Of a DNA stretch of 64,000 nt, positions 1 through 64,000 are shown piece after piece. The translations under genes and the position numbers were made by a program. Numbering within the stretch: position 1 is the first letter of the stretch; every line of letters starts with the position of its first letter. This DNA is from a virus. Where the stretch lies: IMG/VR virus record IMGVR_UViG_3300045988_042432; one strand, given 5' to 3'. The notes under the pieces are model-generated. The model was not told the DNA's origin, did no database searches, and saw nothing but the letters and a program-made list of their open reading frames with translations.

Positions 1-184
1 CTAATGTATTATATAATTTAATAAAATCTTCTCCTTTATATTCACATACACATTCATTATCCTTATTAAAGATAGTAAGCATGTGCATATCCTTAGATTG
101 TCCATTGTCTACATAAGAATACATCCCGTGTACCAATACGTATTCGGGATGTTTCTCATTCCAGTTATTTACAAGTTCCTTCAT
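1..184 (-). CDS. hypothetical protein, 3'-partial (runs off window start)
   Basis: Own reading of the minus strand. ATG at 184-182 (MKELVNNWNEKHPEYVLVHGMYSYVDNG...) stays open to position 1. The start overlaps the 3' end of the upstream gene. Confidence 0.4.
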   Translation of the reverse strand, partial: MKELVNNWNEKHPEYVLVHGMYSYVDNGQSKDMHMLTIFNKDNECVCEYKGEDFIKLYNTL

Positions 185-395
185 CACTAAGTGTTATTCC
201 ATTACTAGCATAAGATATAAATGTACCTGTGTCATATGGTCTCCAGCCACTATTATCTCTACGTATAGTAGTTGTCTGTCCTACGTTAAATTGTGGAATC
301 TCTACTATGTTATCAAGAACTCTAAATAAGTCCTCTATTGATAAGTTTGGAAGTATCTGATGTAAATTCTCTAATGTCTTTCTAACGTCAATCAT
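165..395 (-). CDS. hypothetical protein
   Basis: Track ORF 165..425. The internal ATG at 395 overlaps the upstream stop (ATGATTGA), which fits translational coupling. Confidence 0.5.
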   Translation of the reverse strand: MIDVRKTLENLHQILPNLSIEDLFRVLDNIVEIPQFNVGQTTTIRRDNSGWRPYDTGTFISYASNGITLSDEGTCK

Positions 396-627
396 AATAG
401 TATATTTTAGCAAATTGTACATCACCTATACTAATATTAGGCAGTAGTACCTTGTGTAGTTCTGTAGATTCAAATGTATCTTTATATTCCCTAGGAACTA
501 ACAGAGTATCAACATGATGTCCTCTAGATATTCTAGCTAGATAGGAGATTTTACTGTCATCAAAGTCTGTAAGTTCCAACATAATGGCATTATGATGCCT
601 AGGACAATTTCCACTAAGTATTATCAT
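388..627 (-). CDS. hypothetical protein (79 aa)
   Basis: Track ORF that tiles with its neighbours. Confidence 0.5.
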   Translation of the reverse strand: MIILSGNCPRHHNAIMLELTDFDDSKISYLARISRGHHVDTLLVPREYKDTFESTELHKVLLPNISIGDVQFAKIYYYD

Positions 628-629
628 AA

Positions 630-788
630 TTACTTCTCCTGTAGTAAGATTCTCATCTCTTCCTTCCAGTTCTTATACCACTGTTCATTAATAAGGTCTT
701 CTGATTCAATTAATTCAATCAAATCCTTAGTGCCATTATGAATTTGGCTACATAAATACTGTGCTAATTGGTTCTTTAATTCATCCAT
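630..788 (-). CDS. small hypothetical protein (52 aa)
   Basis: Own translation: MDELKNQLAQYLCSQIHNGTKDLIELIESEDLINEQWYKNWKEEMRILLQEK*. It fills the gap between track ORFs and is below the track size cutoff. Confidence 0.4.
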   Translation of the reverse strand: MDELKNQLAQYLCSQIHNGTKDLIELIESEDLINEQWYKNWKEEMRILLQEK

Positions 789-793
789 AATTA

Positions 794-991
794 TTAGTCT
801 TTAGTTTTAACATAAAGTTGGCAATGGCAAGTCCCTTCTTCCATTTCCCTAAACTCTTTACACATACATACTGTATCTTCATCTCTTACTAAAGAGCATG
901 GACAATACTTCTTACCATACTTCTCTTTATTCCTTTTAAGTCCTGCTAGGACTGTTTCCTTTACTTCTTTATTATCAGTTACTTTAATCAT
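794..991 (-). CDS. small Cys-rich protein, ferredoxin-thioredoxin-reductase catalytic-subunit-like
   Basis: Track ORF of 65 aa. The CPC-x9-CMC-x10-CHC spacing resembles the CPC...CxC...CHC cluster motif of FTR catalytic subunits, from memory. Confidence 0.45.
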   Translation of the reverse strand: MIKVTDNKEVKETVLAGLKRNKEKYGKKYCPCSLVRDEDTVCMCKEFREMEEGTCHCQLYVKTKD

Positions 992-1635
992 TGCGCTGAC
1001 GCTGTATACAGTTCTATGTTTAGGTCTATTTCCCCACCAGTAAATCTAAATACTCTACCAGAATTATTCATTTTGACCCACCTTCCAGATGAAGGGAATG
1101 TTACTCCTTCTGCCCAATTCTCAGATTGAGAATCTACTGCTAATGTAATTTGAGACACTTGCCTAAGCATCACGTATCCCTCAAAACGTATCCAAACAGG
1201 TGTATTATATGGGTCTTGGTTAGAAGGTGCTAATTTCTCTAAGTAATATTTAAGAGGATTTGCTAAAGTCTTAGTGTACGTTCGTTCTCCTTGCTCTAAT
1301 CTTGGAGTAATTGCAAAGTACATAGTATTGTCAGAATACGTAAACGGCTCTCCATTCACTGAACTCTCATTAACAAATGAGAAACGTACTCTAAATTGCT
1401 GTATATTATTAATTGGCATATCCTGCCAACCATAATGAAGGATTACATTTGGAGCAGTTATAGCTGCCTCTATACCTTCTAACTCCACTAACTGATTATC
1501 AGTATAACTAAATCCACTTTTAATCTGACATCCTAATTCAAGTGCTCTAGCTTTAGTACAGCACTTATTATCAATTACCGAGAGAGTCCCCCCCCCCATA
1601 GTCTTAGCTTCTAATTCTGTTGCTATTTTACTCAT
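988..1635 (-). CDS. hypothetical protein (215 aa)
   Basis: Track ORF that contains the G9 tract encoding GGG (residues 14-16). Confidence 0.65.
   Translation of the reverse strand: MSKIATELEAKTMGGGTLSVIDNKCCTKARALELGCQIKSGFSYTDNQLVELEGIEAAITAPNVILHYGWQDMPINNIQQFRVRFSFVNESSVNGEPFTYSDNTMYFAITPRLEQGERTYTKTLANPLKYYLEKLAPSNQDPYNTPVWIRFEGYVMLRQVSQITLAVDSQSENWAEGVTFPSSGRWVKMNNSGRVFRFTGGEIDLNIELYTASAQ
1587..1595 (-). repeat. homopolymer, C9 on + strand (G9 in the coding strand)
   Basis: Read directly: gagagtCCCCCCCCCatag. It lies near the 5' end of CDS 988..1635. Confidence 0.9.
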
Positions 1636-1897
1636 GGTTCTTGTATCGTTCTGTAATATTAATTAAATCCTTGTTGTCATGCAGTAACTCTAAGAAAGCC
1701 TTGTCTACTGCTATATCAAATGCAGTATTAGTAATGATTGGTTCTTTATGCACTCTCTCAATCTCTTCTCTAATCATTTGTTCAGATAATTGAGTGTATA
1801 ATCGTCTGGTATAATCATTATACCAAGGCTCTTTAAATGTTACTATAATTTCTTCTCCTGTCATAAATATATTGTCTTTAGTAATCCAGGTAGGCAA
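1628..1897 (-). CDS. hypothetical protein
   Basis: Track ORF of 89 aa with a TTG start in the track. The first ATG is codon 12, so the start is uncertain. Confidence 0.45.
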   Translation of the reverse strand: MPTWITKDNIFMTGEEIIVTFKEPWYNDYTRRLYTQLSEQMIREEIERVHKEPIITNTAFDIAVDKAFLELLHDNKDLINITERYKNHE

Positions 1898-1967
1898 TAC
1901 TTCCAGCCTGGATATATGTATGCATTCCTATACAATGCTTCTTCTACTAATTCTACTTCTTGTGTTA

Positions 1968-2279
1968 TCATTGATTAGCCTTTGCTCTTGCTAAATAGTC
2001 TCTAGTTTGCCATCTGCCATCATATTCCATATCCCATGGAGCTACCTTATTTAGTATTTGTAGTAGCTCCTCACCACTTATAGAGTCTCTATGTTTGAGT
2101 GTATGAAGTATTTCATCCTTAAGGTTTCTAATATAGAAGTCTCTCATATGTATGTTAGCATATAATTCCTTTATATAATCCCTCATATACTCTGCTAATT
2201 CATAGTCATTAGTCTTTAATAATTCTAGAGCTCTCTGGTCTACATTATCATAATCACCTGGTATCTGTTCTAGTTTCAT
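1968..2279 (-). CDS. hypothetical protein (103 aa)
   Basis: Track ORF with a TGA stop followed by an in-frame TAA. Confidence 0.6.
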   Translation of the reverse strand: MKLEQIPGDYDNVDQRALELLKTNDYELAEYMRDYIKELYANIHMRDFYIRNLKDEILHTLKHRDSISGEELLQILNKVAPWDMEYDGRWQTRDYLARAKANQ

Positions 2280-2650
2280 TGAAGTTTCTCTAAGTTCTTT
2301 ACTATCGTGAATAGCTCATCTGGTTCGAATGATGTGATATCATTAATAACATCAACCATATACTCTTTAACTTCATCTAGAGTCATTATTTTAAATTCAT
2401 CCTTAGATAGACCTTTAGTTTTGATAAATTTACTAAATATGTCTATAATCTGGACTAAGTTGTGCTTATCTTGTAAATAGAACTCACCCTTCTCTGGATG
2501 AGATGCTAATTTAAATATATCTGCATTGTCTGTAATTACTTGTTCATATTCCTCATCACTAAGAAGATTCATTAACGCTACAGCTTTATCATATAGCAAT
2601 TTAACTTCCTTCTCTTCATACTGCTTATTAATTCTATCAATATGTCTCAT
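2276..2650 (-). CDS. hypothetical protein (124 aa)
   Basis: Track ORF with a 4-nt overlap with the downstream gene. Confidence 0.6.
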   Translation of the reverse strand: MRHIDRINKQYEEKEVKLLYDKAVALMNLLSDEEYEQVITDNADIFKLASHPEKGEFYLQDKHNLVQIIDIFSKFIKTKGLSKDEFKIMTLDEVKEYMVDVINDITSFEPDELFTIVKNLEKLQ

Positions 2651-2652
2651 TA

Positions 2653-2907
2653 TTAGCGAATGTTATTATAAATGCAAGATAGTTGCATTAAATATTCAAT
2701 ACCAGCTCCATTAGCTAGTCCGTCTTGCAATTTATTTAATAATTCTAATTTTACATCTGTTGTTTTATTGTCTAACTTCACCCAGTTAGTTGCCTTTGAT
2801 TCATTACATCCTAAATCAGTATTTACTGGACATTCTGACAAACTAGTCTTTAATATTTTTACTTCATCTACTTCTTTACTTGTTAAGTCTTTAACTTCTT
2901 TAGCCAT
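2653..2907 (-). CDS. hypothetical protein (84 aa), first gene of the minus-strand block
   Basis: Track ORF next to the divergent intergenic region. Confidence 0.6.
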   Translation of the reverse strand: MAKEVKDLTSKEVDEVKILKTSLSECPVNTDLGCNESKATNWVKLDNKTTDVKLELLNKLQDGLANGAGIEYLMQLSCIYNNIR

Positions 2908-3039
2908 TGGTATAAATTTTAGTTATTGTTAATAATTCTGATTTAAGTTCGCAAATATATTATTATTTAATTTGACAATACAAAATTAGTTATATATTTC
3001 AATATTACCAAATGGTAATATAATTATTAATATATATTA

Positions 3040-3053
3040 TATATTGCCAACTC
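3040..3053 (+). repeat. TATATTGCCAACTC 14-mer, copy 1
   Basis: Exact 14-mer. Together with downstream TAATAT it resembles TTGCCA-N16-TAATAT. Confidence 0.85.
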
Positions 3054-3054
3054 A

Positions 3055-3070
3055 AATTCACAGTTAATAT
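3055..3070 (+). repeat. AATTCACAGTTAATAT 16-mer, copy 1 (copy 2 at 15018-15033)
   Basis: Exact 16-nt match between the two loci, read directly. Confidence 0.85.
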
Positions 3071-3074
3071 TAAG

Positions 3075-3088
3075 TATATTGCCAACTC
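3075..3088 (+). repeat. TATATTGCCAACTC 14-mer, copy 2
   Basis: Exact 14-mer, followed by a GC-rich hairpin (GCCCCttcgGGGC). Confidence 0.85.
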
Positions 3089-3166
3089 GGAACTTCATGA
3101 CGTGCTGTGGCAATCTGCGCCCCTTCGGGGCTTGCTTGCAATTAGTAAGATGAATAGAAATTAATA

Positions 3167-3180
3167 TATATTGCCAACTC
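3167..3180 (+). repeat. TATATTGCCAACTC 14-mer, copy 3
   Basis: Exact 14-mer, followed by a hairpin (CCCACtcccggGGTGGG). Confidence 0.85.
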
Positions 3181-3238
3181 ACAAGTACGGGTGCTCAAAA
3201 TCACACCCCTCCCACTCCCGGGGTGGGTTGTCATATTA

Positions 3239-3252
3239 TATATTGCCAACTC
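3239..3252 (+). repeat. TATATTGCCAACTC 14-mer, copy 4
   Basis: Exact 14-mer. Confidence 0.85.
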
Positions 3253-3281
3253 GGATGCTGGGTGAATATTGCAAGATTTGT

Positions 3282-3295
3282 GTATATTGCGGATA
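3282..3295 (+). repeat. degenerate 14-mer copy (TATATTGCGGATAC)
   Basis: The first 8 nt are identical to the 14-mer. Confidence 0.5.
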
Positions 3296-3507
3296 CGACA
3301 GTCGTGTTACCCCTCACACCCCTCACCCATGTTTGGAGAAAATCAAAAGATTTATATCATTTGGTTTTGCTTTATAATATTCATTTTAAAATTATTAGCT
3401 TATGTACACTATTTTATCAAACGGTTTAGTTCGTGTCAATCTTACAGGTTGTTATATCACAATGTCAGAATATAAAGAACTAATTGCAAACGTATAAAAT
3501 TAAATCA

Positions 3508-3531
3508 AGAACGGGTAAATAAGCCCGTTCT
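3508..3531 (+). promoter_or_regulatory. 8-bp hairpin upstream of the first + strand gene
   Basis: AGAACGGG-taaataag-CCCGTTCT, 30 nt upstream of ATG 3561. Confidence 0.4.
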
Positions 3532-3560
3532 ATATTGTTTCACTAATAAATTATTAAACT

Positions 3561-4043
3561 ATGAATTTAGCAGAATTACAAGAAGTTAACAAGAAGTTAC
3601 CGAAAGCAAGCAAAAACGAAATTGCGGCAGCTTTAAACCGTTTGGGTGTGAATCCTGATTCTATCAAGGTAGGCGACAAATTGAAGTTTCCCGCTGAAAT
3701 TAACGAATTTAACGGAACAATCACAAAAGGAGTTGTGAACGGTAATACATTCTTTCAAGTTGCAGTAGAGGTTAACGGAACGGCAAGAAACGTGTCTATC
3801 AATTCTTTGTTCCGGTCTTTTAACGACCGTGAAAACAACAAGCGTATTACACCGGTTGACATTCTTCCAGAGGCGGACAAAGACAAATGTATTTTCAATA
3901 TGTTTGAAAATAAGACAATAGCGGAATGTCTTGCAGATTTACAAGGTACGGAAGTAACCGCAAAGGCGATAGAAACGTTTGAAAGCGTCGCAAGAGACGG
4001 CAACCAAATGAACGTAAATGTCATTGCATATTGCAAGGAATAA
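3561..4043 (+). CDS. hypothetical protein (160 aa)
   Basis: Track ORF that is visibly more GC-rich than its neighbours. Confidence 0.65.
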   Translation: MNLAELQEVNKKLPKASKNEIAAALNRLGVNPDSIKVGDKLKFPAEINEFNGTITKGVVNGNTFFQVAVEVNGTARNVSINSLFRSFNDRENNKRITPVDILPEADKDKCIFNMFENKTIAECLADLQGTEVTAKAIETFESVARDGNQMNVNVIAYCKE

Positions 4044-4060
4044 CAAAGTACTTCTTATTG

Positions 4061-4099
4061 AAAGGCACATTTAGAAAGTCTATTTGTGTCTTTCTTTTT
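4061..4099 (+). terminator. putative intrinsic terminator
   Basis: AAAGGCACA...TGTGTCTTT stem of about 9 bp followed by CTTTTT. Confidence 0.45.
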
Positions 4100-4150
4100 A
4101 TCATGCTTATTCAGATATATTTGTTAGTATGTAGTTAGCTGAATAGTGAA

Positions 4151-4348
4151 ATGAAAGCGAAGAAATCAAAATTAAGAACTGTATTTGGACGTAATCGGAA
4201 CGATGCAATTCATGCAAATAATGGTATAATGTATAAACTGACAAATCCTCTGTTTGAGGAAGCAGTAGGCTATTATTTGCTTGAACAAATCTCCACTTGG
4301 AGTGGGACGAGATATAAAGTACTAAAGTACGTAGTTCAGACCGTTTGA
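4151..4348 (+). CDS. hypothetical protein (65 aa)
   Basis: Track ORF. Confidence 0.45.
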   Translation: MKAKKSKLRTVFGRNRNDAIHANNGIMYKLTNPLFEEAVGYYLLEQISTWSGTRYKVLKYVVQTV

Positions 4349-4440
4349 ATGTGTAAAATGAATATTATTAAGAGTATGTAGGTCTGTGATAGATATGCAT
4401 ACTCACCTTTTGTTTGAGTTGACAATAATACTATATATTT

Positions 4441-4695
4441 ATGGACTACATCGAAGACGATTTCACAGATGCTCTAATTGATGCAATTTGTGAGAAATCA
4501 CCAAGCACTTGGTATACCTTAATAGGAGAGAACTTTGACCCAGACGAAGAGACAATAGTCAAGGAAGCTGACAATAAGAAGGACATTGAAGATGCATTTA
4601 ATGAAAGCAAAGACGACTTTGATTTATTATATGTAGTACTTAATGATGAATCTTATGCGGCATGTTCCAAAGGCTCTAAACTTATTTGGAAGTAA
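4441..4695 (+). CDS. acidic hypothetical protein (84 aa)
   Basis: Track ORF. Confidence 0.55.
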   Translation: MDYIEDDFTDALIDAICEKSPSTWYTLIGENFDPDEETIVKEADNKKDIEDAFNESKDDFDLLYVVLNDESYAACSKGSKLIWK

Positions 4696-4706
4696 ATAAC
4701 GATTAA

Positions 4707-4733
4707 AACCTCATGGTGTATAGGTTAACCATG
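4707..4733 (+). promoter_or_regulatory. start-codon leader motif, copy 1 (AACCT + hairpin with GTATAGGTTA loop)
   Basis: AACCT 4707-4711; stem CATGGT 4712-4717 / ACCATG 4728-4733. The loop AGGTT is complementary to the upstream AACCT. ATG 4731 lies in the 3' arm. Confidence 0.6.
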
Positions 4734-5030
4734 CGCACATTTATGGTATTCGAATACGTTCATTCAAGCGGAATTAAACTACGTCCAGCTAGACCTTTGA
4801 CTAACAGCATATTATACATTTACAATCCAATTGGCAACGAATGGATGCATTTGTGTAAAGAGGACATACATGGACATCTAGAGCTATTGACATGCTTTAG
4901 TAATGGTGCTACTATGTATCAAGTAATTGAAGGTCTTAAGAAGGTAGTAGAGTACTGGGGAGATGACTATCTCGTAGGTCGCAGAGACTTTTACAAAGAG
5001 ATTATAGACATCTATTCCTCACACCGATAA
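4731..5030 (+). CDS. hypothetical protein
   Basis: Track ORF 4713..5030. ATG 4731 is preferred by analogy with the other four motif-bearing genes; 4713 is the alternative. Confidence 0.55.
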   Translation: MRTFMVFEYVHSSGIKLRPARPLTNSILYIYNPIGNEWMHLCKEDIHGHLELLTCFSNGATMYQVIEGLKKVVEYWGDDYLVGRRDFYKEIIDIYSSHR

Positions 5031-5269
5031 CATCACAGGGTTTAGCTCTTCTAAGTAGTTGCAAATGCTTGGAATCCTTTACGTGCAAAATGGACATAAT
5101 GCATGTATTGCCCAAATTAAAACGTTCCTGTTTCACGCGTTAAAGCAGGAGTCCATTATGGTTGTTTTAATTACATTAATCTTTAAGTTTTAAACAGCGT
5201 CCTACATTGTTTGTGGGTTTTGGTATGGCTCCTCTGCCAAGTAATGCGTACAAAGAGCCACTAATCAAA

Positions 5270-5295
5270 AACCTCACACTGAATAGGTAAAGTGT
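5270..5295 (+). promoter_or_regulatory. start-codon leader motif, copy 2
   Basis: AACCT, then stem ACACT/AGTGT with loop GAATAGGTAA. ATG 5304 is 9 nt downstream. Confidence 0.6.
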
Positions 5296-5303
5296 ACATA
5301 GTT

Positions 5304-5591
5304 ATGAGTAAATACGATGATTATCACAGAGTTGACAATAGATATACCACAGCTATAGGAATGAGCGTGTGGAGATTCTTTAATATTGGCAAATATAAGA
5401 ATCAGAAAGTAAAAGACGTCTGTTACTCCAATCCATTCTATGTAGCATGGTGTCTGGAGAACTGGCAAGGATTCAGTCTTACTAGCTACGAACGTTCCAA
5501 TTACATGAAAGGATTAGAACGTCAGTTAGAGAAAGACCCTGAAGACCAAGAACTCATCTTAAAGGTGAGTAAATGTAAAACCATTGTATGA
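5304..5591 (+). CDS. hypothetical protein
   Basis: Track ORF 5292..5591 uses GTG. The first ATG is at 5304 (MSKYDDYHRV...). Confidence 0.55.
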   Translation: MSKYDDYHRVDNRYTTAIGMSVWRFFNIGKYKNQKVKDVCYSNPFYVAWCLENWQGFSLTSYERSNYMKGLERQLEKDPEDQELILKVSKCKTIV

Positions 5592-5890
5592 TTATTTTTA
5601 CAGAAATGATATAGTCATCCACCATAATGGGTACGCCCGGAGACTAATGCAGAGCATCTCTTATACCAAACAGTATCTTCCTTTAATACTGGAGAGATGT
5701 CTTATCGTGAGATAAGGCAAAGGAGTGTGGCACAGGAAGGTGGATTCCTTTACTTGTAATAATATTTTTGTTCGTTTTATTACAGCATATCCTCCCGTGA
5801 CGGGAGTGGCATCATGACTAAGCCTTTACGTGGCGATGCTATAAGTAAGTCAATAGACTGAAACTAATTAGTCATAATTAACCATTAAAG

Positions 5891-5915
5891 ACCTCACAAC
5901 GTATAGGTAAGTTGT
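5891..5915 (+). promoter_or_regulatory. start-codon leader motif, copy 3
   Basis: ACCT, then stem ACAAC/GTTGT with loop GTATAGGTAA. ATG 5924 follows. Confidence 0.6.
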
Positions 5916-5923
5916 AGTAAATC

Positions 5924-6214
5924 ATGAAACAGTATTTTTATTTAGTGACTAAATTAGTAAATGGAGAACTGACTCCACTTAGAATCTTTTTGCAATATAA
6001 GCTAGCCATTAGATTTGGAAGAAATTACGCAACTAAACACCCATATGCTTTAGTAGGTTTACACAAACAAGTAATATCTAACAGTGCAGACATTACTTGG
6101 ATATGTAATCTATATCCTTGGAATCAGGTAGAACCAGACATGATTGAAGCGGAAGAGGAGGTAATGCTTGATATCCTTGCTGATAACAACATGCTTATTG
6201 ACCGTAAATCTTGA
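5924..6214 (+). CDS. hypothetical protein (96 aa)
   Basis: Track ORF. Confidence 0.55.
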   Translation: MKQYFYLVTKLVNGELTPLRIFLQYKLAIRFGRNYATKHPYALVGLHKQVISNSADITWICNLYPWNQVEPDMIEAEEEVMLDILADNNMLIDRKS

Positions 6215-6244
6215 TTACATCATTAATAATTAACGTTTCACTAA

Positions 6245-6270
6245 AACCTTGCATTGTATAGGTAAAATGC
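6245..6270 (+). promoter_or_regulatory. start-codon leader motif, copy 4
   Basis: AACCT, then stem GCATT/AATGC with loop GTATAGGTAA. ATG 6271 abuts the 3' arm. Confidence 0.6.
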
Positions 6271-7098
6271 ATGAAGATTATGGAATTATCACTTGTTAAC
6301 AAACTGAAACAATTACCAATCGAACCGACTTACGTGGTTACAGAGAAGAATGCCGACATATTGAACGGCCTTCATCTTCTTGAGACAAACAGGGAAATTA
6401 AGTCTAACAAGGTAAACGACCTAGTTAAGGCTATTCAAGAAGGGCTCTTCATTCCTCCTATCATTGTGTCTGCTGGAACATTCACTGTCATCGAAGGTGC
6501 TCACAGAACATCTGCATATAGAGAATGCTTGCGCAGAGGTATTCCCTTTACTATGAAGTTGTACTTGGTAAAGGATGTTGAAGCAACCGAAACGTGTATG
6601 CTTATCAATAACACACAGAAGAGTTGGAAGGCAAATGACAGACTCATATCATATGTCAAGCAAAAGAAGAGCTCATACATAATACTGAAATCCTTCATGG
6701 AGAAGCATTCTAAGTATTTCATGAAAGGTACAATGTATAACGTGACGGCAGCTCTAGCACTTCTAAGTCCTCTATCTTCTAATAATGCTGAAGCTGCATT
6801 CAGAGACGGCACCTTGGTTATTACGGAAGAAATGGTGAAGAAAGCTATGCCTACGCTTAATCAACTGAAACTTATTGGCGAAATCCTTGGTGCTAGAAGA
6901 GGTACAGGAGAGGCTGACTTGTCTCCGTTTAGGAGATATAGAATCAAGGATTGGATACGAGCCAGAGATATTATGAATATTTCTGTAGACCAGTTCATGA
7001 ATCGGTTGAAGCGTAGAGTCGATTCCGGTAGGTGGGAAGAACCTTCAGAAAAGAATTGGTTCAATTCTTACATAGAAGTGGCATCGTTAAAACGCTAA
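6271..7098 (+). CDS. ParB-like nuclease domain protein
   Basis: Track ORF of 275 aa. PPIIVSAGTFTVIEGAHRTSAY resembles the ParB/Srx-fold (i-iDG-HR) motif. Confidence 0.5.
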   Translation: MKIMELSLVNKLKQLPIEPTYVVTEKNADILNGLHLLETNREIKSNKVNDLVKAIQEGLFIPPIIVSAGTFTVIEGAHRTSAYRECLRRGIPFTMKLYLVKDVEATETCMLINNTQKSWKANDRLISYVKQKKSSYIILKSFMEKHSKYFMKGTMYNVTAALALLSPLSSNNAEAAFRDGTLVITEEMVKKAMPTLNQLKLIGEILGARRGTGEADLSPFRRYRIKDWIRARDIMNISVDQFMNRLKRRVDSGRWEEPSEKNWFNSYIEVASLKR

Positions 7099-7124
7099 GG
7101 AGTATTACATTTCCATATTTTTAG

Positions 7125-7151
7125 AACCTGGCAGTGAGTAGGTTAACTGCC
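7125..7151 (+). promoter_or_regulatory. start-codon leader motif, copy 5
   Basis: AACCT, then stem GGCAGT/ACTGCC with loop GAGTAGGTTA. ATG 7161 follows. Confidence 0.6.
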
Positions 7152-7160
7152 AACTTATCT

Positions 7161-7673
7161 ATGACTAATGAATTAGCAGAGGAATACAGAGAGCTTAAAC
7201 GTAACTTAATACCCATATTGTTACAGACATGTGGTAAAGAGCGTTTATGTGATGCTGTAGACAAATGGTTATTAGTAAAATCCGGTATCAAAGTAATATC
7301 TAAATCATGGTATGAAGGTGGATTGCCTGGTAAAGAGTATGTGGTAATTAAGGATACTTCAGTACTTGCTAGCTATCCCTCTAAAGGTGCTAATTATGAA
7401 CATCGTCTTGCGAGGTATAGAGCCTACACTAAGGCATTTAACCATGTAAGAGAAGAAGGAATACCTTTGGCTCCTATACAGGTTGATAAATTTACCAAAG
7501 TACTTGTCAATGGAGTAACACTATGCCTTATCGGAACTTTTGAAGGTAAATCAGAGAATGACTTTATCAAAGAGATATCTGGTAAGGTTTACGTAAAGGC
7601 AGGTACTGATTCGGTAGATGTTATTAATCTACAAACTAGAAGAACTAAAAGATATAAAGTTCAGTACACATGA
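7161..7673 (+). CDS. hypothetical protein
   Basis: Track ORF 7134..7673 uses GTG. The first ATG is at 7161. Confidence 0.55.
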   Translation: MTNELAEEYRELKRNLIPILLQTCGKERLCDAVDKWLLVKSGIKVISKSWYEGGLPGKEYVVIKDTSVLASYPSKGANYEHRLARYRAYTKAFNHVREEGIPLAPIQVDKFTKVLVNGVTLCLIGTFEGKSENDFIKEISGKVYVKAGTDSVDVINLQTRRTKRYKVQYT

Positions 7674-8014
7674 AACTATACTTTAACTATACACAGAACT
7701 TCATCCTTGCAGATTGTGAGGGTGAGGTTATTGATATGAGAACTGGTCAGCCCTCTGATGCCAAACTACAATCTCGTCTTAATAGCTACAAAGATGAAAC
7801 TACATCTAAGTGGATTCCTATTAAGGACTTGGGAGATTTGTATGATATGTCAGATAGTGATGTGACAGTTTCTGGCAGCTTAATCACGATGTCCATTGAC
7901 GGACACAAGGTTACAGCTAGACATAAGGTGTCAGCAGGAGTTAATTATGTACAACTGACTGGACACTTCCCTCGCTACTTCTGGAAAGGATTTGCTAACT
8001 TATTAACTAAGTAA
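7670..8014 (+). CDS. hypothetical protein (114 aa)
   Basis: Track ORF with a 4-nt overlap with the upstream gene. Confidence 0.6.
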   Translation: MKLYFNYTQNFILADCEGEVIDMRTGQPSDAKLQSRLNSYKDETTSKWIPIKDLGDLYDMSDSDVTVSGSLITMSIDGHKVTARHKVSAGVNYVQLTGHFPRYFWKGFANLLTK

Positions 8015-8016
8015 CA

Positions 8017-8250
8017 ATGTTATCGCAGATACAATTTAGGAAACAGAGAATACCATGTACTCTCAATCATCAATCTGTTACTTCTCGTGAAGGTAAATTG
8101 CTTCTTGGGTTTGGAACTAACCAGCCCATGATGCAGCAAGCCGAAAGACAAATTGCTAAACATCAGGTTCCTTATGAGACATCTGATTTAAACGGCATGC
8201 TTTCAATCATTATCGATTATTCTATTATCAGCAGTGTAACAACAATCTAA
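8017..8250 (+). CDS. hypothetical protein (77 aa)
   Basis: Track ORF. Confidence 0.5.
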   Translation: MLSQIQFRKQRIPCTLNHQSVTSREGKLLLGFGTNQPMMQQAERQIAKHQVPYETSDLNGMLSIIIDYSIISSVTTI

Positions 8251-8260
8251 CCTTTAAACA

Positions 8261-8503
8261 ATGGATATAAAGAACAGCCCTATAGTTAAACATGCAATTA
8301 ACAATGACAAATCTCTTCTTCCCGGAATCATCGCTTACAGCTGCAAAGAAGCTATAGTAATCGCTAAGAGAGAATGCGGTGATTTTATAGACTTCGCCAA
8401 GGAGTGGATACAGTCCTCCAAACAGCTTTGCGAAGAAGAGAACATTCCATGGGAACAGATTAGGACAGCAACTGGAGATTCTATTGATAATTATATATCA
8501 TAA
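8261..8503 (+). CDS. hypothetical protein (80 aa)
   Basis: Track ORF. Confidence 0.55.
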   Translation: MDIKNSPIVKHAINNDKSLLPGIIAYSCKEAIVIAKRECGDFIDFAKEWIQSSKQLCEEENIPWEQIRTATGDSIDNYIS

Positions 8504-8521
8504 TCTCCTTTCCGTCTAAAA

Positions 8522-8595
8522 GAGAGTCTGATGAGTCGTTGAAAATTACGACGAAACTTCACTGTGATTTGGCACGTCACGGTGGAGTCACTCTT
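8522..8595 (+). ncRNA. hammerhead self-cleaving ribozyme (stem I open, type I topology)
   Basis: Stem I is GAGAGT 8522-8527 / ACTCTT 8590-8595. Core CTGATGA 8528-8534. Stem II GTCGT/ACGAC 8535-8552. GAAA 8553-8556. Stem III is 11 bp, 8557-8567/8577-8587. T 8588 pairs with A15.1 and C17 is 8589. Predicted cut is 8589^8590. Confidence 0.85.
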
Positions 8596-8612
8596 AACCA
8601 ATATTAGTAATT

Positions 8613-8774
8613 ATGAAACTCACTAAGAATAAGAAAGACAATATAATAATTAGTTCTGCCATTGGAGCATTAGTAATTATTAATATCATGTTGCCTACAG
8701 CTGGCGATTTTACATATGTAGCCGGAGCTATAGGTATTGTTGCGGCCATAGGAGTCTGGTTCTTACCAGACTAA
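8613..8774 (+). CDS. small membrane protein (53 aa)
   Basis: Own translation: MKLTKNKKDNIIISSAIGALVIINIMLPTAGDFTYVAGAIGIVAAIGVWFLPD*, with two hydrophobic segments. It starts 23 nt after the ribozyme cut site. Confidence 0.5.
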   Translation: MKLTKNKKDNIIISSAIGALVIINIMLPTAGDFTYVAGAIGIVAAIGVWFLPD

Positions 8775-8815
8775 TCAAATAATTAATAAATCAAACTCTT
8801 TAAATTTAGAAGGAA

Positions 8816-9439
8816 ATGAAGAAATTACAAGAACGCCTGAAAGCTGGTATTGATTTCAATCCAAAGAAAGACCCATGCTATGATTCTATCGTAGAAGAAG
8901 CTGAAACTATTCTTGGGCATGTGCTCGATGCCGCTGAAGGTAAAGAAGTTCCTTACAAGAACTTCACTGTTGGTGGCGGTTATGACGAAAGGAAAGACCG
9001 TGAAATCGTCATTGTTCGTGGTGACGGTGAAGACTTGCTCGTTATGGAAGTTAAAGACGAATCTATTCGTGTGCAACCTCATGAACGTCATGCTGTCACT
9101 CTGAATGAGGATGACGAAGCTTCTGCCCGTGAAATCTTTGACATTCTTATGAAAATGAGAGACCAAAGACAAGGCTCTACATTTAAAGTCGAAGAAGGCA
9201 AAAAAGCTTTGTTTGAGTTTCTGAAGGATATATCTAAGGCTATCGGTGCTGATGTTGAAGGTGTTGAAACGCCAGAAGAGCTATTAAAAGCTCTCAAGGC
9301 TAGAGAAGAAGGCAATGAAGGAGCCATAGAAGATTTGATGCGTGAACAACGCATTCATCTTACTATGCACATGCTTGACTGTTCCCGTGAGAAGGCAGAG
9401 AAGATTGTAAAGAACTTTGAAGAAGCTGTGAAGCGTTAA
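8816..9439 (+). CDS. acidic hypothetical protein (207 aa)
   Basis: Track ORF. Confidence 0.7.
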   Translation: MKKLQERLKAGIDFNPKKDPCYDSIVEEAETILGHVLDAAEGKEVPYKNFTVGGGYDERKDREIVIVRGDGEDLLVMEVKDESIRVQPHERHAVTLNEDDEASAREIFDILMKMRDQRQGSTFKVEEGKKALFEFLKDISKAIGADVEGVETPEELLKALKAREEGNEGAIEDLMREQRIHLTMHMLDCSREKAEKIVKNFEEAVKR

Positions 9440-9450
9440 TAATGCCAAGA

Positions 9451-9522
9451 GAGGATTAGTTTAATGGTAGAAGGCTAGTTGCGAACTGGCGGAGGGAGTT
9501 CGAATCTCCCATCCTCTCCCAA
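9451..9522 (+). tRNA. tRNA, apparent anticodon GCG (Arg), atypical
   Basis: Acceptor AGAGGAT/ATCCTCT. T arm GGGAG-TTCGAAT-CTCCC. Anticodon arm GCTAG-TTGCGAA-CTGGC. CCA is encoded. The D arm is weak and the variable region is 3 nt. Confidence 0.55.
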
Positions 9523-9552
9523 TCATTTTAAAGTTTTGTATAGTTTAGGCTT

Positions 9553-9587
9553 GCCCCAGTCATGTTGTGAAACACACTTGGGCTTTT
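9553..9587 (+). terminator. putative intrinsic terminator
   Basis: GCCCCAGT...ACTTGGGC stem (7 of 8 bp) followed by TTTT. Confidence 0.55.
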
Positions 9588-9600
9588 AATTAATAAGTGT

Positions 9601-9954
9601 ATGAATCAGAATGCAGTTAATTCTTTAAGGAATGCCAAGAGGCATATTCTTATTAGCGATGTTGATAAGTTCAATAGCCATTTATTGTATTACATATTAA
9701 ATGTTATATATGGAACACATGACCATATTAAATTAAATACGATACGTGAAAGACTTGAACGTGAGCTTAAATGGTCATTGGATGAGCATATTCCTGATAA
9801 GGATGTAATTAGAGAATGGCTTGACAATGATTACCCTCTTATATGCATAACAGAGTTATCGTTTGACAGTTGTATTAAACTTGCCAACGATTTCCCAGAT
9901 TATGAAATTGTAGTTTATAGTTGGATGAAACATGAAGGGAACTTACCATTTTAA
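9601..9954 (+). CDS. hypothetical protein (117 aa)
   Basis: Track ORF. Confidence 0.6.
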   Translation: MNQNAVNSLRNAKRHILISDVDKFNSHLLYYILNVIYGTHDHIKLNTIRERLERELKWSLDEHIPDKDVIREWLDNDYPLICITELSFDSCIKLANDFPDYEIVVYSWMKHEGNLPF

Positions 9955-10090
9955 ATGGAATAAAAATAACTCCTAGGCTATTAAGTCTGTAATGGGTACG
10001 CTACTCAATGTAGCACAGGAAGATACTGATAGCTTTTTTGTTCAGGTTTGAGAGACCTCCTGGCATGAGAGGATAATCATGCCGTTCTAT

Positions 10091-10609
10091 GGGCCTAGAT
10101 TTGGTTTTGACAGGCGATTACAAGTTAGTAAGACGTGTAGAGTTCGTACCAACTCTTTAATAATGATACAGCAATTTAAGTGGAAACACTGAAGTAAGAA
10201 TGGCAGCCTAAGCTGCTGGCTTATCTATTAATTTAGCTCTAAGTCGGGTTAATTGGAGAGACCTAGAAACAGAAGAGGTGTGGGAAGAAGCGTATAGAGC
10301 AGCCCACTTAACTTGAAAGCCAAAGGTTAGTAAAGCTGAAATCTCCACTACCTATCTATGGGTTACAAATAGAAACGTTCTCCAACGTAAATGGAGTGGT
10401 GGAGCGACCGTTCGGTCAAGCCCAGTTTGGTAGTTTGTGAACAACTAAGTCGTAGCCCTACGAGGGAGACGTAATTGGTGAATTAACACTCGGCTTCTTA
10501 GTAAAACTACCTACATGCTGAACTCAACAGCTGATGTAATAAAATAGAGACACACGTAATCTTATTAATGAGGGTTGTTTGGACGGCGGTTCGACTCCGC
10601 CTAGGTCCA
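10091..10609 (+). ncRNA. ssrA: tmRNA (transfer-messenger RNA)
   Basis: 5' end is GGGCCTAGATTTGGTTTTGACAGG. The 3' T arm is GGCGG-TTCGACT-CCGCC followed by TAGGTCC-A. Acceptor GGGCCTA/TAGGTCC has G3:U70. Tag ORF 10182-10210 is GGA AAC ACT GAA GTA AGA ATG GCA GCC TAA, giving GNTEVRMAA*. Confidence 0.8.
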
Positions 10610-10637
10610 CTATTATTAACGTTTAAATATCAATTTT

Positions 10638-10991
10638 ATGGGATTATTTATTATTGCAGTGATTGTTTTACTTATTTGTGTATGTCTTTCGCGAGTAGGG
10701 TCTAAAGACCTAAGAGAAGTTGCAGTGGCAGTTGAGATTGTATTCTCAATGGCAACAGTTGTGGCAGCGATTTCATTACCATTCGCTATTAAGGGAAATA
10801 CTCAAATTATTGGCAAGCATGCAGTGCTAAAAGAAACATTGGAGGCTACTGATAGGAAGAATTACTATCTTATATCTAGTGATGTTTTAGAGCTCAATTA
10901 TACTATTATGAATCATAGGAACTTTGTAGACAATTTCTGGATTGGGATATGGTATGATAAGGACGTAGCTAAATTGGAACTATTAAAATGA
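10638..10991 (+). CDS. membrane protein (117 aa)
   Basis: Track ORF with two N-terminal hydrophobic helices. Confidence 0.6.
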   Translation: MGLFIIAVIVLLICVCLSRVGSKDLREVAVAVEIVFSMATVVAAISLPFAIKGNTQIIGKHAVLKETLEATDRKNYYLISSDVLELNYTIMNHRNFVDNFWIGIWYDKDVAKLELLK

Positions 10992-11269
10992 AAGCAAGGT
11001 TATTAAAGAAACTTCGTAAGGAGTCAAAGAAGCTGAAATTAATAAGAGGTGAGGATTATCAATACATAGTTACTGATAGTCCTCATGACATATTAAGACC
11101 AAAGCTTGATACTTACTACAGTGGCACATACTACTGTGGTCAAGAATTATTATTTGACGAAGATGTAATTGCATGGTTACATCAATGCAGACGTAATTGG
11201 ATTCTGTCCGAGATTAAACGAATGCGTGTACATCTACGTAAATCTCGAATTAGAATATATAAAGAGTAA
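10988..11269 (+). CDS. basic hypothetical protein (93 aa)
   Basis: Track ORF with a 4-nt overlap. Confidence 0.6.
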   Translation: MKARLLKKLRKESKKLKLIRGEDYQYIVTDSPHDILRPKLDTYYSGTYYCGQELLFDEDVIAWLHQCRRNWILSEIKRMRVHLRKSRIRIYKE

Positions 11270-11295
11270 TTGTTTCACTAAAAGTTATTGAAATT

Positions 11296-11793
11296 ATGGG
11301 AAAGAGGTCAATATCCGACGATGACATCGTTCGGATTTTTAACACGGTAAAGGCAATGAATCCTGGGCCTTTTAAGATTACAGATGTAGTCAGGGATTTA
11401 AAGAAGAATGGCTTCCCAAGGCCAGAGAACTTCATGGCTGTTTTGCGTAAGCAGGGAGTGATTGAACCTGACGGTGCTATCTATACTAAAGGATTTATGT
11501 GGAAAGAACATGGCCCTTTGTATAAGACTAGAGTCATTGAATTGATAACTATCAGCAGGAAAGAAATGGCTAAGATACAGAGAGATGCATATGCTAAGAG
11601 AATGGCTATTAAAGCTGGCACTTACGTAGCACCTCCTAAACCTAAGCCACAAGCTGAAATGGAAGCTGTTACAGAAGCGGAAGAAGACAAACATCTGATT
11701 CCTATTACACAGGCTGAAATGGAAGCAATCAAATTCCTGAAATCGAGAGGTTATAGAATCACTAAATTAATAACAGTTGAACAGATAGTATGA
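11296..11793 (+). CDS. hypothetical protein (165 aa)
   Basis: Track ORF. Confidence 0.65.
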   Translation: MGKRSISDDDIVRIFNTVKAMNPGPFKITDVVRDLKKNGFPRPENFMAVLRKQGVIEPDGAIYTKGFMWKEHGPLYKTRVIELITISRKEMAKIQRDAYAKRMAIKAGTYVAPPKPKPQAEMEAVTEAEEDKHLIPITQAEMEAIKFLKSRGYRITKLITVEQIV

Positions 11794-12485
11794 AGTTTAC
11801 AGTACAAGGGAACACGCCATTCAGTGCACATATTTGCCAATATCTATATGATTTGGAAAGCAACTTTGCCAAGGAGAAATTATCATTGCCACTTAGTCAG
11901 ATTATAGCTCATATCTTATATGGGACTAAGAGAATCAGACTTGGTAATGAAGCTATTCCGTCCGAAGCAATCACTATTTTGGAAGAATGTATTGAAGCTA
12001 ATCAGCCAATACCAGTCAATTGTATCTTCGGCAGTTCTGAATCGGAGAAAGACTATGTTGATGTTGCTGAATTTCAATCTCTTCAAACGTTGAAGGATAT
12101 AAGCAGGAGAGTTGCTAAATTCTACTATCCAGGCTTGAACATAAGACTAGATGTAGTAGGCGATTCAAAATATGTTAGTAAGGTGATGAGACTGGCAACA
12201 GTCTTAGGTGGTTTTACCATAGGCACACACCAATCAGCTATTAATGTATCATTCGCTCACTACCGGCCAGCACACTATTATTATAAGTCTATTCCGTCTC
12301 GAAACATTCTACGAGGTGGATATGTTCCAGCTTGGGACGGTAGAGGTTATTTATACTTAGAATCCCCACATGATATTGTGAGTATGATAACTACAGCTGA
12401 CAATCCTGACATTCTTTCGACGACTGTGGTGTTAGAAGCAAACGAAGAGACGGTAGACCTTCGTGTGGACTATCTAATACCGTAA
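11790..12485 (+). CDS. hypothetical protein (231 aa)
   Basis: Track ORF with a 4-nt overlap. Confidence 0.7.
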   Translation: MKFTVQGNTPFSAHICQYLYDLESNFAKEKLSLPLSQIIAHILYGTKRIRLGNEAIPSEAITILEECIEANQPIPVNCIFGSSESEKDYVDVAEFQSLQTLKDISRRVAKFYYPGLNIRLDVVGDSKYVSKVMRLATVLGGFTIGTHQSAINVSFAHYRPAHYYYKSIPSRNILRGGYVPAWDGRGYLYLESPHDIVSMITTADNPDILSTTVVLEANEETVDLRVDYLIP

Positions 12486-12487
12486 AT

Positions 12488-12557
12488 CCACTATTGACGA
12501 ATAGTGGTAGCAAAACTTGGTCTGAAGAACCAGTAGACATATTCCGGAGTATGTCTA
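12488..12557 (+). ncRNA. candidate structured RNA: three adjacent hairpins including a tRNA-Phe-like anticodon arm
   Basis: First hairpin CCACTATT-gacg-AATAGTGG (12488-12507). Second TTGGT-CTGAAGA-ACCAG (12517-12533). Third TAGACATA-ttccggag-TATGTCTA (12534-12557). All lie in a 380-nt ORF-free gap. Confidence 0.3.
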
Positions 12558-12865
12558 TGACTTAAAGGCTATATCAAAGAGTTGAAACCTGTATCTATTC
12601 GAACAGTAGGAGTTCACCTGATTAAGCATCAGAAAACAGTAGTGCAAATCTACTATAGATATTGTGTAAGAGAGAATCTACACGGTCTGTATTATATAAT
12701 CAGCATGCAGATAGGTCACCAAGCAAACCTCTTTCCTGCCTGGTCAAGTGTGCATTACGGTCTGTAAGTGGCGAGCGGGTTAACGTATGTCCGATTGCCG
12801 TAATGCCGCTTGTTTATTGTTTAGAATAAAGAAAGACTCTCATAACAATAAATTTAAACAAAGAG

Positions 12866-14560
12866 ATGGAAATGAAAGGAGCACAAAGGCCAAGGAGGCC
12901 TTACCCTAATGCCGCACGTCAAAGGCGGGATGAGAATAAACCTAAGTTTGTGGATAATAATCAGTTATTCATAGACCAGTTTGTTAATCTTAAGAAATGT
13001 CTTCAGCCACGTACCTACGTGCAAGTGGCTAAAGATATGTATCCTTTATGGAAAGCTAATCCATTACTATGTACTAAGTTTACTGCATATACGAGAATGA
13101 TAACTCGTAAATGTAGAATAATTACCCCGGAAGGAGTTATACAACTTGATACACAGCAAGGAGAAGGTTTGAAGAATGAAGGTATAATGAGAATGTTGTG
13201 GTTGGCAATCTATCACAAACCCACATTCCATGCCAACATTGCTTATTTTGCAGCAGCTGGATGCTGGAAAGATTTCATTACTATGATGGCTTTAGATGTT
13301 CAACTCCATGGCTTTAAGCACAGATTGGATTGGGACTTCTTCAAGAAAGTCATATTCGCAGGTCTTGCCAACGGTCAGACATGTGATTTAGTAAAGAAGT
13401 ATCTTCCTCGTGTTCGTTCCAGTGTTGCATGTAAGACAGATGAGGCAAAAGCACGTAATACAGTAGCCAAATTCTTGGCGGAAGGCCTTTATGGTAAACC
13501 TAAGGATGAAGGAGACTATTCAACCTATCGTAAATATAGGAAGATGAAGAATAGCGGGAAAGCAGCCCAATGGCAGCAGTTAATCAGTCAAAAGAAATTC
13601 TTGGAAATCGATTTTGACACTGTTACTGGAAAGGCACTGGCACAGCTAGTAGGCTCTAAATTCCTCAAACATCAAGGTCTTAAAGAGAAGTATCAGAACT
13701 GGTTGAAGAACCGTAAGAAGCCCTCTAATAGCGGATTTCTACATACTCTGTTCAAACCATACGGATTGGATAAAATTGCCGAAGAGATTCCAGAATTTAT
13801 GGAAACTTCTATTAATGCAAGTTTCAATGTATTTGTTGATAATGCTAAACGCAATAGAGTAGCTCCGTTGTTGGTAGTAAGAGATATAAGTCATTCTGCT
13901 AATGGTGAGATAGAGAATAGCGAAACATCTGCTTACAGTTTGGGTAAAGTATATGCTTTATATCACTCTGAATTACTTCCTACAATATTCAAAAACTCCT
14001 ATGCCGTGTTAGAAGATAACATGGTTCTACATAAGTTCAAAGGTCAGAATGTCATTGAGAAATGGAAAGCTGACAAAGAAGAAGCATTATGCCAGAATCC
14101 TTCTATTATTAATATAGCAGAAATGCTGTGTAAAATGAAAGAAGATTATGGTGTGGATGAAGGAGAGTTCCCTAGAGGTTGTGTGGTAATTACTAACCAT
14201 ACATATTTTACCAAGTTGAACAACCAAGCATTCGTGGAATTTAAGCAAAGACTGCTTAAAGCAAATTTCAGTAAGGAATTTGTAAGAGCATTCAAAGTTA
14301 TCATTTGGAGAGTTCCTTTAGCATATAAGGGAAGACCTAATGTGGCTTTGGTTCCAGGAGTGTCAAATTGCTTCTTAGTAAATGGACTTAATAATTCAAC
14401 ATCCTCATTTATTACTGGAGAGAAGAGGTTCCAGGTGCCTAAAACCACTAGAGACATCTTTAAGCATGCTATGAATCAAGAGTTGCTTAATATGATGATT
14501 CTAGAGAAGGATGTTGTCAAGAAGAATGCAAGCGTGCAGAAGAAGCCTGTGAAGGTCTAA
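12866..14560 (+). CDS. TROVE/DUF2828-like protein with vWA-type MIDAS motif (Ro60-like architecture)
   Basis: Track ORF of 564 aa. AAAGCWKDFITMM resembles the GW-KDLL motif of TROVE/DUF2828 proteins, from memory. LLVVRDISHSANG is a DxSxS MIDAS-like motif. Confidence 0.4.
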   Translation: MEMKGAQRPRRPYPNAARQRRDENKPKFVDNNQLFIDQFVNLKKCLQPRTYVQVAKDMYPLWKANPLLCTKFTAYTRMITRKCRIITPEGVIQLDTQQGEGLKNEGIMRMLWLAIYHKPTFHANIAYFAAAGCWKDFITMMALDVQLHGFKHRLDWDFFKKVIFAGLANGQTCDLVKKYLPRVRSSVACKTDEAKARNTVAKFLAEGLYGKPKDEGDYSTYRKYRKMKNSGKAAQWQQLISQKKFLEIDFDTVTGKALAQLVGSKFLKHQGLKEKYQNWLKNRKKPSNSGFLHTLFKPYGLDKIAEEIPEFMETSINASFNVFVDNAKRNRVAPLLVVRDISHSANGEIENSETSAYSLGKVYALYHSELLPTIFKNSYAVLEDNMVLHKFKGQNVIEKWKADKEEALCQNPSIINIAEMLCKMKEDYGVDEGEFPRGCVVITNHTYFTKLNNQAFVEFKQRLLKANFSKEFVRAFKVIIWRVPLAYKGRPNVALVPGVSNCFLVNGLNNSTSSFITGEKRFQVPKTTRDIFKHAMNQELLNMMILEKDVVKKNASVQKKPVKV

Positions 14561-14723
14561 GTATTTCGCGCACCGTTTATTTAATAGTTGAATTAATGTT
14601 CTGATTGGATAGAAGATAGATTTCATTATGCATGGAGAAGAGCGCATATTTGGTATAGTAATCTTTGTGCATATCTAGTAACACTAGGTGGGAATTTATT
14701 GGATGATTCCATAGGGACTGGAT

Positions 14724-14797
14724 AGAGATATAGTTCAGTGGTAGAACAGCTAAAGTCAATCTTTAGAAGAACATCAGTTCGAATCTGGTTATCTCTA
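14724..14797 (+). tRNA. tRNA-like gene, apparent anticodon CAA in a short-variable-arm (class I) frame
   Basis: Acceptor AGAGATA/TATCTCT. D arm GTTC-AGTGGTA-GAAC. T arm ATCAG-TTCGAAT-CTGGT. Anticodon arm CTAAA-GTCAATC-TTTAG. There is an extra nt at position 26, T37, and G32:C38 can pair. Confidence 0.5.
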
Positions 14798-14899
14798 CAC
14801 CATTTTATTAATATGATTCTTTCAACATATGCAGTGTCATTTCTATCTCGACTCATAGTCATTATTACGAGTTAAAGTATCTGCAATTGTTGAATAACT

Positions 14900-14937
14900 A
14901 CTAAGCTCATCGGTTCGAGAGAATATGTGAGCTTAGT
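14900..14937 (+). promoter_or_regulatory. conserved-loop hairpin, copy 1 (loop ..GGTTCGAGAGAATA..)
   Basis: Stem ACTAAGCTCA/TGAGCTTAGT, followed by TTTAAT. Confidence 0.6.
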
Positions 14938-15017
14938 TTAATACCGAGCAAACTTCTATCGTATTTAATACATATTAACTTTTACATGTGGGGAAGATTC
15001 ATTACCTTTGCACTCAC

Positions 15018-15033
15018 AATTCACAGTTAATAT
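15018..15033 (+). repeat. AATTCACAGTTAATAT 16-mer, copy 2
   Basis: Exact match to 3055-3070. It is preceded by TTGCACTCAC, a diverged TTGCCAACTC, and lies 15 nt upstream of tRNA-Tyr. Confidence 0.85.
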
Positions 15034-15047
15034 GGATTGTGTGATTC

Positions 15048-15131
15048 GGGCACGTAACCGGTAATTGGTAGCCGCGTAGACTGTAAATCTACTCCTTAAT
15101 TGGACTGGAGGTTCGAGTCCTCCCGGGCCCA
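15048..15131 (+). tRNA. tRNA-Tyr(GTA), class II
   Basis: Anticodon arm GTAGA-CTGTAAA-TCTAC. Long variable arm. T arm GGAGG-TTCGAGT-CCTCC. Acceptor GGGCACG/CGGGCCC has one A:G mismatch. Confidence 0.85.
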
Positions 15132-15183
15132 CTCACACTGCGATAATTAAATACAATATCTGTTGAGGTCAAACTCGACAAAC

Positions 15184-15211
15184 CCTTCTATGGTTCGAGA
15201 GAATAGTAGAA
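15184..15211 (+). promoter_or_regulatory. conserved-loop hairpin, copy 2
   Basis: Stem CTTCTA/TAGAAG with loop TGGTTCGAGAGAATAG. It ends 6 nt before tRNA-Gly. Confidence 0.55.
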
Positions 15212-15217
15212 GTAAAC

Positions 15218-15289
15218 TGCGGGATTCGTATAATGGTTATTATAACAGCCTTCCAAGCTGAAGATGACAGTTCAATTCTGTTATCCCGC
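15218..15289 (+). tRNA. tRNA-Gly(TCC)
   Basis: Acceptor GCGGGAT/ATCCCGC. Anticodon loop CTTCCAA. T arm GACAG-TTCAATT-CTGTT. Confidence 0.8.
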
Positions 15290-15313
15290 TCATTATTAAT
15301 AATAGATGAGATT

Positions 15314-15571
15314 ATGAAAGAGACATCATTTAAGGCAGGTGTTATTGGTGGATTATGTGGAGTATTTACCTTCTTGGCATTATTTGCAACCACAAGTAAA
15401 GCATCAATTAATGAGTCTGCTGCTACTAATGGAGATTATAAAATCAACAGAGTGCAGTATGAATTTATTAACGAACTAACCATTTATAAGGTATCAGGTC
15501 CTGGTATTCCAGGTATTAAGTATGTGCTTAGAGATTCCGAGAAAGGTGGTTTATGTGTATTAAATCCATGA
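15314..15571 (+). CDS. small membrane protein
   Basis: Track ORF 15233..15571 begins inside tRNA-Gly. The internal ATG at 15314 (MKETSFKAGVIGGLCGVFTFLALF...) is the likely start. Confidence 0.5.
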   Translation: MKETSFKAGVIGGLCGVFTFLALFATTSKASINESAATNGDYKINRVQYEFINELTIYKVSGPGIPGIKYVLRDSEKGGLCVLNP

Positions 15572-15849
15572 GTGAACACTGTCTTATTAAGAAGAATACT
15601 CCAGAACTTCGTAAGAAACTAGAGGATGCTGGGTTAAGTGTGTGTATATGTACTACATTTGAGGATGCTGATTGGCTTAGTTGCTGGGGTTCTCATATGT
15701 CATATGATGTACATGGTGTGTATCCGGATGACGTGGACGATTTGTCTAAAGAAGCCTATCTGGAGATGTATCTCAAGGAAACGAATCCGATTATATGTGA
15801 ATCGGATGATGAGTTTATTAACATGTGTAAACAAATTAAAGGGAAATGA
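15553..15849 (+). CDS. hypothetical protein (98 aa)
   Basis: Track ORF. Confidence 0.55.
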   Translation: MCIKSMSEHCLIKKNTPELRKKLEDAGLSVCICTTFEDADWLSCWGSHMSYDVHGVYPDDVDDLSKEAYLEMYLKETNPIICESDDEFINMCKQIKGK

Positions 15850-15938
15850 TTATGCGGTAGATTACTTACAAGCCACCATAAGATAGTTGATTATTAATTA
15901 AGGCAATTTATTTATTAACTTATTAACAATTAACTATC

Positions 15939-16277
15939 ATGGCAACAATTAAACAATTTAAACAAGAAATCGCGAATTTAGTAAAAGCACAGAAAGCAGC
16001 TAAGAATATTAATGACTGCTCATCAGTTTATTACAACAGAGGAAGATTACATGCAATGTATGTAGCTTATTACATATTAAAGCATAAACTAATCGGAGAA
16101 GCTATGAATGAGTATCTAGCTAAAGTTATCAAAGAATGGAAATCACTTGAAACTCAAGGTTGGTGTGGTTATTCTAAGATGTATAGTGGAGAGAAGTATT
16201 TCCGAGAAAGAGTTGATTCACTGATTGATACATATTCTGATGAAGAGATTGTATGTGCTGATAGACCAGAAGCTTGA
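15939..16277 (+). CDS. hypothetical protein (112 aa)
   Basis: Track ORF. Confidence 0.6.
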   Translation: MATIKQFKQEIANLVKAQKAAKNINDCSSVYYNRGRLHAMYVAYYILKHKLIGEAMNEYLAKVIKEWKSLETQGWCGYSKMYSGEKYFRERVDSLIDTYSDEEIVCADRPEA

Positions 16278-16527
16278 TGCAGTTTATGGTTGTGTACAAG
16301 GAGGTCATGCAGTAGCACAGTGGTTATTAGAACATCCTAATCAAGAGTGGAATAATAGCTATTTAATCTACTTATATGCAGACTTAGACAAATGGAAAGT
16401 AAGATTAGACTTAGTAAATAAGGACTACTCTTCATTCTATGAACCAGACCTTGACAATCAATTAACAGCAATCGCATTACAAGATGACGGTCGCATGTTC
16501 AAGAAACTTAAATTAGTAAGAGAATGA
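16240..16527 (+). CDS. peptidyl-tRNA hydrolase PTH2-like protein
   Basis: Track ORF 16225..16527. YVLIDQKL..YGCVQGGHAVAQ and YEPDLDNQLTAIAL...KLKLV align by eye with PTH2 motifs (DL.MG.GK.AAQ..HA; DAG.T.....T.L.IGP; LKLY). Confidence 0.5.
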   Translation: MKRLYVLIDQKLDAVYGCVQGGHAVAQWLLEHPNQEWNNSYLIYLYADLDKWKVRLDLVNKDYSSFYEPDLDNQLTAIALQDDGRMFKKLKLVRE

Positions 16528-16829
16528 TATACAAACGAGATTATTATGTCAGTATAGGTGACGAACAGGTAATTATTACTAAGAACGCCATTATGCCATA
16601 TAATGTAATGGAGTCTAGAAACAAATACTTTTATAAAGTTGGAGATAAGGTTTTAACTCCGTTCGGAATACAAACTATTAAGGACATTATAAAGGATTAT
16701 AGTTCTCAACCAGGTCATGAATGGATTATCCTAGTAGAGGAGAATGGCAATCAGTATAAGCCGTGTGAGTTAATTGGCATAGTAGTCAAGGAACTTACAC
16801 TTGAACAGTGGAATCAAATTATCGAATAG
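16524..16829 (+). CDS. hypothetical protein (101 aa)
   Basis: Track ORF that ends in TAG. Confidence 0.6.
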   Translation: MIYKRDYYVSIGDEQVIITKNAIMPYNVMESRNKYFYKVGDKVLTPFGIQTIKDIIKDYSSQPGHEWIILVEENGNQYKPCELIGIVVKELTLEQWNQIIE

Positions 16830-16866
16830 TTGATGAGTTGTGGGTAATCTCGTAAAACCCTCATTC

Positions 16867-16938
16867 GCCCCATTACTTCAGTGGTAGAAGAGCAAATTCT
16901 AAACTTGTATGGCGTTGGTTCGAGTCCAACATGGGGCA
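16867..16938 (+). tRNA. amber suppressor tRNA, anticodon CTA
   Basis: 72-nt cloverleaf. Acceptor GCCCCAT/ATGGGGC. D arm CTTC-AGTGGTA-GAAG. Anticodon arm GCAAA-TTCTAAA-CTTGT with CTA at 16899-16901 and an A31:C39 mismatch. T arm GTTGG-TTCGAGT-CCAAC. Confidence 0.8.
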
Positions 16939-16940
16939 CT

Positions 16941-17019
16941 TGCGGAAGAATGAAACGGATATATAAATCATACTAGTCTCATAAGCTAGTTATATTGGGT
17001 TCGACTCCCATTTCCGCAA
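16941..17019 (+). tRNA. tRNA(CAT) with enlarged 14-nt D loop (Met or Ile2)
   Basis: Acceptor TGCGGAA/TTCCGCA. D arm ATGA-(14 nt)-TCAT. Anticodon arm CTAGT-CTCATAA-GCTAG. The T stem has 4 bp plus one mismatch. Confidence 0.6.
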
Positions 17020-17055
17020 CTACAGTCATTGTACATTTGCATTTTCAGAATGCTA

Positions 17056-17119
17056 AGAAGACAAACAGCAATTTCCTGTATGTTGGCATAAGTAAATGAA
17101 TCTATTGTCTTCTGATGAT
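17056..17119 (+). promoter_or_regulatory. tRNA-leader hairpin family, copy A
   Basis: AGAAGACAA-ACAGCAA...TTGTCTTCT, then GATGAT, then tRNA-Ile +1. Confidence 0.65.
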
Positions 17120-17192
17120 GGGTGTATAACTCAGGTGGTAGAGTAACACGCTGATAACGTGTAAGTCCTTGGTTCAAGTCCAAGTACACCCA
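17120..17192 (+). tRNA. tRNA-Ile(GAT)
   Basis: Acceptor GGGTGTA/TACACCC. Anticodon arm ACACG-CTGATAA-CGTGT. T arm CTTGG-TTCAAGT-CCAAG. Confidence 0.9.
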
Positions 17193-17222
17193 CAATACAA
17201 CAATTTTCAATAGCTTTGAATA

Positions 17223-17294
17223 AGAAGTCTTACGGCACGAAAGAAAGTGTTTCATATTTTATGATTTTAATTAAACTAAGAGACTTCTGTAGTC
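17223..17294 (+). promoter_or_regulatory. tRNA-leader hairpin family, copy F
   Basis: AGAAGTCTTA-CGGCAC...TAAGAGACTTCT, then GTAGTC, then tRNA-Pro +1. Confidence 0.6.
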
Positions 17295-17367
17295 CGGGAT
17301 GTAGTTCAGTAGATAGAATGCGTGGTTTGGGACCACGAGGTCGCTGGTTTGAATCCAGTCATCCCGA
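17295..17367 (+). tRNA. tRNA-Pro(TGG)
   Basis: Acceptor CGGGATG/CATCCCG. Anticodon arm CGTGG-TTTGGGA-CCACG. T arm GCTGG-TTTGAAT-CCAGT. Confidence 0.9.
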
Positions 17368-17421
17368 CCCCTGTAGCATCCAAGAGAGGATGCTGATAAT
17401 CCCATAATAATAAATGTGGAC

Positions 17422-17451
17422 AACTACTCCGTTCGTGAGAATAGAGTAGTT
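17422..17451 (+). promoter_or_regulatory. conserved-loop hairpin, copy 3
   Basis: Stem AACTACTC/GAGTAGTT with loop CGTTCGTGAGAATA, followed by TTTAAT. Confidence 0.6.
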
Positions 17452-17591
17452 TTAATAAGAACCATAATTAACACAATAATATATAGTTTCACTAAACAAT
17501 CATCAAATCAACTCAACAATCAACCCAACAACTTTTAATTTATGATTTGATTAACCTGTTTCATAGTTAAGCCCATAAGTCGTATTGATAT

Positions 17592-17663
17592 GTGGGCTTG
17601 CCCGAGAGGTTTAGGGGCTGGTCCGCAAAACCAGTTAGGACGGTTCGATTCCGTCAGCCCACT
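17592..17663 (+). tRNA. tRNA-Cys(GCA) with C33
   Basis: Acceptor GTGGGCT/AGCCCAC. Anticodon arm CTGGT-CCGCAAA-ACCAG, with C at the normally invariant U33. T arm GACGG-TTCGATT-CCGTC. Confidence 0.7.
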
Positions 17664-17682
17664 CTCGATTTAGTGAAACATA

Positions 17683-17746
17683 AGAAGGCGTACAGCACTA
17701 ATCATTGTACAGTTTACATGTTTTTGATAACGCGCCTTCTGTGGAT
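17683..17746 (+). promoter_or_regulatory. tRNA-leader hairpin family, copy C
   Basis: AGAAGGCG-TACAGCACTAA...CGCCTTCT, then GTGGAT, then tRNA-Lys +1. Confidence 0.65.
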
Positions 17747-17818
17747 GATTCCGGAGCATGTATGGATATGCTATAGACTTTTAATCTATAGAACAGGGTT
17801 CAAGTCCCTGCGGAATCA
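17747..17818 (+). tRNA. tRNA-Lys(TTT)
   Basis: Acceptor GATTCCG/CGGAATC. D arm GCAT/ATGC. Anticodon arm ATAGA-CTTTTAA-TCTAT. T arm CAGGG-TTCAAGT-CCCTG. Confidence 0.9.
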
Positions 17819-17859
17819 CATATGTACTAAGATTGTACATGATGTCAAAGAACGAGTTT

Positions 17860-17889
17860 AACCACTCAGTCTGTGAAGATAGAGTGGTT
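17860..17889 (+). promoter_or_regulatory. conserved-loop hairpin, copy 4 (diverged loop)
   Basis: Stem AACCACTC/GAGTGGTT with loop AGTCTGTGAAGATA, followed by TATTTA. Confidence 0.5.
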
Positions 17890-18106
17890 TATTTAGATTA
17901 CTTATTTATTGACTAAAACTGATGTATTATGAGACTATTTAAGTTAATTAAGAAAGCAGTTCGTTGGTATTTCAAAGTGTCAGCTGATAGCTACACGTGG
18001 TATCCAACAGGAGTAGTTCCTTACCATAGGGATTAACTCCGATGCAATCGGGATAGGTCAATTAAACATTATGGCGAGTTTATTAACAAGCGTTGACACC
18101 TTTTAA

Positions 18107-18138
18107 CTTGCGGTTTGACTTAATTCTTAGTATCTTTG
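18107..18138 (+). promoter_or_regulatory. putative Bacteroidetes-type promoter (-7 box TATCTTTG)
   Basis: TAtcTTTG at 18131-18138 matches TAnnTTTG. The -33 element is weak (CTTG, 20 nt upstream). ATG 18143 follows almost at once. Confidence 0.45.
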
Positions 18139-18142
18139 TTTT

Positions 18143-18499
18143 ATGGAAAGACAAAGAGAAATAAGAATATGTTCTAAACACGGAGAAACAGAGTTTGCTC
18201 TTGAGAAATCTGGACGCTGGCGTTGCCTAAAATGTCAAGTAGAAGCAACTCAAAAGAGACGTAACAAAGTTAAAGAGATGGCTGTAGAGTACAAAGGTGG
18301 TAAATGTTCTGTTTGTGGATATGACAGATGTGCGGATGCTTTAGAGTTTCATCATTTAGACCCTTCCAAAAAGGATTTTGGAATATCTTCTAAAGGATAT
18401 ACCAGGTCTTGGGATAAAGTAAAAGAGGAGCTTGATAAATGTATCTTGGTATGCTCTAACTGTCATAGAGAAATACATTCAGGACTTATAAAGACATAA
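18143..18499 (+). CDS. HNH homing-type endonuclease
   Basis: Track ORF of 118 aa with CSVCGY...EFHHLDP...LVCSNCHREIH (HNH with zinc-ribbon cysteines). Confidence 0.85.
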   Translation: MERQREIRICSKHGETEFALEKSGRWRCLKCQVEATQKRRNKVKEMAVEYKGGKCSVCGYDRCADALEFHHLDPSKKDFGISSKGYTRSWDKVKEELDKCILVCSNCHREIHSGLIKT

Positions 18500-18506
18500 A
18501 ATCAAT

Positions 18507-18593
18507 GTGCAGTTGGCCGAGTGGTCGAAGGCAATAGACTGTTAATCTATCGTGACGAAAGTCCCACCGCAAGTTCGAATCTTGCACTGCACG
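18507..18593 (+). tRNA. class II (Ser-like) tRNA with anticodon GTT
   Basis: Acceptor GTGCAGT/ACTGCAC with G73. Ser-type D arm (TGGCCGAGTGGTCGAAGGC). Anticodon arm ATAGA-CTGTTAA-TCTAT. 18-nt variable arm. T arm GCAAG-TTCGAAT-CTTGC. Confidence 0.7.
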
Positions 18594-18718
18594 CAAACAC
18601 ATTAGATTATTAACATTAAATTATAAGATTATGCATAGTTTTGGTGCTTACATTGTGGGAGCTATAGTGCTAGTAGTATTGTATTACATCTTTAAAGATT
18701 CCACAATCTAAAATTGAT

Positions 18719-18793
18719 GCGTCCTTAGCTCAATCGGTAGAGCCCCTGTCTCCAAAACTGGGTGTGTTGCATGTTCGAGTCGTGCAGGGCGTG
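18719..18793 (+). tRNA. tRNA-Trp(CCA)
   Basis: Acceptor GCGTCCT/AGGGCGT. Anticodon arm CCTGT-CTCCAAA-ACTGG with one U:U mismatch. 7-nt variable region. T arm GCATG-TTCGAGT-CGTGC. Confidence 0.65.
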
Positions 18794-18803
18794 CTTATTA
18801 ATT

Positions 18804-18889
18804 GGAAGTATGGCAGAGTTGGTCGATTGCACTGGTCTTGAAAACCAGAGGTCCTTCGGGGTCCGGGGGTTCGAATCCCTCTGCTTCCT
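18804..18889 (+). tRNA. tRNA-Ser(TGA), class II
   Basis: Acceptor GGAAGTA/TGCTTCC. Anticodon arm CTGGT-CTTGAAA-ACCAG. Long variable arm. T arm GGGGG-TTCGAAT-CCCTC. Confidence 0.85.
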
Positions 18890-18908
18890 CAACTAATTTG
18901 AATGTATT

Positions 18909-19232
18909 ATGAAGTTTAAAGTGAAATTAAGGAGAGTGTCTACGTTAAGTAGAAACCAAATTTGTAGAGTGTACGAATCTGGAATGCGAGTAATGGTGAA
19001 ACGTCCCACATTAGTTAGAGTCCTTCTTAAGGATTACAAAACTAAAGAAGATGTTAATGCTTTACTTGAGCAATTAAGCGAAGCAAGTAGAGCCGCTGAA
19101 CAGGATTTATATGCAGAGTACCCAAAGTTGCCCAGAAAGGCTAAGAAGGAACTCAAGAAGAGGCTGAATGCAGTTAATAATGCCTATTGTGTTGGTATTA
19201 CTTTATTGCTGGCTGAATCAGATGGCTTATAA
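18909..19232 (+). CDS. hypothetical protein (107 aa)
   Basis: Track ORF. Confidence 0.6.
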   Translation: MKFKVKLRRVSTLSRNQICRVYESGMRVMVKRPTLVRVLLKDYKTKEDVNALLEQLSEASRAAEQDLYAEYPKLPRKAKKELKKRLNAVNNAYCVGITLLLAESDGL

Positions 19233-19515
19233 ATTCATACCTACTCGATATGTAGACAATAACTCCAAGTTGTTGGCAAGAATTTACTTAAATAGGCAAA
19301 ATTCTCGCCGAGTGGTATTACGAGGATACTATGATTTTGATAAAGAGAAGTTTTACATTTCATCTATATCAAAGAAGGCTAATACAAGGTCTGTGATGAA
19401 GTTCTTACTAAAGACTATAGAATGTAGTAGATTTCATTGGGAGTATTCAGGGAACTATGATGATAAGCTCTATCAAGAGTGGTTAAAGGAACATGCAGTA
19501 TTTAATAGATTGTAA
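19222..19515 (+). CDS. hypothetical protein
   Basis: Track ORF 19168..19515. ATG 19222 (MAYKFIPTRY...) overlaps the upstream stop by 11 nt. Confidence 0.55.
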   Translation: MAYKFIPTRYVDNNSKLLARIYLNRQNSRRVVLRGYYDFDKEKFYISSISKKANTRSVMKFLLKTIECSRFHWEYSGNYDDKLYQEWLKEHAVFNRL

Positions 19516-19524
19516 AATTATCGT

Positions 19525-19716
19525 ATGAAAGGAATTAATTTAACAGGATTGGACATGAAGAAGTTTGTTGGAACTGGCTACAACCCGTCTCAAGACATTA
19601 TTAACACTAATGGTAGAGACGATGGAAGAACTAAGAACGGAGAAACTGAAGGATTCACTAATCCAAAGAAACAAAAGGTGGAGGAACCTAAAGAAAGACC
19701 AGAAGTATATTACTAG
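19525..19716 (+). CDS. hypothetical protein (63 aa), ends in TAG
   Basis: Track ORF that overlaps the +1-frame ORF 19565..19915. Confidence 0.4.
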   Translation: MKGINLTGLDMKKFVGTGYNPSQDIINTNGRDDGRTKNGETEGFTNPKKQKVEEPKERPEVYY

Positions 19717-19915
19717 GATTAAACTCCACGCTGCCTACTGGTATAATCCAGATAAAACGGCAAGAGGTAGACATTGGACAGAATTATATAATTCTAAATA
19801 TACGTTTGCCTATAAAACAACCAGTACTCCTTGTAGTTGTCCTATATGTAAAGGAGAACGCTATAATAGGAGACAGTTTAAGAAAGAGACAAGAGAATTA
19901 CTTAATCTAGAATAA
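19565..19915 (+). CDS. hypothetical protein with C-terminal CSCPICKG motif; start unclear
   Basis: Track ORF of 116 aa. Its 5' 150 nt overlap the previous ORF, and there is no ATG downstream of 19716. Confidence 0.4.
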   Translation: MLELATTRLKTLLTLMVETMEELRTEKLKDSLIQRNKRWRNLKKDQKYITRIKLHAAYWYNPDKTARGRHWTELYNSKYTFAYKTTSTPCSCPICKGERYNRRQFKKETRELLNLE

Positions 19916-19931
19916 CTGAATGGGTAATATA

Positions 19932-19985
19932 AGAAGGCATCAGCACTTTTACTGTGTCATGTAGTTCAATTTGCCTTCTGATGAT
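19932..19985 (+). promoter_or_regulatory. tRNA-leader hairpin family, copy B
   Basis: AGAAGGCA-TCAGCACTTT...TGCCTTCT, then GATGAT, then tRNA-Arg +1. Confidence 0.65.
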
Positions 19986-20058
<73 letters not shown>

Positions 20059-20073
20059 CTAATAGTGGTTAAC

Positions 20074-20376
20074 ATGATTGGGTTCATAGAGTATTTAATT
20101 AGTAAAGGGTATAAACCTTATCGCAAGGTAATGTCTAAGAAGGGTTCTACATATGTAGAGGATTCTAATATAGGATTTTATTCTTCTATGTCAGAGCATA
20201 TTGACCTTCGTCTTATTAAAGGTAAGAAGGAAGTAGTGTATGGATTACATGAGAGAGGACATTCTCCTACTCTTATATATCCTAGACCTAAATGGGTTAA
20301 ATCTGATGCAGATATGGATAGACTATTTCTGAATTATTCATTTGAAGAAATTGCTGAAATGATAGGTTTAAAATAG
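20074..20376 (+). CDS. hypothetical protein
   Basis: Track ORF 20065..20376 uses GTG. The first ATG is at 20074. It ends in TAG. Confidence 0.55.
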   Translation: MIGFIEYLISKGYKPYRKVMSKKGSTYVEDSNIGFYSSMSEHIDLRLIKGKKEVVYGLHERGHSPTLIYPRPKWVKSDADMDRLFLNYSFEEIAEMIGLK

Positions 20377-20563
20377 TGCACAATGAGGAGGGTATGCATG
20401 TAGAGTTCTATAACATGCTATGGGTTGGAGTCGGAGACTGACAAGAACAGTTGGGGCATGACTAAGTAATTGTGCATTTTATAGGTTATCAGACCGGTAG
20501 GTAACCTTCCGTAATCAGTCGGACGTTGGGAGCTGATAGCCCTACGATAGTGTGGCTAAATAT

Positions 20564-20636
20564 GGGCTGTGTAGTGTAAATGGCTAACACATCACTCTTG
20601 CACAGTGAAGTTGGAGTTCGAGTCTCACACGGTCCA
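20564..20636 (+). tRNA. tRNA-Ala(TGC)-like, weak T stem
   Basis: Acceptor GGGCTGT/ACGGTCC with G3:U70. Anticodon arm TCACT-CTTGCAC-AGTGA. The T arm TGGAG-TTCGAGT-CTCAC has only 3 good pairs. Confidence 0.6.
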
Positions 20637-20664
20637 CAGATTGTTGAACTTAAATTGAAAGGTA

Positions 20665-21243
20665 ATGAATCGAGAAGAATTAGAAGATTTGAAAATAACC
20701 AAGATTAGTGAAGAGGAATATGAACGCCTTAAAGATTCAGACGAAGGAGAAGCTATGGAAGTGTCAATTGACTCATTAAAAGCTGAACAAGAGAAGCTAA
20801 AAGAGTCAGCATCATTACTTGATGAAGCAAAGAAGGCATTTTCAGCTTATTGGTTCTTACTGTCCCTCTTTATAGGACAGAATCTATGTTTGGGTGTTGT
20901 ATTGTGTCAAATCTATTCAGCATGGTCTAAAGGAGAACCCCTCGGATTTATGGTACTATGTGCCATATCAATAATAGTGGCTGCTTCATATTCATGGAAT
21001 GCAATAAGACCATATCGAGAACGATATAAGAACTATAAACAAGTTCGCACTGCTTATAGTCGTCTGGTTGAAGCTAATAGAGCTGTGTTGGAATTACTGG
21101 AATATGTAGAATCTAAGCCCAAAGAAGAAAGAGCTGAAGAAGCCGAAGAGTTAGCAGAGCCAGTAGTTATGGCTGTAGCTGAACTATTCTTTGCTAGAAT
21201 GGCATATACTAGGGCACTAAAAGAAGGATTAGAGTTGCAATAA
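20665..21243 (+). CDS. membrane protein with acidic coiled termini (192 aa)
   Basis: Track ORF with central hydrophobic helices. Confidence 0.65.
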   Translation: MNREELEDLKITKISEEEYERLKDSDEGEAMEVSIDSLKAEQEKLKESASLLDEAKKAFSAYWFLLSLFIGQNLCLGVVLCQIYSAWSKGEPLGFMVLCAISIIVAASYSWNAIRPYRERYKNYKQVRTAYSRLVEANRAVLELLEYVESKPKEERAEEAEELAEPVVMAVAELFFARMAYTRALKEGLELQ

Positions 21244-21251
21244 CTCAATAT

Positions 21252-21325
21252 GGTGGCATTAGCTCAATTGGCAGAGCATTAGGTTGTGGTTCTAAGGGTT
21301 ACGAGTTCAAGTCTCGTATGTCACC
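21252..21325 (+). tRNA. tRNA-His(GTG) with encoded G-1
   Basis: G-1 at 21252 opposite C73. Acceptor GTGGCAT/ATGTCAC. Anticodon arm TTAGG-TTGTGGT-TCTAA. T arm ACGAG-TTCAAGT-CTCGT. Confidence 0.85.
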
Positions 21326-21624
21326 CAATTCTGCTGTTTAAGTATAAACGTATCATAAATCTTCCTGTTTGGTTTGACTTATTCAGCAGAGTTATATTTT
21401 ATCTTGAAACGGAATGCCGAGGATGTGGTTAGGTGAAAATCCTAAAGTGGAATGTAGGGTACGTTGCGTGACGAAGTAATGGGAGTAGGTGCGATGGCAG
21501 ATTAATTAATGTTGAGGCCTCGTTAATATATGTATAGCTGTACAGCACCGAAGGATTTAGACTGTCCAAAGCAACTGGCGTAATAAAGCATAAAATCCAG
21601 TGAAGACGTATGTGTAGGCAGTAT

Positions 21625-21696
21625 GGGGCGGTAGCTCAATGGTAGAGCGCAGGTCTGAAGAACCTGGCGTTGGGGGTTCGATTCCCTTCTGCCCCA
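21625..21696 (+). tRNA. tRNA-Phe(GAA)
   Basis: Acceptor GGGGCGG/CTGCCCC. Anticodon arm CAGGT-CTGAAGA-ACCTG. T arm GGGGG-TTCGATT-CCCTT. Confidence 0.9.
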
Positions 21697-21701
21697 CCTA
21701 T

Positions 21702-22172
21702 ATGGGAACTTTAATAAGTAAATTTAGTGATGAAGAGTTTAGTAATATAGTTAAGGAATCTGAAACAGTTTCCGAAATAGCTTCTAAGCTCGGCTATAAG
21801 TCAAAGGGAGGTGGAGTTACTAGACTGATTAAAGATAAGATAGAAGAGCTGGGTATAGACATATCTCATTTTAATAGATATGCTAAAAATCATTCGCCTG
21901 AAAGGTATAAGTCCTTAGAAGATATTCTAGTAGAAGATTCTACTTATACCAACAACACTTCTTTAAAGAAGAGGCTATTGGAATCTAATTTACTAGAATA
22001 TAAGTGTAGTATATGTGGTATTAATGAGTGGCAAGGAAAGCCGTTATCATTACAACTGGACCATATTAATGGGAATAACAAGGATAATAGAATAGAAAAT
22101 CTTAGATTGCTATGTCCTAATTGCCATTCCCAAACTGATACGTTTTCAGGTAAAAACGCATCACATTATTAA
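21702..22172 (+). CDS. HNH homing-type endonuclease
   Basis: Track ORF 21639..22172 begins inside tRNA-Phe. ATG 21702 is 5 nt after the tRNA. Motif: CSICG...LQLDHINGNNKDNRIENLRLLCPNCHSQT. It is a paralog of the 35306..35779 product. Confidence 0.85.
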   Translation: MGTLISKFSDEEFSNIVKESETVSEIASKLGYKSKGGGVTRLIKDKIEELGIDISHFNRYAKNHSPERYKSLEDILVEDSTYTNNTSLKKRLLESNLLEYKCSICGINEWQGKPLSLQLDHINGNNKDNRIENLRLLCPNCHSQTDTFSGKNASHY

Positions 22173-22183
22173 AATCCAGAGAT

Positions 22184-22208
22184 AATGGTTCGACTCCATT
22201 TCGCCCCA
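22184..22208 (+). pseudogene. orphan tRNA 3' fragment (T arm + acceptor 3' strand)
   Basis: AATGG-TTCGACT-CCATT-TCGCCCC-A lies right after the HNH stop. TCGCCCC could pair with the GGGGCGG 5' strand of tRNA-Phe, but no matching anticodon stem is present. Confidence 0.5.
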
Positions 22209-22237
22209 CTTTAATAGATTAAATAATTATTAGTAAG

Positions 22238-22759
22238 ATGGACAATAACTTGTATTATATCTTAGGAGGCATCGCCTATGGTATATTTATCCTACAATTC
22301 ATAATATCATGGGTTGCTGGGGAGTTCGATGTCGATGTAGACTTTGATGGTGATGCTGATTTTGATGTCAGTGATGTTGTATCCTTTAAAGGATTTATCC
22401 ATTTCTTCATGGGATTCGGAGGATGGACATCTATTAAGCAATTATTAGGTTATGAAGTAACCTGGATTGATTGGTTAATAGGATTCTTTATAGGTCTTGT
22501 GTTTGTATTTATGCTGTATCATTTATATAAGTTCTGTATGAAATTGCAGAACCTTCCTAAAGACGAACCGAAGACTAACTTAGTTGGCAGAACTGCTACT
22601 ATCTATGTACATTTAGGTGAAGGGCGCCATTTGGCATCCGTGAACATAAGTGGAGCATTGAGAGAAGTAGAAGTTGTATCTCTTAATAAGAAGATATATC
22701 CTGTCAATGAGCCAGTAACGATTCGTAAATACGAAGACAATAAATTATACATAGATTAA
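22238..22759 (+). CDS. NfeD-like membrane protein
   Basis: Track ORF of 173 aa. N-terminal TM helices plus a C-terminal beta-rich domain (GRTATIYVHLGEGRHLASVNISGALREVEVVSL...), directly upstream of the flotillin gene. Confidence 0.55.
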   Translation: MDNNLYYILGGIAYGIFILQFIISWVAGEFDVDVDFDGDADFDVSDVVSFKGFIHFFMGFGGWTSIKQLLGYEVTWIDWLIGFFIGLVFVFMLYHLYKFCMKLQNLPKDEPKTNLVGRTATIYVHLGEGRHLASVNISGALREVEVVSLNKKIYPVNEPVTIRKYEDNKLYID

Positions 22760-22772
22760 TACCAATTTCAAG

Positions 22773-24734
22773 ATGGAAATGACATCATTAATTATCGTTG
22801 GTGTAGTTGTACTAGTTGCAATCATCACTATCATTGGGATTCTATCCCGCTACCGTAAATGTAAATCTGACGAATTGTTGGTAGTTTATGGTAAAACAGG
22901 CTCTCACAAAGAGAAAGTTAGCGAACGCGACGCTAAAGGTAATCTGGTTGACAGAGAAGTTGAAATTAAAACTGCCAAAGTTTATCATGGTGGTGCAGCT
23001 TTTGTATGGCCGATTATACAGGGTTATGAAGTAATGTCAATGCAGCCGATTCAATTGAATCTTGTATTGAAGAATGCTTTGTCAGCTCAAAATATTCGTG
23101 TAACTATCCCTACCACTGTAACTGTTGCTATTAGCCAAGAACCGCTGATTATGCAGAATGCTGCTAATCGCTTACTAGGTGCTGATGATGACGTTAAAGA
23201 AAGTTTGATTTCAGATATTGTTTATGGTCAGATGAGGCTTGTTATTGCTTCGATGACTATTGAAGAGCTTAACTCTGACAGAGACAAGTTCCTAGCTCAA
23301 GCTAGAGACAATATCAATACAGAATTGAACAAACTTGGTCTTTATCTGATGAATATCAATATCAGTGACATTCAAGATGCTGCTCAATATATTGATAATC
23401 TTGGTAAGAAAGAAGAGACTAAAGCAAGAGCGCAATCACAAGCTGATATCGCAGAAGAAGAGAAGAAAGGAGCAATCCAGATAGCTCAAACTACGAGAGA
23501 GAAGGAGATTGCAATTGCAGCAGCTACTAAGGAGCAAGAAACTATAGTGGCTGAAACTAACAGGGAGAAAGAAGTTGCTATTGCTAAGACCACTAAAGAG
23601 AAAGAAACTCAATTGGCCGAGCAGCATAAGGAGCAGCAAATTGCTGTTGCAGAGCAAAGAAAGGAACGTGAAATTGGTGTGGCTACAGCCCAAACTGAAG
23701 AAGCATCCAAAGTTGCCGAGCAAGAAGCATTAAGAGCTGCTAAGATTGCAGAGCAGCAAGCTTATGCAACTGCTAAAGAAGCAGAATTTACTGCCAAAGC
23801 TGAAGCCGCTAAGGCAGAAGCAGAAGCAGAGAAGGAAGTTCGTATGGCAGTAGCAGCACAAAACCAAGAAGCTGAAACTGTTAAAGCACAACAGGAAAAG
23901 GAAGCTAAAACTGCACAGTATGAATCAGAAGCCCGTCAAAAGGCAGCTGAAGCAGAGAAAGCAGCAGGAGTAGCTGAACAGAAAGCTACTATTGAAGTTT
24001 CCAAAGCTAAGGGAGAAGCAGAGAAAGCTAAAGCTGAAGCAGAAAGAGTAGCTGGTACTTCTAAAGTTGAAGCTCAAATGGCAGTTGCTAAAACAGAGCA
24101 AGAACGTCAGGTGGAAGTTAACGAAGCTAAAGCTAAAGCTGAAGAAGCTAAGCTTAAAGCTGAAGTAATTATACCTGCCGAGAAAGCCAAAGAGAAAGCT
24201 AAAATTGAAGCAGAAGCTGTTAAGAGTGTAGCCATTCTTGAAGCAGAAGCGGAAGCAGCTAAAATCTTGAAAGCAGCAGAAGCTAAAGCAAATGCTACTA
24301 AGATGCAACTGGAAGCAGAAGCTGAAGGTACCAAGAAGAAACTTCTTGCTGAAGCTGAAGGTAAGAAAGCATCTTTAATGGCAGAAGCTGAACAGAAACA
24401 GGCAATGGAAATGGCTCCGGCTCTTGCAGTTGAACATATGATTAAATCAGGTATGCATCCTGAAGCAATCGTTCAATATGCAATGACCGACAGGTGGAAA
24501 GAAGTTGCTGAAGCCAACGCTAAGGTGTTTGAACATATCCAGCTTGGTAATGTTACTGTGTATGGTGATTCCAATACTGCTGGGCAGTTCATGGCTAATA
24601 TGGCTAAGAATCTTGCTCCTAGCTTGGAAATTGCTCGCAATTTGCCCATTGCAGATTCGCTTAAGCAAATAATCACTGGCAAGAAGCCGGAAGAATCACC
24701 AGCTAAAGGTGATGAATTTCCTCCTGTAAAGTAA
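22773..24734 (+). CDS. flotillin-like SPFH/band-7 protein
   Basis: Track ORF of 653 aa. N-terminal TM helix, an SPFH-like region (VWPIIQGYEVMSMQPIQLNL...MTIEELNSDRDKF...), then about 300 aa of A/E/K-rich coiled coil. Confidence 0.8.
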   Translation: MEMTSLIIVGVVVLVAIITIIGILSRYRKCKSDELLVVYGKTGSHKEKVSERDAKGNLVDREVEIKTAKVYHGGAAFVWPIIQGYEVMSMQPIQLNLVLKNALSAQNIRVTIPTTVTVAISQEPLIMQNAANRLLGADDDVKESLISDIVYGQMRLVIASMTIEELNSDRDKFLAQARDNINTELNKLGLYLMNINISDIQDAAQYIDNLGKKEETKARAQSQADIAEEEKKGAIQIAQTTREKEIAIAAATKEQETIVAETNREKEVAIAKTTKEKETQLAEQHKEQQIAVAEQRKEREIGVATAQTEEASKVAEQEALRAAKIAEQQAYATAKEAEFTAKAEAAKAEAEAEKEVRMAVAAQNQEAETVKAQQEKEAKTAQYESEARQKAAEAEKAAGVAEQKATIEVSKAKGEAEKAKAEAERVAGTSKVEAQMAVAKTEQERQVEVNEAKAKAEEAKLKAEVIIPAEKAKEKAKIEAEAVKSVAILEAEAEAAKILKAAEAKANATKMQLEAEAEGTKKKLLAEAEGKKASLMAEAEQKQAMEMAPALAVEHMIKSGMHPEAIVQYAMTDRWKEVAEANAKVFEHIQLGNVTVYGDSNTAGQFMANMAKNLAPSLEIARNLPIADSLKQIITGKKPEESPAKGDEFPPVK

Positions 24735-24755
24735 TCCTTTTACAGTGAATTTCTA

Positions 24756-24821
24756 AGAAGACTTACAGCACTAAGGTAATCATAAGCGATTGATATAGCA
24801 TAAATAAGTCTTCTGTGGATT
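24756..24821 (+). promoter_or_regulatory. tRNA-leader hairpin family, copy D
   Basis: AGAAGACTTA-CAGCACTAA...TAAGTCTTCT, then GTGGATT, then tRNA-Ser +1. Confidence 0.65.
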
Positions 24822-24909
24822 GGAGAGTTGGGTGAGTGGCTTAAACCAGTCCCCTGCTAAGGGACCGAACCTCAAAAGGGTTCCGCTGGTTCGAATCCAG
24901 CACTCTCCG
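24822..24909 (+). tRNA. tRNA-Ser(GCT), class II
   Basis: Acceptor GGAGAGT/ACTCTCC with G73. Anticodon arm GTCCC-CTGCTAA-GGGAC. Long variable arm. T arm GCTGG-TTCGAAT-CCAGC. Confidence 0.9.
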
Positions 24910-24961
24910 CGCTGGCTAATAAGAGTTTGCGAAAATCATTATTAACCTAATTATTAGAATT

Positions 24962-25249
24962 ATGGTGAAGGTATTAAATTCAAGAGAATTGAGGAGTATA
25001 GATTTAAAATCTATTCCTGATGCAGTTATCTTAGCTTTTAATACTTTAATAGTTAAGAACTGGAGTGGTAAAGCTTCTGAATTTAAGCAATCAGATGTAA
25101 TAGCCTATGTAGCATCTGAAGGTTTAACCGAAGAAGAGGTAATTAAGAACCATTGGTTAGATGTAGAACCTCTATATCGAGAGAATGGTTTTGATGTGAA
25201 GTATGTAAGATGTCCAGAAGGCAATAAGTTTGTATTCTGGAAAGCTTAA
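24962..25249 (+). CDS. hypothetical protein (95 aa)
   Basis: Track ORF. Confidence 0.6.
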   Translation: MVKVLNSRELRSIDLKSIPDAVILAFNTLIVKNWSGKASEFKQSDVIAYVASEGLTEEEVIKNHWLDVEPLYRENGFDVKYVRCPEGNKFVFWKA

Positions 25250-25257
25250 TAAGGTAT

Positions 25258-25330
25258 ACTGGATTCGACTAGTGGTTTAGGTCGACGCACTTTCGATGCG
25301 TAAACAGGGGTTCGAATCCCCTATCCAGTG
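25258..25330 (+). tRNA. tRNA-Glu(TTC)
   Basis: Acceptor ACTGGAT/ATCCAGT. Anticodon arm ACGCA-CTTTCGA-TGCGT. T arm AGGGG-TTCGAAT-CCCCT. Confidence 0.85.
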
Positions 25331-25359
25331 CATTAGTAATGAATTAATAATTACAGCTT

Positions 25360-26253
25360 ATGAAAGAATGTAACAAAGTATTCTTTGGCGAGAAGGGATT
25401 AACCCAAACTTCTGCCAATCACCTGGCTAATATAGCTAAGGAGACAGTGGAATCTAATAGACAAGCTTTAGATTCTGTAGGGTTTGTGAATGTCAATATT
25501 AGCTTGTTAAGTGGAGGTAACTCCAGGACTGTAAAGACAGGTAGAAATGAGGCATATCTTGATAATGTACCTACATTACTTCAAGAAGTTGCTAATATGA
25601 ATGCCTTCTGCGCATGGATTCGTGAAGCTATTAAGGCTAGAGAAGAAGAACTTGAAATTATTAACAGGTACACTTGGGATGTATATGCTACAGATGTAGC
25701 TGGATTCAAGTTGGACACCCCGATTAAGGGTCATATCCTTACCGAAGAGGAAGCAATTGCTTCATTGAGCATTGCAGAACGTATGGAATATTATAGACTA
25801 GAAGCAGAAGCATCTGCTATTGGTAAGTATATTCATCCAATGCGTCCGTTTGCAAACGCCCGTAGAGCTTTAATGGATGCCTATACTAATCCTACTAAGG
25901 TTGAAGGTTCTGGCACTGACACAATCGTGTACTCGTATGACCCGTCTGTTAGTAGTGATAAGGTAGAGAATACATTCTTTGCATTGCAGCAGAAACACAG
26001 AGACATATCAGCTAGACTTAATAAGATTAAGTTCAAAATTGATAAAATGGTAAAGGATTCTGAATATGAAGTCAATCAGGCTTATAAACAAGCTGTTGAT
26101 AGATTCAATTTGGATGCCAAAACCCTGTCTCAACAATGTGAAACTTGGAAAGTTGAAGAACGTAAGAAACTATTGGAACTTAAGATAGTAATTCCTAATG
26201 AGTTACAAGCAACTTATGAGTTACTAACTAAGATTTCCAATCCAGATAAATAG
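25360..26253 (+). CDS. hypothetical protein (297 aa)
   Basis: Track ORF that ends in TAG. Confidence 0.7.
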   Translation: MKECNKVFFGEKGLTQTSANHLANIAKETVESNRQALDSVGFVNVNISLLSGGNSRTVKTGRNEAYLDNVPTLLQEVANMNAFCAWIREAIKAREEELEIINRYTWDVYATDVAGFKLDTPIKGHILTEEEAIASLSIAERMEYYRLEAEASAIGKYIHPMRPFANARRALMDAYTNPTKVEGSGTDTIVYSYDPSVSSDKVENTFFALQQKHRDISARLNKIKFKIDKMVKDSEYEVNQAYKQAVDRFNLDAKTLSQQCETWKVEERKKLLELKIVIPNELQATYELLTKISNPDK

Positions 26254-26536
26254 GTGCTATAGTCTTGAATCTCATTGGATTCTAACATAGCTTTGCGTGA
26301 GTAGTATGAATTGCATCAAAGACTCTAGTCGATGCATTGTCGACAAATTAATCGTGTTCTGTATTCCATACAGGGACGATTTCCAGCATAATTAAGTATT
26401 ATTAATTCAAACCCTGTCAGTCTATTGCGAAGTTACAAAATTCCTTTGACTTTGCCCTAGATAGCAATAGGCTGGTCTTTGACTTTAATCTTAATTTTGT
26501 CATAGTTGCAATTAACTACTCACGACTATTTAACAC

Positions 26537-26609
26537 GCAGCTATCTACTAACTGGTTAGGTAATATGCCTCTCAAGCATAAAATACGGGTTCGAGTCCCG
26601 TTAGCTGTA
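26537..26609 (+). tRNA. tRNA-Glu(CTC)
   Basis: Acceptor GCAGCTA/TAGCTGT. Anticodon arm TATGC-CTCTCAA-GCATA. T arm ACGGG-TTCGAGT-CCCGT. Confidence 0.8.
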
Positions 26610-26724
26610 CCTCGTACATAATCCTTCCAATCAGGTAACTGGTTAGGCAATAATAATCATGTACACTCTAAGGCGACGTAAGGGATAGGAGCTTAGACGG
26701 TAGCTAGCGCTGTAGTACGCAATG

Positions 26725-26755
26725 GTGGGATAGAAACGGCTAGCACCCACTTTTT
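26725..26755 (+). terminator. terminator-like hairpin inside the tRNA-Glu/tRNA-Asp spacer
   Basis: GTGGG-(16 nt)-CCCAC followed by TTTTT (26751-26755). It would end a transcript of about 145 nt starting after tRNA-Glu. Confidence 0.4.
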
Positions 26756-26914
26756 ATGAATTGCCATGTCCCATTTGGCACATCTGAATAGTAATTGTGG
26801 GTTGGACACACGATTACAGTAAGAGAATAACTCAGCTAGCGGGAAGGGACAATATCTGAATAACTGATTGCCAGTCCAAGCATAGGTTTTGAGGGTAGGT
26901 TAAGCAAGCTTCAT

Positions 26915-26987
26915 GGTGCATTCGTTCAGTGATTAGGATGCCTCACTGTCTATGAGGAGACCACGGGTTTGAATCCCGTATGCACCG
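26915..26987 (+). tRNA. tRNA-Asp(GTC)
   Basis: Acceptor GGTGCAT/ATGCACC. Anticodon arm CCTCA-CTGTCTA-TGAGG. T arm ACGGG-TTTGAAT-CCCGT. Confidence 0.9.
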
Positions 26988-27004
26988 CTTTCTTTGATTT
27001 ACAA

Positions 27005-27045
27005 AGGAGATGTCAGCACACTTGGTAACATCGTCTCCTGTTTAT
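27005..27045 (+). promoter_or_regulatory. tRNA-leader hairpin family, copy E (short)
   Basis: AGGAGATG-TCAGCACAC...CATCGTCTCCT, then GTTTAT, then tRNA +1. Confidence 0.55.
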
Positions 27046-27128
27046 GCCGACTTCGCATAGTGGTTGATTGCACGTGACTTGTAATCACGAGAGGAAACTC
27101 CACGTCAGTTCGAATCTGACAGTCGGCT
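27046..27128 (+). tRNA. tRNA with anticodon TGT (Thr) and a 14-nt variable region
   Basis: Acceptor GCCGACT/AGTCGGC. Anticodon arm CGTGA-CTTGTAA-TCACG. Variable region AGAGGAAACTCCAC. T arm GTCAG-TTCGAAT-CTGAC. Confidence 0.65.
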
Positions 27129-27215
27129 CGATTGTAATCCTAGATGATTACAGTTAGATTATAAATTACCACACAGAGATGCTTATTGAATTTAACATGT
27201 TAAATGTAAGTGTAA

Positions 27216-27596
27216 ATGAGCAGTTTTAAAGAGAAATTAAGTAAGAGTGGACAAAGTGTACTTGATGCAAGAGCGCAGAATCTGTATGAATTGGCTAAAA
27301 TCGAGGAAGACAGATTTGTTCAGGATTGTAAGTTGAAAGTACTCCGCATTCAGGGAGAAATCAACAAACACAATGACCTGGCTGTTAAATCAAGAGACTC
27401 TTTGAATCCGGGAGAAGGACTGAATCCGGCTGAATGGGTAAGAACAAGACATGAATTGGCACGTAAACTGCGTGTTGCAAAGATTGAACTTGCTCTAGCT
27501 ATGCAAGTCGATGCAGAAGAATTTCCCGCTGATGCATCAGAATCCATTAATTTGGATGACGTGAAAGATGACGCTGCTGCAACTGTAAATGAATAA
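27216..27596 (+). CDS. hypothetical coiled-coil protein (126 aa)
   Basis: Track ORF. Confidence 0.65.
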   Translation: MSSFKEKLSKSGQSVLDARAQNLYELAKIEEDRFVQDCKLKVLRIQGEINKHNDLAVKSRDSLNPGEGLNPAEWVRTRHELARKLRVAKIELALAMQVDAEEFPADASESINLDDVKDDAAATVNE

Positions 27597-27599
27597 TTT

Positions 27600-28532
27600 A
27601 TGGGAGCAGGTAGTTATTCTAGAATTGCTTATGATGTAGAGGCCGGCAGTAGGGGTTTATATACCTCCACTAGGGATGAACTCTTTAAGAGCCATGCCAT
27701 TAATGCATGTAATACTGCTGCATCGCTTAACAACAATGTTAGGCAGTATAACACGCAGATAAGGCAAGAAATGGTTAACGTGGGTGTTCGTGAATCTCGT
27801 GATTCTAAAGAACATCCTTTCTCTACTCCGATAATCATTGCGCTAGACGTTACTGGTTCAATGATGGACACACCTTATGAAATGATTAGAGACCAATTCC
27901 CTAAGATTATGGACTCTCTCATTCAACTAGGTGTGCGTGACCCACAAATCATGTTTATGGCAGTTGGGGACCACGTTTATGACCGATATCCAATTCAAAT
28001 TGGTCAGTTTGAGTCTGATACAGCTAAAATCCTTGACACTTTACAGTCATTCGTGATTGAAGGTGGAGGAGGAGGTAATAGAGGTGAAAGCTATCTACTA
28101 TCTCACATCGTAGCGGGTTATCATACTGAAACTGATTCCTGGTTTGAAAGACACACTAAGGGATTCTTATTTACTATTGGAGATGAACCAAATCTCGATA
28201 AGGTAGAGGGATGTTACTTAGAACGTGTTCTAGGGTATCAAAAAGGTGCTAAAACCATTACTTGTCAAGAAGCTCTTGACAAAGCAAAGGAACAGTACCA
28301 TGTATTCCACATTCACATTACTAATGCCAGTCATGGCTCAAGGGTTGCTGAATCTTGGAAGACTTTACTTGGACAGAATGTATTGACATGTACATCTGGA
28401 GAAGTAGACAAGGTGATTGTCACCGCAATTAAAGAGAACTATGAGGAGCCTGTTGAAGGCTTAGCTCCTAGTGCTTCTGTTAGTCAGGAATGGCAAGATG
28501 TGCCGTCTGATAGTAATGACAAATTTTATTAA
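27600..28532 (+). CDS. von Willebrand factor A (vWA) domain protein
   Basis: Track ORF of 310 aa. PIIIALDVTGSMMDT is a DxSxS-type MIDAS motif. Confidence 0.6.
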   Translation: MGAGSYSRIAYDVEAGSRGLYTSTRDELFKSHAINACNTAASLNNNVRQYNTQIRQEMVNVGVRESRDSKEHPFSTPIIIALDVTGSMMDTPYEMIRDQFPKIMDSLIQLGVRDPQIMFMAVGDHVYDRYPIQIGQFESDTAKILDTLQSFVIEGGGGGNRGESYLLSHIVAGYHTETDSWFERHTKGFLFTIGDEPNLDKVEGCYLERVLGYQKGAKTITCQEALDKAKEQYHVFHIHITNASHGSRVAESWKTLLGQNVLTCTSGEVDKVIVTAIKENYEEPVEGLAPSASVSQEWQDVPSDSNDKFY

Positions 28533-28566
28533 ACTGAAATGATTAGTATTGTATTAGGAACAGTAC

Positions 28567-29316
28567 ATGGGTAAGAAATTGACCGAGGAGGAAGTAATAT
28601 CTAGGTTTAGAGATGTTCATGGAGACAAATACGACTATAGTAAAGTCGTCTATGTAGATATGAACTCTAAAGTAACCATTATATGTCCGGAGCATGGAGA
28701 GTTTGAACAAACTCCCGCCAAACATATTAATAGGAAGCATGGATGCCCTAAATGCAAGGGTACTAAACTAAGAAACCACTTCTCTTCTACTACCGAAGAA
28801 TTTGTAAGGAAGGCTGTTAGCAAACATGGCGACAGATATAACTACTCTAAAGTAGAGTATGTTAATTCTAGAACTAAGGTTTGTATCATGTGCAAAAAGC
28901 ACGGGGAATTTTACGTAACTCCAGATAACCATCTGAAAGGACGTGGATGTCCTAGATGCAAACAGTCTCGTGGAGAGAACATGATTGAAGCATGGTTACA
29001 ACGAAGTAATATTCGTTATGAACGACAATTCGTATTGATTAACCAGGAGATAGACAGGCCCTCACATAGATTAGTTATTGATTTCTTTGTAAAGCATAAA
29101 GGACGTCAGTATTTCATAGAGTACGATGGGGAACAGCACTTCAGCCCAACCTATAGATTCTATGATAGCATGGCTGATTTCCAAATGCAACAACACAGGG
29201 ACCAGCTACTTAATGATTTCTGTGATAGACATAAGGATGCAGTTACCTTGATAAGGGTGAATTGTAGACAATGTGAAGCAGAGATAACTCATACATTAAG
29301 TAGCACAATAGCATAA
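28567..29316 (+). CDS. putative free-standing endonuclease: duplicated Zn-ribbon module + PD-(D/E)XK (Vsr/DUF559-like) core
   Basis: Track ORF of 249 aa. It has two HGD(K/R)Y(D/N)YSKV.Y......CxxHGEF...P..H..G.GCPxC repeats and a C-terminal ...VIDFFV...FIEYDGEQHF. Confidence 0.5.
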   Translation: MGKKLTEEEVISRFRDVHGDKYDYSKVVYVDMNSKVTIICPEHGEFEQTPAKHINRKHGCPKCKGTKLRNHFSSTTEEFVRKAVSKHGDRYNYSKVEYVNSRTKVCIMCKKHGEFYVTPDNHLKGRGCPRCKQSRGENMIEAWLQRSNIRYERQFVLINQEIDRPSHRLVIDFFVKHKGRQYFIEYDGEQHFSPTYRFYDSMADFQMQQHRDQLLNDFCDRHKDAVTLIRVNCRQCEAEITHTLSSTIA

Positions 29317-29320
29317 TTTT

Positions 29321-30388
29321 ATGATAAATATAGTTTTAGGTAGTTTCTTCGGCGATTGCGGTAAGGGACAGACAGTTCACAACTTATGTAACAAGTACAT
29401 AGGTAAGCGAGAGTCTGTGTTAGTAGTCAGGTTTAGTGGTGGACATCAAGTAGGACATACTGTAAAGCATGGAGACATGATGCACACCTTTAGTAACTTT
29501 GGCAGCGGAACCTTACTTGGAGTGCCGACGTACTGGTCCGAATACTGTACTGTAGACCCAATTACCTCTATGTTGGAGGGTGCAGACTTAGCTAAAATGG
29601 GAGTTCATCCCATTGTTCAGTATCACCCTCACTGCCAAGTTGTAATTCCCTTCGATGTCTATTCCCAAGTTAATAACGAAGAGAACTTACGACATGGTAC
29701 TGTAGGTACAGGGTTTAAAGCTTGTTTGGACCGAGTTAAGGCAGGATACAGCTTAACAGTTGTAGATTGTATGAATCCTTACATACTGCGTGAGAAACTA
29801 AATGCCATAGTGGATAACTATTACAACATGTCTAGTAAATATCCTTCGATAGACCTAGACAACTGGTGTAGGTTAGCACATGCTTATTTCTTACATACAG
29901 GTACGGTTAATGAAGATTGCTTGTTGAATTATGATAACCTAGTGTTTGAAGGTTCACAGGGAATATTGCTTGACCAAAGATTCGGCATAATGCCTTATTG
30001 TACTCCGTCTAATACAACTTCACAAAACGCTTACGAGCTGTTGCGGAAAGCAGGTATACGTAAAGAAATCCAAACTTGTTATGTAACTCGTCCTTATATA
30101 ACAAGGCATGGTAACGGCCCGTTTCCTTCTGGAATGTCTGTTAGGGATGTCGATGACCCTAATAATAAGTTCAACGATTTCCAGAAGACGCTTAGGGCTA
30201 TTGATTTCGACAAAGACCTATTCGCACACAGTGTACGCATTAACCGTTCATTTAAGGTTCCTTATAGGAATGAACGAACGGAGAAATTGTACGTATCACA
30301 TTGGGATGAAGCATCTGACGCAGAGCGAGAAATGCTAGCAAATTTATGGATGTCGATACAGCCCATGATATTCGATAAGTTAGTTTAG
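29321..30388 (+). CDS. adenylosuccinate synthetase-like enzyme (short PurA/PurZ-family homolog)
   Basis: Track ORF of 355 aa. GDCGKGQ matches PurA [16 protein letters not shown] matches [34 protein letters not shown] matches [36 protein letters not shown] matches TRVGAGPFPT. The TTGRRRR motif is absent. Confidence 0.7.
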   Translation: [355 protein letters not shown]

Positions 30389-30407
30389 GAGTCTTCGGAC
30401 TCCTTTT
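30388..30407 (+). terminator. intrinsic terminator
   Basis: GGAGTC-ttcg-GACTCC followed by TTTT. Confidence 0.7.
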
Positions 30408-30409
30408 AC

Positions 30410-30481
30410 TGGGCTATGGTGTAGTGGTAGTCACACAAGGTTTTGGCTCTTGTAGCCCAGGTTCGAATCCTGGTAGCCCAA
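30410..30481 (+). tRNA. tRNA-Gln(TTG)
   Basis: Acceptor TGGGCTA/TAGCCCA (U1:A72). Anticodon arm CAAGG-TTTTGGC-TCTTG. T arm CCAGG-TTCGAAT-CCTGG. Confidence 0.85.
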
Positions 30482-30574
30482 CTACTAATTATTTCAGTTT
30501 AAAATAGAATTTATCATGAAGTCACTAACAACACTACTCTTTGAGAACTGTTAATTGTGAGCGGATATAAACAT

Positions 30575-30653
30575 TCAGGGACGTATCCCCTCTGCCTTAT
30601 ACGCTGTTGAAAGGGTAATTGGTCACATGTGGGTTCAATCCCCACCGTCCCTA
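30575..30653 (+). tRNA. tRNA-like element with perfect acceptor and T arm but no foldable D/anticodon core (possible pseudogene)
   Basis: Acceptor AGGGACG/CGTCCCT. T arm GTGGG-TTCAATC-CCCAC. I could not fold the 45-nt core into D and anticodon arms. Confidence 0.35.
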
Positions 30654-30674
30654 CACAGTTAATAGTTGAATCGA

Positions 30675-30938
30675 ATGAGTAAGGTAGTAGGTAGCATTGA
30701 CGGCTACGATGTCATTTATGTGGAAGGCAAGAATATGATATTCTGTAAGAATACTATATTACCCTTTCCACTCATTAAAAGAATTATCAGAGGAGGTTTG
30801 TGTAGGGAAACAATCGAAGAGAAGAACCTGACTATCACTCAAGACGGTTCTATTATTCAACTTGGTTGTTTAACTACAACAAGAGAGAATTGTGAGGCAA
30901 TCATTAAAGAAGTAAATAAGATTAATAAACCTAATTAA
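30675..30938 (+). CDS. hypothetical protein
   Basis: Track ORF 30666..30938 uses TTG. The first ATG is at 30675. Confidence 0.55.
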   Translation: MSKVVGSIDGYDVIYVEGKNMIFCKNTILPFPLIKRIIRGGLCRETIEEKNLTITQDGSIIQLGCLTTTRENCEAIIKEVNKINKPN

Positions 30939-30941
30939 GTA

Positions 30942-32399
30942 ATGGCAAAGAACATTATTCCGCAAGGAACTACAGCTGCTATTAAGCAGAGAGTTAACAA
31001 GTACGAGGAAACTCAGAAACAGAGAATGATTGAAGTGCTCCAAAGCAATGTGAAGTATGCTGATGCTCTGGGATTCATCGAAGGTGAAATCAAACAGTCC
31101 AAGAAAATGGCAAGTTTCAAATACTCGCTGCTTTGTTGGAAACCAGACGGTGTATATCAGTTGAACAGAGCAATCAATGAAATCTTCGGTTCTGCCGTTA
31201 GTAAGGAGGATAACAGTCCTTCTGGAAACAGCAACATTGATACCGTAGACGTTGTTCTGGCAGACGGTTCTCGTACCAAAGTTCCGTTTGGTAAAATTAG
31301 CCTTGAAGAATTGGGAGAAGATTCTGAAATCAACATCAACTATGACAATGACCGTCATTTGCTCCTTATTAAAGGACAATGCCAGTTCAAATACCAGTCA
31401 TTAATTGATGATATTGTTGACAGAACTAAAGAGCTATTGGCATCAGAATCTATCTACAAAAACCAGGCTTTGGAAATCAGTAATCTGTCTGAACCTACTA
31501 TCATGACACTTGCCGGCATTGAGAAACAATTCATGGTTCTTTCTAAGAAGACTGAATTTGAATTGCAACCGCTACGCTCAAGAATCTTGTATCCAGAGAA
31601 ATGTCTGGCTAAAGGTATTCCATTGAAGTATGGTTGTTTGCTGGAAGGTAAATATGGTACAGGTAAGACCTTGCTGGCATTTAAGCTGGCTAAAGATGCT
31701 GTAACAAACGGCTGGTCATTCGTGTATTTGAAGAATCCTTCTCTTCTTGCAGAAACTCTGCGCATGTGTAAAGTTGTTGACCGTTCGGGTCATGGTGTTG
31801 TTGTATTTGTTGAAGATATTGACCAAGTAACTAGAGGTAACAGAGATGCTGCTATGCAGGACATCCTGAATACTCTGGACGGTGGTGATACCAAAGACAT
31901 GAACGTAATCACCTTGTTCACTACTAATCACATTGAATTGATTGAACCTACCTTCTTAAGAGGTAAGAGAATCGGCTCTGTGATTACCATGGACTGTCTG
32001 GACGCTGAAACTGCGGAGAAATTCATCCGTTCTACCTTCACCGCTGAAGAAGGATATACAATCGACGATGATTTGAGTGAAGTATGTAACTACATTCAAG
32101 AAGCTGAAATTGCTCCGGCATTTATGGCTGAAATCGTTGAATCAACCAAATCCAAACTTATCTTTACAGAAGAAACCCATGTAACATCGTTCCATATCAA
32201 AGCTAGCGTTGAATCTTATCAACGTCAACTTGGACTTGCATCCAAGAAAGCTGTTGTGGAAACTCCGGCTGAAAGATTGGTAAATGCTCTCAAACTCGTT
32301 CTGGGTACAGAGAAGCTTGAAGCAATCACTCAGATGTGTGAGTATCAGTGGGAACTCGACCGTAAGGACTATTCTACGGAGAAGAAAGACAACAAATAA
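30942..32399 (+). CDS. AAA+ ATPase (classical AAA domain)
   Basis: Track ORF of 485 aa. Walker A is LEGKYGTGKTLLA. Walker B is VVVFVEDIDQ. LNTLDGG...ITLFTTNH...FLRGKRIG is the AAA second region of homology. Confidence 0.8.
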   Translation: MAKNIIPQGTTAAIKQRVNKYEETQKQRMIEVLQSNVKYADALGFIEGEIKQSKKMASFKYSLLCWKPDGVYQLNRAINEIFGSAVSKEDNSPSGNSNIDTVDVVLADGSRTKVPFGKISLEELGEDSEININYDNDRHLLLIKGQCQFKYQSLIDDIVDRTKELLASESIYKNQALEISNLSEPTIMTLAGIEKQFMVLSKKTEFELQPLRSRILYPEKCLAKGIPLKYGCLLEGKYGTGKTLLAFKLAKDAVTNGWSFVYLKNPSLLAETLRMCKVVDRSGHGVVVFVEDIDQVTRGNRDAAMQDILNTLDGGDTKDMNVITLFTTNHIELIEPTFLRGKRIGSVITMDCLDAETAEKFIRSTFTAEEGYTIDDDLSEVCNYIQEAEIAPAFMAEIVESTKSKLIFTEETHVTSFHIKASVESYQRQLGLASKKAVVETPAERLVNALKLVLGTEKLEAITQMCEYQWELDRKDYSTEKKDNK

Positions 32400-32404
32400 A
32401 CCTT

Positions 32405-32436
32405 GGAGGGCGAGAGCAATCTCGCTCTCCTTTTAT
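32405..32436 (+). terminator. intrinsic terminator
   Basis: GGAGGGCGAG-agcaat-CTCGCTCTCC followed by TTTTATT. Confidence 0.75.
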
Positions 32437-32446
32437 TAACAACTAA

Positions 32447-32665
32447 ATGAAACATTTATTGATATTCCTATTAGTCTTATTAATGTCTGCAACTAAGGTG
32501 GATAACACACCTAGAGACTTTCATGTAAGTATAGTAGGAGAAGAGAAAGTAGAACAATTTGAATCCAAATTCCCTCAAATAGTTAAGGACGAAGCCGTGT
32601 ATATTGCATATCTTCAGCGATACTATAGAGGACATGAAGATGAATTTATCAATTTGATGAAGTAA
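32447..32665 (+). CDS. secreted small protein (72 aa)
   Basis: Track ORF with an N-terminal signal-like MKHLLIFLLVLLMSA. Confidence 0.55.
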   Translation: MKHLLIFLLVLLMSATKVDNTPRDFHVSIVGEEKVEQFESKFPQIVKDEAVYIAYLQRYYRGHEDEFINLMK

Positions 32666-32669
32666 CAAT

Positions 32670-32751
32670 GGGGTAGTGGCGTAACGGTAGCCGCGTTGGT
32701 CTTAGGAACCAATGAGCTAAGCTCGTGTGAGTTCGAGTCTCACCTACCCTA
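32670..32751 (+). tRNA. tRNA-Leu(TAG), class II
   Basis: Acceptor GGGGTAG/CTACCCT. Anticodon arm TTGGT-CTTAGGA-ACCAA. Variable arm GAGC-taa-GCTC. T arm GTGAG-TTCGAGT-CTCAC. Confidence 0.9.
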
Positions 32752-32782
32752 CTAGATTATTAACTATTAAATGTATTTAATT

Positions 32783-32947
32783 ATGGTAGAAACTTTAAGT
32801 GAGCTGCTTGAAAATGCAGCTAACGTAGCAGAGGACAACGGTGGTAAGCTTTCAATAGCAAGCGCAGCAGTATTAATTGCTGAAGCTTACGAGTTAGGAA
32901 TGGATAAAGCAACTAAATTACTGACAGAGGATGCCAACAATTGTTGA
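32783..32947 (+). CDS. small hypothetical protein (54 aa)
   Basis: Own translation: MVETLSELLENAANVAEDNGGKLSIASAAVLIAEAYELGMDKATKLLTEDANNC*. Confidence 0.45.
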   Translation: MVETLSELLENAANVAEDNGGKLSIASAAVLIAEAYELGMDKATKLLTEDANNC

Positions 32948-32948
32948 T

Positions 32949-33389
32949 ATGAGACCGCCAACTAACACTTTCAGACATGCAACTTTGATAGTAATATGGC
33001 TGGTGGTGTGCTTAGTAGGACTAGGAGGATGTAAATCTAACTTAGTTAAAGAAACCTGTATTGACAAACCTGTGTGGACTACAGTAGTTGCTAAGGACTG
33101 TTATACAGAAACAATTAATCAGCAGACGCATACTGTATATGAGCTTACACTAATAGCCGACGGTAGGGACAATCAGTTCAAACTACGTGTAGACAAACCA
33201 ACCTATGATAGAGCTTTTATTAATAACAAGCCTAATAGGCTTAGCTTTAATCTTAATAGAAGTGATTATGGGACTGGTTGGGAGCCATTAATTGTTGCAT
33301 TGTATTTCCTTATGCTTGTTGGTGGGCTAGCATGTGTGATAATTGAAGGTATAAAATACATGATTGATATTAAAGAACATTTATCATAG
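32949..33389 (+). CDS. putative lipoprotein
   Basis: Track ORF 32931..33389. ATG 32949 follows the upstream stop. LVGLGGC is a lipobox-like motif, and there is a C-terminal TM helix. Confidence 0.5.
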   Translation: MRPPTNTFRHATLIVIWLVVCLVGLGGCKSNLVKETCIDKPVWTTVVAKDCYTETINQQTHTVYELTLIADGRDNQFKLRVDKPTYDRAFINNKPNRLSFNLNRSDYGTGWEPLIVALYFLMLVGGLACVIIEGIKYMIDIKEHLS

Positions 33390-33390
33390 T

Positions 33391-34215
33391 ATGGAGAAAT
33401 TGAGTGCAGATGCGTTACGTTTAGCCTTAGTAACAGCATCTATGGAGTACTATAAGAAGTACGTAGAAGGCAATCAAGACTTTGATAATTCCGAGCAAAT
33501 CAAAGAGGAGCTTGGTAAGTTAGAAGCAGCAGGTTTAGGTAGAACTAAGAATGCAGAAACTCTTAGGACTATTCTCGAGTCTAAGAAGTATAAGTCAGCT
33601 TTAGGTCCAGAGAAATTAGACCTGAAGAAGGTTAACGAAATAACATCCTGGATTAAAGAATCGTATCCTGATGCACTGGTTGTAACTTACGAGGATTTCT
33701 TTGCAATCCTGAAGAAGTACAATTTGTATTGTGGTCCAATATCGACCTTCAGCGGATTCATTCCAAATGAGAATGTGTCACAAATAGCAAAGGCTTCTAA
33801 CGCTTTGAACTCTTTAAATCTTAACTACGTCAGTTGGGTTGAAGCTGCGAGAATAGATTCAAGAATGTCTAAGGACATGACCAAACGGCTTGTTGAGTAT
33901 TTCTCTAGATTCCCATTTGTATTCAAAGGTATTGACCGTGGTTATCAGTACATGAGGTCTATAGGTGGAAGTTATAAGGAGGAAGATTACCTACATCTTG
34001 GCACCTCATATTTAGACCATAACACTTGGCTAATTGCAGCGCCTTATGATACTATGGAGAATAATATTCGCATAGAAATCTTCTCTAAAGCTGAAGAAGA
34101 CCGTAAAAGAAGGTTAGAAGACCCAATAGTATTTAGGGCTACCAAGATAGGTATTGTTATCGTGTCTATGTGGGGAGAAGAAGCATCAGACAGCATGTTC
34201 GATAAATACCGATAA
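33391..34215 (+). CDS. paralog family protein 1 (unknown function)
   Basis: Track ORF 33364..34215; ATG 33391. It shares blocks with the 39604 and 42487 products: AAGLGRTKNAETL; KKYNLYCGPISTFSGFIPNENV; DPIVFRATKIGIVIVSMWGEEASD. Confidence 0.65.
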   Translation: MEKLSADALRLALVTASMEYYKKYVEGNQDFDNSEQIKEELGKLEAAGLGRTKNAETLRTILESKKYKSALGPEKLDLKKVNEITSWIKESYPDALVVTYEDFFAILKKYNLYCGPISTFSGFIPNENVSQIAKASNALNSLNLNYVSWVEAARIDSRMSKDMTKRLVEYFSRFPFVFKGIDRGYQYMRSIGGSYKEEDYLHLGTSYLDHNTWLIAAPYDTMENNIRIEIFSKAEEDRKRRLEDPIVFRATKIGIVIVSMWGEEASDSMFDKYR

Positions 34216-34359
34216 ACATGTAATCCACCACTTAAATGTGAGCAGGTGTAGAAATGACTATAGGGCTATTTCAGTTTAGCAGACGTGCTATTCCATAGAT
34301 TAGCTGACGTCAATAATTGGTAAGGCAGCTCGCAGCCCTGCCAGGCGGATTATTCATAT

Positions 34360-34469
34360 ATAAGAACATAAGGAGACAAAGCCAGACTAGCCGGCAGTGA
34401 AGCAAACGGGAGGTATTAAGGTTGCATTGATGACAATGTAGACGCGATGAGCTTTATGTTCTTATTAAT
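34360..34469 (+). promoter_or_regulatory. large leader hairpin closing 4 nt upstream of tRNA-Met
   Basis: A 14-bp stem, 34360-34373 / 34452-34465 (ATAAGAACATAAGG / CTTTATGTTCTTAT), encloses 78 nt. Confidence 0.5.
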
Positions 34470-34543
34470 GGCGAGATAGCTCAACTGGTTAGAGCGTGCG
34501 ACTCATAATCGCAAGGTTGGTGGTTCAAGCCCACTTCTCGCCA
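34470..34543 (+). tRNA. tRNA-Met(CAT), elongator-type (G1:C72)
   Basis: Acceptor GGCGAGA/TCTCGCC. Anticodon arm TGCGA-CTCATAA-TCGCA. T arm GGTGG-TTCAAGC-CCACT. Confidence 0.9.
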
Positions 34544-34568
34544 CATTATTAATTAATACTTAAAGATT

Positions 34569-34964
34569 ATGTTTGTAAAATTTGTAAAAGATGATAAGGT
34601 AGTACAAGAGGTGTCAATCTCATCAGAAATGATTCCGTTTCCTACTGATACAGTAGTTCTAGAAGAAGGCAAATTTACTGTAGAGAGTAGAGAATATGAC
34701 ATTCTTGACGGAACTTGTACAGTTATTTTAGACCAACAAATTACTTGGACAGAGCATCCTCAAGAGTACAATAACGCAATGCTTGCTTATAAGAAGCGTT
34801 GGAATAACACAATTGATTTGTCATGTGAAGACTTCTTTAAGATGAAACAGTTTGTATCGACTGGTTCCAAACTGCAAGCAGTTAAGCATGTAAAAGAATC
34901 TGCTAAATGTGGTTTAAAAGAAGCTAAGGATTTTGTTGACACTTATTGCGATTACGTATTATGA
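34569..34964 (+). CDS. hypothetical protein (131 aa)
   Basis: Track ORF. Confidence 0.65.
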   Translation: MFVKFVKDDKVVQEVSISSEMIPFPTDTVVLEEGKFTVESREYDILDGTCTVILDQQITWTEHPQEYNNAMLAYKKRWNNTIDLSCEDFFKMKQFVSTGSKLQAVKHVKESAKCGLKEAKDFVDTYCDYVL

Positions 34965-35015
34965 GGTGGTTGTATCATATCCTAATTAATTGGATAGACT
35001 TAGTAAGAGATTGAT

Positions 35016-35192
35016 ATGGAAACAGCATTAATGATTACTGTAGTCATTGCATTTGTGGCTGCATTAATAGCTATGTTACTAACTATATGGGATTGTGACT
35101 TTAAATGGGTTAAGATATTCTTAAGTATAGCTGCTATAAGTACTATAGGAATGATAATTGTAGTTACAATCAAGGTCATGATGTCAGTATAA
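35016..35192 (+). CDS. small two-TM membrane protein (58 aa)
   Basis: Own translation: METALMITVVIAFVAALIAMLLTIWDCDFKWVKIFLSIAAISTIGMIIVVTIKVMMSV*. Confidence 0.5.
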   Translation: METALMITVVIAFVAALIAMLLTIWDCDFKWVKIFLSIAAISTIGMIIVVTIKVMMSV

Positions 35193-35198
35193 GGGTAT

Positions 35199-35231
35199 GG
35201 CTTGATGGCGAAATTGGTAGACGCCCCAGAT
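35199..35231 (+). pseudogene. 5' half of an interrupted class II tRNA-Leu
   Basis: GGCTTGA-TG-GCG-AAATTGGTAGA-CGC-C-CCAGA is a Leu-type acceptor, D arm and 5' anticodon-stem strand. The partner strands lie at 35887-35933. Confidence 0.6.
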
Positions 35232-35279
35232 GTTCACAAATTTTAACTTAACGAATTAGGTAGACTCAAAATTTAAGAT

Positions 35280-35287
35280 TATCTTTG
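35280..35287 (+). promoter_or_regulatory. -7 box TATCTTTG upstream of the HNH gene
   Basis: Matches TAnnTTTG. No clean -33 TTTG was seen. Confidence 0.35.
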
Positions 35288-35305
35288 TGTATTAAATATA
35301 CAAGG

Positions 35306-35779
35306 ATGAGTAAACGAAAATGGACAGACGACCAATTCATTGAAGCAGTTAAGTCTAGCTTCTCTTATGCAGAAGTAATGAAGAAGATTGGACTTAAACC
35401 TGCTGGCAGTAACTATGATACTGTTAAGAGGAAGATTTGTGAATTACGCTTAGATACATCACACATGACTGGTAAGGTTTGGAATCAAGGCGAAAGGTAC
35501 AGACCTATAAAAGAAGCTCGACCACTAGAAGAAATTTTAGTAGAGCATTCTTCATATGTTAGTACACATCATCTTAAAGAAAGACTTTTAAAGGAGGGTG
35601 TAAAAGAACACAGATGCGAGTGTTGCGGTAATGCAGAGTGGATGGGAGAACCTATTGCACTTGAATTACACCACGTAAATGGTGTTAAAGATGACCTTAG
35701 AATAGAAAACTTGCAAATTCTTTGTCCTAATTGTCACGCTTTTACAGATAATTATCGTGGTAGAAACATAAGCAAATAG
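35306..35779 (+). CDS. HNH homing-type endonuclease
   Basis: Track ORF 35285..35779; ATG 35306. Motif: CECCG...LELHHVNGVKDDLRIENLQILCPNCHAFT. It ends in TAG. Confidence 0.85.
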   Translation: MSKRKWTDDQFIEAVKSSFSYAEVMKKIGLKPAGSNYDTVKRKICELRLDTSHMTGKVWNQGERYRPIKEARPLEEILVEHSSYVSTHHLKERLLKEGVKEHRCECCGNAEWMGEPIALELHHVNGVKDDLRIENLQILCPNCHAFTDNYRGRNISK

Positions 35780-35786
35780 TAATGAT

Positions 35787-35871
35787 GGCGCAGTGTCGGA
35801 ACTGGTATACGAAACGCACTTAAAATGCGTTGCCCTTTATGGGATTGAGGGTTCGATTCCCTTCTGCGTCA
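35787..35871 (+). tRNA. tRNA-Leu(TAA), class II
   Basis: Acceptor GGCGCAG/CTGCGTC. Anticodon arm ACGCA-CTTAAAA-TGCGT. Long variable arm. T arm GAGGG-TTCGATT-CCCTT. Confidence 0.85.
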
Positions 35872-35880
35872 CAAATGTAT

Positions 35881-35933
35881 CTAAGCTCTGGTGTCCAGAA
35901 ATGGACGTGTGGGTTCGAATCCCACTCAAGCTA
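35881..35933 (+). pseudogene. 3' half of the interrupted class II tRNA-Leu
   Basis: CTAAGC-TCTGG (pairs with CCAGA at 35226-35230). Variable arm TGTCCAGAAATGGACGT. T arm GTGGG-TTCGAAT-CCCAC. Acceptor strand TCAAGCT-A pairs with GGCTTGA. Confidence 0.6.
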
Positions 35934-35958
35934 CTAATAATTAAAGGAAGGAGGATTT

Positions 35959-36135
35959 ATGAAAGAACTATTAGAACAGCTAAAAGAACAGTTTGCAGGA
36001 AATGAAATTATGACTGCTGTTACTGATACAGTGGAGAAAGCATATAATATTGGATATTCTGAAGGTTTTGCTGCTGGTGAAGAAGCAATGAAGAATCTAA
36101 TTGACAAGTTAACATCACCTACAATATCTAATTAA
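35959..36135 (+). CDS. small hypothetical protein (58 aa)
   Basis: Own translation: MKELLEQLKEQFAGNEIMTAVTDTVEKAYNIGYSEGFAAGEEAMKNLIDKLTSPTISN*. It is preceded by AAGGAAGGAGGA. Confidence 0.5.
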   Translation: MKELLEQLKEQFAGNEIMTAVTDTVEKAYNIGYSEGFAAGEEAMKNLIDKLTSPTISN

Positions 36136-36136
36136 T

Positions 36137-36628
36137 ATGACTATAGAAGAGTTCCTGCGCAAAATAGTTGAGATTGATTTAACTCAAGCTCAACACGTGT
36201 TCCATGATTGGGATGCTGCTCTGGAGAATTATGCTATTAGGTATAAGAAACACGGTTCACCCAATGTAGTTAGGTTATTAAAGATTGCTAACTCATTGGG
36301 TGAACTTGTTGATTTATATAGGGGAGTAGTGCTAAGAAGATATCCAATGACTATAGCTTCGTTGAATAGTAAAACTGTCAGATATAATGAGTTGATATCT
36401 TACTATAACTACAAGAATGGGCAAGAGTTAACCTTGTTTGAAAGGATAAGTAATGGCTCTACCATGGAAGAGAGATTAAACTTTGTATATTTAATGTCTA
36501 AAGCCGATGCATTACAAGGAGAGACTATTGACCGAAGGAAAATCCTTCAGAACCTCAGAGAAGGGAAACTCTATGACTCCTCTAATCAAATCTGGCCAAG
36601 AGCATGTCTTGAGTCCTATAAATCTTAG
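36137..36628 (+). CDS. hypothetical protein (163 aa)
   Basis: Track ORF that ends in TAG. Its 3' 120 nt overlap the next ORF. Confidence 0.6.
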   Translation: MTIEEFLRKIVEIDLTQAQHVFHDWDAALENYAIRYKKHGSPNVVRLLKIANSLGELVDLYRGVVLRRYPMTIASLNSKTVRYNELISYYNYKNGQELTLFERISNGSTMEERLNFVYLMSKADALQGETIDRRKILQNLREGKLYDSSNQIWPRACLESYKS

Positions 36629-36791
36629 CGATGTAGAGGTAGGTGATATAGTATTCTGCAAAGTTAAAGGTAGATACTATACTCACTTAGTCAAAGCTAA
36701 GGGAGACAGAGGAGTTCTTATAGGCAACAATCATGGTAAGATTAATGGGTGGACCAAATCCGTATTTGGTAAAGTAACTAAAATACTATAA
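36507..36791 (+). CDS. S24/LexA-like peptidase domain protein
   Basis: Track ORF of 94 aa. GNSMTPLIKSG...VEVGDIVFC...THLVKAKG resembles the G(D/N)SM...GD.V Ser/Lys peptidase fold. Confidence 0.4.
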   Translation: MHYKERLLTEGKSFRTSEKGNSMTPLIKSGQEHVLSPINLSDVEVGDIVFCKVKGRYYTHLVKAKGDRGVLIGNNHGKINGWTKSVFGKVTKIL

Positions 36792-36792
36792 C

Positions 36793-37986
36793 ATGAGTGA
36801 ACGAAGACTTAAACTTGGTCATAGGAAAGAGTATAAACGTAAAAGCAAGCATACTCGTAATCCAAGCTACTATCCTAGACACCTTACTAAAGTGACGCTA
36901 GCTGATTTTGATGCTGATTTCAATTTGAGAGTATCTAAAGAAGTGGCAGCGCAGAGAGGATATGGTAGAAAGGTATTAGACAAAAGTTGTCATATAGCTT
37001 GGGACCACGGTTATGGATACGTTAAAGAATCTAGGATTGTGAAATTCATAGCCAAGTATGTAGGTAAGCCTTATAAAGAGCTAGCCAAAGCCTGGAATGA
37101 GTGGATTAAGCCAATTAAGAATACTGACAAAACTAAATACCTAGACGACTACTTCACTGATTATAGGTGGAGACAGGCGTTCTTTAGAGTTGATGATAAT
37201 GGATTAGTACAATCTGTTGAGCAGACTCCTAGAGGTCGTCGATACAACATTAGTACTAAGCAATGGAAGGAGAACAGGAATCATGCTTTGCCCAAGTTTG
37301 GTAAGATTGCTAAACCTCATAAAGCAGCAGACTATTATGATTACTGTTATGGATTTGCCAATTCTAATCCTGACTCCAATGGAACAGACTCTGACTTTTA
37401 TAGACCGAGGTTGCTAGGTCATTATTGGTGTATGGTTAATGGTACTCCAGTTGAGTTGCCAGTATATCATGTGCGTGATGCTCGTGACTATATAAGGTGG
37501 TGGTTAGACGGCAAGCAAGGCAGACTTCCTGGGACTAGAGAAGTAGTTAAAGTCGATACGTACCAGCAACTCTTTAGACCTGGAACTCATGCTTATGAAC
37601 AAGCTGTTAAGTTTGATAACAACTGGGTTTATCTTCCGATTCCATGTAGCAAAGGAGGTTATATAGGTGAAACATCTAAGCATTTTATGCATTTAGAGAC
37701 GGAGCAGATTCCTAATCCTAGATATGCAGAAATTCAAAGTAGCTTAGATGCTCTTACTAAGAGTGTAGAAGATATAGAAGCAGGCATAACTGTTACATTT
37801 AGTGACGGAGTAACTCCTGTAACTATGGAGTATCTTACTAACGAAATTAACAATGCTCACTATCGTCTGTCTATAACATCTAGGTGTATAACAGTTAATC
37901 ACGGCTATGGGCAACTATATCCATTAGTAAAACGAATTGATTATGAAAGAACTATTCAAGAAATGACTAGAGAAACTAGCATGTAG
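36793..37986 (+). CDS. hypothetical protein (397 aa)
   Basis: Track ORF that ends in TAG. Confidence 0.7.
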   Translation: MSERRLKLGHRKEYKRKSKHTRNPSYYPRHLTKVTLADFDADFNLRVSKEVAAQRGYGRKVLDKSCHIAWDHGYGYVKESRIVKFIAKYVGKPYKELAKAWNEWIKPIKNTDKTKYLDDYFTDYRWRQAFFRVDDNGLVQSVEQTPRGRRYNISTKQWKENRNHALPKFGKIAKPHKAADYYDYCYGFANSNPDSNGTDSDFYRPRLLGHYWCMVNGTPVELPVYHVRDARDYIRWWLDGKQGRLPGTREVVKVDTYQQLFRPGTHAYEQAVKFDNNWVYLPIPCSKGGYIGETSKHFMHLETEQIPNPRYAEIQSSLDALTKSVEDIEAGITVTFSDGVTPVTMEYLTNEINNAHYRLSITSRCITVNHGYGQLYPLVKRIDYERTIQEMTRETSM

Positions 37987-38253
37987 GCATGAATGGACTA
38001 TAATAGCAAAAACTAGCTATACTGATTGTAACAGATACTTACTAGTATGTTCCAAGTGTGGTAAGCTTAAAAGGAAACGAGTATAGACCAGGCTGGAACC
38101 TGGGTTAAATAAAGTCCAGCGATGACAACTAAAGCAGAGTTGAGCGTATGTAATAAGACGTGCAGTTTAGCGCTGACTGTGGGGTGGTTGCAGAACACCT
38201 CTTTAGGAATGACTATTAGTGTTTGACTATTAGTATTCTAACCACTGCTCCAT

Positions 38254-38336
38254 GCGGTTGTAGTGTAAAGGAGGGCACATCACTAATTTTAGTATGCGCA
38301 CAAGTGATAGATTGGGTTCGATTCCCGACAGCCGCT
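38254..38336 (+). tRNA. tRNA-like gene with 18-nt anticodon loop (related to tRNA-Ala at 20564)
   Basis: Acceptor GCGGTTG/CAGCCGC. D region GTAGTGTAAAGG...CAC. Anticodon stem TCACT/AGTGA encloses AATTTTAGTATGCGCACA. T arm TTGGG-TTCGATT-CCCGA. Confidence 0.45.
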
Positions 38337-38368
38337 CACCCTGAACCCTGTAATTCTAATCCTATAAG

Positions 38369-38620
38369 ATGTTTGGAAAGAAACAATCAGCCGAACCGGC
38401 TAAAGTAACAAGTACCTCACTAGCCGAGGAATCAGCTAAGATTATTGATGTATTTGAGAAAGCTGTTACCAATCTTAAAGAGGTAGCATCTAGAGCTCAA
38501 GCAGAGAAAGAGGTTAGAGAACAAGAGATTATCGAATTACAAACTGAAGCTGCAAACCTTGAAGCAGTTTCTAACAAAGCAACAGCCATGGCCGAGAAGA
38601 TTGGTGGGTTGCTATCATAA
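38369..38620 (+). CDS. coiled-coil protein (83 aa)
   Basis: Track ORF. Confidence 0.6.
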   Translation: MFGKKQSAEPAKVTSTSLAEESAKIIDVFEKAVTNLKEVASRAQAEKEVREQEIIELQTEAANLEAVSNKATAMAEKIGGLLS

Positions 38621-38624
38621 CATT

Positions 38625-39089
38625 ATGGACAAAATCAGAGACGTATCAGAAATTGATTTCAAAGTGAAGGAAGTAATGAAAGCTAAATCTTTCAATGACT
38701 TCGTAAACGGAGATGTAGAGAAGGCTTTCTATTTGGGCTTCTTTAGAAATGAATTGCAACAACCTCTATCTGTTGCTATGCAAATTAGAGGTGATGAAGG
38801 CATAGCCTTAGTAAAGAGTTTTGACGAAGCGATGCAGAAGGCTAGACCTTATGTAGAAGAAATGTCTGCTATAGCTGATGATGCTATGGCTAAAGAGGAG
38901 TTCACAATGTTAGATGTAGTTAATGAAGTCTCTGACAAGGTTAACTACAAACAGGAGGAAGACAAATTCTATGTCATCTTTATCTTAGGTATGTGGGTTA
39001 AGCATCTTATTGATGAGGATGTCATATCCGAAACCGAAGAAGATGAGGATGATGAGGATTTTGTTGAGAATCCTAATGCCGACGCATAA
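38625..39089 (+). CDS. acidic hypothetical protein
   Basis: Track ORF 38559..39089. ATG 38625 follows the upstream stop. Confidence 0.6.
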   Translation: MDKIRDVSEIDFKVKEVMKAKSFNDFVNGDVEKAFYLGFFRNELQQPLSVAMQIRGDEGIALVKSFDEAMQKARPYVEEMSAIADDAMAKEEFTMLDVVNEVSDKVNYKQEEDKFYVIFILGMWVKHLIDEDVISETEEDEDDEDFVENPNADA

Positions 39090-39483
39090 GTACAGAATAT
39101 ACTGTGATGGTGCCTATTCTCCTGCGAGAAATCAAGGGGGAATAGGCTTTGTCATTTTAGAGGATGACAAGAAGATATTCCAATACAGTAAGATGTATAA
39201 GAACAGCACCAATCAGCGAATGGAGCAAATGGCTGTCATAGTTGCCCTGGAATCCATAAAGGAACCTTCTGAAATTACAATAGTAACAGATTCTATGTAT
39301 ATTGTAGGAACTCTTACTAAAGGGTGGAAGAGGAAAGCCAATACTGATTTGTGGGAACGTCTTGATAAGGCTGTGAACAGGCATAAAGTAGTGTCTGTTG
39401 AGTGGTGTAAAGGTCACGCAAGTGATGAACATAATAAGGAAGCCGACAAGCTTGCTTATAATGCTAGTAACGAAATAGGATAA
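39076..39483 (+). CDS. rnhA: ribonuclease HI
   Basis: Track ORF 39010..39483; ATG 39076. DEDD signature: IYCDGA, NQRMEQMAVI, IVTDSMY, KGHASDEHNKEADKLA. Confidence 0.85.
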   Translation: MPTHKYRIYCDGAYSPARNQGGIGFVILEDDKKIFQYSKMYKNSTNQRMEQMAVIVALESIKEPSEITIVTDSMYIVGTLTKGWKRKANTDLWERLDKAVNRHKVVSVEWCKGHASDEHNKEADKLAYNASNEIG

Positions 39484-39603
39484 ACCTATGAAATACAAGA
39501 AGAAAGTACAACGTCTTAAAGACCGACAGGCTTGGTGGGATAAGCAATCTGATTCATTTAAGAGAGCTACTACCAGACCAGGTTCAGTTAAACAAAAGTA
39601 ATT

Positions 39604-40470
39604 ATGAACAATTTTAGTCCTTCTACAGATACGTCTGTAGGCACAAAGAGATTCACAGCCCAAGAAGTGCAATTAGCTTATACTCTAATGGCTGTAGAGT
39701 ACATGAAGACTATTAAGGGTCTGAATCCGAATCATCAACTAGTTGATAAGGCTATCAAACTGAAAGCTTTAGGATTTACTAATTCTAAAGAAGTAGGTGA
39801 TGCTATCACTTCGGAAGAGGACCTTAAAGTCTTAAAATGTTATAGCTTTTTGCAAAGACATTTCCCTGGCTCATTGATACTTAAGGAGGAGGATTTCATT
39901 AATCTGAATGTTAAGTATGGATTAGTTGTTGGAAGACTATCAGCTTATAAAGGTTCTGTGCCTGACGAGAACATTGATGAAATCTCTAAGGTAATGGCCA
40001 CTGCTCAAGCACTTGAAGCAAATGAGTATGTTAACTATAGCGGAAACGGTTCACCTTTACGGTATGTTACTGGTATGCAAGTTGCTACTCACCCTATGCC
40101 TATTGATAGCATGTCCTATCCGGTTGGAAGGTACTTCATTAGGCAGGAACCTTCCCATATTGGACTTATGTATTTGAGTAGAAATAAGGCTAGAATGAAT
40201 GCATATCCATTCTTTCATATCCTTAATAAAGCCAAGGCACATGATGTGAACATTGCTGATTCAAAAGAATGTAGCAGTGCTGACTTATTCATTGCCGCTC
40301 CTATTGAAGAAATGAATGAAACGATGCAGTTTACAGTTCCGGAAAGGAAGATTATTCCTATCAATAATGACCCATTTGTGTTTCAAGTAACTCCAATAGG
40401 GGTAATGATTCACTCTAAATGGGGAGTAGAAGCCGAAGACAATATATTCGACAATATTAAACCTTTATAA
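39604..40470 (+). CDS. paralog family protein 2 (unknown function)
   Basis: Track ORF of 288 aa. Shared blocks: ALGFTNSKEVGDAI; VKYGLVVGRLSAYKGSVPDENI; DPFVFQVTPIGVMIHSKWGVEAED. Confidence 0.7.
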   Translation: MNNFSPSTDTSVGTKRFTAQEVQLAYTLMAVEYMKTIKGLNPNHQLVDKAIKLKALGFTNSKEVGDAITSEEDLKVLKCYSFLQRHFPGSLILKEEDFINLNVKYGLVVGRLSAYKGSVPDENIDEISKVMATAQALEANEYVNYSGNGSPLRYVTGMQVATHPMPIDSMSYPVGRYFIRQEPSHIGLMYLSRNKARMNAYPFFHILNKAKAHDVNIADSKECSSADLFIAAPIEEMNETMQFTVPERKIIPINNDPFVFQVTPIGVMIHSKWGVEAEDNIFDNIKPL

Positions 40471-40474
40471 GATT

Positions 40475-42487
40475 ATGGAATTTGTCAAGTTTAAAAGAGC
40501 AGTCCATGCGCAGTTTAATCAACTAGCTGCTGGTGCAGACATGCTCTTTCTGACTAATGTAGACAAGGACGCATTATGGGATTGTTACCTTAATTCCTTT
40601 CCGGAGGAAGAGAGACAGTCTCATAATTGCAACAATTGTAAACATTATATCAGACATTATGGTAGAGTTGTCGCCATTAAAGACAATAAAGTAGTAACCA
40701 TGTGGGAGAACCTACAGTTGGATGAACCTTATGCTACTGTAGCTAGAAATCTCGATGCATTAGTGAAATCAAAACCAGTTGTAGATGTTTTTATCACTCG
40801 TGATTATGAACTAGGAATTGATAGAAACAATGCCTATATTGACAGTTTGCAAGGTCCTAAAGTAATTACCTGGAATCATCTTTACTATCATATGCCAAAT
40901 CAATTGGTGTATACAGGAACTGAATCCGTATCTGCTGTAATGGGGACTTTACGCACAACTAAGGAAGTGTTCAAACGTGCACTGGAGGAATTAACTATCG
41001 ATTCTATAGAAACAGTTCTGGACTTAATAGGTCAGAATGCTTTATATAGAGGAGAACAGTTTAAAAATGACTTAAGTGTATTCCTGGGTCATAAAAGACA
41101 CTATGATTCATTACCTGATGAAGAGAAAGACAACTGGTGTTGGGCAAACTTCAATCGTGTAGGATGTGCACGCATTCGTAATACGGCAATTGGTACATTG
41201 TTGGTAAATATATCATCAGGACTTGAATTGGACGATTGTGTGACTGCATACGAACGTATCATGGCTCCAGAGAACTATCAAAGACCTAAGTCAATTGTTA
41301 CTAAAAGAATGATTGAGGAAGCACAGAAGAAAGTGCAGGAACTAGGTCTTATGGATTCTCTACCTCGTAGACATGCTGCCTTAGAGGATATAACAGTCAA
41401 CAATGTTATATTCGCTAACCGTGATGCCAAGAAGGTAATGGCCGGAAACATATTCGAGGAACTGGCCGCAGACACTAAAGTTAATCCTAAGAAGTTTGAC
41501 AAGTTAACTGAAATTAGCATTGATGATTTCATTGCTAATGTGGTACCCACTGCCACTAACATAGAAGTGTTAATGGAGAGTAGGCTGTCTAATAACTTAG
41601 TAACTCTTACAGCTCCTGTTAATAAGGATGCTAAGAATCTATTTAAATGGCCAAACAACTTTGCTTGGACATATAATGGAGGAGTAGCTGATTCTATTAA
41701 AGAGAAAGTAAGAGCTGCTGGTGGTCAGACTGAAGGCTTCTTAAGATGTTCATTAGCGTGGTCTAACTATGATGACTTGGATTTGCATGTCGTTGAACCT
41801 AATAATCTTGAAATTTATTACTCCAACAGAATCGGCAGAAGTGGTGGTAAGCTAGACGTGGATGAAAATGCCGGATATGGCAAAACTCGCAAACCCGTTG
41901 AGAACATTATATGGGTTAACGAACGCAAGATGCTTGAAGGTAAGTATGTTGTGTATGTTAATAACTTTCATTGTAGAGAATCTGTTGATACAGGATTTAC
42001 ATTGGAAATAGAACACAATGGAGAAGTCCGACAATTTGTCTATGACAAACCCGTTAAACATAAAGAGAATGTCATGGTTGCCGAGATTACTTACAGTAAA
42101 TCTAAAGGTATCCAAATAAGAGAGCTAATACCCAGTACTAGCCATTCGTCAGTAAGCCTATGGAATATTGATACTAACAAGTTCCATAAGGTGAACGTGA
42201 TGATGCTGTCCCCCAATTATTGGGATGAGCAGGGTATTGGCAATAAACATTACTTCTTTATGTTGGATGATTGCAAGAATCCGGAGCCTGTTCGTGGATT
42301 CTTTAACGAATATCTTAACAGTGAGCTAACTCCTCACCGTAAGGTATTTGAGGTTCTAGCTGATAAGATGAAGACTCCTTACCAAGAACATCAATTGAGT
42401 GGATTAGGGTTCTCATCTACTATGCGTAATTCCGTTATTGTTAAAGTGGACGGAACATTTAGTAGAACTTTAAAAGTCAATTTCTGA
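40475..42487 (+). CDS. large hypothetical protein (670 aa) with N-terminal CNNCKHY motif
   Basis: Track ORF. The C-terminal block LRCSLAWSNYDDLDLHVVEPNN..IYYSN....GGKLDVDENAG...ENIIW recalls a domain seen in vWA-associated proteins. The function is unknown. Confidence 0.7.
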   Translation: MEFVKFKRAVHAQFNQLAAGADMLFLTNVDKDALWDCYLNSFPEEERQSHNCNNCKHYIRHYGRVVAIKDNKVVTMWENLQLDEPYATVARNLDALVKSKPVVDVFITRDYELGIDRNNAYIDSLQGPKVITWNHLYYHMPNQLVYTGTESVSAVMGTLRTTKEVFKRALEELTIDSIETVLDLIGQNALYRGEQFKNDLSVFLGHKRHYDSLPDEEKDNWCWANFNRVGCARIRNTAIGTLLVNISSGLELDDCVTAYERIMAPENYQRPKSIVTKRMIEEAQKKVQELGLMDSLPRRHAALEDITVNNVIFANRDAKKVMAGNIFEELAADTKVNPKKFDKLTEISIDDFIANVVPTATNIEVLMESRLSNNLVTLTAPVNKDAKNLFKWPNNFAWTYNGGVADSIKEKVRAAGGQTEGFLRCSLAWSNYDDLDLHVVEPNNLEIYYSNRIGRSGGKLDVDENAGYGKTRKPVENIIWVNERKMLEGKYVVYVNNFHCRESVDTGFTLEIEHNGEVRQFVYDKPVKHKENVMVAEITYSKSKGIQIRELIPSTSHSSVSLWNIDTNKFHKVNVMMLSPNYWDEQGIGNKHYFFMLDDCKNPEPVRGFFNEYLNSELTPHRKVFEVLADKMKTPYQEHQLSGLGFSSTMRNSVIVKVDGTFSRTLKVNF

Positions 42488-43425
42488 TGTTTAGATTTCT
42501 AAAACGCAATGATTCTGAAGTTATAACTCCAGAAGTGGTTGACGTGCCGGTGACGACTATTCAGTCCAACATAGCTATGGCTCTTGCTTTATGTATGGAG
42601 GAATATCTACGTTCTGTTTCCAAGACATCAGTTGATATTCCTAATAGAGATACATTAGTAAGAGAATACAACACGTTGGTTGATGCTGGACTGGGCAGCT
42701 CAAAAAATGCTAGGTTATTGCAAGCTAAAATATCGGAATATAATCAGATAGCTCTGGATGCCATGCGCGCTAAGAACTTGTTTAGTTTCGTAAAGCGTGC
42801 AAGAGAGGTATTCGGAGAGAGTACTCTTCTAGTTGGTTCTAAACAATTTGATGATGTTTGTAAGAAGTATAAACTTGTCAAAGGTCTACTAAAACAGTAC
42901 ACTGGAGTGATTCCTGACCGTAATATTAGAGAAATCTTAGAAGTTAAGCGTAAACTTAATGGTGAAGGACCAATGTTCTCTGATTTAGGGTTGGAGTATG
43001 CTAATGGGGCGTATTATTATGTTACAGGTATTAACTACGGATACAGTGATAGTGAAACTATGTTGAACAATCTGAAGAAATACATAGAATCACACAATCA
43101 CATAGTTATTGGCCCTGATACAGAAGGCACACTCAGGCTGTCTAGTATAATTAACAAGAATCCCGGCCTTCCTGCTGATGTAAAGGCTTTTAGCTACCCT
43201 AACATAGTTTCCTTTGATGCTGTTAAGATAGGTAGAAATGAGCTATTTGTAGCTTGCCCTCCTAGTCAATTAAACAATCCAGAGGTTACAATCACTAAGA
43301 AGGCAGTAGACCCTATTGTGTACCAGCCTTGTGCTTATGGTATTCTCATTCACAGTATGTGGGGAGAAGAATCAGAGGACAAAGTGTTTGAAGAATATAA
43401 ACGTATTAACAATTTAATGCTATAA
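42487..43425 (+). CDS. paralog family protein 3 (unknown function)
   Basis: Track ORF of 312 aa. Shared blocks: DAGLGSSKNARLL; KKYKLVKGLLKQYTGVIPDRNI; DPIVYQPCAYGILIHSMWGEESED. Confidence 0.7.
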   Translation: MFRFLKRNDSEVITPEVVDVPVTTIQSNIAMALALCMEEYLRSVSKTSVDIPNRDTLVREYNTLVDAGLGSSKNARLLQAKISEYNQIALDAMRAKNLFSFVKRAREVFGESTLLVGSKQFDDVCKKYKLVKGLLKQYTGVIPDRNIREILEVKRKLNGEGPMFSDLGLEYANGAYYYVTGINYGYSDSETMLNNLKKYIESHNHIVIGPDTEGTLRLSSIINKNPGLPADVKAFSYPNIVSFDAVKIGRNELFVACPPSQLNNPEVTITKKAVDPIVYQPCAYGILIHSMWGEESEDKVFEEYKRINNLML

Positions 43426-43427
43426 TT

Positions 43428-43802
43428 ATGTTTGAGAAAGCATCTAGAATGAAATTGCGTTTTAACACGCAACGTGGAGTTCTTTCTGTTGAAGACTTGT
43501 GGGATTTACCCTTAATTCAACTTGACAATATTGCAATTGCTCTTAACAAGAAATTGCAAGAGTCTAAAACTGAAAGCTTCATCAAAACCCGGACTAAAGA
43601 CACTACCGAACTTGAACTGAAATTCAATATTGCAAAACACATTATTGATGTTAAGTTGCAAGAACAGGAAGACCGTCTACTTGAAAGTGAGAAGAAAGCT
43701 AAGCGTCAGAAGATTCTTGACCTTATGGCTAAGAAACAAGACGCAGAACTCGAAGGTAAGTCTCTGGAAGAATTGGCTAAAGAACTCGAAGCACTTAATT
43801 GA
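43428..43802 (+). CDS. coiled-coil protein (124 aa)
   Basis: Track ORF. Confidence 0.65.
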   Translation: MFEKASRMKLRFNTQRGVLSVEDLWDLPLIQLDNIAIALNKKLQESKTESFIKTRTKDTTELELKFNIAKHIIDVKLQEQEDRLLESEKKAKRQKILDLMAKKQDAELEGKSLEELAKELEALN

Positions 43803-44065
43803 TTATGGACTTTGAGAAAGAAATAAAGAAATGGCAGAAGGTGAACAGCTCTGAAACTAAAGCCCAGCTCTTTGAAGCAGTAGACTACATCTGCGCTGAT
43901 GAGCCTAATGGATTAGTAGGAGTGACTGGTTTGCTATTTGATGCCGATAAACTCAAGAGGAGTATCAATGCTGCGCTTTCCAGGAGAGCGGAAGCCAACG
44001 TGGTTACACGTAGATATGGTTTGCGTCAGCAGGTGCTATACTTGATGTACTATGGCGAAGAGTGA
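43799..44065 (+). CDS. hypothetical protein (88 aa)
   Basis: Track ORF with a 4-nt overlap. Confidence 0.6.
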   Translation: MIMDFEKEIKKWQKVNSSETKAQLFEAVDYICADEPNGLVGVTGLLFDADKLKRSINAALSRRAEANVVTRRYGLRQQVLYLMYYGEE

Positions 44066-44103
44066 CTATAAGTGCTCTTGCGCTGGAAGAGGCTAAACTT
44101 TAA

Positions 44104-44212
44104 AGGAAGCATGTAAGTAATACTGTGAGTTATGCTGACAGACCGTCCACGTGAAAAGCCCAGTACGTGATACTGGCAAGGGCGGCCGTTAAATCGGAAT
44201 TGCTTCCTGTAT
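44104..44212 (+). promoter_or_regulatory. large leader hairpin closing 4 nt upstream of tRNA-Arg
   Basis: AGGAAGCA 44104-44111 pairs with TGCTTCCT 44201-44208. Then GTAT, then tRNA +1. Confidence 0.5.
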
Positions 44213-44284
44213 GGTCCCATAGTTCAATGGATAGAACGCTGGTCTACGGAACCTGAAATGGCAGTTCGACTCTGCCTGGGACTA
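44213..44284 (+). tRNA. tRNA-Arg(ACG)
   Basis: Acceptor GGTCCCA/TGGGACT. Anticodon arm CTGGT-CTACGGA-ACCTG with one U:U mismatch. T arm GGCAG-TTCGACT-CTGCC. Confidence 0.8.
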
Positions 44285-44304
44285 CTAACTTAATAAGGAA
44301 AGAG

Positions 44305-44907
44305 ATGACTAACTTAGAAATTATTAAAAGATTAAAGACTGCTAAAGACTTGTACGATAAAGATACAAAGCCAGGTAGTGATAAGAATGGTGGTATGTGC
44401 CACTATATGAAGCAAGCATTCAACGGAGTGTTTAAAGAAGGGATACCTCCCTCTTATAACGAATTAGTAACCTTAATTCCGGAGTTCAATCCACAATTCC
44501 TGAATGGTAATGTCAAACAGGAAGAAGTGGCTAGACTTGTCTTCTGGTGGCCCGTGGATGAGAAGAAACACAGGCTTATAGCCTTCGACAAACTCATCCA
44601 TTGGTACACAGAAAGAATCAATAAGCACGCTATCTTACTAAAAGCTAAGAAACTGTTTGAAGACCATTCAGAATACTGGGGAATGTGTTTCTGCATTGAA
44701 CATGCTATGGCTGGCACAGAAAGAGGAATCAACATCTACGATGAACGTGATGTAGTTGCTATGTTTCCAGAGTTCAATAGAGAGTTCTTAGGTGCACCTA
44801 AAGACAGGTATGGTAAGGCATTTTGGTGGACTCCCGATGACGAGAAGGGTCACAATGCTAGGATTGAAGCATTTGATAAACTGATTAAGTATTACGAAGG
44901 AAGATGA
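44305..44907 (+). CDS. hypothetical protein with internal duplication (200 aa)
   Basis: Track ORF with two repeats, each ending FWWP.DEK.H...AFDKLI.(W/Y)Y. Confidence 0.65.
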   Translation: MTNLEIIKRLKTAKDLYDKDTKPGSDKNGGMCHYMKQAFNGVFKEGIPPSYNELVTLIPEFNPQFLNGNVKQEEVARLVFWWPVDEKKHRLIAFDKLIHWYTERINKHAILLKAKKLFEDHSEYWGMCFCIEHAMAGTERGINIYDERDVVAMFPEFNREFLGAPKDRYGKAFWWTPDDEKGHNARIEAFDKLIKYYEGR

Positions 44908-45269
44908 ACTGGATAAAAAGAATCATGAATAAGTTATTTATTGATAATGAGTCCTATAACATTGAAGAGGACAATATCACTATCTCACAAATCAAGCGTA
45001 AAATTTACGTAAATGGTAAATTAATATCTGAAACGAATAAGGATAGTGTACATATCAGTTTTACTGGTAATGTAAAAGAACTTAACTGCAACACATGTGA
45101 TATTGACGGAGACGCATTTACTGTACATGGTAATAGTGTTAAAGTTAAAGGCAATGTGGGAGGTTCTATAGAAGCTAACAGTATTGAGGTTGGTGGTAAT
45201 GTACAAGGAGACATCGATGCTAATTCTGTTAAAATAAAAGGCAGACATACTGGGAGTATTAACGTATAA
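44904..45269 (+). CDS. bactofilin-like beta-helix protein
   Basis: Track ORF of 121 aa. VHGNSVKVKGNVGGSIEANSIEVGGNVQGDIDANSVKIKGRHTGSI matches the bactofilin repeat pattern. Confidence 0.5.
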   Translation: MNWIKRIMNKLFIDNESYNIEEDNITISQIKRKIYVNGKLISETNKDSVHISFTGNVKELNCNTCDIDGDAFTVHGNSVKVKGNVGGSIEANSIEVGGNVQGDIDANSVKIKGRHTGSINV

Positions 45270-45277
45270 CGTAAAGG

Positions 45278-45351
45278 GGTCTAGTAGCTCAGTAGAATAG
45301 AGCGTCCCTCTCCTAAAGGGAAGGTCACGAGTTTGAATCTCGTCTGGACCA
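45278..45351 (+). tRNA. tRNA-Arg(CCT)
   Basis: Acceptor GGTCTAG/CTGGACC. Anticodon arm TCCCT-CTCCTAA-AGGGA. T arm ACGAG-TTTGAAT-CTCGT. Confidence 0.9.
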
Positions 45352-45371
45352 CAAACCAATTATTAGTTATT

Positions 45372-45695
45372 ATGAAGAATATCTTTAATTTTGGTAAATT
45401 GTTGGAAGGTGAATCTATGAATGCGGACGAGGCATATTCAGTTGCCACTTACAATGAAGTGGTGACACAAGAAACTCTAATTAAGAGGTTTCTAGATACT
45501 ACTGACCAACTTATTAAGGCTAAGAGCGAGAACAATTACTTTAGTCTTGTCATGGATTTGAATGATGATGTAGCTAAAGCCAAGGATGAAATCCTTAAAT
45601 ACTACGAAGATAAACGATTCTTCGTTAAGGTTATTGATAAAGAAGGATATCCTGGCTTAGTTGGAGAATATCTATTCATATCCTGGAAGAAGTGA
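45372..45695 (+). CDS. hypothetical protein
   Basis: Track ORF 45333..45695 begins inside the tRNA. ATG 45372 is the likely start. Confidence 0.6.
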   Translation: MKNIFNFGKLLEGESMNADEAYSVATYNEVVTQETLIKRFLDTTDQLIKAKSENNYFSLVMDLNDDVAKAKDEILKYYEDKRFFVKVIDKEGYPGLVGEYLFISWKK

Positions 45696-45860
45696 ATTTC
45701 TTTATTCTAACATAACCACAGGCATAATTGAGAGTGAAATGCCTGTTTAAGCAGTCCCCACTGCTGTAATGGTGATTTGATTACCATACATTATCTTAAG
45801 CCCTTGAGGGTTGGTGTGAATAGACTATTCACATGTTCTTAACATTAATTGTTAACAACA

Positions 45861-46217
45861 ATGACATTCGATGAACAAGACTCTCTTATAGAGTCATTGA
45901 ACGCGGCTTATGATAAAGCCGGAACTATTACAGATGAAGACATCAAAGAACTGTTTGCCAAGAAGAATGCAATCGCTGATGAAGACGAGCAAACTTCTTA
46001 TGAGTTCGATGAATTCTTTGCAGAAGTAGTAAGTAAATGGGCGCAAGACGGGCTGACTGATGAGAAAGCTCAATTACTGCTCAATCTTATTGATAGCGCT
46101 GACGGTAGTGTGGACGATTCTGAAGACGCAATGTTGGAAGAATTATCTATGGCTGAACTGACTGGCGTGGACATATCTGAAATATTAAAAGATAAGTTCC
46201 CAGACTACTTTGAATAG
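45861..46217 (+). CDS. very acidic hypothetical protein
   Basis: Track ORF 45849..46217 uses TTG. ATG 45861 is the likely start. Confidence 0.6.
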   Translation: MTFDEQDSLIESLNAAYDKAGTITDEDIKELFAKKNAIADEDEQTSYEFDEFFAEVVSKWAQDGLTDEKAQLLLNLIDSADGSVDDSEDAMLEELSMAELTGVDISEILKDKFPDYFE

Positions 46218-46274
46218 TTCTTATGTATGGTGATAGGTTATGGAATAGACATTCCAGCCAGAATATCACTAGGG

Positions 46275-46284
46275 GGGGGGGTGT
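46275..46284 (+). repeat. homopolymer G10 (intergenic)
   Basis: Read directly: cactaGGGGGGGGGGtgtagg. Confidence 0.9.
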
Positions 46285-46527
46285 AGGCTCTTCTTCGTTG
46301 CTTTTAGCAACACACCTAATGCCAGGCATTGGCATTATTGTTATCAGTTTATGGTAACGGACTTTAGGCTACGTTATATTTAATGTAGTGCTAATCGCGC
46401 AGAACGATATTCGTACTGCCGTTTAGGGTCAAATTCAGATTAGTTATTAGATTATTCTTTACTTCTAATGAGGTAAGGTCTACTCTAGTGATTGTCTGGG
46501 TTTGGCCCTTCTTTTTTAACTTTAGAT

Positions 46528-46797
46528 ATGCAGAGGTTTAAATATGAAGACAATGAATTACTACCCATTTTACAGGCAGGAGACCTTATCACTGTAAACG
46601 GTAGTCCGGTGGAAATCGTTGACAGTGGTTGCGCGTGCTTTGGCTGTTACTTTAAAGCCAGTGGCTGTACTATGGAGTGTAGATGTCCACTTGACGGAGA
46701 CTTGATATTTCGAAAGGTGGAAAAGAAGATTAAACAAGATGAGAGGGTTGAGCAAACTAAAAGCGTGGCTAAAGAGGAAGGGGTTTACTTCTACTAA
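46528..46797 (+). CDS. Cys-rich hypothetical protein
   Basis: Track ORF 46492..46797 uses TTG; ATG 46528. Contains CACFGCYFKASGCTMECRCP. Confidence 0.5.
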   Translation: MQRFKYEDNELLPILQAGDLITVNGSPVEIVDSGCACFGCYFKASGCTMECRCPLDGDLIFRKVEKKIKQDERVEQTKSVAKEEGVYFY

Positions 46798-47215
46798 TTA
46801 TAAGGGAGATTCGGAGTACTATACATTAAATGGATTCTCTGCTACTGTGAGATTAGCAGACCATGTAGGAAGAGAAGGAACTGAGACTGATAAATATATA
46901 AATATCATTCCAGACGGGGTTGATAGATATGTATTTATTTATGACAGAATATCTACTTCTATGAGTCATAAGGAACTTATTAAGGCACTAGATGCTTTAA
47001 TATATCTACATGGTAAGATTCCCAAGTATTTCGAGAACAGAGACCTTATTAAGAAGAGATATGAAGATGCTGTTTCCAGCGTCCAATCCCATTTAGCCAG
47101 AAGGACGGTAGACCAACGAGCAGTGTTGGTTAAGGGTGTTAGTACCTTAGAACCCGTCATACTCGAGTTGCAGAAACTATGTTGTCAATTTAGAGTAGAG
47201 AAAGAGAAATTGTGA
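46739..47215 (+). CDS. hypothetical protein (158 aa)
   Basis: Track ORF. Confidence 0.6.
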   Translation: MRGLSKLKAWLKRKGFTSTNYKGDSEYYTLNGFSATVRLADHVGREGTETDKYINIIPDGVDRYVFIYDRISTSMSHKELIKALDALIYLHGKIPKYFENRDLIKKRYEDAVSSVQSHLARRTVDQRAVLVKGVSTLEPVILELQKLCCQFRVEKEKL

Positions 47216-47424
47216 TTGTAATATTAATAGTGCTCGCACTGTATGGTGTGTCTTACTTACTAAACATTGTACTGAACTACATGCTTGCATACTACGACTT
47301 GGATGAAGAATACTTCTGGGAAGTCGTAGAGGAGGATGTAGGTTGGTGGATGACATGTCCAGTCATATCACCATTCTTATACTTATGGCTAATAGGTAAG
47401 GTATTAGAAGAACAATCAGATTAA
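47212..47424 (+). CDS. small membrane protein (70 aa)
   Basis: Track ORF with hydrophobic N-terminal and C-terminal segments. Confidence 0.55.
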   Translation: MIVILIVLALYGVSYLLNIVLNYMLAYYDLDEEYFWEVVEEDVGWWMTCPVISPFLYLWLIGKVLEEQSD

Positions 47425-47453
47425 ACTAATACTAACTTTACGGATAATCAAGT

Positions 47454-47726
47454 ATGATTATTGAAGAAGCTGACTTTAGAATGGAATCTGTAGGTGACAA
47501 TTTACACTTCTGGGACCTATCTGTACTAAAAACTATTAAATCCAAGGACGGAGAACGTCAGGAGTTTAAAGTAATTGGTTATGGACTTCCCATATCTGCA
47601 TGTCTTCAAAGAATAGCAGATTACAGAATAGAGTGTAAACACCCAGATGCCATGTCTCTGAAAGAATATATTCAAGATTACAAACAAGAAGTAACTAGAT
47701 TAGAAGAGTTAACTAAAGGAATTTAA
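47454..47726 (+). CDS. hypothetical protein (90 aa)
   Basis: Track ORF. Confidence 0.6.
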   Translation: MIIEEADFRMESVGDNLHFWDLSVLKTIKSKDGERQEFKVIGYGLPISACLQRIADYRIECKHPDAMSLKEYIQDYKQEVTRLEELTKGI

Positions 47727-47729
47727 GCT

Positions 47730-47906
47730 ATGGCTTCACGTAAGAAAGGTACGGCACCTCATAAGCCGAAGAAGGTGTATGAATCTGTTAAGTTAATGAA
47801 TTGTGCAAGGTGTGGTAGGGATACTACTCACACGCTGTTCGATTATGACAACAGGCTTTACAAATGTAATGTCTGTGGGACAGTTTATACTAAACGTGGT
47901 AAATAA
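47730..47906 (+). CDS. small zinc-ribbon protein (58 aa)
   Basis: Own translation: MASRKKGTAPHKPKKVYESVKLMNCARCGRDTTHTLFDYDNRLYKCNVCGTVYTKRGK*, a CxxC...CxxC pattern. Confidence 0.55.
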   Translation: MASRKKGTAPHKPKKVYESVKLMNCARCGRDTTHTLFDYDNRLYKCNVCGTVYTKRGK

Positions 47907-47936
47907 CTAATATTTAACTCATTAAACTTATCAGTA

Positions 47937-48395
47937 ATGAAGAAGGAAACTATCAAAGAGACTCCGGAAGAGAGATTCAAAAGACTAAGAATCAAGGATT
48001 TGACCGATGATGCTTTCATGGTGGCAGAACATTTAAGACAGCCATCTGTAACACCACGTGACCCAAGTGTGTGGAGTAAAACTCCTAAAGAACGTAAGTT
48101 GTGGAAACGTTATAGACGATTCCCTGCTCCGAGCTATCAATGGCCGGCTCCTGCTAAATCTATTCCTATTCCTGGAACTCTGGTCGTGTATGTAAAGGGT
48201 GGTAACTTTACTACTGGTAAAATGAATCCAAAGACCAACAAACCTATACCAAAGAACACATTTAGCCATAAATGTATTCAATCTGACATCCCTTTCTTAT
48301 TAAGTAAATATAAGACAGAGAAGTCCCAGGTTACTAAATATTCTTGGAATGGCAAAACCTACGCCCCCGACTGTCTACCATTCTGGGGACGTTAA
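47937..48395 (+). CDS. basic hypothetical protein (152 aa)
   Basis: Track ORF. Confidence 0.6.
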   Translation: MKKETIKETPEERFKRLRIKDLTDDAFMVAEHLRQPSVTPRDPSVWSKTPKERKLWKRYRRFPAPSYQWPAPAKSIPIPGTLVVYVKGGNFTTGKMNPKTNKPIPKNTFSHKCIQSDIPFLLSKYKTEKSQVTKYSWNGKTYAPDCLPFWGR

Positions 48396-48693
48396 ACTAA
48401 CAGCGTACCCTTCCTTTCTATATGAAGTACAACTGTACCTCATTAGGAAGGATAGGGTAGAATGTGTAGGTTCTAAGTTCTATACTACTGATAAGCCTAT
48501 TAAGGTAAGGGAATCGCAGTTTATTAAAGTCGACGATGAGATTACATGTGCTAAGTATATTACTTGGCTAGCAGCTCCCCTAGATTATTTAATGAACAAC
48601 AATTTTAAAGTGTTAGAACGTGAGAATGCTAGACAAAGACGGAAATCCAATACAGGAGAAGACAAGCGAAGGAGTTCAAACCGTAGGCGCTGA
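48349..48693 (+). CDS. hypothetical protein (114 aa)
   Basis: Track ORF with a 47-nt overlap with the upstream gene, so the start is uncertain. Confidence 0.5.
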   Translation: MAKPTPPTVYHSGDVKLTAYPSFLYEVQLYLIRKDRVECVGSKFYTTDKPIKVRESQFIKVDDEITCAKYITWLAAPLDYLMNNNFKVLERENARQRRKSNTGEDKRRSSNRRR

Positions 48694-48700
48694 ACCTACT

Positions 48701-49261
48701 ATGAAGTATACAGAGCAGGTGATTGATAAGTCTAGACGTGTTTGCCCACTATCAACTGTAATGGTTGAGATGTTGGTAAAACAGATGTCAGCCGAACTTG
48801 CCAACCATGCTCTGTATATGACCTTTGCCAATTACTTTGAAGTAGAGGGTTTGCCAAAGCTAGGTATTTACTGGAGAGGTCGTGCTAAAGAAGAATATTT
48901 GCATCATTCTTGGATATTTGAATATTTAACCACTAACGATGCTCTGTTCCAATATCCGCCTGTTCCAGCCATTAATGTTGAAATCACTGATAGAGTCATG
49001 CCCTTTGCTGCCACAGTAGATAGGGAGATTGAGACTACTCGTGGTATTAATAAGATTGTAGACCAAGCTCAAAAAGAGAGTGATTGGGCTACATTCCAAT
49101 GGTTGAATGGAGAGGATGAGGATGAAGGTATGTTAGTTAAAGAGCAAGTAGAAGAAGAATCTATTAGTCGTACTATTCTTGATATGGCTAAAGAACAGGC
49201 TACTTGGCTTCGTAAAGAGAATGCAATACTTGATTTCTATAATGGTCTAGGTCGCAAGTAA
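48701..49261 (+). CDS. ferritin-like superfamily protein
   Basis: Track ORF 48620..49261; ATG 48701. MSAELANHALYMTFANYFE...GRAKEEYLHHSWIFEYL resembles the ferritin/Dps helix A-B pattern. Confidence 0.45.
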   Translation: MKYTEQVIDKSRRVCPLSTVMVEMLVKQMSAELANHALYMTFANYFEVEGLPKLGIYWRGRAKEEYLHHSWIFEYLTTNDALFQYPPVPAINVEITDRVMPFAATVDREIETTRGINKIVDQAQKESDWATFQWLNGEDEDEGMLVKEQVEEESISRTILDMAKEQATWLRKENAILDFYNGLGRK

Positions 49262-49325
49262 TTGCCTATAATCAGATTAACTTATCTAGAGAGATTACAT
49301 TTAGAAACATTTAATCTACAAGTTT

Positions 49326-49853
49326 ATGAAAGAAAGAGTTGAGTATAGAGTTGACAGTTTTGTTGATTTTACTGGCATGGAACGTAAGTTCGTAATGGTT
49401 GCATTGTCACAAGAAGTATGTGCTGAAATTGACCCAGATACAGAGAACTGGGATGAAGATGCACTCTTAAGTGATAAATGTCTGTCTATTGGCGTATCTG
49501 TATGTCAACCAGAAGATGAGTTTGATGAGAATATGGGAGTTCAAATAGCTCTTGGTAAAGCTCGTAAACTACATAATCATGCTCTGTACAGTACTGACCC
49601 CGGATTGATTAACCGTGGTGTAGTTAATGCTCTTCTTGACCAGGAAGTAGCATTCTTCAAACAATGCCCTGGCAAGTATCTGAAAGGATATGATACAGCT
49701 AAGGCTATCTATGAAGAAGGACGTAAAATGGTTGAACTAGAAGCATCACTATCTGATGAAGAACGTACATGCTTGGATACCTTATTAACTTCTAAGAATG
49801 ATAGAGTGGATGTTATCTATGATATCTATAACTACTATCAGTCTCAGAAATGA
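49326..49853 (+). CDS. hypothetical protein (175 aa)
   Basis: Track ORF. Confidence 0.65.
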   Translation: MKERVEYRVDSFVDFTGMERKFVMVALSQEVCAEIDPDTENWDEDALLSDKCLSIGVSVCQPEDEFDENMGVQIALGKARKLHNHALYSTDPGLINRGVVNALLDQEVAFFKQCPGKYLKGYDTAKAIYEEGRKMVELEASLSDEERTCLDTLLTSKNDRVDVIYDIYNYYQSQK

Positions 49854-50167
49854 AATTTAAGGATGCTTTCGTTGGAGGTGTGATTGCTGCTGCTATATGC
49901 CTTGGTATAGCATGGGCTTGCAAGGATAGAAACACAGTAGTTATTCCTGACAACACTAAATATGAGCAAGCTATAGACTCGCTCAATAAGGAAGTAAGGA
50001 AGTTAGAAATTACTAACGACAGTCTAATTAGTGTCATTACCAATTCTAAAGGTAAGATAGACACTATTAATAATTGGTATGAAAAGGAGCTTATTGATAT
50101 TACTAATCAGTCTATTGCCGCTGATGCATCTTTCTTCGCAGAATATGTATCCCAAGCTGGTAGATGA
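49850..50167 (+). CDS. membrane-anchored coiled-coil protein (105 aa)
   Basis: Track ORF with N-terminal TM or signal segment FVGGVIAAAICLGIAWAC. Confidence 0.55.
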   Translation: MKFKDAFVGGVIAAAICLGIAWACKDRNTVVIPDNTKYEQAIDSLNKEVRKLEITNDSLISVITNSKGKIDTINNWYEKELIDITNQSIAADASFFAEYVSQAGR

Positions 50168-50492
50168 CTCTTTAGTTGTGATTACTCCACAGCAATTAAA
50201 GGCTAGTAACCTTATATTTCTGGAGCATAAGAAGCTTAAGCTAGAGAGGTTTGAACTCAATAAACAGCTTACATCTTATGAATTACTAACTGCTAACTAT
50301 GCTAAAACTGATAGTATAAGACTTCAACAACTAGCACGAGCAGAATTGCAAATGCAGATGTATGATGAAGCTATTAGTAAGCAACGGGAGCAGATAGCTA
50401 AGATGAACAAAAAGAACAAGAGATTAACTACATTGTCAATAGGAGGATTTGCTATCAGTGTAGGCTTATTATTAGCCTTACTGATTAAATAG
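50079..50492 (+). CDS. protein with N-terminal signal-like and C-terminal TM segments (137 aa)
   Basis: Track ORF. Its 5' 89 nt overlap the previous gene in another frame. Starts MKRSLLILLISLLPLM and ends ...LSIGGFAISVGLLLALLIK. Confidence 0.45.
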   Translation: MKRSLLILLISLLPLMHLSSQNMYPKLVDDSLVVITPQQLKASNLIFLEHKKLKLERFELNKQLTSYELLTANYAKTDSIRLQQLARAELQMQMYDEAISKQREQIAKMNKKNKRLTTLSIGGFAISVGLLLALLIK

Positions 50493-50521
50493 CAAATTCT
50501 TGGCAAACTACTATTCGGAAC

Positions 50522-50728
50522 ATGGCGAACAAACTATCTGACAGTTTTGATAAGGACAGAGATGGAGTAAAGTACAAATACCCCGAGAGAACTTGCAAAG
50601 ACTGTTCTAGATATCCCTGTTTCAGCGGTATTGAGCGCAGTGTTTGTGATTTCGCCAAGTATGGTTGTGTGCATTATAAAGACGGTGGGGTTAATAAACG
50701 ACAAAATGAGCTGGTGGGCTCGGAATGA
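50522..50728 (+). CDS. Cys-rich small protein (68 aa)
   Basis: Track ORF. Confidence 0.55.
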   Translation: MANKLSDSFDKDRDGVKYKYPERTCKDCSRYPCFSGIERSVCDFAKYGCVHYKDGGVNKRQNELVGSE

Positions 50729-51030
50729 TGATTCAATATACCATACGCGTTGAATTACTAGCTAGTAAGGAAGATGCTGGTGGTTATATAGTCTATGCAT
50801 TCAAAGATTTGTCAAACGGCACATATAAAATGTGTACCCGATGTCCTAACTGGGAAGGTCCATTCTTAAGAGTTGGTGACATCGGGTATTTGAAGTGTAA
50901 GGAAGTATATGCAGGGGAAGACACATGGTATAATCCCATCACTGACTCCTTTGAGAAGTATAAATATACCGATATATATTTCGAAGACTTTGTTTATGAG
51001 AAACCACCAGAAGGTGAGATTATACTGTAA
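50725..51030 (+). CDS. hypothetical protein (101 aa)
   Basis: Track ORF with a 4-nt overlap. Confidence 0.6.
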   Translation: MMIQYTIRVELLASKEDAGGYIVYAFKDLSNGTYKMCTRCPNWEGPFLRVGDIGYLKCKEVYAGEDTWYNPITDSFEKYKYTDIYFEDFVYEKPPEGEIIL

Positions 51031-51086
51031 AAGATTATCTAAATTAACGAGATTAGACCATTATCTAAAATTAATATGATATATCT

Positions 51087-51929
51087 ATGTTCAGAGAGAA
51101 ATTGGCATCAGCTATCGATAGAAAGAATAATGACATCAACTCTTTCATTTGGAAGGGTCGTAAGCAAGAAGTAAATGGAGCTTTAGTACAAGAGGAGAAA
51201 CGCTTGGTTGATTGTACTGAAGAAGAACTTCGTAATTTCTATGCACATTGTGATTCTATGCTCTATAATACTAACAAGGACTATCCTGGTCGTTATGTTC
51301 TATTGGACATTATTAAAGACCAGCGTCAGCGTTGTAACGCAGAATTGTTCTTGCGCTGGTTAGAACAGGAGCAGCATATGCCAAGGTTTAAGTTCCTAGA
51401 GGCGTTAGTCTCTTTCTTGGATATTAATAAGGACGGTATAGACCCGAAAGAGTATCCAATTGAAGGAACTATGTGCGGCTGTCCTAAAGAGTTTGGAGAC
51501 ATTCCAACAGAGACAGTACGCGAAGGTTGTTTGGACAGACTGGGAAAGTTCAACAAACAACACATTACTCTTACATTTATTCTCAAGCAAGGTCTATGGT
51601 TCACTGCTCAAGAGAGCAAGGACTTAGTGGAGAAAGACCCTAAGACAGGTCAGATAAGAGATAAGATTGAAGTGGCGAAGGAAAGACTAGGTCTGAAGCC
51701 CACAATGCCTCTTTATGTTACTCCTAAAGGACTTAGCTATTCACAGCTTCGTTCTATGGTTAATTTGAAGAGTAAGAAGTATACAGAACTAACTACTGAC
51801 CAATTAAAGGTTCTTAGAAATAGAATCTTGTATTCTTTGGAAGATGAAGTGAAGTTCCATATATCTCAGTGGGAAACTCGCAAGAACCAAATTAAATTAG
51901 TATGTGATGCTAAAGGCTATACTTTATAA
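51087..51929 (+). CDS. hypothetical protein (280 aa)
   Basis: Track ORF. Confidence 0.7.
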   Translation: MFREKLASAIDRKNNDINSFIWKGRKQEVNGALVQEEKRLVDCTEEELRNFYAHCDSMLYNTNKDYPGRYVLLDIIKDQRQRCNAELFLRWLEQEQHMPRFKFLEALVSFLDINKDGIDPKEYPIEGTMCGCPKEFGDIPTETVREGCLDRLGKFNKQHITLTFILKQGLWFTAQESKDLVEKDPKTGQIRDKIEVAKERLGLKPTMPLYVTPKGLSYSQLRSMVNLKSKKYTELTTDQLKVLRNRILYSLEDEVKFHISQWETRKNQIKLVCDAKGYTL

Positions 51930-52083
51930 TGTACTCTGGATGCTGACCACAGTTAATCCAGATTACTATGTAGTAGGTATAAGCTGCTTAACGTAACTTG
52001 TGAGAATTTACTAATATTAAATAACAGGGTTCAAGGTAATAGATTCAAAATGAGTTATTAATTAAGGGCTTAGCCTATAACAA

Positions 52084-53358
52084 GTGGCAGACTTATTCGG
52101 AAACGTAAGCAGAGATGAACGCCAAGCAATTGGTGTTCAACGTTGGGTAGATAATAAGTTGCGTGGTTCTTTAGTCTATTGTACCGGTTTCGGTAAGACT
52201 AGAACTGCCATTATGTGTATGAAAAGATTCTTGGCTAAGAATCCTGGTAGAAGAATTATAATAGTAGTACCTACTGATGCACTACAGAGACAATGGCTTA
52301 GTGATTTAACAGAGCAGCAAGTCCCAATGGTGTACGAGGTACTAATAATAAACTCTGTTGTGAAACATGAGTGGACATGTGATTTGCTAGTACTTGATGA
52401 ATGTCATAAATATGCTTCCGACTTGTTTGGAAAGGTATTTGAAGTAGTCAAGTATAAAATAATTCTAGGTTTAACTGCAACTATGGAACGACTAGACGGT
52501 AAGGATAGTTATATCAAGAAGTATTGTCCAGTAGTTGATAGAGTAGATGTTAGTGAAGCTACTGCTAGAGGCTGGCTATCTCCTTACAGAGAATACAAAG
52601 TCATGGTAGAAGTAGACAATCTAGACAAATACTATGAGTTAAATAGAGAGTTTTATGAGCATTTTGCTTTCTTCGGTCATGATTTTACACTTGCTATGGC
52701 TTGTGCTACTAAATGGCAGAAGAGAATTGAGCTAGCTAAAACTATGCTTCCCGACTTTGACAAGAAACCAGATGAATGGAAAGCTCTTAATAAGACCATT
52801 CTAATTCATGCTATGGGTTTCAATAGGACTTTACAGGCAAGGAAGAAGTTCATTTATGAACATCCTAAAAAGATAGAACTTACAAATATGATACTTGAGC
52901 ATAGGCAAGACAAGAAATGTATTACTTTTAGTAAGACAATCAAGATTGCCGAACAAATCAAGTATGGTAAGGTACTATCTAGTAAGGAAACTAAGAAGAA
53001 GGGAAGGATGACTTTAGAGGAGTTTAAATCAGCATCTGTGGGAGTACTTAATACTTCTAAGATGTTAGATGAAGGAGCTGACATACCAGGACTGTCAGTA
53101 GCCGTTATTCTTGGATATGATTCCAGTCCTACGTCTAAGACGCAGAGAATAGGTAGAGTTATTAGAAAGGCAGAGAATAAAGTAGCGGAAGTCTTTACTT
53201 TAGTAATCAAGGGAACTGTTGAAGAAGAATGGTTTCGCAAGAGTACTGGTAGTAAGGATTATATCACTATAGCCGATTCTGATTTATTAAATCTACTAGA
53301 AGGGCGAGAATTTACTCCTAAGAAGAACAAAGAAACTAAAATGATATTTAGGTTCTAA
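52084..53358 (+). CDS. superfamily 2 DEAD/DEAH-box helicase
   Basis: Track ORF of 424 aa with a GTG start. Motifs: I CTGFGKTRTA, II LVLDECHK, III LTATMER, VI QRIGRVIR. Confidence 0.8.
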   Translation: MADLFGNVSRDERQAIGVQRWVDNKLRGSLVYCTGFGKTRTAIMCMKRFLAKNPGRRIIIVVPTDALQRQWLSDLTEQQVPMVYEVLIINSVVKHEWTCDLLVLDECHKYASDLFGKVFEVVKYKIILGLTATMERLDGKDSYIKKYCPVVDRVDVSEATARGWLSPYREYKVMVEVDNLDKYYELNREFYEHFAFFGHDFTLAMACATKWQKRIELAKTMLPDFDKKPDEWKALNKTILIHAMGFNRTLQARKKFIYEHPKKIELTNMILEHRQDKKCITFSKTIKIAEQIKYGKVLSSKETKKKGRMTLEEFKSASVGVLNTSKMLDEGADIPGLSVAVILGYDSSPTSKTQRIGRVIRKAENKVAEVFTLVIKGTVEEEWFRKSTGSKDYITIADSDLLNLLEGREFTPKKNKETKMIFRF

Positions 53359-53558
53359 TGTTTAGAGTGTTATATTGCAACATAGGTGCTGAAGGGCAGC
53401 CTGATAGAACTTCAACAGTATCTACTGATGTTGATGCTGTTAAGCTATTAGAGCTGTTAGAGAAGCATTCAGAGCATCGTATTTGCATGATGTCTGTGCA
53501 TTTAGAGCGTAGCCCTCTAGATGTGCAAAGTCTTATTACGAGCCTGAAATTTAAGTAG
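53358..53558 (+). CDS. hypothetical protein (66 aa)
   Basis: Track ORF whose start overlaps the upstream stop (TAATG). Confidence 0.5.
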   Translation: MFRVLYCNIGAEGQPDRTSTVSTDVDAVKLLELLEKHSEHRICMMSVHLERSPLDVQSLITSLKFK

Positions 53559-53564
53559 ATTCGT

Positions 53565-53595
53565 TTTGAAATGTAACAAGATTATCGTATCTTTG
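53565..53595 (+). promoter_or_regulatory. Bacteroidetes-type promoter (TTTG-N19-TATCTTTG)
   Basis: -33 TTTG at 53565-53568, 19-nt spacer, -7 TAtcTTTG at 53588-53595, 24 nt upstream of ATG 53619. Confidence 0.6.
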
Positions 53596-53618
53596 TAATC
53601 CTTAACGGTCAAAATTAC

Positions 53619-53843
53619 ATGACAACTGAAAGATTGCTTGAACTTGTAATGCTTACTAACACGTTTGATAGTATCATTCATGCTAGTGGTGTCAACGAAA
53701 ACGGTGAAATTGAATTTGAAGGTGGAATCTATGACGTCAAGGCTATGGTAGCAAGGCAGACAGAACTCTTTAAAGAGTTTATAGCTCCTTACGAAGTAGC
53801 AGGCGAAGCTTATGTGATTGAGGACACTGAGAAATCAGAATAA
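53619..53843 (+). CDS. hypothetical protein (74 aa)
   Basis: Track ORF. Confidence 0.6.
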   Translation: MTTERLLELVMLTNTFDSIIHASGVNENGEIEFEGGIYDVKAMVARQTELFKEFIAPYEVAGEAYVIEDTEKSE

Positions 53844-53896
53844 CAAAGTATCACAGCTGATAGATTAGTAAGTTATTTACTTATTAATCAATACGC

Positions 53897-54520
53897 TTGG
53901 AGAAATTAAGTTTAACAATAGAGAATCAGTTGTTAATAATGGAGCAGTATAGGCTTACTGCTGAGGAGTTGTTAATGATTGAGTTGCTATTCTTGGCACA
54001 ACCAGAAGAGGGACATAAAGACTCCCTCATCCGATATCTGGGAATGCCAATAACTAAAACCCGCCTTAGAGACGTATTATTAAGTCTACAGGTGAAGGGA
54101 GTCATTACTAAGAAGTATAAAATTCCCGCAGAGGGTCAGACGTTTGACCCTGAATCTGTAATCTTTAATGAAAACTTCATTAAGAATTATAGAAAGTATT
54201 CCGGAGACCTGGGAGGAGAGTTCTGGGAAGCATACCCAGATATTGTCATTATTAATGGTAGGGAGTATAGTTTAAAGAACTGGTCTAAGAAGTTTAACAC
54301 TTTGGAAGATATGTTCTTTAGATATGGCAAGAATATAGGATGGAAACTTGAGAATCATAAAAGGGTGATAGAGTTAGTCAATTGGGCTAAACAGAACAAA
54401 TGTAATCTGATAAATGTCAACATTGCTGACTTTATAATGTCTAAGGCTTGGGAAGGCATCGAGAAGTTTAAAGATGGAACATATGAAGAATTAGTGTTTG
54501 ATACTATGACGGAACTATGA
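53897..54520 (+). CDS. hypothetical protein upstream of helicase (possible initiator or loader)
   Basis: Track ORF of 207 aa with a TTG start; alternative ATG at 53939. The function is guessed from position only. Confidence 0.55.
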   Translation: MEKLSLTIENQLLIMEQYRLTAEELLMIELLFLAQPEEGHKDSLIRYLGMPITKTRLRDVLLSLQVKGVITKKYKIPAEGQTFDPESVIFNENFIKNYRKYSGDLGGEFWEAYPDIVIINGREYSLKNWSKKFNTLEDMFFRYGKNIGWKLENHKRVIELVNWAKQNKCNLINVNIADFIMSKAWEGIEKFKDGTYEELVFDTMTEL

Positions 54521-55608
54521 CATATACTAGCAGACTAATCGAACTTATCAAAAGAGGCAGAGAAGGTGACAATCAAGGATTATCACTTGGAATGCCTAAG
54601 CTGGAGCATATAATTGACGGATTAACTCAAGAGACCTATTACCTGATTGCCGCAGGAACTGGTAACGGTAAGACTAGTTTCGTGCTTCACTCCTTTATAT
54701 ATAAGGCTCTACTGGACTCTGATTCTGATAAGGATGTTCAGTTTATTATATTCTCTTTGGAGATGAGTGCTGAGCAGTTACTTGCTAAATTGCTCTCTCT
54801 TCATATATATGAGACATATGGTAAACAAATATCTTTTAAAGAGTTATTGTCTAGAGGCAAGGACTCTATACTCTCTGATGAGGATTATGAGTTAGTACAG
54901 GAATGTATTCCATGGCTAGAATCTATAGAGGACAGACTAATAATACATGACGGCACTCTCAATTCAGAGAAGTATAAGTCTCTAATCATAGAGGATTTAA
55001 AGAAATTTGGAACCTTTGTTGATGAAGATACTTATGAACTTAATAATCCGAAACAAATTATCGCAGTAATTACTGACCACTTAGGCTTAGTGAGACCACA
55101 GTTGGGTCGTAGCAAGAAAGAGGAGATTGATACCATATCGGCATATGGTGTCTCATTTAGAAATAAATGTAAGATATCTCCAATCAATATTATGCAGTTC
55201 AATAGAAATGCTAATAATGCAGAACGACTAAAACAAGGCTTGCAAGAACCTGATTTGTCAGATTTAAAAGAGAGTGGTTCTCCGAGTGAGGATGCCAATG
55301 TAGTATTGGTATTATTTAATCCATTTAGAAGCAAATTGTCTACATATAGAGGATATTGCATTAAAGAGCTAAAGGATGGTTTCAGGTCATTATTGGTTCT
55401 TAAGAATAGATTTGGTGCGTCTGACGTAGCCATTGGTGTAGGATTTTATGGTAGGTGTGGTATCTTTAAAGAGCTTCCGTCTGCGTCTGAAATCAATGAT
55501 TATGACAAGTATAAGAATCCAGATTGGACTATTATTGATTTCCCAGACAGGGAAGTCGAGATAGAACGAACTAAGAAAGATGATTTACGCGTAACCATAA
55601 CATTATGA
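54517..55608 (+). CDS. DnaB-family replicative helicase (RecA-like C-terminal domain)
   Basis: Track ORF of 363 aa. Walker A is AAGTGNGKTSFVL. Walker B region is AVITDHLGLV. MQFNRN matches the SQLNR-like motif. DLKESGSPSEDANVVLVLF matches DLRESGSIEQDAD. Confidence 0.8.
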   Translation: MTYTSRLIELIKRGREGDNQGLSLGMPKLEHIIDGLTQETYYLIAAGTGNGKTSFVLHSFIYKALLDSDSDKDVQFIIFSLEMSAEQLLAKLLSLHIYETYGKQISFKELLSRGKDSILSDEDYELVQECIPWLESIEDRLIIHDGTLNSEKYKSLIIEDLKKFGTFVDEDTYELNNPKQIIAVITDHLGLVRPQLGRSKKEEIDTISAYGVSFRNKCKISPINIMQFNRNANNAERLKQGLQEPDLSDLKESGSPSEDANVVLVLFNPFRSKLSTYRGYCIKELKDGFRSLLVLKNRFGASDVAIGVGFYGRCGIFKELPSASEINDYDKYKNPDWTIIDFPDREVEIERTKKDDLRVTITL

Positions 55609-55612
55609 TTTA

Positions 55613-56305
55613 ATGAGCCAAATTATAGGACTTGGAGGATTTTCGGGAAGTGGTAAGTCTAGTTCCCTACAGTATTTAAACCCAAAGGAGACATTTATCA
55701 TTAGCTGTACTCCTAAACAATTATCAATTCCAGGATTTAGGAAGAATTACAAGAAACTAACTCAGGACAAAGACAAGAACTATGTTGGAAATTGGTATTT
55801 CAGTAATGAATTTGCCAAAGTGATGAACATCATGAACGTAGTTAATGTTAAAATGCCGGAGATTAAGGTCTTAGTAATTGATGATAGTAATTATCTTCTT
55901 TCACAAGAGGTGATGTCTAGAAGTGCAGAGAAAGGATATGACAAGCATATTGACTTTGCAAAGCACTATTATGATTTAATAATGAAAGCTATGACTCTTA
56001 GAGAGGATTTAATTGTAGTGTTCATATCTCATATTGTAAATGACGGTAACGACTATGACCCTAAATATAAGTTATTTACTACTGGAAAGATGTTGGATAG
56101 GTCTGTTAATATAGATGGACTGTTTAATTATTTGCTGTATGCAGAGAAGATTGTAAATGATGAAGAGGTTGACTATAAATTCAGAACAAGGTCACTTGGT
56201 CCAGATACTTGTAGAAGTACCGCAGGATGTTTCCCTGATTTATATGTTGAACCTAATATGAAGATGGTGATTGACACAATCAATAAATTTGAATACGGAG
56301 AATGA
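55613..56305 (+). CDS. P-loop ATPase (RecA-like/Sak4-like AAA family)
   Basis: Track ORF of 230 aa. Walker A is GGFSGSGKSSS. Walker B is VLVIDDSNY. Confidence 0.55.
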   Translation: MSQIIGLGGFSGSGKSSSLQYLNPKETFIISCTPKQLSIPGFRKNYKKLTQDKDKNYVGNWYFSNEFAKVMNIMNVVNVKMPEIKVLVIDDSNYLLSQEVMSRSAEKGYDKHIDFAKHYYDLIMKAMTLREDLIVVFISHIVNDGNDYDPKYKLFTTGKMLDRSVNIDGLFNYLLYAEKIVNDEEVDYKFRTRSLGPDTCRSTAGCFPDLYVEPNMKMVIDTINKFEYGE

Positions 56306-56862
56306 TAGTTAAAATGCTGTTAACTTTGGACTTTGACCCAGCTACTGGAGAGTATAAATCTCTAAAGCAGGAAATTGTCAAAGAAGAAGTAAAGACTAGA
56401 ACAGTCAAGGAAGAGGTTCCAGAGACATCTGAACCGCAAGTTACCCTAGACCCTAACAAGTACATACTTAATAAAGCAGCTGCCCAATTAATGGGAGTTG
56501 CTTGGGAAGATAGACTTAGTATTAAATATCAGAAAATTGACGGAATCACTTTCCCCGTTATAGGAACTGATGAAGCCTTTGGAACCAAAGGTGGAAACAA
56601 ACTTACTAAGAGTCTGTCTGTCAGCTGTAGAGGTAAAGCTAATGACATGCTACGTCAGTATGGAGATACATTTACAGTAACTACGATGAAAGGTCAAGAC
56701 GACCTCTTCGTATTAGTTGGTAATGCTGAAAGGCCGGAAGAGCCTGAAGTAGATAACATAGAGGTATTAGAAGATGAAAGCGACAACATTGATTTGCCGT
56801 TAGACACAGAGATTGGAGATGAGTCAGCTAAAGAGATTGACCCATTAACTTTTGAACTTTAA
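56302..56862 (+). CDS. hypothetical protein with acidic C-terminus (186 aa)
   Basis: Track ORF. Confidence 0.65.
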   Translation: MIVKMLLTLDFDPATGEYKSLKQEIVKEEVKTRTVKEEVPETSEPQVTLDPNKYILNKAAAQLMGVAWEDRLSIKYQKIDGITFPVIGTDEAFGTKGGNKLTKSLSVSCRGKANDMLRQYGDTFTVTTMKGQDDLFVLVGNAERPEEPEVDNIEVLEDESDNIDLPLDTEIGDESAKEIDPLTFEL

Positions 56863-56874
56863 TACTTATAAACT

Positions 56875-57558
56875 ATGTCAATGAATTTCAACTTAACAAA
56901 CACGAACGGTACATCATCTATTAAACCAAGACTGAAACCATGGGAAATCCACGATGTTATCTTCAAGGGAATAACATTCAATGAGTTTAAGGGTAAGAAA
57001 GACCCTGACGCAGTGTACAAAACCATGAGAATTTCATTCGAGAATGAGAATGGTGTTTATGAAGAAACAGTATTCTGTCCTAAAGAGGGAGATGATGTAA
57101 GACAAGTAAGCTCTAACAATGGAGTTGAACGTGAAAGTCCGTCCAACTTTGAGAAGTTTAAATTTATGTTAGCTCATATTGGAGAACAACTTGCTCCTAA
57201 GAAATATGAAGCATTTAAAACTAAAACTTTTGCCCTTCCGGAAGAGTTTGAGAAATTGGTAAAGACATTTGCCGACATCACTAAGGATGCAGTTAATAAG
57301 CATACTAATCTGAAGCTGATTGCTAATAAGAAAGGCGAACCTTGTCTGCCTTATTTCGTCAATATCAGTAAAGCAGGTGATGCATATATCTCTAACAACT
57401 GGTTAGGAGACAAAGTATTCTTCTCTGACTATGAAATCAGTCAGATGAATAAACAGAAGAGTAACGGCCCTACTGATATGCCTGGTACAAGTTCTGACGA
57501 TTTTGCAGCATCTAATGATGCAGCCACAGATAACGCAGACCTTGACTTTGAAGTGTAA
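56875..57558 (+). CDS. possible single-stranded DNA-binding protein
   Basis: Track ORF of 227 aa. It lies in the replication module and has an acidic C-terminal tail ending DNADLDFEV, like SSB or gp2.5 tails. Weak evidence. Confidence 0.35.
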   Translation: MSMNFNLTNTNGTSSIKPRLKPWEIHDVIFKGITFNEFKGKKDPDAVYKTMRISFENENGVYEETVFCPKEGDDVRQVSSNNGVERESPSNFEKFKFMLAHIGEQLAPKKYEAFKTKTFALPEEFEKLVKTFADITKDAVNKHTNLKLIANKKGEPCLPYFVNISKAGDAYISNNWLGDKVFFSDYEISQMNKQKSNGPTDMPGTSSDDFAASNDAATDNADLDFEV

Positions 57559-57605
57559 TAATTAATTAGTAAATTTGAGGTTCAAACATTAAACATTGAA
57601 ATAAT

Positions 57606-58610
57606 ATGGTATTGGAATATGAACCTAAAATTACTAAGAAGTATTTACTTGAAAGGCAGACTCAGGAAACTTATCTTGAGTACTATCTAGGAATCCCAGT
57701 TAAGAAAGGGTTGTTTAAATCTCCGTTGAGAAATGATAATTCTCCTACGTGTTCCTTTTATAGGAATGCGTCTGGAGACATCATATTCAATGACTTCAGC
57801 GGACAGTTCTATGGTAATTTCATTAGTGTGGTTATGTATAAGTATAGTTGTACTTATTATAAGGCATTGCAAATAATTGCTAACGACTTTGGCTATATAA
57901 CTCATAAAACGTTACCTAAGAACAATAAGCCTGTAGTCGCAAGTAAGTCTGAATTTAAGGACGATGGACCTGCGATTATAAGAGCTGATGTACAAGAGTT
58001 CACTGAATCTGAACTACAGTGGTGGGCACAATATGGCATTACTAAGGAGATTCTGAAGAGATTCAGAGTCTATTCTTGCAAGGCTGTCTATTTAAATGGC
58101 AGTTATTATGCCACTACTGGTCCACAGAATCCCATGTTTGGCTATTATCGTGGTAAGAACGATAAAGGGGTTGAGTTATGGAGAATCTACTTTCCATTTA
58201 GAGAAAGAGGAACTACACGGTTTCTATCTAACTGGAAGTCTATCATGTTACAGGGAGCACATCAGCTTCCGGCAGAAGGCGATTTGTTAGTAGTTACTAA
58301 GAGTATGAAAGACGTTATGTGTCTATATTCTTTAGGAATTACTGCAATAGCTCCTAATTCAGAGAATTTATTCTTAACTGAATCTCAATTCGAGAAGTTG
58401 AGTAAAAGATTTAAGAAGATAGTTGTATTCTATGATAACGACTTGCCTGGCATTCATAACATGAACCAGATAAGAAAGAAGTTTAACATAGACTGCATCT
58501 TCATTCCTAGGTCTTATGGAGCTAAAGATATATCTGACTTTCATGCTAAATATGGTAGAGAGAAGACACTTAATTTAATTGAAAGGGCATGGAGAACACT
58601 GAAGAAGTAA
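57606..58610 (+). CDS. DnaG-like primase (Toprim domain)
   Basis: Track ORF of 334 aa. SPLRNDNSPTCSFY resembles the DnaG zinc-region CPFH.EKTPSF. VVFYDNDLPG is a Toprim DxD. Confidence 0.55.
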   Translation: MVLEYEPKITKKYLLERQTQETYLEYYLGIPVKKGLFKSPLRNDNSPTCSFYRNASGDIIFNDFSGQFYGNFISVVMYKYSCTYYKALQIIANDFGYITHKTLPKNNKPVVASKSEFKDDGPAIIRADVQEFTESELQWWAQYGITKEILKRFRVYSCKAVYLNGSYYATTGPQNPMFGYYRGKNDKGVELWRIYFPFRERGTTRFLSNWKSIMLQGAHQLPAEGDLLVVTKSMKDVMCLYSLGITAIAPNSENLFLTESQFEKLSKRFKKIVVFYDNDLPGIHNMNQIRKKFNIDCIFIPRSYGAKDISDFHAKYGREKTLNLIERAWRTLKK

Positions 58611-58984
58611 AACCGAAGAAGAAACGTAACGGTGCATATGCTAAACGTAAAGGTAATAATTATGAACTTAAGATTATTAAGGAATTGATAGGACTTGGTT
58701 ATAAAGGCCTAAAGTCATCTCGTAGTGAGTCCAAGAATCTGGACGATGCTAAAATTGACATAGCTGAAACCGAGGACAAATTGCCATGTTACGTACAATG
58801 TAAATGTACTAAGAACACACCGTCTATTGCTGAAATTATCAAAACATGTGGTCGTAAAGATAGACCCTTAGTAATAATCTGGAACAAGCAGATTGACAAG
58901 GGAGTAAACATGGGCTCTGACGGAGAATACGTTATGATGAGTAAAGATTTCTTTTATGAACTTATTAAGAAGGCTACGGAGTAA
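58589..58984 (+). CDS. possible PD-(D/E)XK nuclease / resolvase-like protein
   Basis: Track ORF of 131 aa. The pattern NNYE...LDDAKIDI...YVQCK fits E...D...(E/Q)xK. Weak evidence. Confidence 0.35.
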   Translation: MENTEEVKPKKKRNGAYAKRKGNNYELKIIKELIGLGYKGLKSSRSESKNLDDAKIDIAETEDKLPCYVQCKCTKNTPSIAEIIKTCGRKDRPLVIIWNKQIDKGVNMGSDGEYVMMSKDFFYELIKKATE

Positions 58985-59095
58985 TCTGTGGCTTTCTTTG
59001 TTTAGTAATGCTTGATTAGAATATCCTATGGCAAATTTGATATATTCACATCTTGACTTACTAAATCTTGAATCATTTAATTATTATATCTGCTG

Positions 59096-59317
59096 ATGAA
59101 CACTTATATTCTGCCTTGTTATAGTCTGGACGACGGTGATTTATGGCTAGAGAAGGTAAGAGCTAGAAGCTTTACAGAAGCTGAGGATAAGTTTATTGAC
59201 TTATTCATTACAGATTATGACATAGACCCTCCAGGTGATTATGATGAACTGGCAGGTACTATGGCTAAAGACAAAGAGATAATTATTGGTGACATATACG
59301 ATATAGAAGAGTTCTAG
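59096..59317 (+). CDS. acidic hypothetical protein (73 aa)
   Basis: Track ORF. Confidence 0.55.
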   Translation: MNTYILPCYSLDDGDLWLEKVRARSFTEAEDKFIDLFITDYDIDPPGDYDELAGTMAKDKEIIIGDIYDIEEF

Positions 59318-59336
59318 TCGTACAAGATGACAATGA

Positions 59337-59840
59337 ATGTTTAGAATAGGTTTAGATATTGACGATTGTCTAGCTGACTTTTGGGGTGCTTACTGTGAGT
59401 ACTTCGATACAGCTAGTAATCCACGTATGCTTGAAGATAGCATGATTACTAGGAATGTACAACGTATTCTTAGTAAGGACAGAGACTTCTGGTTAAATCT
59501 CAAAGTAGTTAACAGACCTGATTTTGTTCCGGAATTATATTGCACTAAACGTGTAAACAATAAAACTTGGACTAAAGAATGGCTAAGACGAAATGGATTC
59601 CCAGATAGACCAGTCTATCAAATGTATTACCAACACGGTAATAAGGCTGATATGATTAAAGGTAAAGTGGATGTCTTTATTGACGATTCTTTAAGTAACG
59701 TACTAAAATGTCAACGTTCTGGACTGCCTGCATTATTAATGCATACAGAAAGGACTATTGACTTTCCTATGTTTAAAGTATTCTCCTTATGTAAAGATGA
59801 GATTATAGATGCTTATCAATTCATGAGGAGTTATGCTTAA
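59337..59840 (+). CDS. HAD-superfamily 5'(3')-deoxyribonucleotidase-like protein
   Basis: Track ORF of 167 aa. The N-terminal IGLDIDDCLADF is a DxDx(T/V/L) motif, and there is a late VFIDDS. Confidence 0.5.
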   Translation: MFRIGLDIDDCLADFWGAYCEYFDTASNPRMLEDSMITRNVQRILSKDRDFWLNLKVVNRPDFVPELYCTKRVNNKTWTKEWLRRNGFPDRPVYQMYYQHGNKADMIKGKVDVFIDDSLSNVLKCQRSGLPALLMHTERTIDFPMFKVFSLCKDEIIDAYQFMRSYA

Positions 59841-60870
59841 AGACATTAAAATTACACCACTAATTGAAACTATCAAGTTCCTTGAGATAAGTGATGAGGA
59901 GTATTTCAGTGAAGCTTATTCTGATTACATTAGTAATTCTAGATTGAAGCTTATAAACCCAGAACAAGGAGGTAGCCCAGAAGCTTATTTAGCAGGACTG
60001 GGTGCTGATGGAAGATACTCCGATTCGCTGTACTTTGGTTCGGCAGTACATGAACTAGTACTGCAACCAGAGTCTTTTATTCTTGTAGAGTCTGTAGATA
60101 GACCAACAGCTAAAGCCGGATTCATGGCTGATGAGCTGTATCCTTTATTTATAGCTAATGGTGTTGTTACTAAGGATGAGATAGTAGTAGCGTCTGACAA
60201 GATTAGCTATTATAAAGGTAAAATGGATGAAGACAAAATGGATGCTCTGCGCATAAAATGCGAGAACTATTATGCTCAACGCACAGCTTATGAGTGGGGC
60301 AGCAAATATGTTGCAGATAAGGTTCCAATTTATCTTGATGCTAAATCTAGAGACAAACTACGAGAATGTATTGTATCAGTTGAATGTAATCCACAAATAC
60401 AATCCTTATTGAATCCAGACTATTTATTAGAGAAGCCAATCTCCAAGAATGAGTCTGTACTATTAATAGATGTGCTTGTTGAGCATAATGGTCTTAGTAA
60501 GGTTCTCAAACTAAAAGCTAAGTTGGATAATTTTACATACAGTCCAGAGTCGAATGAATTAGTTCTCAATGACTTGAAGACTAGTGGACATTATCTCACT
60601 AAGTTTCATGAGAGCTTTGATAAGTATCACTATGCTAGGCAAATGGCTATGTATATGTGGATGCTGAAATTGTACATAGAGAATGAATATAAGGCAAAGC
60701 CCACACTTAAGGCTAATATGTTAGTGGTATCAACAGTTCCGGATTTTAGGTCTGGAGTGTTTCCTGTTAATAATGGTCATATGTTGTCGGGTTTTACTGA
60801 ATTTACTACATTGTTGAGGCGTGTAGCATATTACGAGCTTTATGGATACGATGCTGATGGAATACTATGA
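59833..60870 (+). CDS. RecB-family PD-(D/E)XK nuclease (recombination exonuclease-like)
   Basis: Track ORF of 345 aa. AKLDNF...LVLNDLKTSGH is D...(D/E)xK. ARQMAMY is the QxxxY motif typical of RecB-like nucleases. Confidence 0.55.
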   Translation: MLKDIKITPLIETIKFLEISDEEYFSEAYSDYISNSRLKLINPEQGGSPEAYLAGLGADGRYSDSLYFGSAVHELVLQPESFILVESVDRPTAKAGFMADELYPLFIANGVVTKDEIVVASDKISYYKGKMDEDKMDALRIKCENYYAQRTAYEWGSKYVADKVPIYLDAKSRDKLRECIVSVECNPQIQSLLNPDYLLEKPISKNESVLLIDVLVEHNGLSKVLKLKAKLDNFTYSPESNELVLNDLKTSGHYLTKFHESFDKYHYARQMAMYMWMLKLYIENEYKAKPTLKANMLVVSTVPDFRSGVFPVNNGHMLSGFTEFTTLLRRVAYYELYGYDADGIL

Positions 60871-61234
60871 GCCTACTATGAATGATTTGAAGGAATATTA
60901 CAAGCAGTACTTCAGTTTAGGATGTCTGGCCTGTGATATAGGAACTAAGTTTGCTTTAATATCACTAATATGCTTTCTTACTAAGCAAGCTAGGAACAAA
61001 ACTCCTAACGCAACTACTTGGCAAGTAATCCAGAAGATTAGACAGGGCAAAGAAAGTCATAATTCGGAGGGTCTTCTTAAAGGTCTCGCAGTTATATGTG
61101 ATGATTTTATGAGAAACACTACCGAGTTCTTGACATTTGATTTAAAATCGGCTAAAGATATGGTTGCTAAGATTAATGAAATTCTTGATAAAGAGCTTCC
61201 TTGGGAACCTACTACGCCAGAAACGCCATTTTAA
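60842..61234 (+). CDS. hypothetical protein (130 aa)
   Basis: Track ORF with a 29-nt overlap. Alternative ATGs lie at 60851, 60857 and 60878. Confidence 0.55.
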   Translation: MDTMLMEYYEPTMNDLKEYYKQYFSLGCLACDIGTKFALISLICFLTKQARNKTPNATTWQVIQKIRQGKESHNSEGLLKGLAVICDDFMRNTTEFLTFDLKSAKDMVAKINEILDKELPWEPTTPETPF

Positions 61235-61236
61235 TT

Positions 61237-61458
61237 ATGGTACATGACAGATATTTGAATAACATGGCTATAATTCATAGTTTGGAAGTATTAGCCAGGA
61301 AACATCCCGATATGCGTTTCCACCAGCTGTTATGGGCAGCAGGATTAATAGAAAAACGCTCTGACAAAATCGTGGACAAGTTCTACGAGGAAAGTCGAGA
61401 CACATGGGAGCAAATGACTAAAAATGAATTTTGCTTTCCGCCAAACGATAATAGTTAA
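61237..61458 (+). CDS. hypothetical protein
   Basis: Track ORF 61201..61458 uses TTG. ATG 61237 follows the upstream stop. Confidence 0.55.
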   Translation: MVHDRYLNNMAIIHSLEVLARKHPDMRFHQLLWAAGLIEKRSDKIVDKFYEESRDTWEQMTKNEFCFPPNDNS

Positions 61459-61491
61459 ATCTTATTAACTCACTAATTGTTGGCAATTTAC

Positions 61492-61522
61492 TTGTGTAGT
61501 TACAAGAAATGTAGTATCTTTG
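61492..61522 (+). promoter_or_regulatory. putative Bacteroidetes-type promoter P1 (TTGT-N19-TATCTTTG)
   Basis: -7 TAtcTTTG at 61515-61522. The -33 is imperfect. It is followed by the small hairpin CTCTC-gaag-GAGAG. Confidence 0.4.
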
Positions 61523-61590
61523 TAACGCTTTCCTCTCGAAGGAGAGTCAGATTAATAGAATTAAATTTAGATTATTTTGCATTAGAACTG

Positions 61591-61622
61591 TTTGGTAGTT
61601 TACTATTAAAGCAGTACCTTTG
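61591..61622 (+). promoter_or_regulatory. Bacteroidetes-type promoter P2 (TTTG-N20-TACCTTTG)
   Basis: -33 TTTG at 61591-61594, 20-nt spacer, -7 TAccTTTG at 61615-61622. Confidence 0.6.
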
Positions 61623-61656
61623 TAATACAATAACAAAGAGATATGACAATGAACTA

Positions 61657-62214
61657 ATGTTTAAATTCCAATTAATTATGACAAACCAAGTAAATTTTAA
61701 GAACGTAGAAGTAAAAGGTTATACTAAACAAGAAGCAATCGCACAAGCACCTTTCCAAGTAATTCGTGATGCAACTCAGGCATGGAAGACAGCTGGTAAA
61801 CCTATTTCAGAGAAAGCTTTGAAGGAATTTGAAGCAGAGTATCTGGCTAAGCATACTAAGTTTGCTGCTGGCATCGGATGTTCTATCACATTTGAAGCAG
61901 GTTCTGCTGATACTCGTGAACGTCCTTATACTATGCGTGACATCAAGAACGAGAAAGGTAAACGTAAATACAAAACTGGCTATCAGGGAATCAATCCTGC
62001 AACTGGTGAAGTATTGTTCTTGAACTTTGAAACTAAAACTAAAGCCAAAGAAATCGCTAAGGAACTTTACACTAAGAAAGGTTATACTGGCGATATCTAT
62101 TGCAAGTACATCAAGGCTGTAGTTGAAGGCGAAGACGGTGCTTTTGAAGTAAAACACACTCCGTCAAAATCAGCTAAGATGGGTACATATATTTGCTTTG
62201 GGGTCGAGGGCTAA
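61657..62214 (+). CDS. hypothetical protein, probably highly expressed (own promoter and strong terminator)
   Basis: Track ORF 61477..62214 spans both promoters. ATG 61657 or 61678 (MTNQVNFKNVEVKGY...) lies downstream of P2. Confidence 0.6.
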   Translation: MFKFQLIMTNQVNFKNVEVKGYTKQEAIAQAPFQVIRDATQAWKTAGKPISEKALKEFEAEYLAKHTKFAAGIGCSITFEAGSADTRERPYTMRDIKNEKGKRKYKTGYQGINPATGEVLFLNFETKTKAKEIAKELYTKKGYTGDIYCKYIKAVVEGEDGAFEVKHTPSKSAKMGTYICFGVEG

Positions 62215-62240
62215 GCCAACTTCTACTGACCTTAAATATC

Positions 62241-62285
62241 AAAGGGATTATCTTATGTGAATAAGGTAGTCCCTTTTCTTTTTAT
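62241..62285 (+). terminator. intrinsic terminator
   Basis: A 14-bp stem (AAGGGATTATCTTA / TAAGGTAGTCCCTT) with loop TGTGAA, followed by TTCTTTTTATT. Confidence 0.75.
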
Positions 62286-62356
62286 TCAGATGTGCATAAC
62301 TAAAAGAGATTAGATTTTATATAAGCGCCGAAAGGTTATCTAATTTTAACTCAGAA

Positions 62357-63931
62357 ATGAGAGAAACAACAATTATCAAGCTAATCAATCACTTACAAGA
62401 AGTTTTAAAACAGAACATTAGTTTAAATGCATATGCAGAACAAGTAGGTCTTCCACAGAATTACTTCTGGGTAAAGAAACAGGTAGTAAACAAAGATATA
62501 GCTGATGGCAGTATCGACAAGGAATCCTACGACATAATAATGAGTCTGTATGACAAGGTTAGCAAGAGAGGTATTATACGTCGTTCTAAATTGGAAGAAG
62601 TGACATCTTCTGAAGAGGAGGAAACTAGTACTGGCAAGATTACATTGGTCAGAAATGATGAAGGTAAGATTGTTAAGTATCAATTCACTATTCCGCTAAG
62701 AGACAAAGCACCATTTACTGGCAGTCTTACTAGGGATGAAATGAATATGATTCATAGACTTTACTCTTATTATGGTTCATCCATAACACAAAGAGAAGTA
62801 AGTCGTAGCTTCCCTGAATATTCTCTAGAGGAGTTTAAGAAGATTCTCAAAGTCTTCAATATTACTAAAGCCGCAGCACCATTTGCTCCTCATGTTATTG
62901 AGGAGAATACTATTGACGAGCTTAAAGATATGCAACTAAGGGAGAAGGAGAATGACTTCCTAAGGGGCATAGAAGCAGAACGCATCAAGAATAACGAGCG
63001 ACTACTTAAGAAGTATGCCATGGAGAATGCCGAACTGAAAGCTAAAATAGCTGACGGCAAAGCTCTTATAGAAGGGCTAGACTTCAATAATCTGTATGAC
63101 TGGGGACGTATGCCGACAATTTCTAACGGCAAAGACCTAATCATATGGTTGTCTGATATTCATACTGGAGCCACAGTGTCTCCTCTATCTATTTATCAGA
63201 ATCCTTATAACGAAGAAGAAATGAAGAAGAGATTTGACATGATTATAAAGAGAGTATATACTGAAGCTTATTACATTGGTGGTGGGTTTGAGAATATAGT
63301 TATCTGCAATCTTGGAGATTCTCTTGACGGATATAATGGACAAACTACAAGAGGTGGTCATGAACTGGCTCAAAACATGAGCAATAAGGAGCAATTGCAA
63401 ACTTATATTAAGTTAATGACTAGCTTTGTTAAATCTCTGATAGAGAATGTAAAGCATACCAATATGTATTATTATTGTGTTGGCGAGTCTAATCATGATG
63501 GTGATTTTGGTTATGCTGCTAACTTGGCATTAGCTGCTGTATTAGAACAGTTTGATGTTAAATGTCAAGTATTTGACAAGTTCATAGGAGAGTTTACTCT
63601 TAATGAAACTACCTATGTAATGTGTCATGGTAAAGATAATAAAGACATGTTCAAGAATCTACCATTAACTCTTGACGTGAAGACAGAGAATTTCATCAAT
63701 GAATATTTGGACAATAAGGGCATCACTGGTAATGTAGTCTTTGTAAAAGGAGATTTACATCAGTCAGCCACTACTTATGGTAGAAGATTTACCTATAAGT
63801 CAGTTGGTTCATTATTTGGAAGTTCCGAATGGATTCACAAGAATTTTGGAAATACATGTTGGAGCTGTGACTATTCTATTGTCGACGAAGCTGGTAATAG
63901 ATTAGATGGATTAATCACAGCTAAGTCCTAA
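62357..63931 (+). CDS. calcineurin-like metallophosphoesterase with long N-terminal extension (Mre11/SbcD-like?)
   Basis: Track ORF of 524 aa. Motifs: WLSDIHTG (DxH), NLGDSLDG (GDxxD), GESNHDG (GNH[DE]), MCHGKD, KGDLHQ. Confidence 0.6.
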   Translation: MRETTIIKLINHLQEVLKQNISLNAYAEQVGLPQNYFWVKKQVVNKDIADGSIDKESYDIIMSLYDKVSKRGIIRRSKLEEVTSSEEEETSTGKITLVRNDEGKIVKYQFTIPLRDKAPFTGSLTRDEMNMIHRLYSYYGSSITQREVSRSFPEYSLEEFKKILKVFNITKAAAPFAPHVIEENTIDELKDMQLREKENDFLRGIEAERIKNNERLLKKYAMENAELKAKIADGKALIEGLDFNNLYDWGRMPTISNGKDLIIWLSDIHTGATVSPLSIYQNPYNEEEMKKRFDMIIKRVYTEAYYIGGGFENIVICNLGDSLDGYNGQTTRGGHELAQNMSNKEQLQTYIKLMTSFVKSLIENVKHTNMYYYCVGESNHDGDFGYAANLALAAVLEQFDVKCQVFDKFIGEFTLNETTYVMCHGKDNKDMFKNLPLTLDVKTENFINEYLDNKGITGNVVFVKGDLHQSATTYGRRFTYKSVGSLFGSSEWIHKNFGNTCWSCDYSIVDEAGNRLDGLITAKS

Positions 63932-63962
63932 GTTAGAAATTCTATAATTCCATACAAATAGT

Positions 63963-63993
63963 TTTGATTCGTCCATATTGTTTAGTAACTTTG
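63963..63993 (+). promoter_or_regulatory. Bacteroidetes-type promoter (TTTG-N19-TAACTTTG) at the window end
   Basis: -33 TTTG at 63963-63966, 19-nt spacer, -7 TAacTTTG at 63986-63993. Confidence 0.55.
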
Positions 63994-64000
63994 TCAAAAA

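Follow-up and report, generated by a model that had tools for sequence, protein, structure and literature searches.

Homing endonucleases in essential genes are usually said to hide in introns or inteins or to sit between genes. In collaborative homing, the free-standing F-CphI adjoins a psbA intron in cyanophage; immunity comes from the intron interrupting the target, and the endonuclease is co-inherited with the neighbouring target-gene difference. A further arrangement is found in the mORF gene hybrids of fungal mitochondria, described for atp6 of Allomyces macrogynus and for atp6, atp9, cox2 and nad3 of Glomus (PMC3630166). Here, an endonuclease ORF moves with a foreign part-copy of its target gene and inserts there; once joined to the native 5′ part, the foreign segment assumes the function of the gene, and the native 3′ part is pushed downstream as a remnant, where it still is nearly the same as in close relatives (PMC3630166). 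In phage tRNA clusters, T4 SegB and T5 F-TflI/II/IV act as free-standing homing endonucleases. The passages available from the SegB and F-Tfl papers (PMC2330249; PMC13096335) describe SegB as recognising a tRNA-gene motif and driving biased inheritance of itself and of neighbouring tRNA genes, and its homologs as statistically associated with tRNA genes; within those passages there is no mention of nested half tRNA genes or of a dedicated replacement isoacceptor.

We analysed a 64,000-nt stretch of viral DNA (IMG/VR record IMGVR_UViG_3300045988_042432), hereafter the window, in which an HNH endonuclease gene follows a tRNA-Phe gene and is itself followed by the 3′ part of another. The Phe locus has the following features.

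21591–21600, + strand: upstream copy of the ten-nt repeat TAAAATCCAG, in the conserved 5′ flank, at the same position in HNH-less relatives
21625–21635, + strand: left junction zone GGGGCGGTAGC, the first 11 nt common to the resident and incoming tRNA-Phe alleles
21625–21696, + strand: tRNA-Phe(GAA), 72 nt, functional-looking, replacement allele "type B" (Rfam tRNA 67.3 bits, ARAGORN)
21636–22170, + strand: 535-nt block missing from empty-site relatives, from the alignment with these relatives
21702–22172, + strand: HNH endonuclease gene, 156 aa (ATG at 21702, stop codon 22170–22172)
22170–22179, + strand: second copy of TAAAATCCAG, made up of the T of the HNH stop codon and A35–G43 of the resident tRNA-Phe
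22171–22208, + strand: orphan 3′ part of the resident 75-nt tRNA-Phe, 38 nt, canonical positions 35–73

The ends of the 72-nt tRNA-Phe were placed at 21625–21696 by Rfam and at 21625–21698 by ARAGORN. Within the 535-nt block, nt 12–72 of this incoming tRNA are followed by a spacer of 5 nt and then by the HNH ORF, of whose stop codon only the first base is included. The orphan overlaps the last two bases of that codon, the resident gene resuming at A35, and the right junction falls between G34 and A35 of the resident tRNA-Phe. No tRNA was called at the orphan; its T arm and acceptor strand (AATGG-TTCGACT-CCATT-TCGCCCC-A) are present at 22184–22208, and the latter can pair with GGGGCGG.

We compared the locus with its relatives. 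The site is empty in 28 related gut-phage contigs (11 from IMG/VR and 17 from metagenomes), which carry a single intact 75-nt tRNA-Phe and no HNH gene at the syntenic position, 298 nt after tRNA-His. The window is identical to these relatives through tRNA nt 11 and diverges at the very next base, and linear nt 12–37 of the resident tRNA-Phe (26 nt) are replaced by 535 foreign bases. Window positions 22171–22208 are then identical to the last 38 nt of the empty-site tRNA-Phe (38/38), whereas the orphan matches the inserted tRNA-Phe allele at only 25/38 positions. Even with up to 3 mismatches allowed, no copy of the replaced nt 12–37 was found in the 64 kb. The filled site was present in at least eight independent assemblies (L112–L119), with the block and both junctions identical to the window, which rules out an assembly artefact, and 189 indexed blocks of the assembly collection contain exactly this HNH protein. 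A metagenome scan with the orphan 38-mer returned intact sites only, and GenBank phages yielded no megablast match to the locus. This is a presence/absence polymorphism at one locus among near-identical genomes (28 empty vs at least 8 filled), as expected of a homing endonuclease gene, and the ancestral site in these gut phages evidently held one 75-nt tRNA-Phe.

These comparisons also bear on the initial annotation of the window, which had placed both repeat copies, the tRNA-Phe and the HNH ORF where we find them. It had suggested a synteny check with related phages, and the HNH-less relatives indeed have an intact tRNA-Phe matching the orphan. It had given the orphan as the T arm and acceptor strand alone, a correct sighting of what is really a longer remnant (22171–22208). 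Its proposal of a replacement scar was right in that the orphan derives from a resident tRNA, but it is the 5′ part that was replaced and the 3′ part that survived. Likewise, the tRNA-Phe that it described as intact is called by both Rfam and ARAGORN, yet is hybrid in origin, its first 11 nt being common to the resident allele.

Three further loci show other states. A more distant relative, L012, has a 72-nt tRNA-Phe as its resident gene at 2599–2670, without HNH or orphan; judged by eye over the full length, its sequence is the same as that of the 72-nt tRNA-Phe of the window, of which a 25-mer match was verified by tool. L118 has an L012-type upstream flank and is window-identical from about 21631, one recombinant with a lineage switch at the cassette. 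In L133, a type-B tRNA-Phe is followed after 4 nt by an HNH gene (74% identical), with no orphan and with other neighbouring genes, which may represent a donor-like state. The L133 stop region (...AACTAAATATATG) makes an AAA(T) microhomology, only 3–4 nt in length, available to the resident ...GAAAATCC.

The HNH ORF matched the Pfam families HNH (27.0 bits, cut-off 21.4) and HNH_3 (26.9 bits, cut-off 24.8) as well as phrog_10822 (1.8e-55). It is 43% identical (E 2e-42) to a second ORF of the window at 35306–35779, of which the initial annotation had correctly called it a paralog. Across 32 HNH homologs, C102, C105, N133, C138, C141 and H142 are invariant and D120-H121 is near-invariant (at least 90% conserved). 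In the AlphaFold2 model (pLDDT 86), strands are found at residues 118–121 and 134–137 and a helix at 139–142; the protein consists of an N-terminal helical domain and a C-terminal beta-beta-alpha-metal nuclease domain. It has the motif, the metal ligands and the two Cys pairs of the HNH (His-Me finger) nucleases, and conservation of the catalytic and zinc-binding residues suggests that the nuclease is intact. A PDB sequence search and a Foldseek search of the PDB with the model gave weak similarity, solely to HNH domains, and recovered neither I-HmuI nor another characterised homing enzyme. In annotated records, HNH homologs adjoin tRNA genes in Pakpunavirus LCK69 and Rhodococcus phage Dorin, and since these phages are cultured, experiments are feasible.

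The paralog lies within a tRNA-Leu gene; for comparison we used the 86-nt tRNA-Leu that is found intact in L016 and at 16 other loci.

35199–35231, + strand: 5′ part (33 nt) of the resident tRNA-Leu(UAA), identical to L016 and the 16 other loci
35232–35881, + strand: 650-nt insert with the HNH paralog (35306–35779) and an intact replacement tRNA-Leu(UAA) (35787–35872)
35882–35933, + strand: 3′ part (52 nt, from T34) of the resident tRNA-Leu(UAA)

The order at this locus is resident 5′ half, HNH, replacement tRNA-Leu, resident 3′ half. The two halves account for 85 of the 86 nt (33 + 52), so that one anticodon-loop T has been lost, and the sequences beside the halves are directly repeated, not complementary. 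A relative, L028, has a group I intron at U34|A35 of tRNA-Leu (RF00028, 42.7 bits, E 2.9e-9). The HNH protein of this intron shares 78% amino acid identity with that of the window Leu locus, and the leader upstream of the ORF in the Leu insert is homologous to that of the intron. The same phage population holds three states: the site may be empty, occupied by the cassette or, in the case of Leu, occupied by an intron with the orthologous nuclease.

Nested tRNA halves recur in other phages. In the unrelated phage L043, the order is 5′ half, replacement tRNA-Phe, HNH, 3′ half, and Phe nesting is also found in L123, L124, L128–L131, L126 and L032. L066 has Gln nesting with both halves confirmed in the sequence, and L049 shares its order of HNH then replacement tRNA-Gln, together with a tRNA-Gln-like 5′ half. 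The junctions lie within the anticodon arm at the window Leu locus and at all of these nested Phe and Gln loci. Among the best 80 IMG/VR homolog loci, 50 have a tRNA within 120 nt. An orphan T arm and acceptor strand follows directly after the cassette in 13 of the 80, against about 1.5 expected (~9-fold), a strict scan that undercounts (L043 and L032 were missed) and may include tRNAs uncalled by ARAGORN. Orphan tRNA ends beside this HNH family in unrelated phages link the nuclease to tRNA turnover. The initial annotation had regarded the Phe locus as a second case of such a link, and the Leu locus, the clearer of the two, agrees with this.

The spare tRNA type of one cassette is the victim of another, and HNH genes 74–79% identical to that of the window are linked to differing replacement tRNA types (B, C and D). 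Successive cassettes appear to target earlier-delivered alleles, with A replaced by B, C or D, B by C, and C by D. The right junction, where the stop codon abuts the 3′ half, is similar in several phages; given these similar junctions with differing tRNA types, some loci may share one old insertion, with the upstream tRNA exchanged afterwards, instead of having arisen by separate homing events.

We propose that the Phe locus is a mobile cassette in which a gene for an HNH homing endonuclease is closely coupled to a divergent tRNA-Phe gene, and we consider this reading probable. During co-infection, the HNH enzyme would cut the resident tRNA-Phe gene in the DNA of the anticodon arm, near 34/35; that it cleaves, and where, is suggested by the clustering of junction positions in the anticodon arm across loci. 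The break would be repaired by copying from the cassette-bearing genome, the left end engaging via the highly conserved upstream flank and the common first 11 tRNA nt. In the founding event, the right end would have been joined at the break by a microhomology of a few bases (AAA/AAAA), presumably because the downstream flank of the donor was too divergent. On the best reading, the left junction would be homologous and the right junction would mark the putative anticodon-loop cut. The new allele would be immune, because its target no longer exists and the incoming tRNA departs from the resident one along the whole anticodon arm. The cassette supplies a working tRNA-Phe, so that the phage would lose nothing. 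The cassette is now perfectly homologous to empty sites on both sides, which would allow efficient homing within the population.

More tentatively, and with slightly less than even confidence, we suggest that such "tRNA-swap" homing cassettes are a widespread, so far undescribed class of phage element, in which an HNH enzyme targeting the anticodon arm is permanently coupled to a resistant isoacceptor tRNA and nested in the resident tRNA. As the design recurs in many phages, it seems to offer such nuclease genes a general means of entering tRNA genes without harm. A literature search found no account of an HNH gene and a replacement tRNA nested in a tRNA gene, which is not proof of novelty.

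Of the other explanations, the one that survives best is a decayed group I intron: the HNH gene would have begun as the ORF of a self-splicing intron that interrupted the resident tRNA-Phe at its anticodon loop, with the ribozyme lost later on and a second tRNA-Phe acquired as compensation. The right junction at 34|35 coincides exactly with the position where group I introns of tRNA-Leu(UAA) canonically insert, and the L028 intron, with its HNH so close to that of the Leu locus and the leader that it shares with the Leu insert, also speaks for such an origin. We nevertheless consider it unlikely. RF00028 was not found in window positions 21200–22400 (Phe, E up to 10) or 35100–36000 (Leu, E up to 1), the Leu insert having no ribozyme core, and a permissive Rfam search of both inserts returned neither an intron nor another family; the L028 intron, our positive control, was detected. 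No intron was detected at eleven other homolog loci at E up to 1e-3. Since the HNH stop codon overlaps the 3′ remnant, there is no space for a ribozyme core at the Phe locus, 26 nt of the 5′ exon are missing, and L133 has the close homolog as a free-standing gene right behind tRNA-Phe, without exon remnants. With no ribozyme core and with incomplete exons, a group I intron was rejected for both loci. In the model of Bonocora and Shub, free-standing endonuclease genes reportedly invade introns, and this accepted direction of evolution would make the intron form the derived one.

Alternatively, two tRNA-Phe alleles may have undergone illegitimate recombination in a co-infection independently of the nuclease, with the HNH gene as a passenger. 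Phage tRNA arrays are mosaic and L118 points to recombination at the Phe locus itself. However, a half-gene architecture recurs beside the HNH family in unrelated phages and in three isotypes, with junctions always in the anticodon arm, and directly behind the cassettes orphan tRNA ends are about nine times as frequent as expected. We regard a passenger HNH as quite improbable.

Similarly low is the probability that we give to the orphan having been kept because it is useful, for instance as a tRNA-like 3′ handle for processing or for HNH mRNA stability, or as a decoy for host anticodon nucleases. In the window, L032, L043, L123, L126 and L128–L131, the stop codon is where the tRNA 3′ part begins, and the window copy is unmutated. 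In the passages available, SegB expression is believed to be under the control of tRNA processing within its transcript (PMC2330249). However, the perfect identity of the orphan is accounted for by recency, as the flanks are equally identical. The orphan has a shortened T loop in L032 and is absent from L133 and the Asn cassette, and the window copy, folded alone, is no better than shuffles (z −0.5), with a weak T hairpin at most. A promoter and terminator scan found nothing exceeding background, the orphan being without terminator character. We also considered a split or trans-spliced tRNA of the Nanoarchaeum type, and rejected it because no matching 5′ half for the Phe remnant was found in the 64-kb window at up to 3 mismatches and because the sequences beside the Leu halves are not complementary. 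In the best reading of the locus, the orphan is probably a non-functional scar.

The ten-nt repeats, which the initial annotation had taken to flank the unit, do not border it. TAAAATCCAG occurs twice in the 64 kb, at the two positions listed above, against a mean of 0.19 matches in shuffled sequences (at least 2 matches in 2/100 shuffles). The upstream copy, inside a predicted conserved hairpin (ACUGG...CCAGU), is ordinary conserved flank of every empty site, as seen in L001, L004, L005, L007, L008, L009 and L011 and also in the divergent L012. As for the second copy, nine of its ten bases (AAAATCCAG) already lie within the resident tRNA of the empty-site genomes, the tenth coming from the HNH stop codon. 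The sequence following the upstream AAAATCCAG, considered as an older scar, has no similarity to the tRNA 3′ part. A transposon-like insertion duplicating a 10-bp target, for which the two exact 10-mers with no others in 64 kb might speak, can be practically dismissed, and with it a target-site duplication, because the upstream copy pre-exists in all empty sites, outside the inserted block and 34 nt upstream of the real left junction (which lies within the first 11 nt of the tRNA), and because nine of the ten bases are already in the empty-site tRNA itself.

The window cassette is a nuclease gene that breaks its target yet brings the substitute. If the "tRNA-swap" reading is true, it would be a third cost-free route into an essential gene besides self-splicing introns and inteins, a major driver of tRNA sequence turnover in phages, and a source or sink for tRNA group I introns. 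If cleavage is confirmed, there would be a direct, testable route between free-standing and intron-encoded endonucleases, and there would be an explanation for why phage tRNA arrays contain orphan tRNA fragments and isoacceptors in duplicate. It would also be a mechanism that shuffles phage tRNA alleles, relevant to escape from host anticodon nucleases, and would provide a family of small nucleases naturally specific for tRNA-gene sequences.

Comparison with the known systems indicates where the cassette stands. The fungal mitochondrial mORF gene hybrid is the nearest analogue of the Phe cassette and shares the exact layout of 21625–22208; as in these hybrids, the remnant agrees with relatives (38/38) better than with the inserted allele (25/38). 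However, the mORF targets are mitochondrial genes for proteins, the enzymes are of the LAGLIDADG or GIY-YIG type and an in-frame C-terminal coding segment serves as the replacement, whereas the window has a phage tRNA gene and an HNH enzyme. In addition, the Leu, Gln and L043 cassettes, unlike mORF, have a complete stand-alone tRNA nested between both halves. SegB, as the available passages describe it, is a GIY-YIG enzyme that recognises the T-psi-C region and sits between genes, whereas the window nuclease would target the anticodon arm and the resident gene is broken. The L028 intron resembles the Leu element of the window in using the same gene, a site within 1–2 nt, an orthologous HNH and a homologous leader, and both the intron and the window elements solve the problem of residing in an essential RNA gene. 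Splicing of the intron regenerates the tRNA, whereas the window elements, which lack a ribozyme, make up for the loss with a spare gene, their exons being irrecoverable with 1 nt lost at Leu and 26 nt at Phe. Finally, as with F-CphI, the window has a free-standing nuclease whose immunity would rest on a neighbouring, co-inherited sequence difference in the target gene; in contrast to F-CphI, this immunity would come from a divergent replacement gene together with the disrupted resident.

The elements that the initial annotation had placed at the tRNA-Phe locus are all present in the window.

21591-21600 and 22170-22179: TAAAATCCAG, exact matches, the only two copies in the 64-kb window
21625-21696: tRNA-Phe(GAA), between both TAAAATCCAG copies, Rfam score of 67.3 bits
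21702-22172: 156-aa HNH ORF, likewise between both copies
22184-22208: T arm and acceptor strand AATGG-TTCGACT-CCATT-TCGCCCC-A, 3' of the HNH stop codon

The ORF scores above the Pfam cut-offs for both HNH and HNH_3, matches PHROG 10822 ('HNH endonuclease') at 1.8e-55 and shares 43% identity with the ORF at 35306-35779. The tRNA finders run on the window called no tRNA at 22184-22208.

We compared this locus with those of relatives. An exact search with the orphan 25-mer returned 11 IMG/VR contigs and a 38-mer search returned 18 metagenome contigs, labelled human gut, all with the tRNA gene order of the window. In 11/11 IMG/VR and 17/18 metagenome contigs, a single intact 75-nt tRNA-Phe(GAA), GGGGCGGTAGCGCAGGTGGTCAGTTCGCGCTGGACTGAAAATCCAGAGATAATGGTTCGACTCCATTTCGCCCCA, has the matched sequence as its 3' end; the 18th contig begins only 7 nt upstream of the match and was left unscored. 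In these empty sites 298 nt separate tRNA-His from the intact gene, and the tRNA-Phe locus lacks an HNH gene (11 IMG/VR and 17 metagenome contigs). Alignment reveals that the window equals the empty sites over the entire upstream spacer and tRNA nt 1-11 (21625-21635), diverges over 535 nt (21636-22170) and resumes identity from 22171 onward. We read the orphan, which overlaps the final two bases of the HNH stop codon, as the last 38 nt of the resident gene (canonical positions 35-73), because identity resumes at A35 of the resident tRNA. The earlier view of a nuclease-linked scar of tRNA replacement holds in outline, although not for the part replaced: the last 38 nt remain, and it is linear nt 12-37 of the resident gene that have no copy anywhere in the whole window.

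Nor does the 10-nt repeat delimit the unit, as had been supposed. Chance expectation for TAAAATCCAG is 0.19 matches, with two or more in 2/100 shuffles. The upstream copy stands at the identical place in every empty-site genome and in the more divergent relative L012, AAAATCCAG already occurs twice in empty sites (in the flank and on the 3' side of the tRNA anticodon arm), and the HNH stop codon contributes, with its T, the tenth matching base of the second copy in the window. TAAAATCCAG thus qualifies neither as a target-site duplication nor as the end of a cassette, and the real left junction lies 34 nt downstream of the upstream copy. This copy lies in a predicted hairpin, ACUGG-N18-CCAGU, resembling the resident tRNA-Phe anticodon stem with the loop enlarged. 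Across divergent phage lineages the ~215-nt tRNA-His/tRNA-Phe spacer (21405-21624) hardly varies outside one hairpin of variable length, a pattern typical of structured RNA; the spacer has no match in Rfam.

The 72-nt tRNA-Phe allele of the window (type B; the resident 75-nt gene is type A) appears to be the native tRNA-Phe of L012, judged over the whole sequence by eye and over a 25-mer by tool. In L012 it occupies the same syntenic site with neither HNH nor orphan. L133, a different 175-kb phage with a gene order unlike that of the window, carries an HNH gene 74% identical to ours 4 nt behind a type-B tRNA-Phe, with no tRNA remnant downstream of the HNH, an arrangement that looks like the free-standing donor state as expected. 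The gap from tRNA-Phe to ATG is kept at 1-18 nt in the window, L032, L043, L123, L128, L131 and L133, and the HNH proteins across these tight-linkage loci share just 51-79% identity. The index of public assemblies lists the exact HNH protein of the window in 189 blocks, and 8 inspected contigs (L112-L119) have the same junctions and orphan. One of these, L118, has an L012-type upstream flank and is window-identical from about 21631, which would place the cassette at a recombination boundary.

Nested architectures like that of the window recur in unrelated phages. At least 589 relatives of the HNH family were confirmed in IMG/VR (1378 proteins matched at E up to 1e-30), and in 50 of the best 80 IMG/VR loci a tRNA lies within 120 nt. 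A strict scan, which missed L043 and L032, found an orphan T arm and acceptor no more than 75 nt after the cassette in 13/80 loci; the remaining sequence of these loci gives an expectation of about 1.5. All placeable junctions fall in the anticodon arm, at canonical positions of about 26 to 39, and a group I intron was detectable in 0/11 orphan-bearing homolog loci.

Table. Order of elements at homologous loci (prime, cassette-borne tRNA).
L043: 5' half GGGGCGGTAGCTCAATGGTAGAGCAC, intact tRNA-Phe', HNH, 3' half ...GGTTCGATTCCTCCCCGCCCCA
L123, L124, L128-L130: 5' half, TTAATTA-type linker, tRNA-Phe', HNH, 3' half
L131: 5' half, differing linker, tRNA-Phe', HNH, 3' half
L126, L032: tRNA-Phe', HNH, 3' half; no 5' half seen
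L066: 5' half, HNH, tRNA-Gln', 3' half
L049: 5' half, HNH, tRNA-Gln'

Among cultured phages, the annotated records of Rhodococcus phage Dorin and Pakpunavirus LCK69 show tRNA-Glu, HNH and tRNA-Gly without spacers and an HNH homolog within a tRNA array, respectively. Inspection by eye of the Felix O1-like phage EcSzw-2 showed tRNA-like sequence after the HNH stop, and Staphylococcus phage phiSA12 and Synechococcus phage S-CRM01 have homologs as well.

Half genes were compared with intact cassette tRNAs to type victims and replacements, types C and D being other cassette alleles.

Table. Victim and replacement tRNA-Phe types.
Window: victim A, replacement B; orphan 38/38 to A, 25/38 to B
L043: victim B, replacement C; 5' half 25/26 to B
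L123: victim A, replacement C; 5' half 30/34 to A
L131: victim A, replacement D; 5' fragment matches A
L128, L129: victim C, replacement D; 5' halves 30/34 to C

A given tRNA type can be protected passenger in one cassette and broken target in another, a pattern that fits successive rounds of invasion. Shared ancestry of several loci, followed by exchange of the upstream tRNA, is a possible alternative, and the 3' junction is indeed alike in several of the victim/replacement loci.

A sister locus involves tRNA-Leu.

35199-35933: a resident 86-nt tRNA-Leu(UAA) gene in two halves, of 33 nt and 52 nt

The gene is intact in 17 related loci, and one anticodon-loop T is missing from the halves in the window. 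Between them lies a 650-nt insert in which the HNH paralog is accompanied by a complete tRNA-Leu(UAA) of different sequence; Rfam found no intron in this insert. The relative L028 (IMGVR_UViG_3300045988_069849) has a tRNA-Leu(UAA) with an HNH-encoding group I intron at 10571-11473 (RF00028, 42.7 bits, E 2.9e-9, below the gathering score of 50). It lies at the canonical U34/A35 position and ends in ...TATG/AAGC, and its ORF is 78% identical to the Leu-locus HNH of the window. This is a genuine group I intron and the counterpart of our Leu cassette. The leader upstream of the ORF is common to both, and the place of the ribozyme core is occupied in the window by a tRNA. The Leu cassette, the L028 intron and the intact genes are therefore three states of one target (cassette-occupied, intron-occupied and empty) in one phage population. 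One copy of TCACAAAT lies at 35235-35242, within the Leu insert near its left end, and another at about 35868-35875, at the tRNA-Leu' 3' end and trailer, and TAATTA(A) stands at both Phe-cassette ends in L123, L128 and L129. Such short direct repeats may point to tandem or circular donor forms.

Other nuclease and tRNA features were observed. A third unit (18143-18594) comprises a 118-aa HNH-type ORF of a different family (18143-18499) and, 7 nt downstream, an unusual 88-nt tRNA-Asn(GTT) (18507-18594). About 8 nt of the resident gene (GGCGAGTT) are left here, with no 3' orphan; in the relatives L004 and L011 the ORF is missing and the tRNA-Asn at that place is 72-73 nt long. The tRNA arrays of relatives also differ in the presence of further HNH-like ORFs (L005, about 2001-2165; L009, 6117-6284, minus strand; L027, 3179-3379), two of these ORFs lying between tRNA-Trp and tRNA-Ser(UGA) and that of L027 in a stretch without the usual tRNA-Met. 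A tRNA-like element at 30577-30653 (acceptor AGGGACG/CGTCCCT, good T arm, aberrant D and anticodon region), called by neither ARAGORN nor Rfam, stands where the relative L007 has tRNA-Met(CAT) (10702-10776). Another tRNA-like gene is suggested at 38254-38336 by a T arm and matching acceptor strands, GCGGTTG...CAGCCGC, missed by ARAGORN. The window also contains a tmRNA (10091-10612, 85.8 bits), a RAGATH-34 RNA (12488-12595, 120.9 bits) and a CUA-anticodon (amber suppressor-type) tRNA (16867-16939), the last suggesting stop-codon recoding. ORF 29321-30388 matches phrog_1211 (PurZ-like adenylosuccinate-synthetase homolog) at 6e-45, which hints at 2-aminoadenine for adenine in the phage DNA; if so, the HNH enzymes would need to tolerate the modification.

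Taken together, the Phe cassette is polymorphic for presence and absence, has exact junctions, a tRNA of foreign origin and an intact, conserved nuclease, and recurs. We propose that the HNH enzyme targets the resident tRNA gene and cuts it within the DNA encoding the anticodon arm, cleavage of this allele being the putative key step, and that repair would copy tRNA' and HNH out of a donor. The left end would be engaged via the conserved flank and the 11 nt in common. In the founding event the right end may have joined at the break through AAA(A) microhomology, for which we compared the L133 stop region (...CTAAATAT) with the resident sequence (...TGAAAATCC). The filled allele would be immune without loss of function, and later homing could proceed by ordinary homology. 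Nothing about the orphan points to a function. Its fold is only weak, the orphan of L032 has a shortened T loop, and L133 and the Asn unit lack an orphan.

Compared with known elements, the cassette lacks the hallmarks of a group I intron, of a transposon with target duplication and of a split tRNA gene. The literature searched gave no description of the nested HNH and tRNA design, and the interest of the cassette lies chiefly in the recurrence of this design. By mechanism, the nearest analogue is the fungal mitochondrial mORF gene hybrid, known from Allomyces atp6 and Glomus atp6, atp9, cox2 and nad3, in which an endonuclease ORF brings a foreign 3' portion of the target gene and pushes the native 3' portion downstream (PMC3630166). 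The closest ecological analogues are the T4 SegB and T5 F-Tfl enzymes of phage tRNA clusters (PMC2330249; PMC13096335).

Follow-up and report, generated by a model that had tools for sequence, protein, structure and literature searches.

Homing endonucleases are thought to persist either hidden in self-splicing introns and inteins or by sitting between genes. Regarding their direct insertion into a gene, Friedrich et al. reportedly found, in 2007, that mobE is inserted in nrdA of Aeromonas phage Aeh1 with no intron or intein, and the two protein fragments encoded by the split nrdA are said to reassemble into an active enzyme. In insects, the engineered Cas9 drives ClvR (cleave-and-rescue) and HomeR (home-and-rescue) link a nuclease that destroys the wild-type gene to a recoded copy that is immune to it. 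As for phage tRNA genes, SegB of T4 is a free-standing homing endonuclease encoded in a tRNA gene cluster, and it spreads by intronless homing (PMC2330249); a 2014 review placed all phage group I introns then known in protein-coding genes, and none in any phage tRNA gene. The literature searched yielded no description of a tRNA that is split or nested, nor of an HNH-bearing intron in a phage tRNA.

In the window, that is, the whole stretch of 64,000 nucleotides of phage DNA that was analysed, a tRNA-Leu(UAA) gene (the outer tRNA) is interrupted in its anticodon loop by a cassette devoid of a group I ribozyme, in which a conserved leader precedes an intact HNH gene, and this gene is followed by a second tRNA-Leu(UAA), complete and of different sequence (the inner tRNA), and by a 10-nt tail (Table 1). 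We consider it likely, from the comparisons given below, that the interruption is a homing cassette without a ribozyme, akin to group I introns, and that it replaces its target gene rather than splicing out of it.

Table 1. Features of the interrupted tRNA-Leu locus in the window, and the pairs of filled and empty sites
Feature	Position	Strand	Description
Outer tRNA-Leu(UAA), 5' half	35199..35231	+	Acceptor 5' strand, D arm, anticodon-stem strand CCAGA, loop base 32
Inserted cassette	35232..35881	+	650 nt, replaces the single base U33; defined by comparison of filled and empty sites
Cassette leader	35234..35305	+	tRNA-Leu-like stretch 35252-35279 (CGAATTAGGTAGACTCAAAATTTAAG); conserved box TATCTTTGTGTAT at 35280-35292; small hairpin 35288-35302; AAGG directly before the start codon
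HNH homing-endonuclease gene	35306..35779	+	157 aa; Pfam PF01844 and phrog_10822
Inner complete tRNA-Leu(UAA)	35787..35871	+	Loop CTTAAAA, long variable arm, discriminator A
Cassette tail	35872..35881	+	CAAATGTATC; resembles the last bases of a related group I intron (TAGATTGTATG), without the terminal G
Outer tRNA-Leu(UAA), 3' half	35882..35933	+	Anticodon TAA (35882-35884), G37, C38, stem TCTGG, variable arm, T arm, acceptor TCAAGCT, discriminator A
Filled/empty pair			Window versus L024 and others
Filled/empty pair			L100/L106 versus L109
Filled/empty pair			L063/L064 versus L108
Filled/empty pair			L072-L077 versus L113

The closest known counterparts are the group I introns of tRNA-Leu genes, which occupy the same gene at essentially the same site, have an endonuclease gene inside and exon halves on both sides, and, in sibling phages, contain homologues of the HNH gene, the leader and the 3' end of the cassette; the window cassette differs from them in that it restores function by means of a second, complete tRNA gene. 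With SegB, the cassette has in common a phage endonuclease tied to tRNA genes, the presumed cleavage of the tRNA gene DNA of a competing phage, and the inheritance of the endonuclease gene together with neighbouring tRNA genes. However, SegB is a GIY-YIG enzyme encoded between genes, it interrupts nothing, and it relies on the homology of the flanking genome, whereas the cassette sits in its target and brings the halves of this target as arms, so that it would be able to move between genomes that share nothing else. Unlike endonuclease genes of the Seg/Mob type, which lie between genes, the HNH gene of the window lies inside a tRNA gene. In this respect it is like mobE in Aeh1 nrdA, a homing-endonuclease gene placed directly inside a functional gene that is left in two pieces; in the window, these pieces appear to have been given up, and the element brings an entire gene as a substitute. 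The logic of a nuclease joined to a cleavage-immune copy of a needed gene is that of ClvR and HomeR, with the differences that the window element is natural, protein-guided and located in a phage, and that the immunity of its inner tRNA is presumed from sequence. Finally, integrative elements that target tRNA genes and restore their 3' end also compensate for the damage they cause; the cassette is inserted in the anticodon loop and supplies a whole new tRNA, not a duplicated 3' segment, and neither an integrase nor att repeats were found in it, the HNH gene being the sole ORF of the insert and no part of the outer tRNA being duplicated.

Regarding the outer tRNA, it is missed by the intron mode of ARAGORN (introns up to 1000 nt), while manual joining of the two halves with the 7-nt loop yields an 87-nt tRNA-Leu(taa) that this program recognizes. 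The uninterrupted gene, with loop TTTAAGC, is present in about 20 sibling phage contigs, including L024, in which it reads GGCTTGATGG...CCAGA-TTTAAGC-TCTGG...TCAAGCTA. Window positions 35199-35231 are identical to nucleotides 1-33 of the L024 allele (33/33), and positions 35882-35934, which include the next base after the tRNA, are identical to its nucleotides 35-87 (53/53), an agreement far above chance; the 3' half is also identical to the 3' exon of an intron-bearing sibling, L067. Since the loop remnant TAAGC (35882-35886) corresponds to the 3' part of the intact loop, the outer anticodon is read as UAA.

The inner tRNA begins seven bases past the HNH stop codon and belongs to a sequence family different from that of the outer one; ARAGORN calls it as tRNA-Leu(taa), and it scores 52.8 bits against Rfam RF00005. 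Compensatory changes occur in 13 of its 24 pairs in a 12-sequence alignment, and a tRNA of the inner type is the sole resident allele at the corresponding locus in L039 and L046; judged by its sequence, it is evolving like a functional tRNA. No other UAA isoacceptor was detected in the window, and UUA is the commonest Leu codon (26.9%). Of the 32 positions surrounding the insertion point, 14 are not shared by the inner tRNA and the invaded allele, for which reason the inner tRNA is proposed not to be a target of the HNH enzyme, to whose cleavage it is probably immune.

As for the HNH gene, its product scores 22.0 bits against Pfam PF01844 (cutoff 21.4) and matches phrog_10822 with an E value of 4.9e-48. 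The motif CxxC...HH..N...N..CxxCH, with its catalytic and zinc-binding elements, is intact, and the pattern CECCG...LELHHVNG...ENL..LCPNCH is kept in 20 homologues; the dN/dS ratio against other copies is 0.04-0.11, which denotes strong purifying selection. The exact protein was found in 73 blocks of the assembly index, and the gene is present or absent at one precise site in similar genomes, with further copies in unrelated genomes. No match at E ≤ 1 was found among the PDB sequences, and megablast of the locus returned none among GenBank phages; distant blastn gave generic tRNA-Leu matches and one HNH homologue, in Dulem virus 42, whose context was uninformative. By tblastn, the window proteins had weak matches alone, to Cellulophaga phages and unannotated faecal phages, and the HNH relatives present in Bacteroidales bins suggest a Bacteroidota host. 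The intact tRNA-Leu(UAA) gene is the presumed cleavage target, solely on account of the position of the cassette, and both cleavage and homing are activities that we infer for this enzyme.

Most components of the locus had been named in a preliminary description made from the letters of the DNA, and they hold at the positions given there: the two tRNA-Leu halves are those of the intact gene of the siblings, the loop remnant, considered compatible with UAA, is explained by the intact loop, the HNH gene is recognized by PF01844 and phrog_10822, and the complete tRNA-Leu(TAA) is recognized by ARAGORN and Rfam. Its proposal that the invader brings a replacement tRNA-Leu(UAA) is supported by the inner tRNA being the sole UAA isoacceptor and evolving as a functional tRNA. 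It had also pointed to relatives as the place to look for an empty site, and to the chance that the halves would prove unrelated there; the empty site is present in many relatives, the insertion is precise, and these relatives show that the halves belong together.

The leader is homologous among the cassette, free-standing and intron-borne copies, as revealed by their alignment, and the block TATCTTTGTGTAT is kept upstream of nearly all HNH homologues. The tRNA-Leu-like stretch resembles positions 10-38 of a tRNA (shuffle p of about 0.002-0.01), and the true intron is devoid of it. The preliminary description had assigned a -7 box to this region: the corresponding TATCTTTG does occur, at 35280-35287, and the block that contains it is conserved, but the count of TANNTTTG in the window (75, versus 66.9 ± 8.1 expected) denotes no enrichment, and the Bacteroidetes -7 box was rejected as a promoter with statistical support. 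The leader may, tentatively, act as a promoter or operator, a regulatory role to which the conservation of the block alone points. The 7-nt direct repeat CACAAAT, previously taken to bracket the insert, exists and extends to 8 nt (TCACAAAT, at 35234 and 35869), but it has no particular meaning. Five other direct repeats of 8-10 nt are present within the same 841 nt, and TCACAAAT is missing from the intact allele and is not kept in the diverged cassettes L064, L088 and L072; therefore, the repeat is at the level of chance and a target-site duplication was rejected. As for the tail CAAATGTATC, it also follows the inner-type tRNA in L036, L059, L098 and L100. A perfect 12-nt complementarity between the ORF (35448-35459) and the tail region (35875-35886) weakens in other lineages, so that no role was assigned to it.

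No match to the group I ribozyme model RF00028 was found at E ≤ 10 in the region 34900-36200, or at E ≤ 0.001 across the whole window, and only 102 nt separate the stop codon of the ORF from the 3' half, 85 of which are taken by the inner tRNA. True introns read ...TTT/AGAAAA...GTATG/AAGC, whereas in the cassette T or C, not the terminal G, precedes the 3' half (...ATGTATC T/AAGC), and loop position 33 is G, not the U required at a 5' splice site. Being devoid of the ribozyme core, of P1 and of the terminal G, the cassette would be incapable of self-splicing. Nevertheless, other phages and Bacteroidales contigs have homologous HNH genes in true group I introns located at U34/A35 of tRNA-Leu(UAA), and many HNH-bearing group I introns populate the phage and Bacteroidales tRNA-Leu(UAA) genes of the same data set. 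Against RF00028, scores of 42.7 (L045), 42.6 (L065) and 59 bits (L085) were obtained for true introns that contain an HNH gene of this family, and among these three L085 alone exceeds the gathering score of 50. The intron of L067 has an HNH gene with 75.5% nucleotide identity to that of the cassette, and its leader and last ~10 nt also align; this homology supports the descent of the cassette from an intron, or exchange with one, and not its membership of group I. Since related HNH-bearing introns occupy the same site, the element is best seen as a ribozyme-less relative of an intron, not as an unrelated invader; the interruption by an HNH/tRNA cassette was correctly noticed at the outset, and this kinship was missed.

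The cassette is not confined to the window. With a 100% identical HNH gene and at the same loop position, it occurs in L098, L100 and L106, which represent two other contexts, and it is inserted in different tRNA-Leu genes; the 3-kb flanks of the window and of these contigs have no detectable similarity, and both the left and the right junctions of the cassette are base-for-base identical across the unrelated contexts. Matching filled and empty sites are available for three to four contexts (Table 1), and the acceptor strands of the outer halves covary from one context to another (GGCTTGA/TCAAGCT, GCCGAGA/TCTCGGT, GCCTGGA/TCCAGGT, GCCCGAA/TTCGGGT, GCCCAGA/TCTGGGT). Within the phage lineage of the window, one tRNA gene contains the window cassette, or a 79%-identical cassette (L097, which is in turn 96% identical to that of L064), or a true intron (L067); at least three separate invasions of this gene are indicated. 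A diverged cassette lineage (L072-L077), with 66% amino acid identity in the HNH protein and an inner tRNA variant of its own, is nested in a split tRNA-Leu as well. Scanning IMG/VR with the leader motif returned four true cassette contigs and two chance coding matches (L116, L118).

The mechanism proposed for the spread of the element starts with a co-infection, during which the HNH enzyme would introduce a cut or a nick close to the anticodon stem-loop of an intact tRNA-Leu(UAA) gene; in this region, all invaded alleles with an intact counterpart available share CAGATTTAAGCTCTG, with the exception of the L072 type. The break would be repaired from the cassette-bearing genome, and the tRNA halves are proposed to act as portable homology arms, so that the whole cassette would be copied in. 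The interrupted outer tRNA would be dead because of the missing ribozyme, while the inner tRNA, probably co-transcribed with the HNH mRNA and freed by RNase P and 3' processing, would supply the UUA-decoding function. As to its origin, an HNH-bearing tRNA-Leu intron would have lost both its P1-P2 segment and its P3-P9 core, and a captured, resistant tRNA allele would have taken their place. This intron-first order is the most likely one; the reverse order, with a free-standing HNH-tRNA pair coming first, may apply, and L060-L062 have the HNH gene and the inner tRNA with the outer halves absent. General recombination between co-infecting phages could also spread the cassette without the nuclease. 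In a broader proposal, to which we give even chances, the cassette represents a distinct natural class of "home and rescue" selfish elements, in which the insertion is made harmless, without any splicing of RNA or protein, by a cleavage-immune copy of the destroyed gene, the halves serve as portable homology arms, the element jumps between phages that share just a tRNA gene, and its persistence has been sufficient for it to diverge into several lineages, each with its own inner tRNA.

Other explanations were weighed against this one. The cassette might be a group I intron in decay, which lost its ribozyme by accident and into which a neighbouring tRNA recombined, not mobile in itself, with an HNH enzyme that has ceased to drive anything, and spread by ordinary recombination or descent. 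This would agree with the homology of its leader and tail to those of the true intron, with the decay of the outer halves at several loci, and with the degeneration that homing-endonuclease genes undergo once all sites are filled (review PMC3984707). Yet three tRNA-Leu genes whose flanks are unrelated contain identical cassettes, empty sites continue to be frequent, purifying selection acts on the HNH gene, and the lineage L072-L077, in spite of its divergence, is still nested in a split tRNA-Leu and has an empty-site partner, all of which makes such a decay unlikely. We also regard as doubtful that a free-standing endonuclease moved by intronless homing, with the inner tRNA as a co-converted resistant allele, the halves as by-products of repair between diverged tRNA genes and of no importance as homology arms, and no descent from an intron. 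Such an enzyme would have a precedent in the targeting of tRNA genes by SegB (PMC2330249), the HNH gene is indeed free-standing beside an intact tRNA-Leu(UAA) in L060-L062, L080 and L092, and the resemblance of part of the leader to a tRNA 5' half, absent from the intron, points in the same direction; however, repeated sloppy repair accounts less well than the copying of a defined unit for junctions that are base-identical in unrelated contexts, the tail is similar to the 3' end of the intron, and true introns at this site contain HNH copies of clear homology.

Very improbable is that the outer tRNA is still made, either as a split tRNA or from halves joined by an unknown route (a ribozyme of another intron acting in trans, or processing at the inner tRNA and then ligation). 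The window halves are intact and mutually complementary, and group I introns abound in this phage group (PMC7886860), but the ribozyme core is missing, and the G at position 33 and the T before the 3' half, in place of the terminal G, do not suit group I splicing. Complementarity of the Nanoarchaeum type was not found beside the halves, where TGTTCACAAAT, after the 5' half, and TCACAAATGTATC, before the 3' half, form a direct repeat. Moreover, the outer halves are decayed or lost in older copies: the acceptor strand is degraded in L059, the 3' half is absent from L063, and loop or stem bases are missing in L064 and L097. The pristine outer halves of the window copy may have a function; recency may explain their pristine state. 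Finally, an assembly chimera at a repeated tRNA sequence, conceivable in a metagenomic assembly in which tRNA-Leu genes share conserved stretches, can be practically discarded, as the junction microhomology is 8 nt or less and the same junctions come from independent samples and assemblers: L105 and L107, which represent two independent samples, are identical over the whole arrangement 35149-35983, five more samples have this gene context and an identical HNH protein, and the 5' junction is present in ODLM01000015.1 as well.

In conclusion, the cassette of this gut phage appears to replace the tRNA-Leu gene it breaks, unlike its intron relatives, which splice out, and it suggests a third route for the persistence of homing endonucleases, that is, breaking the target and bringing a spare. 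Annotation pipelines will overlook the broken outer gene and report such a locus as an ordinary tRNA beside an HNH gene. If confirmed, this ribozyme-less homing cassette would represent nature's equivalent of the cleave-and-rescue gene drives, which were devised on paper and constructed in insects, and it would illustrate how an intron stays mobile after the loss of its ribozyme. It would also account for the diversity of the tRNA-Leu(UAA) alleles of these gut phages, in which one locus is occupied by at least four sequence families; the anticodon arm is where these diverge most, and this suggests an arms race centred on the target of the nuclease.

Contigs sibling to the window were collected by probing IMG/VR with two flanking proteins, and dozens were recovered; some 20 of these have the flanking genes 649 bp nearer each other, and in the corresponding place ARAGORN calls a single 87-nt tRNA-Leu(taa) without interruption (GGCTTGATGGCGAAATTGGTAGACGCCCCAGA-TTTAAGC-TCTGGTGTCCAG...TCAAGCTA). 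The window matches this intact allele at 33/33 positions over nt 1-33 and at 53/53 over nt 35-87, so that 650 nt (35232-35881) stand in place of one base, U33, which is universally conserved in tRNA. The preliminary description had read the locus as a tRNA-Leu split in its anticodon loop by an HNH endonuclease gene and a replacement tRNA-Leu(UAA), and had suggested a search of relatives for an empty site. The split is correct: the halves are identical to the sibling allele, and the relatives carry one continuous gene rather than unrelated sequences; the overall reading is supported and extended. ARAGORN calls a single tRNA-Leu(taa) at the locus, the inner one (35787-35872), and misses the outer one even with introns of up to 1000 nt permitted; joined through any 7-nt loop drawn from the adjoining bases, the halves give an 87-nt tRNA, typed tRNA-Leu(taa) once the 3' side contributes at least 4 bases to the loop.

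Features of the split tRNA-Leu(UAA) gene, its cassette and other RNAs of the window
Feature	Position	Details
Outer tRNA, 5' part	35199-35230	GGCTTGA-TG-GCGA-AATTGGTAGA-CGCC-CCAGA
Cassette leader		72 nt, between 5' half and ORF
tRNA-Leu-like stretch in leader	35252-35279	CGAATTAGGTAGACTCAAAATTTAAG
HNH ORF	35306-35779	Pfam HNH 22.0 bits (cutoff 21.4); PHROG 10822 "HNH endonuclease", E 4.9e-48
Inverted repeat, arm in HNH ORF	35448-35459	GCTTAGATACAT, codons LDTS
Inner tRNA-Leu(UAA)	35787-35871	7-nt gap after ORF; Rfam 52.8 bits
Cassette tail		10 nt, after inner tRNA
Inverted repeat, second arm	35875-35886	ATGTATCTAAGC; cassette tail plus loop remnant
Outer tRNA, 3' part	35887-35933	TCTGG-TGTCCAGAAATGGACG-TGTGGGTTCGAATCCCAC-TCAAGCT-A
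tmRNA	10091-10612	Rfam 85.8 bits, full model; 522 nt vs 374-position model
RAGATH-34 RNA	12488-12595	120.9 bits (gathering score 60.7)
tRNA	16867-16939	
tRNA	18507-18594	
tRNA	24849-24925 (-)	
tRNA	27046-27129	
tRNA with long anticodon loop	38254-38336	Rfam 38.5 bits; 18-nt loop (AATTTTAGTATGCGCACA)

Two details of the cassette are recorded here. The stretch in the leader matches tRNA-Leu over positions 10-38 in alignment (shuffle p about 0.002-0.01) and recurs in the contigs L064, L060 and L080; the true intron lacks it. It may be what remains of a tRNA invaded earlier, or else serve as a target-like operator beside the conserved TATCTTTGTGTAT block. As for the 12-nt inverted repeat, it is perfect in the window and shorter in other cassette lineages.

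The cassette, with a nucleotide-identical (100%) HNH gene, also sits inside other tRNA-Leu genes, in the contigs L098, L100 and L106. The junctions are the same as in the window, CAGA followed by TGTTCACAAATTTT on the 5' side and GCGTCACAAATGTATCTAAGC followed by TCTG on the 3' side; the outer acceptor strands, GCCGAGA/TCTCGGT in L098 and GCCTGGA/TCCAGGT in L100 and L106, complement each other and are unlike those of the window (GGCTTGA/TCAAGCT). Between the 3-kb flanks of these contigs and the window, no similarity was detected outside 35198-35944. Diverged nested copies occur in L059 (95.8% nucleotide identity, with degradation already visible in the outer 5' acceptor strand), L064 and L122 (GCCCGAA/TTCGGGT), L063 (3' half gone) and L088 (another tRNA-Leu allele); L072-L077 combine an HNH protein of 66% amino acid identity with a different inner tRNA (GCCCAGA/TCTGGGT), and L133 is probably a third cassette lineage. 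For three contexts, contigs with matching flanks and an empty site were recovered: L100 (L109), L063/L064 (L108, L110, L111) and L072 (L113-L115). Within the phage lineage of the window, one gene has three occupants: the window cassette, the L097 cassette (78.7% identical to it and 96.2% to that of L064) and, in L067 = L045, a true group I intron whose HNH is 75.5% identical to that of the window. That one gene was invaded three times independently, and that unrelated genomes carry identical cassettes, is characteristic of a site-specific mobile element; as judged by sequence comparison, the cassette moves between unrelated genomes.

Regarding the intron of L045/L067, which shares the outer allele of the window, the insert of about 827 nt (about 2903-3729) lies between U34 and A35, starts with AGAAAAAG, ends with GTATG and encodes an HNH protein 78% identical to that of the window. 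Its core gives a full-length alignment to RF00028 (42.7 bits, E 2.9e-9; the gathering score, 50, is not reached), with recognisable R (GTGTAGAGACTATA) and S (AAGACATAGTCC) elements. In L066 and L086, a near-identical intron occupies another tRNA-Leu allele, and further homologous introns with an HNH gene are those of L065 (42.6 bits), L085 (59 bits, above gathering), L069, L071, L078 and L087; all are at U34/A35 of phage tRNA-Leu(UAA), the classic cyanobacterial and plastid tRNA-Leu intron position. The same HNH family, at 64-69% amino acid identity, is found in group I introns of tRNA-Leu(UAA) in Bacteroidales MAG contigs (L126-L132, L137, L139, L140). In L129 (78-3133), the intron is flanked by ORFs that, from their translations alone, resemble an HD-domain hydrolase and an NlpC/P60 peptidase, which gives this contig a chromosomal appearance; one intron/endonuclease pool may serve the tRNA-Leu genes of host and phage alike. 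Separately, L068 carries two group I introns within 2 kb (1745-1991 and 3447-3649; 65.9 and 63.3 bits, above Rfam gathering), one of them directly 3' of an HNH homologue and upstream of a tRNA-Lys.

Two segments are common to the cassette and these introns, the one that precedes the ORF and the final 10 nt or so, A.AGAT(T)GTAT; on this homology, the cassette is clearly related to a group I intron. Missing from it are P1-P2 (about 30 nt at the start of the intron), the terminal G and the whole core, RF00028 being unmatched at E<=10 with no space for a core; it is therefore not classed as a group I intron.

Both cargo genes bear the marks of selection and look functional. dN/dS of the HNH gene is 0.04-0.11 between cassette, free-standing and intron-borne copies, and the motif CxxC...HH...N...N...CxxCH is conserved; the inner tRNA keeps its cloverleaf in alignment with eleven homologues, with double compensatory changes at 13/24 pairs, notably in the anticodon and D stems. 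It is the sole tRNA-Leu(UAA) detected within the window, where UUA is the most used Leu codon of the ORFs (26.9%). Its family is the only resident allele at this locus in the related phages L039 and L046, so that cassette tRNA and resident allele share an origin, whichever supplied the other.

In the proposed mechanism, the HNH enzyme would cut or nick tRNA-Leu(UAA) genes that are still intact, in the region of the anticodon arm. There, CAGATTTAAGCTCTG is common to every invaded allele of which an intact copy was recovered, except the L072 type (loop CTTAAAC). The cassette would then be copied in by repair, with the half-tRNA sequences as arms; the outer tRNA would be inactivated, and its function supplied by the inner tRNA, itself presumably immune: 14 of the 32 positions surrounding the site differ in it, and its homologues are most variable in the anticodon stem. 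Outer halves are perfect in the window and L100 and eroded or deleted in L059, L063, L064, L088 and L097, as fits recent and older insertions, respectively. L036 (4895-5040) has no HNH gene; its native position is occupied by an inner-type tRNA, after which come the cassette tail, loop bases TAAGC from the donor and, from a third allele, the 3' half. This is probably a trace that the cassette left through recombination with co-conversion, and it too fits the mechanism. The full model is considered likely; confidence is much higher in its structural and comparative parts, where anatomy, precise recurrent insertion site, mobility between genomes, selection on the cargo and intron homology are established.

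Four alternatives were considered. Two of them, a passive decaying intron and ordinary intronless homing with incidental nesting, depart from the preferred model mainly in the history of the element or in the role of the arms. That the outer halves are still joined is contradicted by the data. So is an assembly chimera: in an index of public assemblies, 73 blocks list the exact HNH protein, 7/10 contigs shown with it keep the window's gene context across different samples and assemblers, two of these seven (L105 and L107) are identical to the window across 35149-35983, and the 5' junction is present also in ODLM01000015.1; the arrangement is not an assembly artefact.

The tRNA-Leu(UAA) locus itself is unusual in its allelic diversity, with at least four unrelated sequence families at one genomic position in closely related phages (L023-L049); their acceptor 5' strands are GGCTTGA, GGCCAGA, GGCGCAG and GGCTGGA, and divergence between the families is greatest in the anticodon arm. 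In L048 (about 4505-4585), an intact-type tRNA-Leu is 12 nt short in its T loop, hence a pseudogene. As for other RNAs of the window, the tRNA at 38254-38336 was missed by ARAGORN because of its long loop, in which GTATG occurs as at the tRNA-Leu intron 3' end; a mini-intron, a scar of excision and a pseudogene are possible readings. The phage-encoded tmRNA, unreported by ARAGORN, may carry an insertion, and the match to RAGATH-34 RNA is a strong one. A tRNA with anticodon CTA (16867-16939), labelled Pyl by ARAGORN, is of amber-suppressor type, the variable arms of the tRNA-Asn (18507-18594, 88 nt) and the tRNA-Thr (27046-27129, 84 nt) are unusual in their length, and the tRNA-Arg called on the minus strand (24849-24925), which overlaps tRNA-Ser(gct), is probably spurious.

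Zeta-group crAss-like phages (145-192 kb) are reported to be densely populated by group I introns, by inteins and by suppressor tRNAs (PMC7886860, PMC12386605); the relatives of the window, human-gut contigs of 90-190 kb that carry a tRNA of amber-suppressor type, are set beside them for comparison and not as a class assignment. T4 SegB, a free-standing GIY-YIG enzyme whose recognition sequence is that of a tRNA gene, drives the inheritance of the tRNA cluster (PMC2330249). In the full-text literature searched, limited in extent, no description was found of a tRNA nested in a split tRNA with a homing endonuclease. All phage introns known to a 2014 review of bacterial group I introns were in protein-coding genes, despite the many phage tRNA genes (PMC3984707); it listed none in a phage tRNA gene, the kind of gene that the HNH-bearing introns above occupy. 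In conclusion, the cassette is best read as a homing-endonuclease element that is neither splicing nor intergenic: it disrupts its target and carries the replacement.
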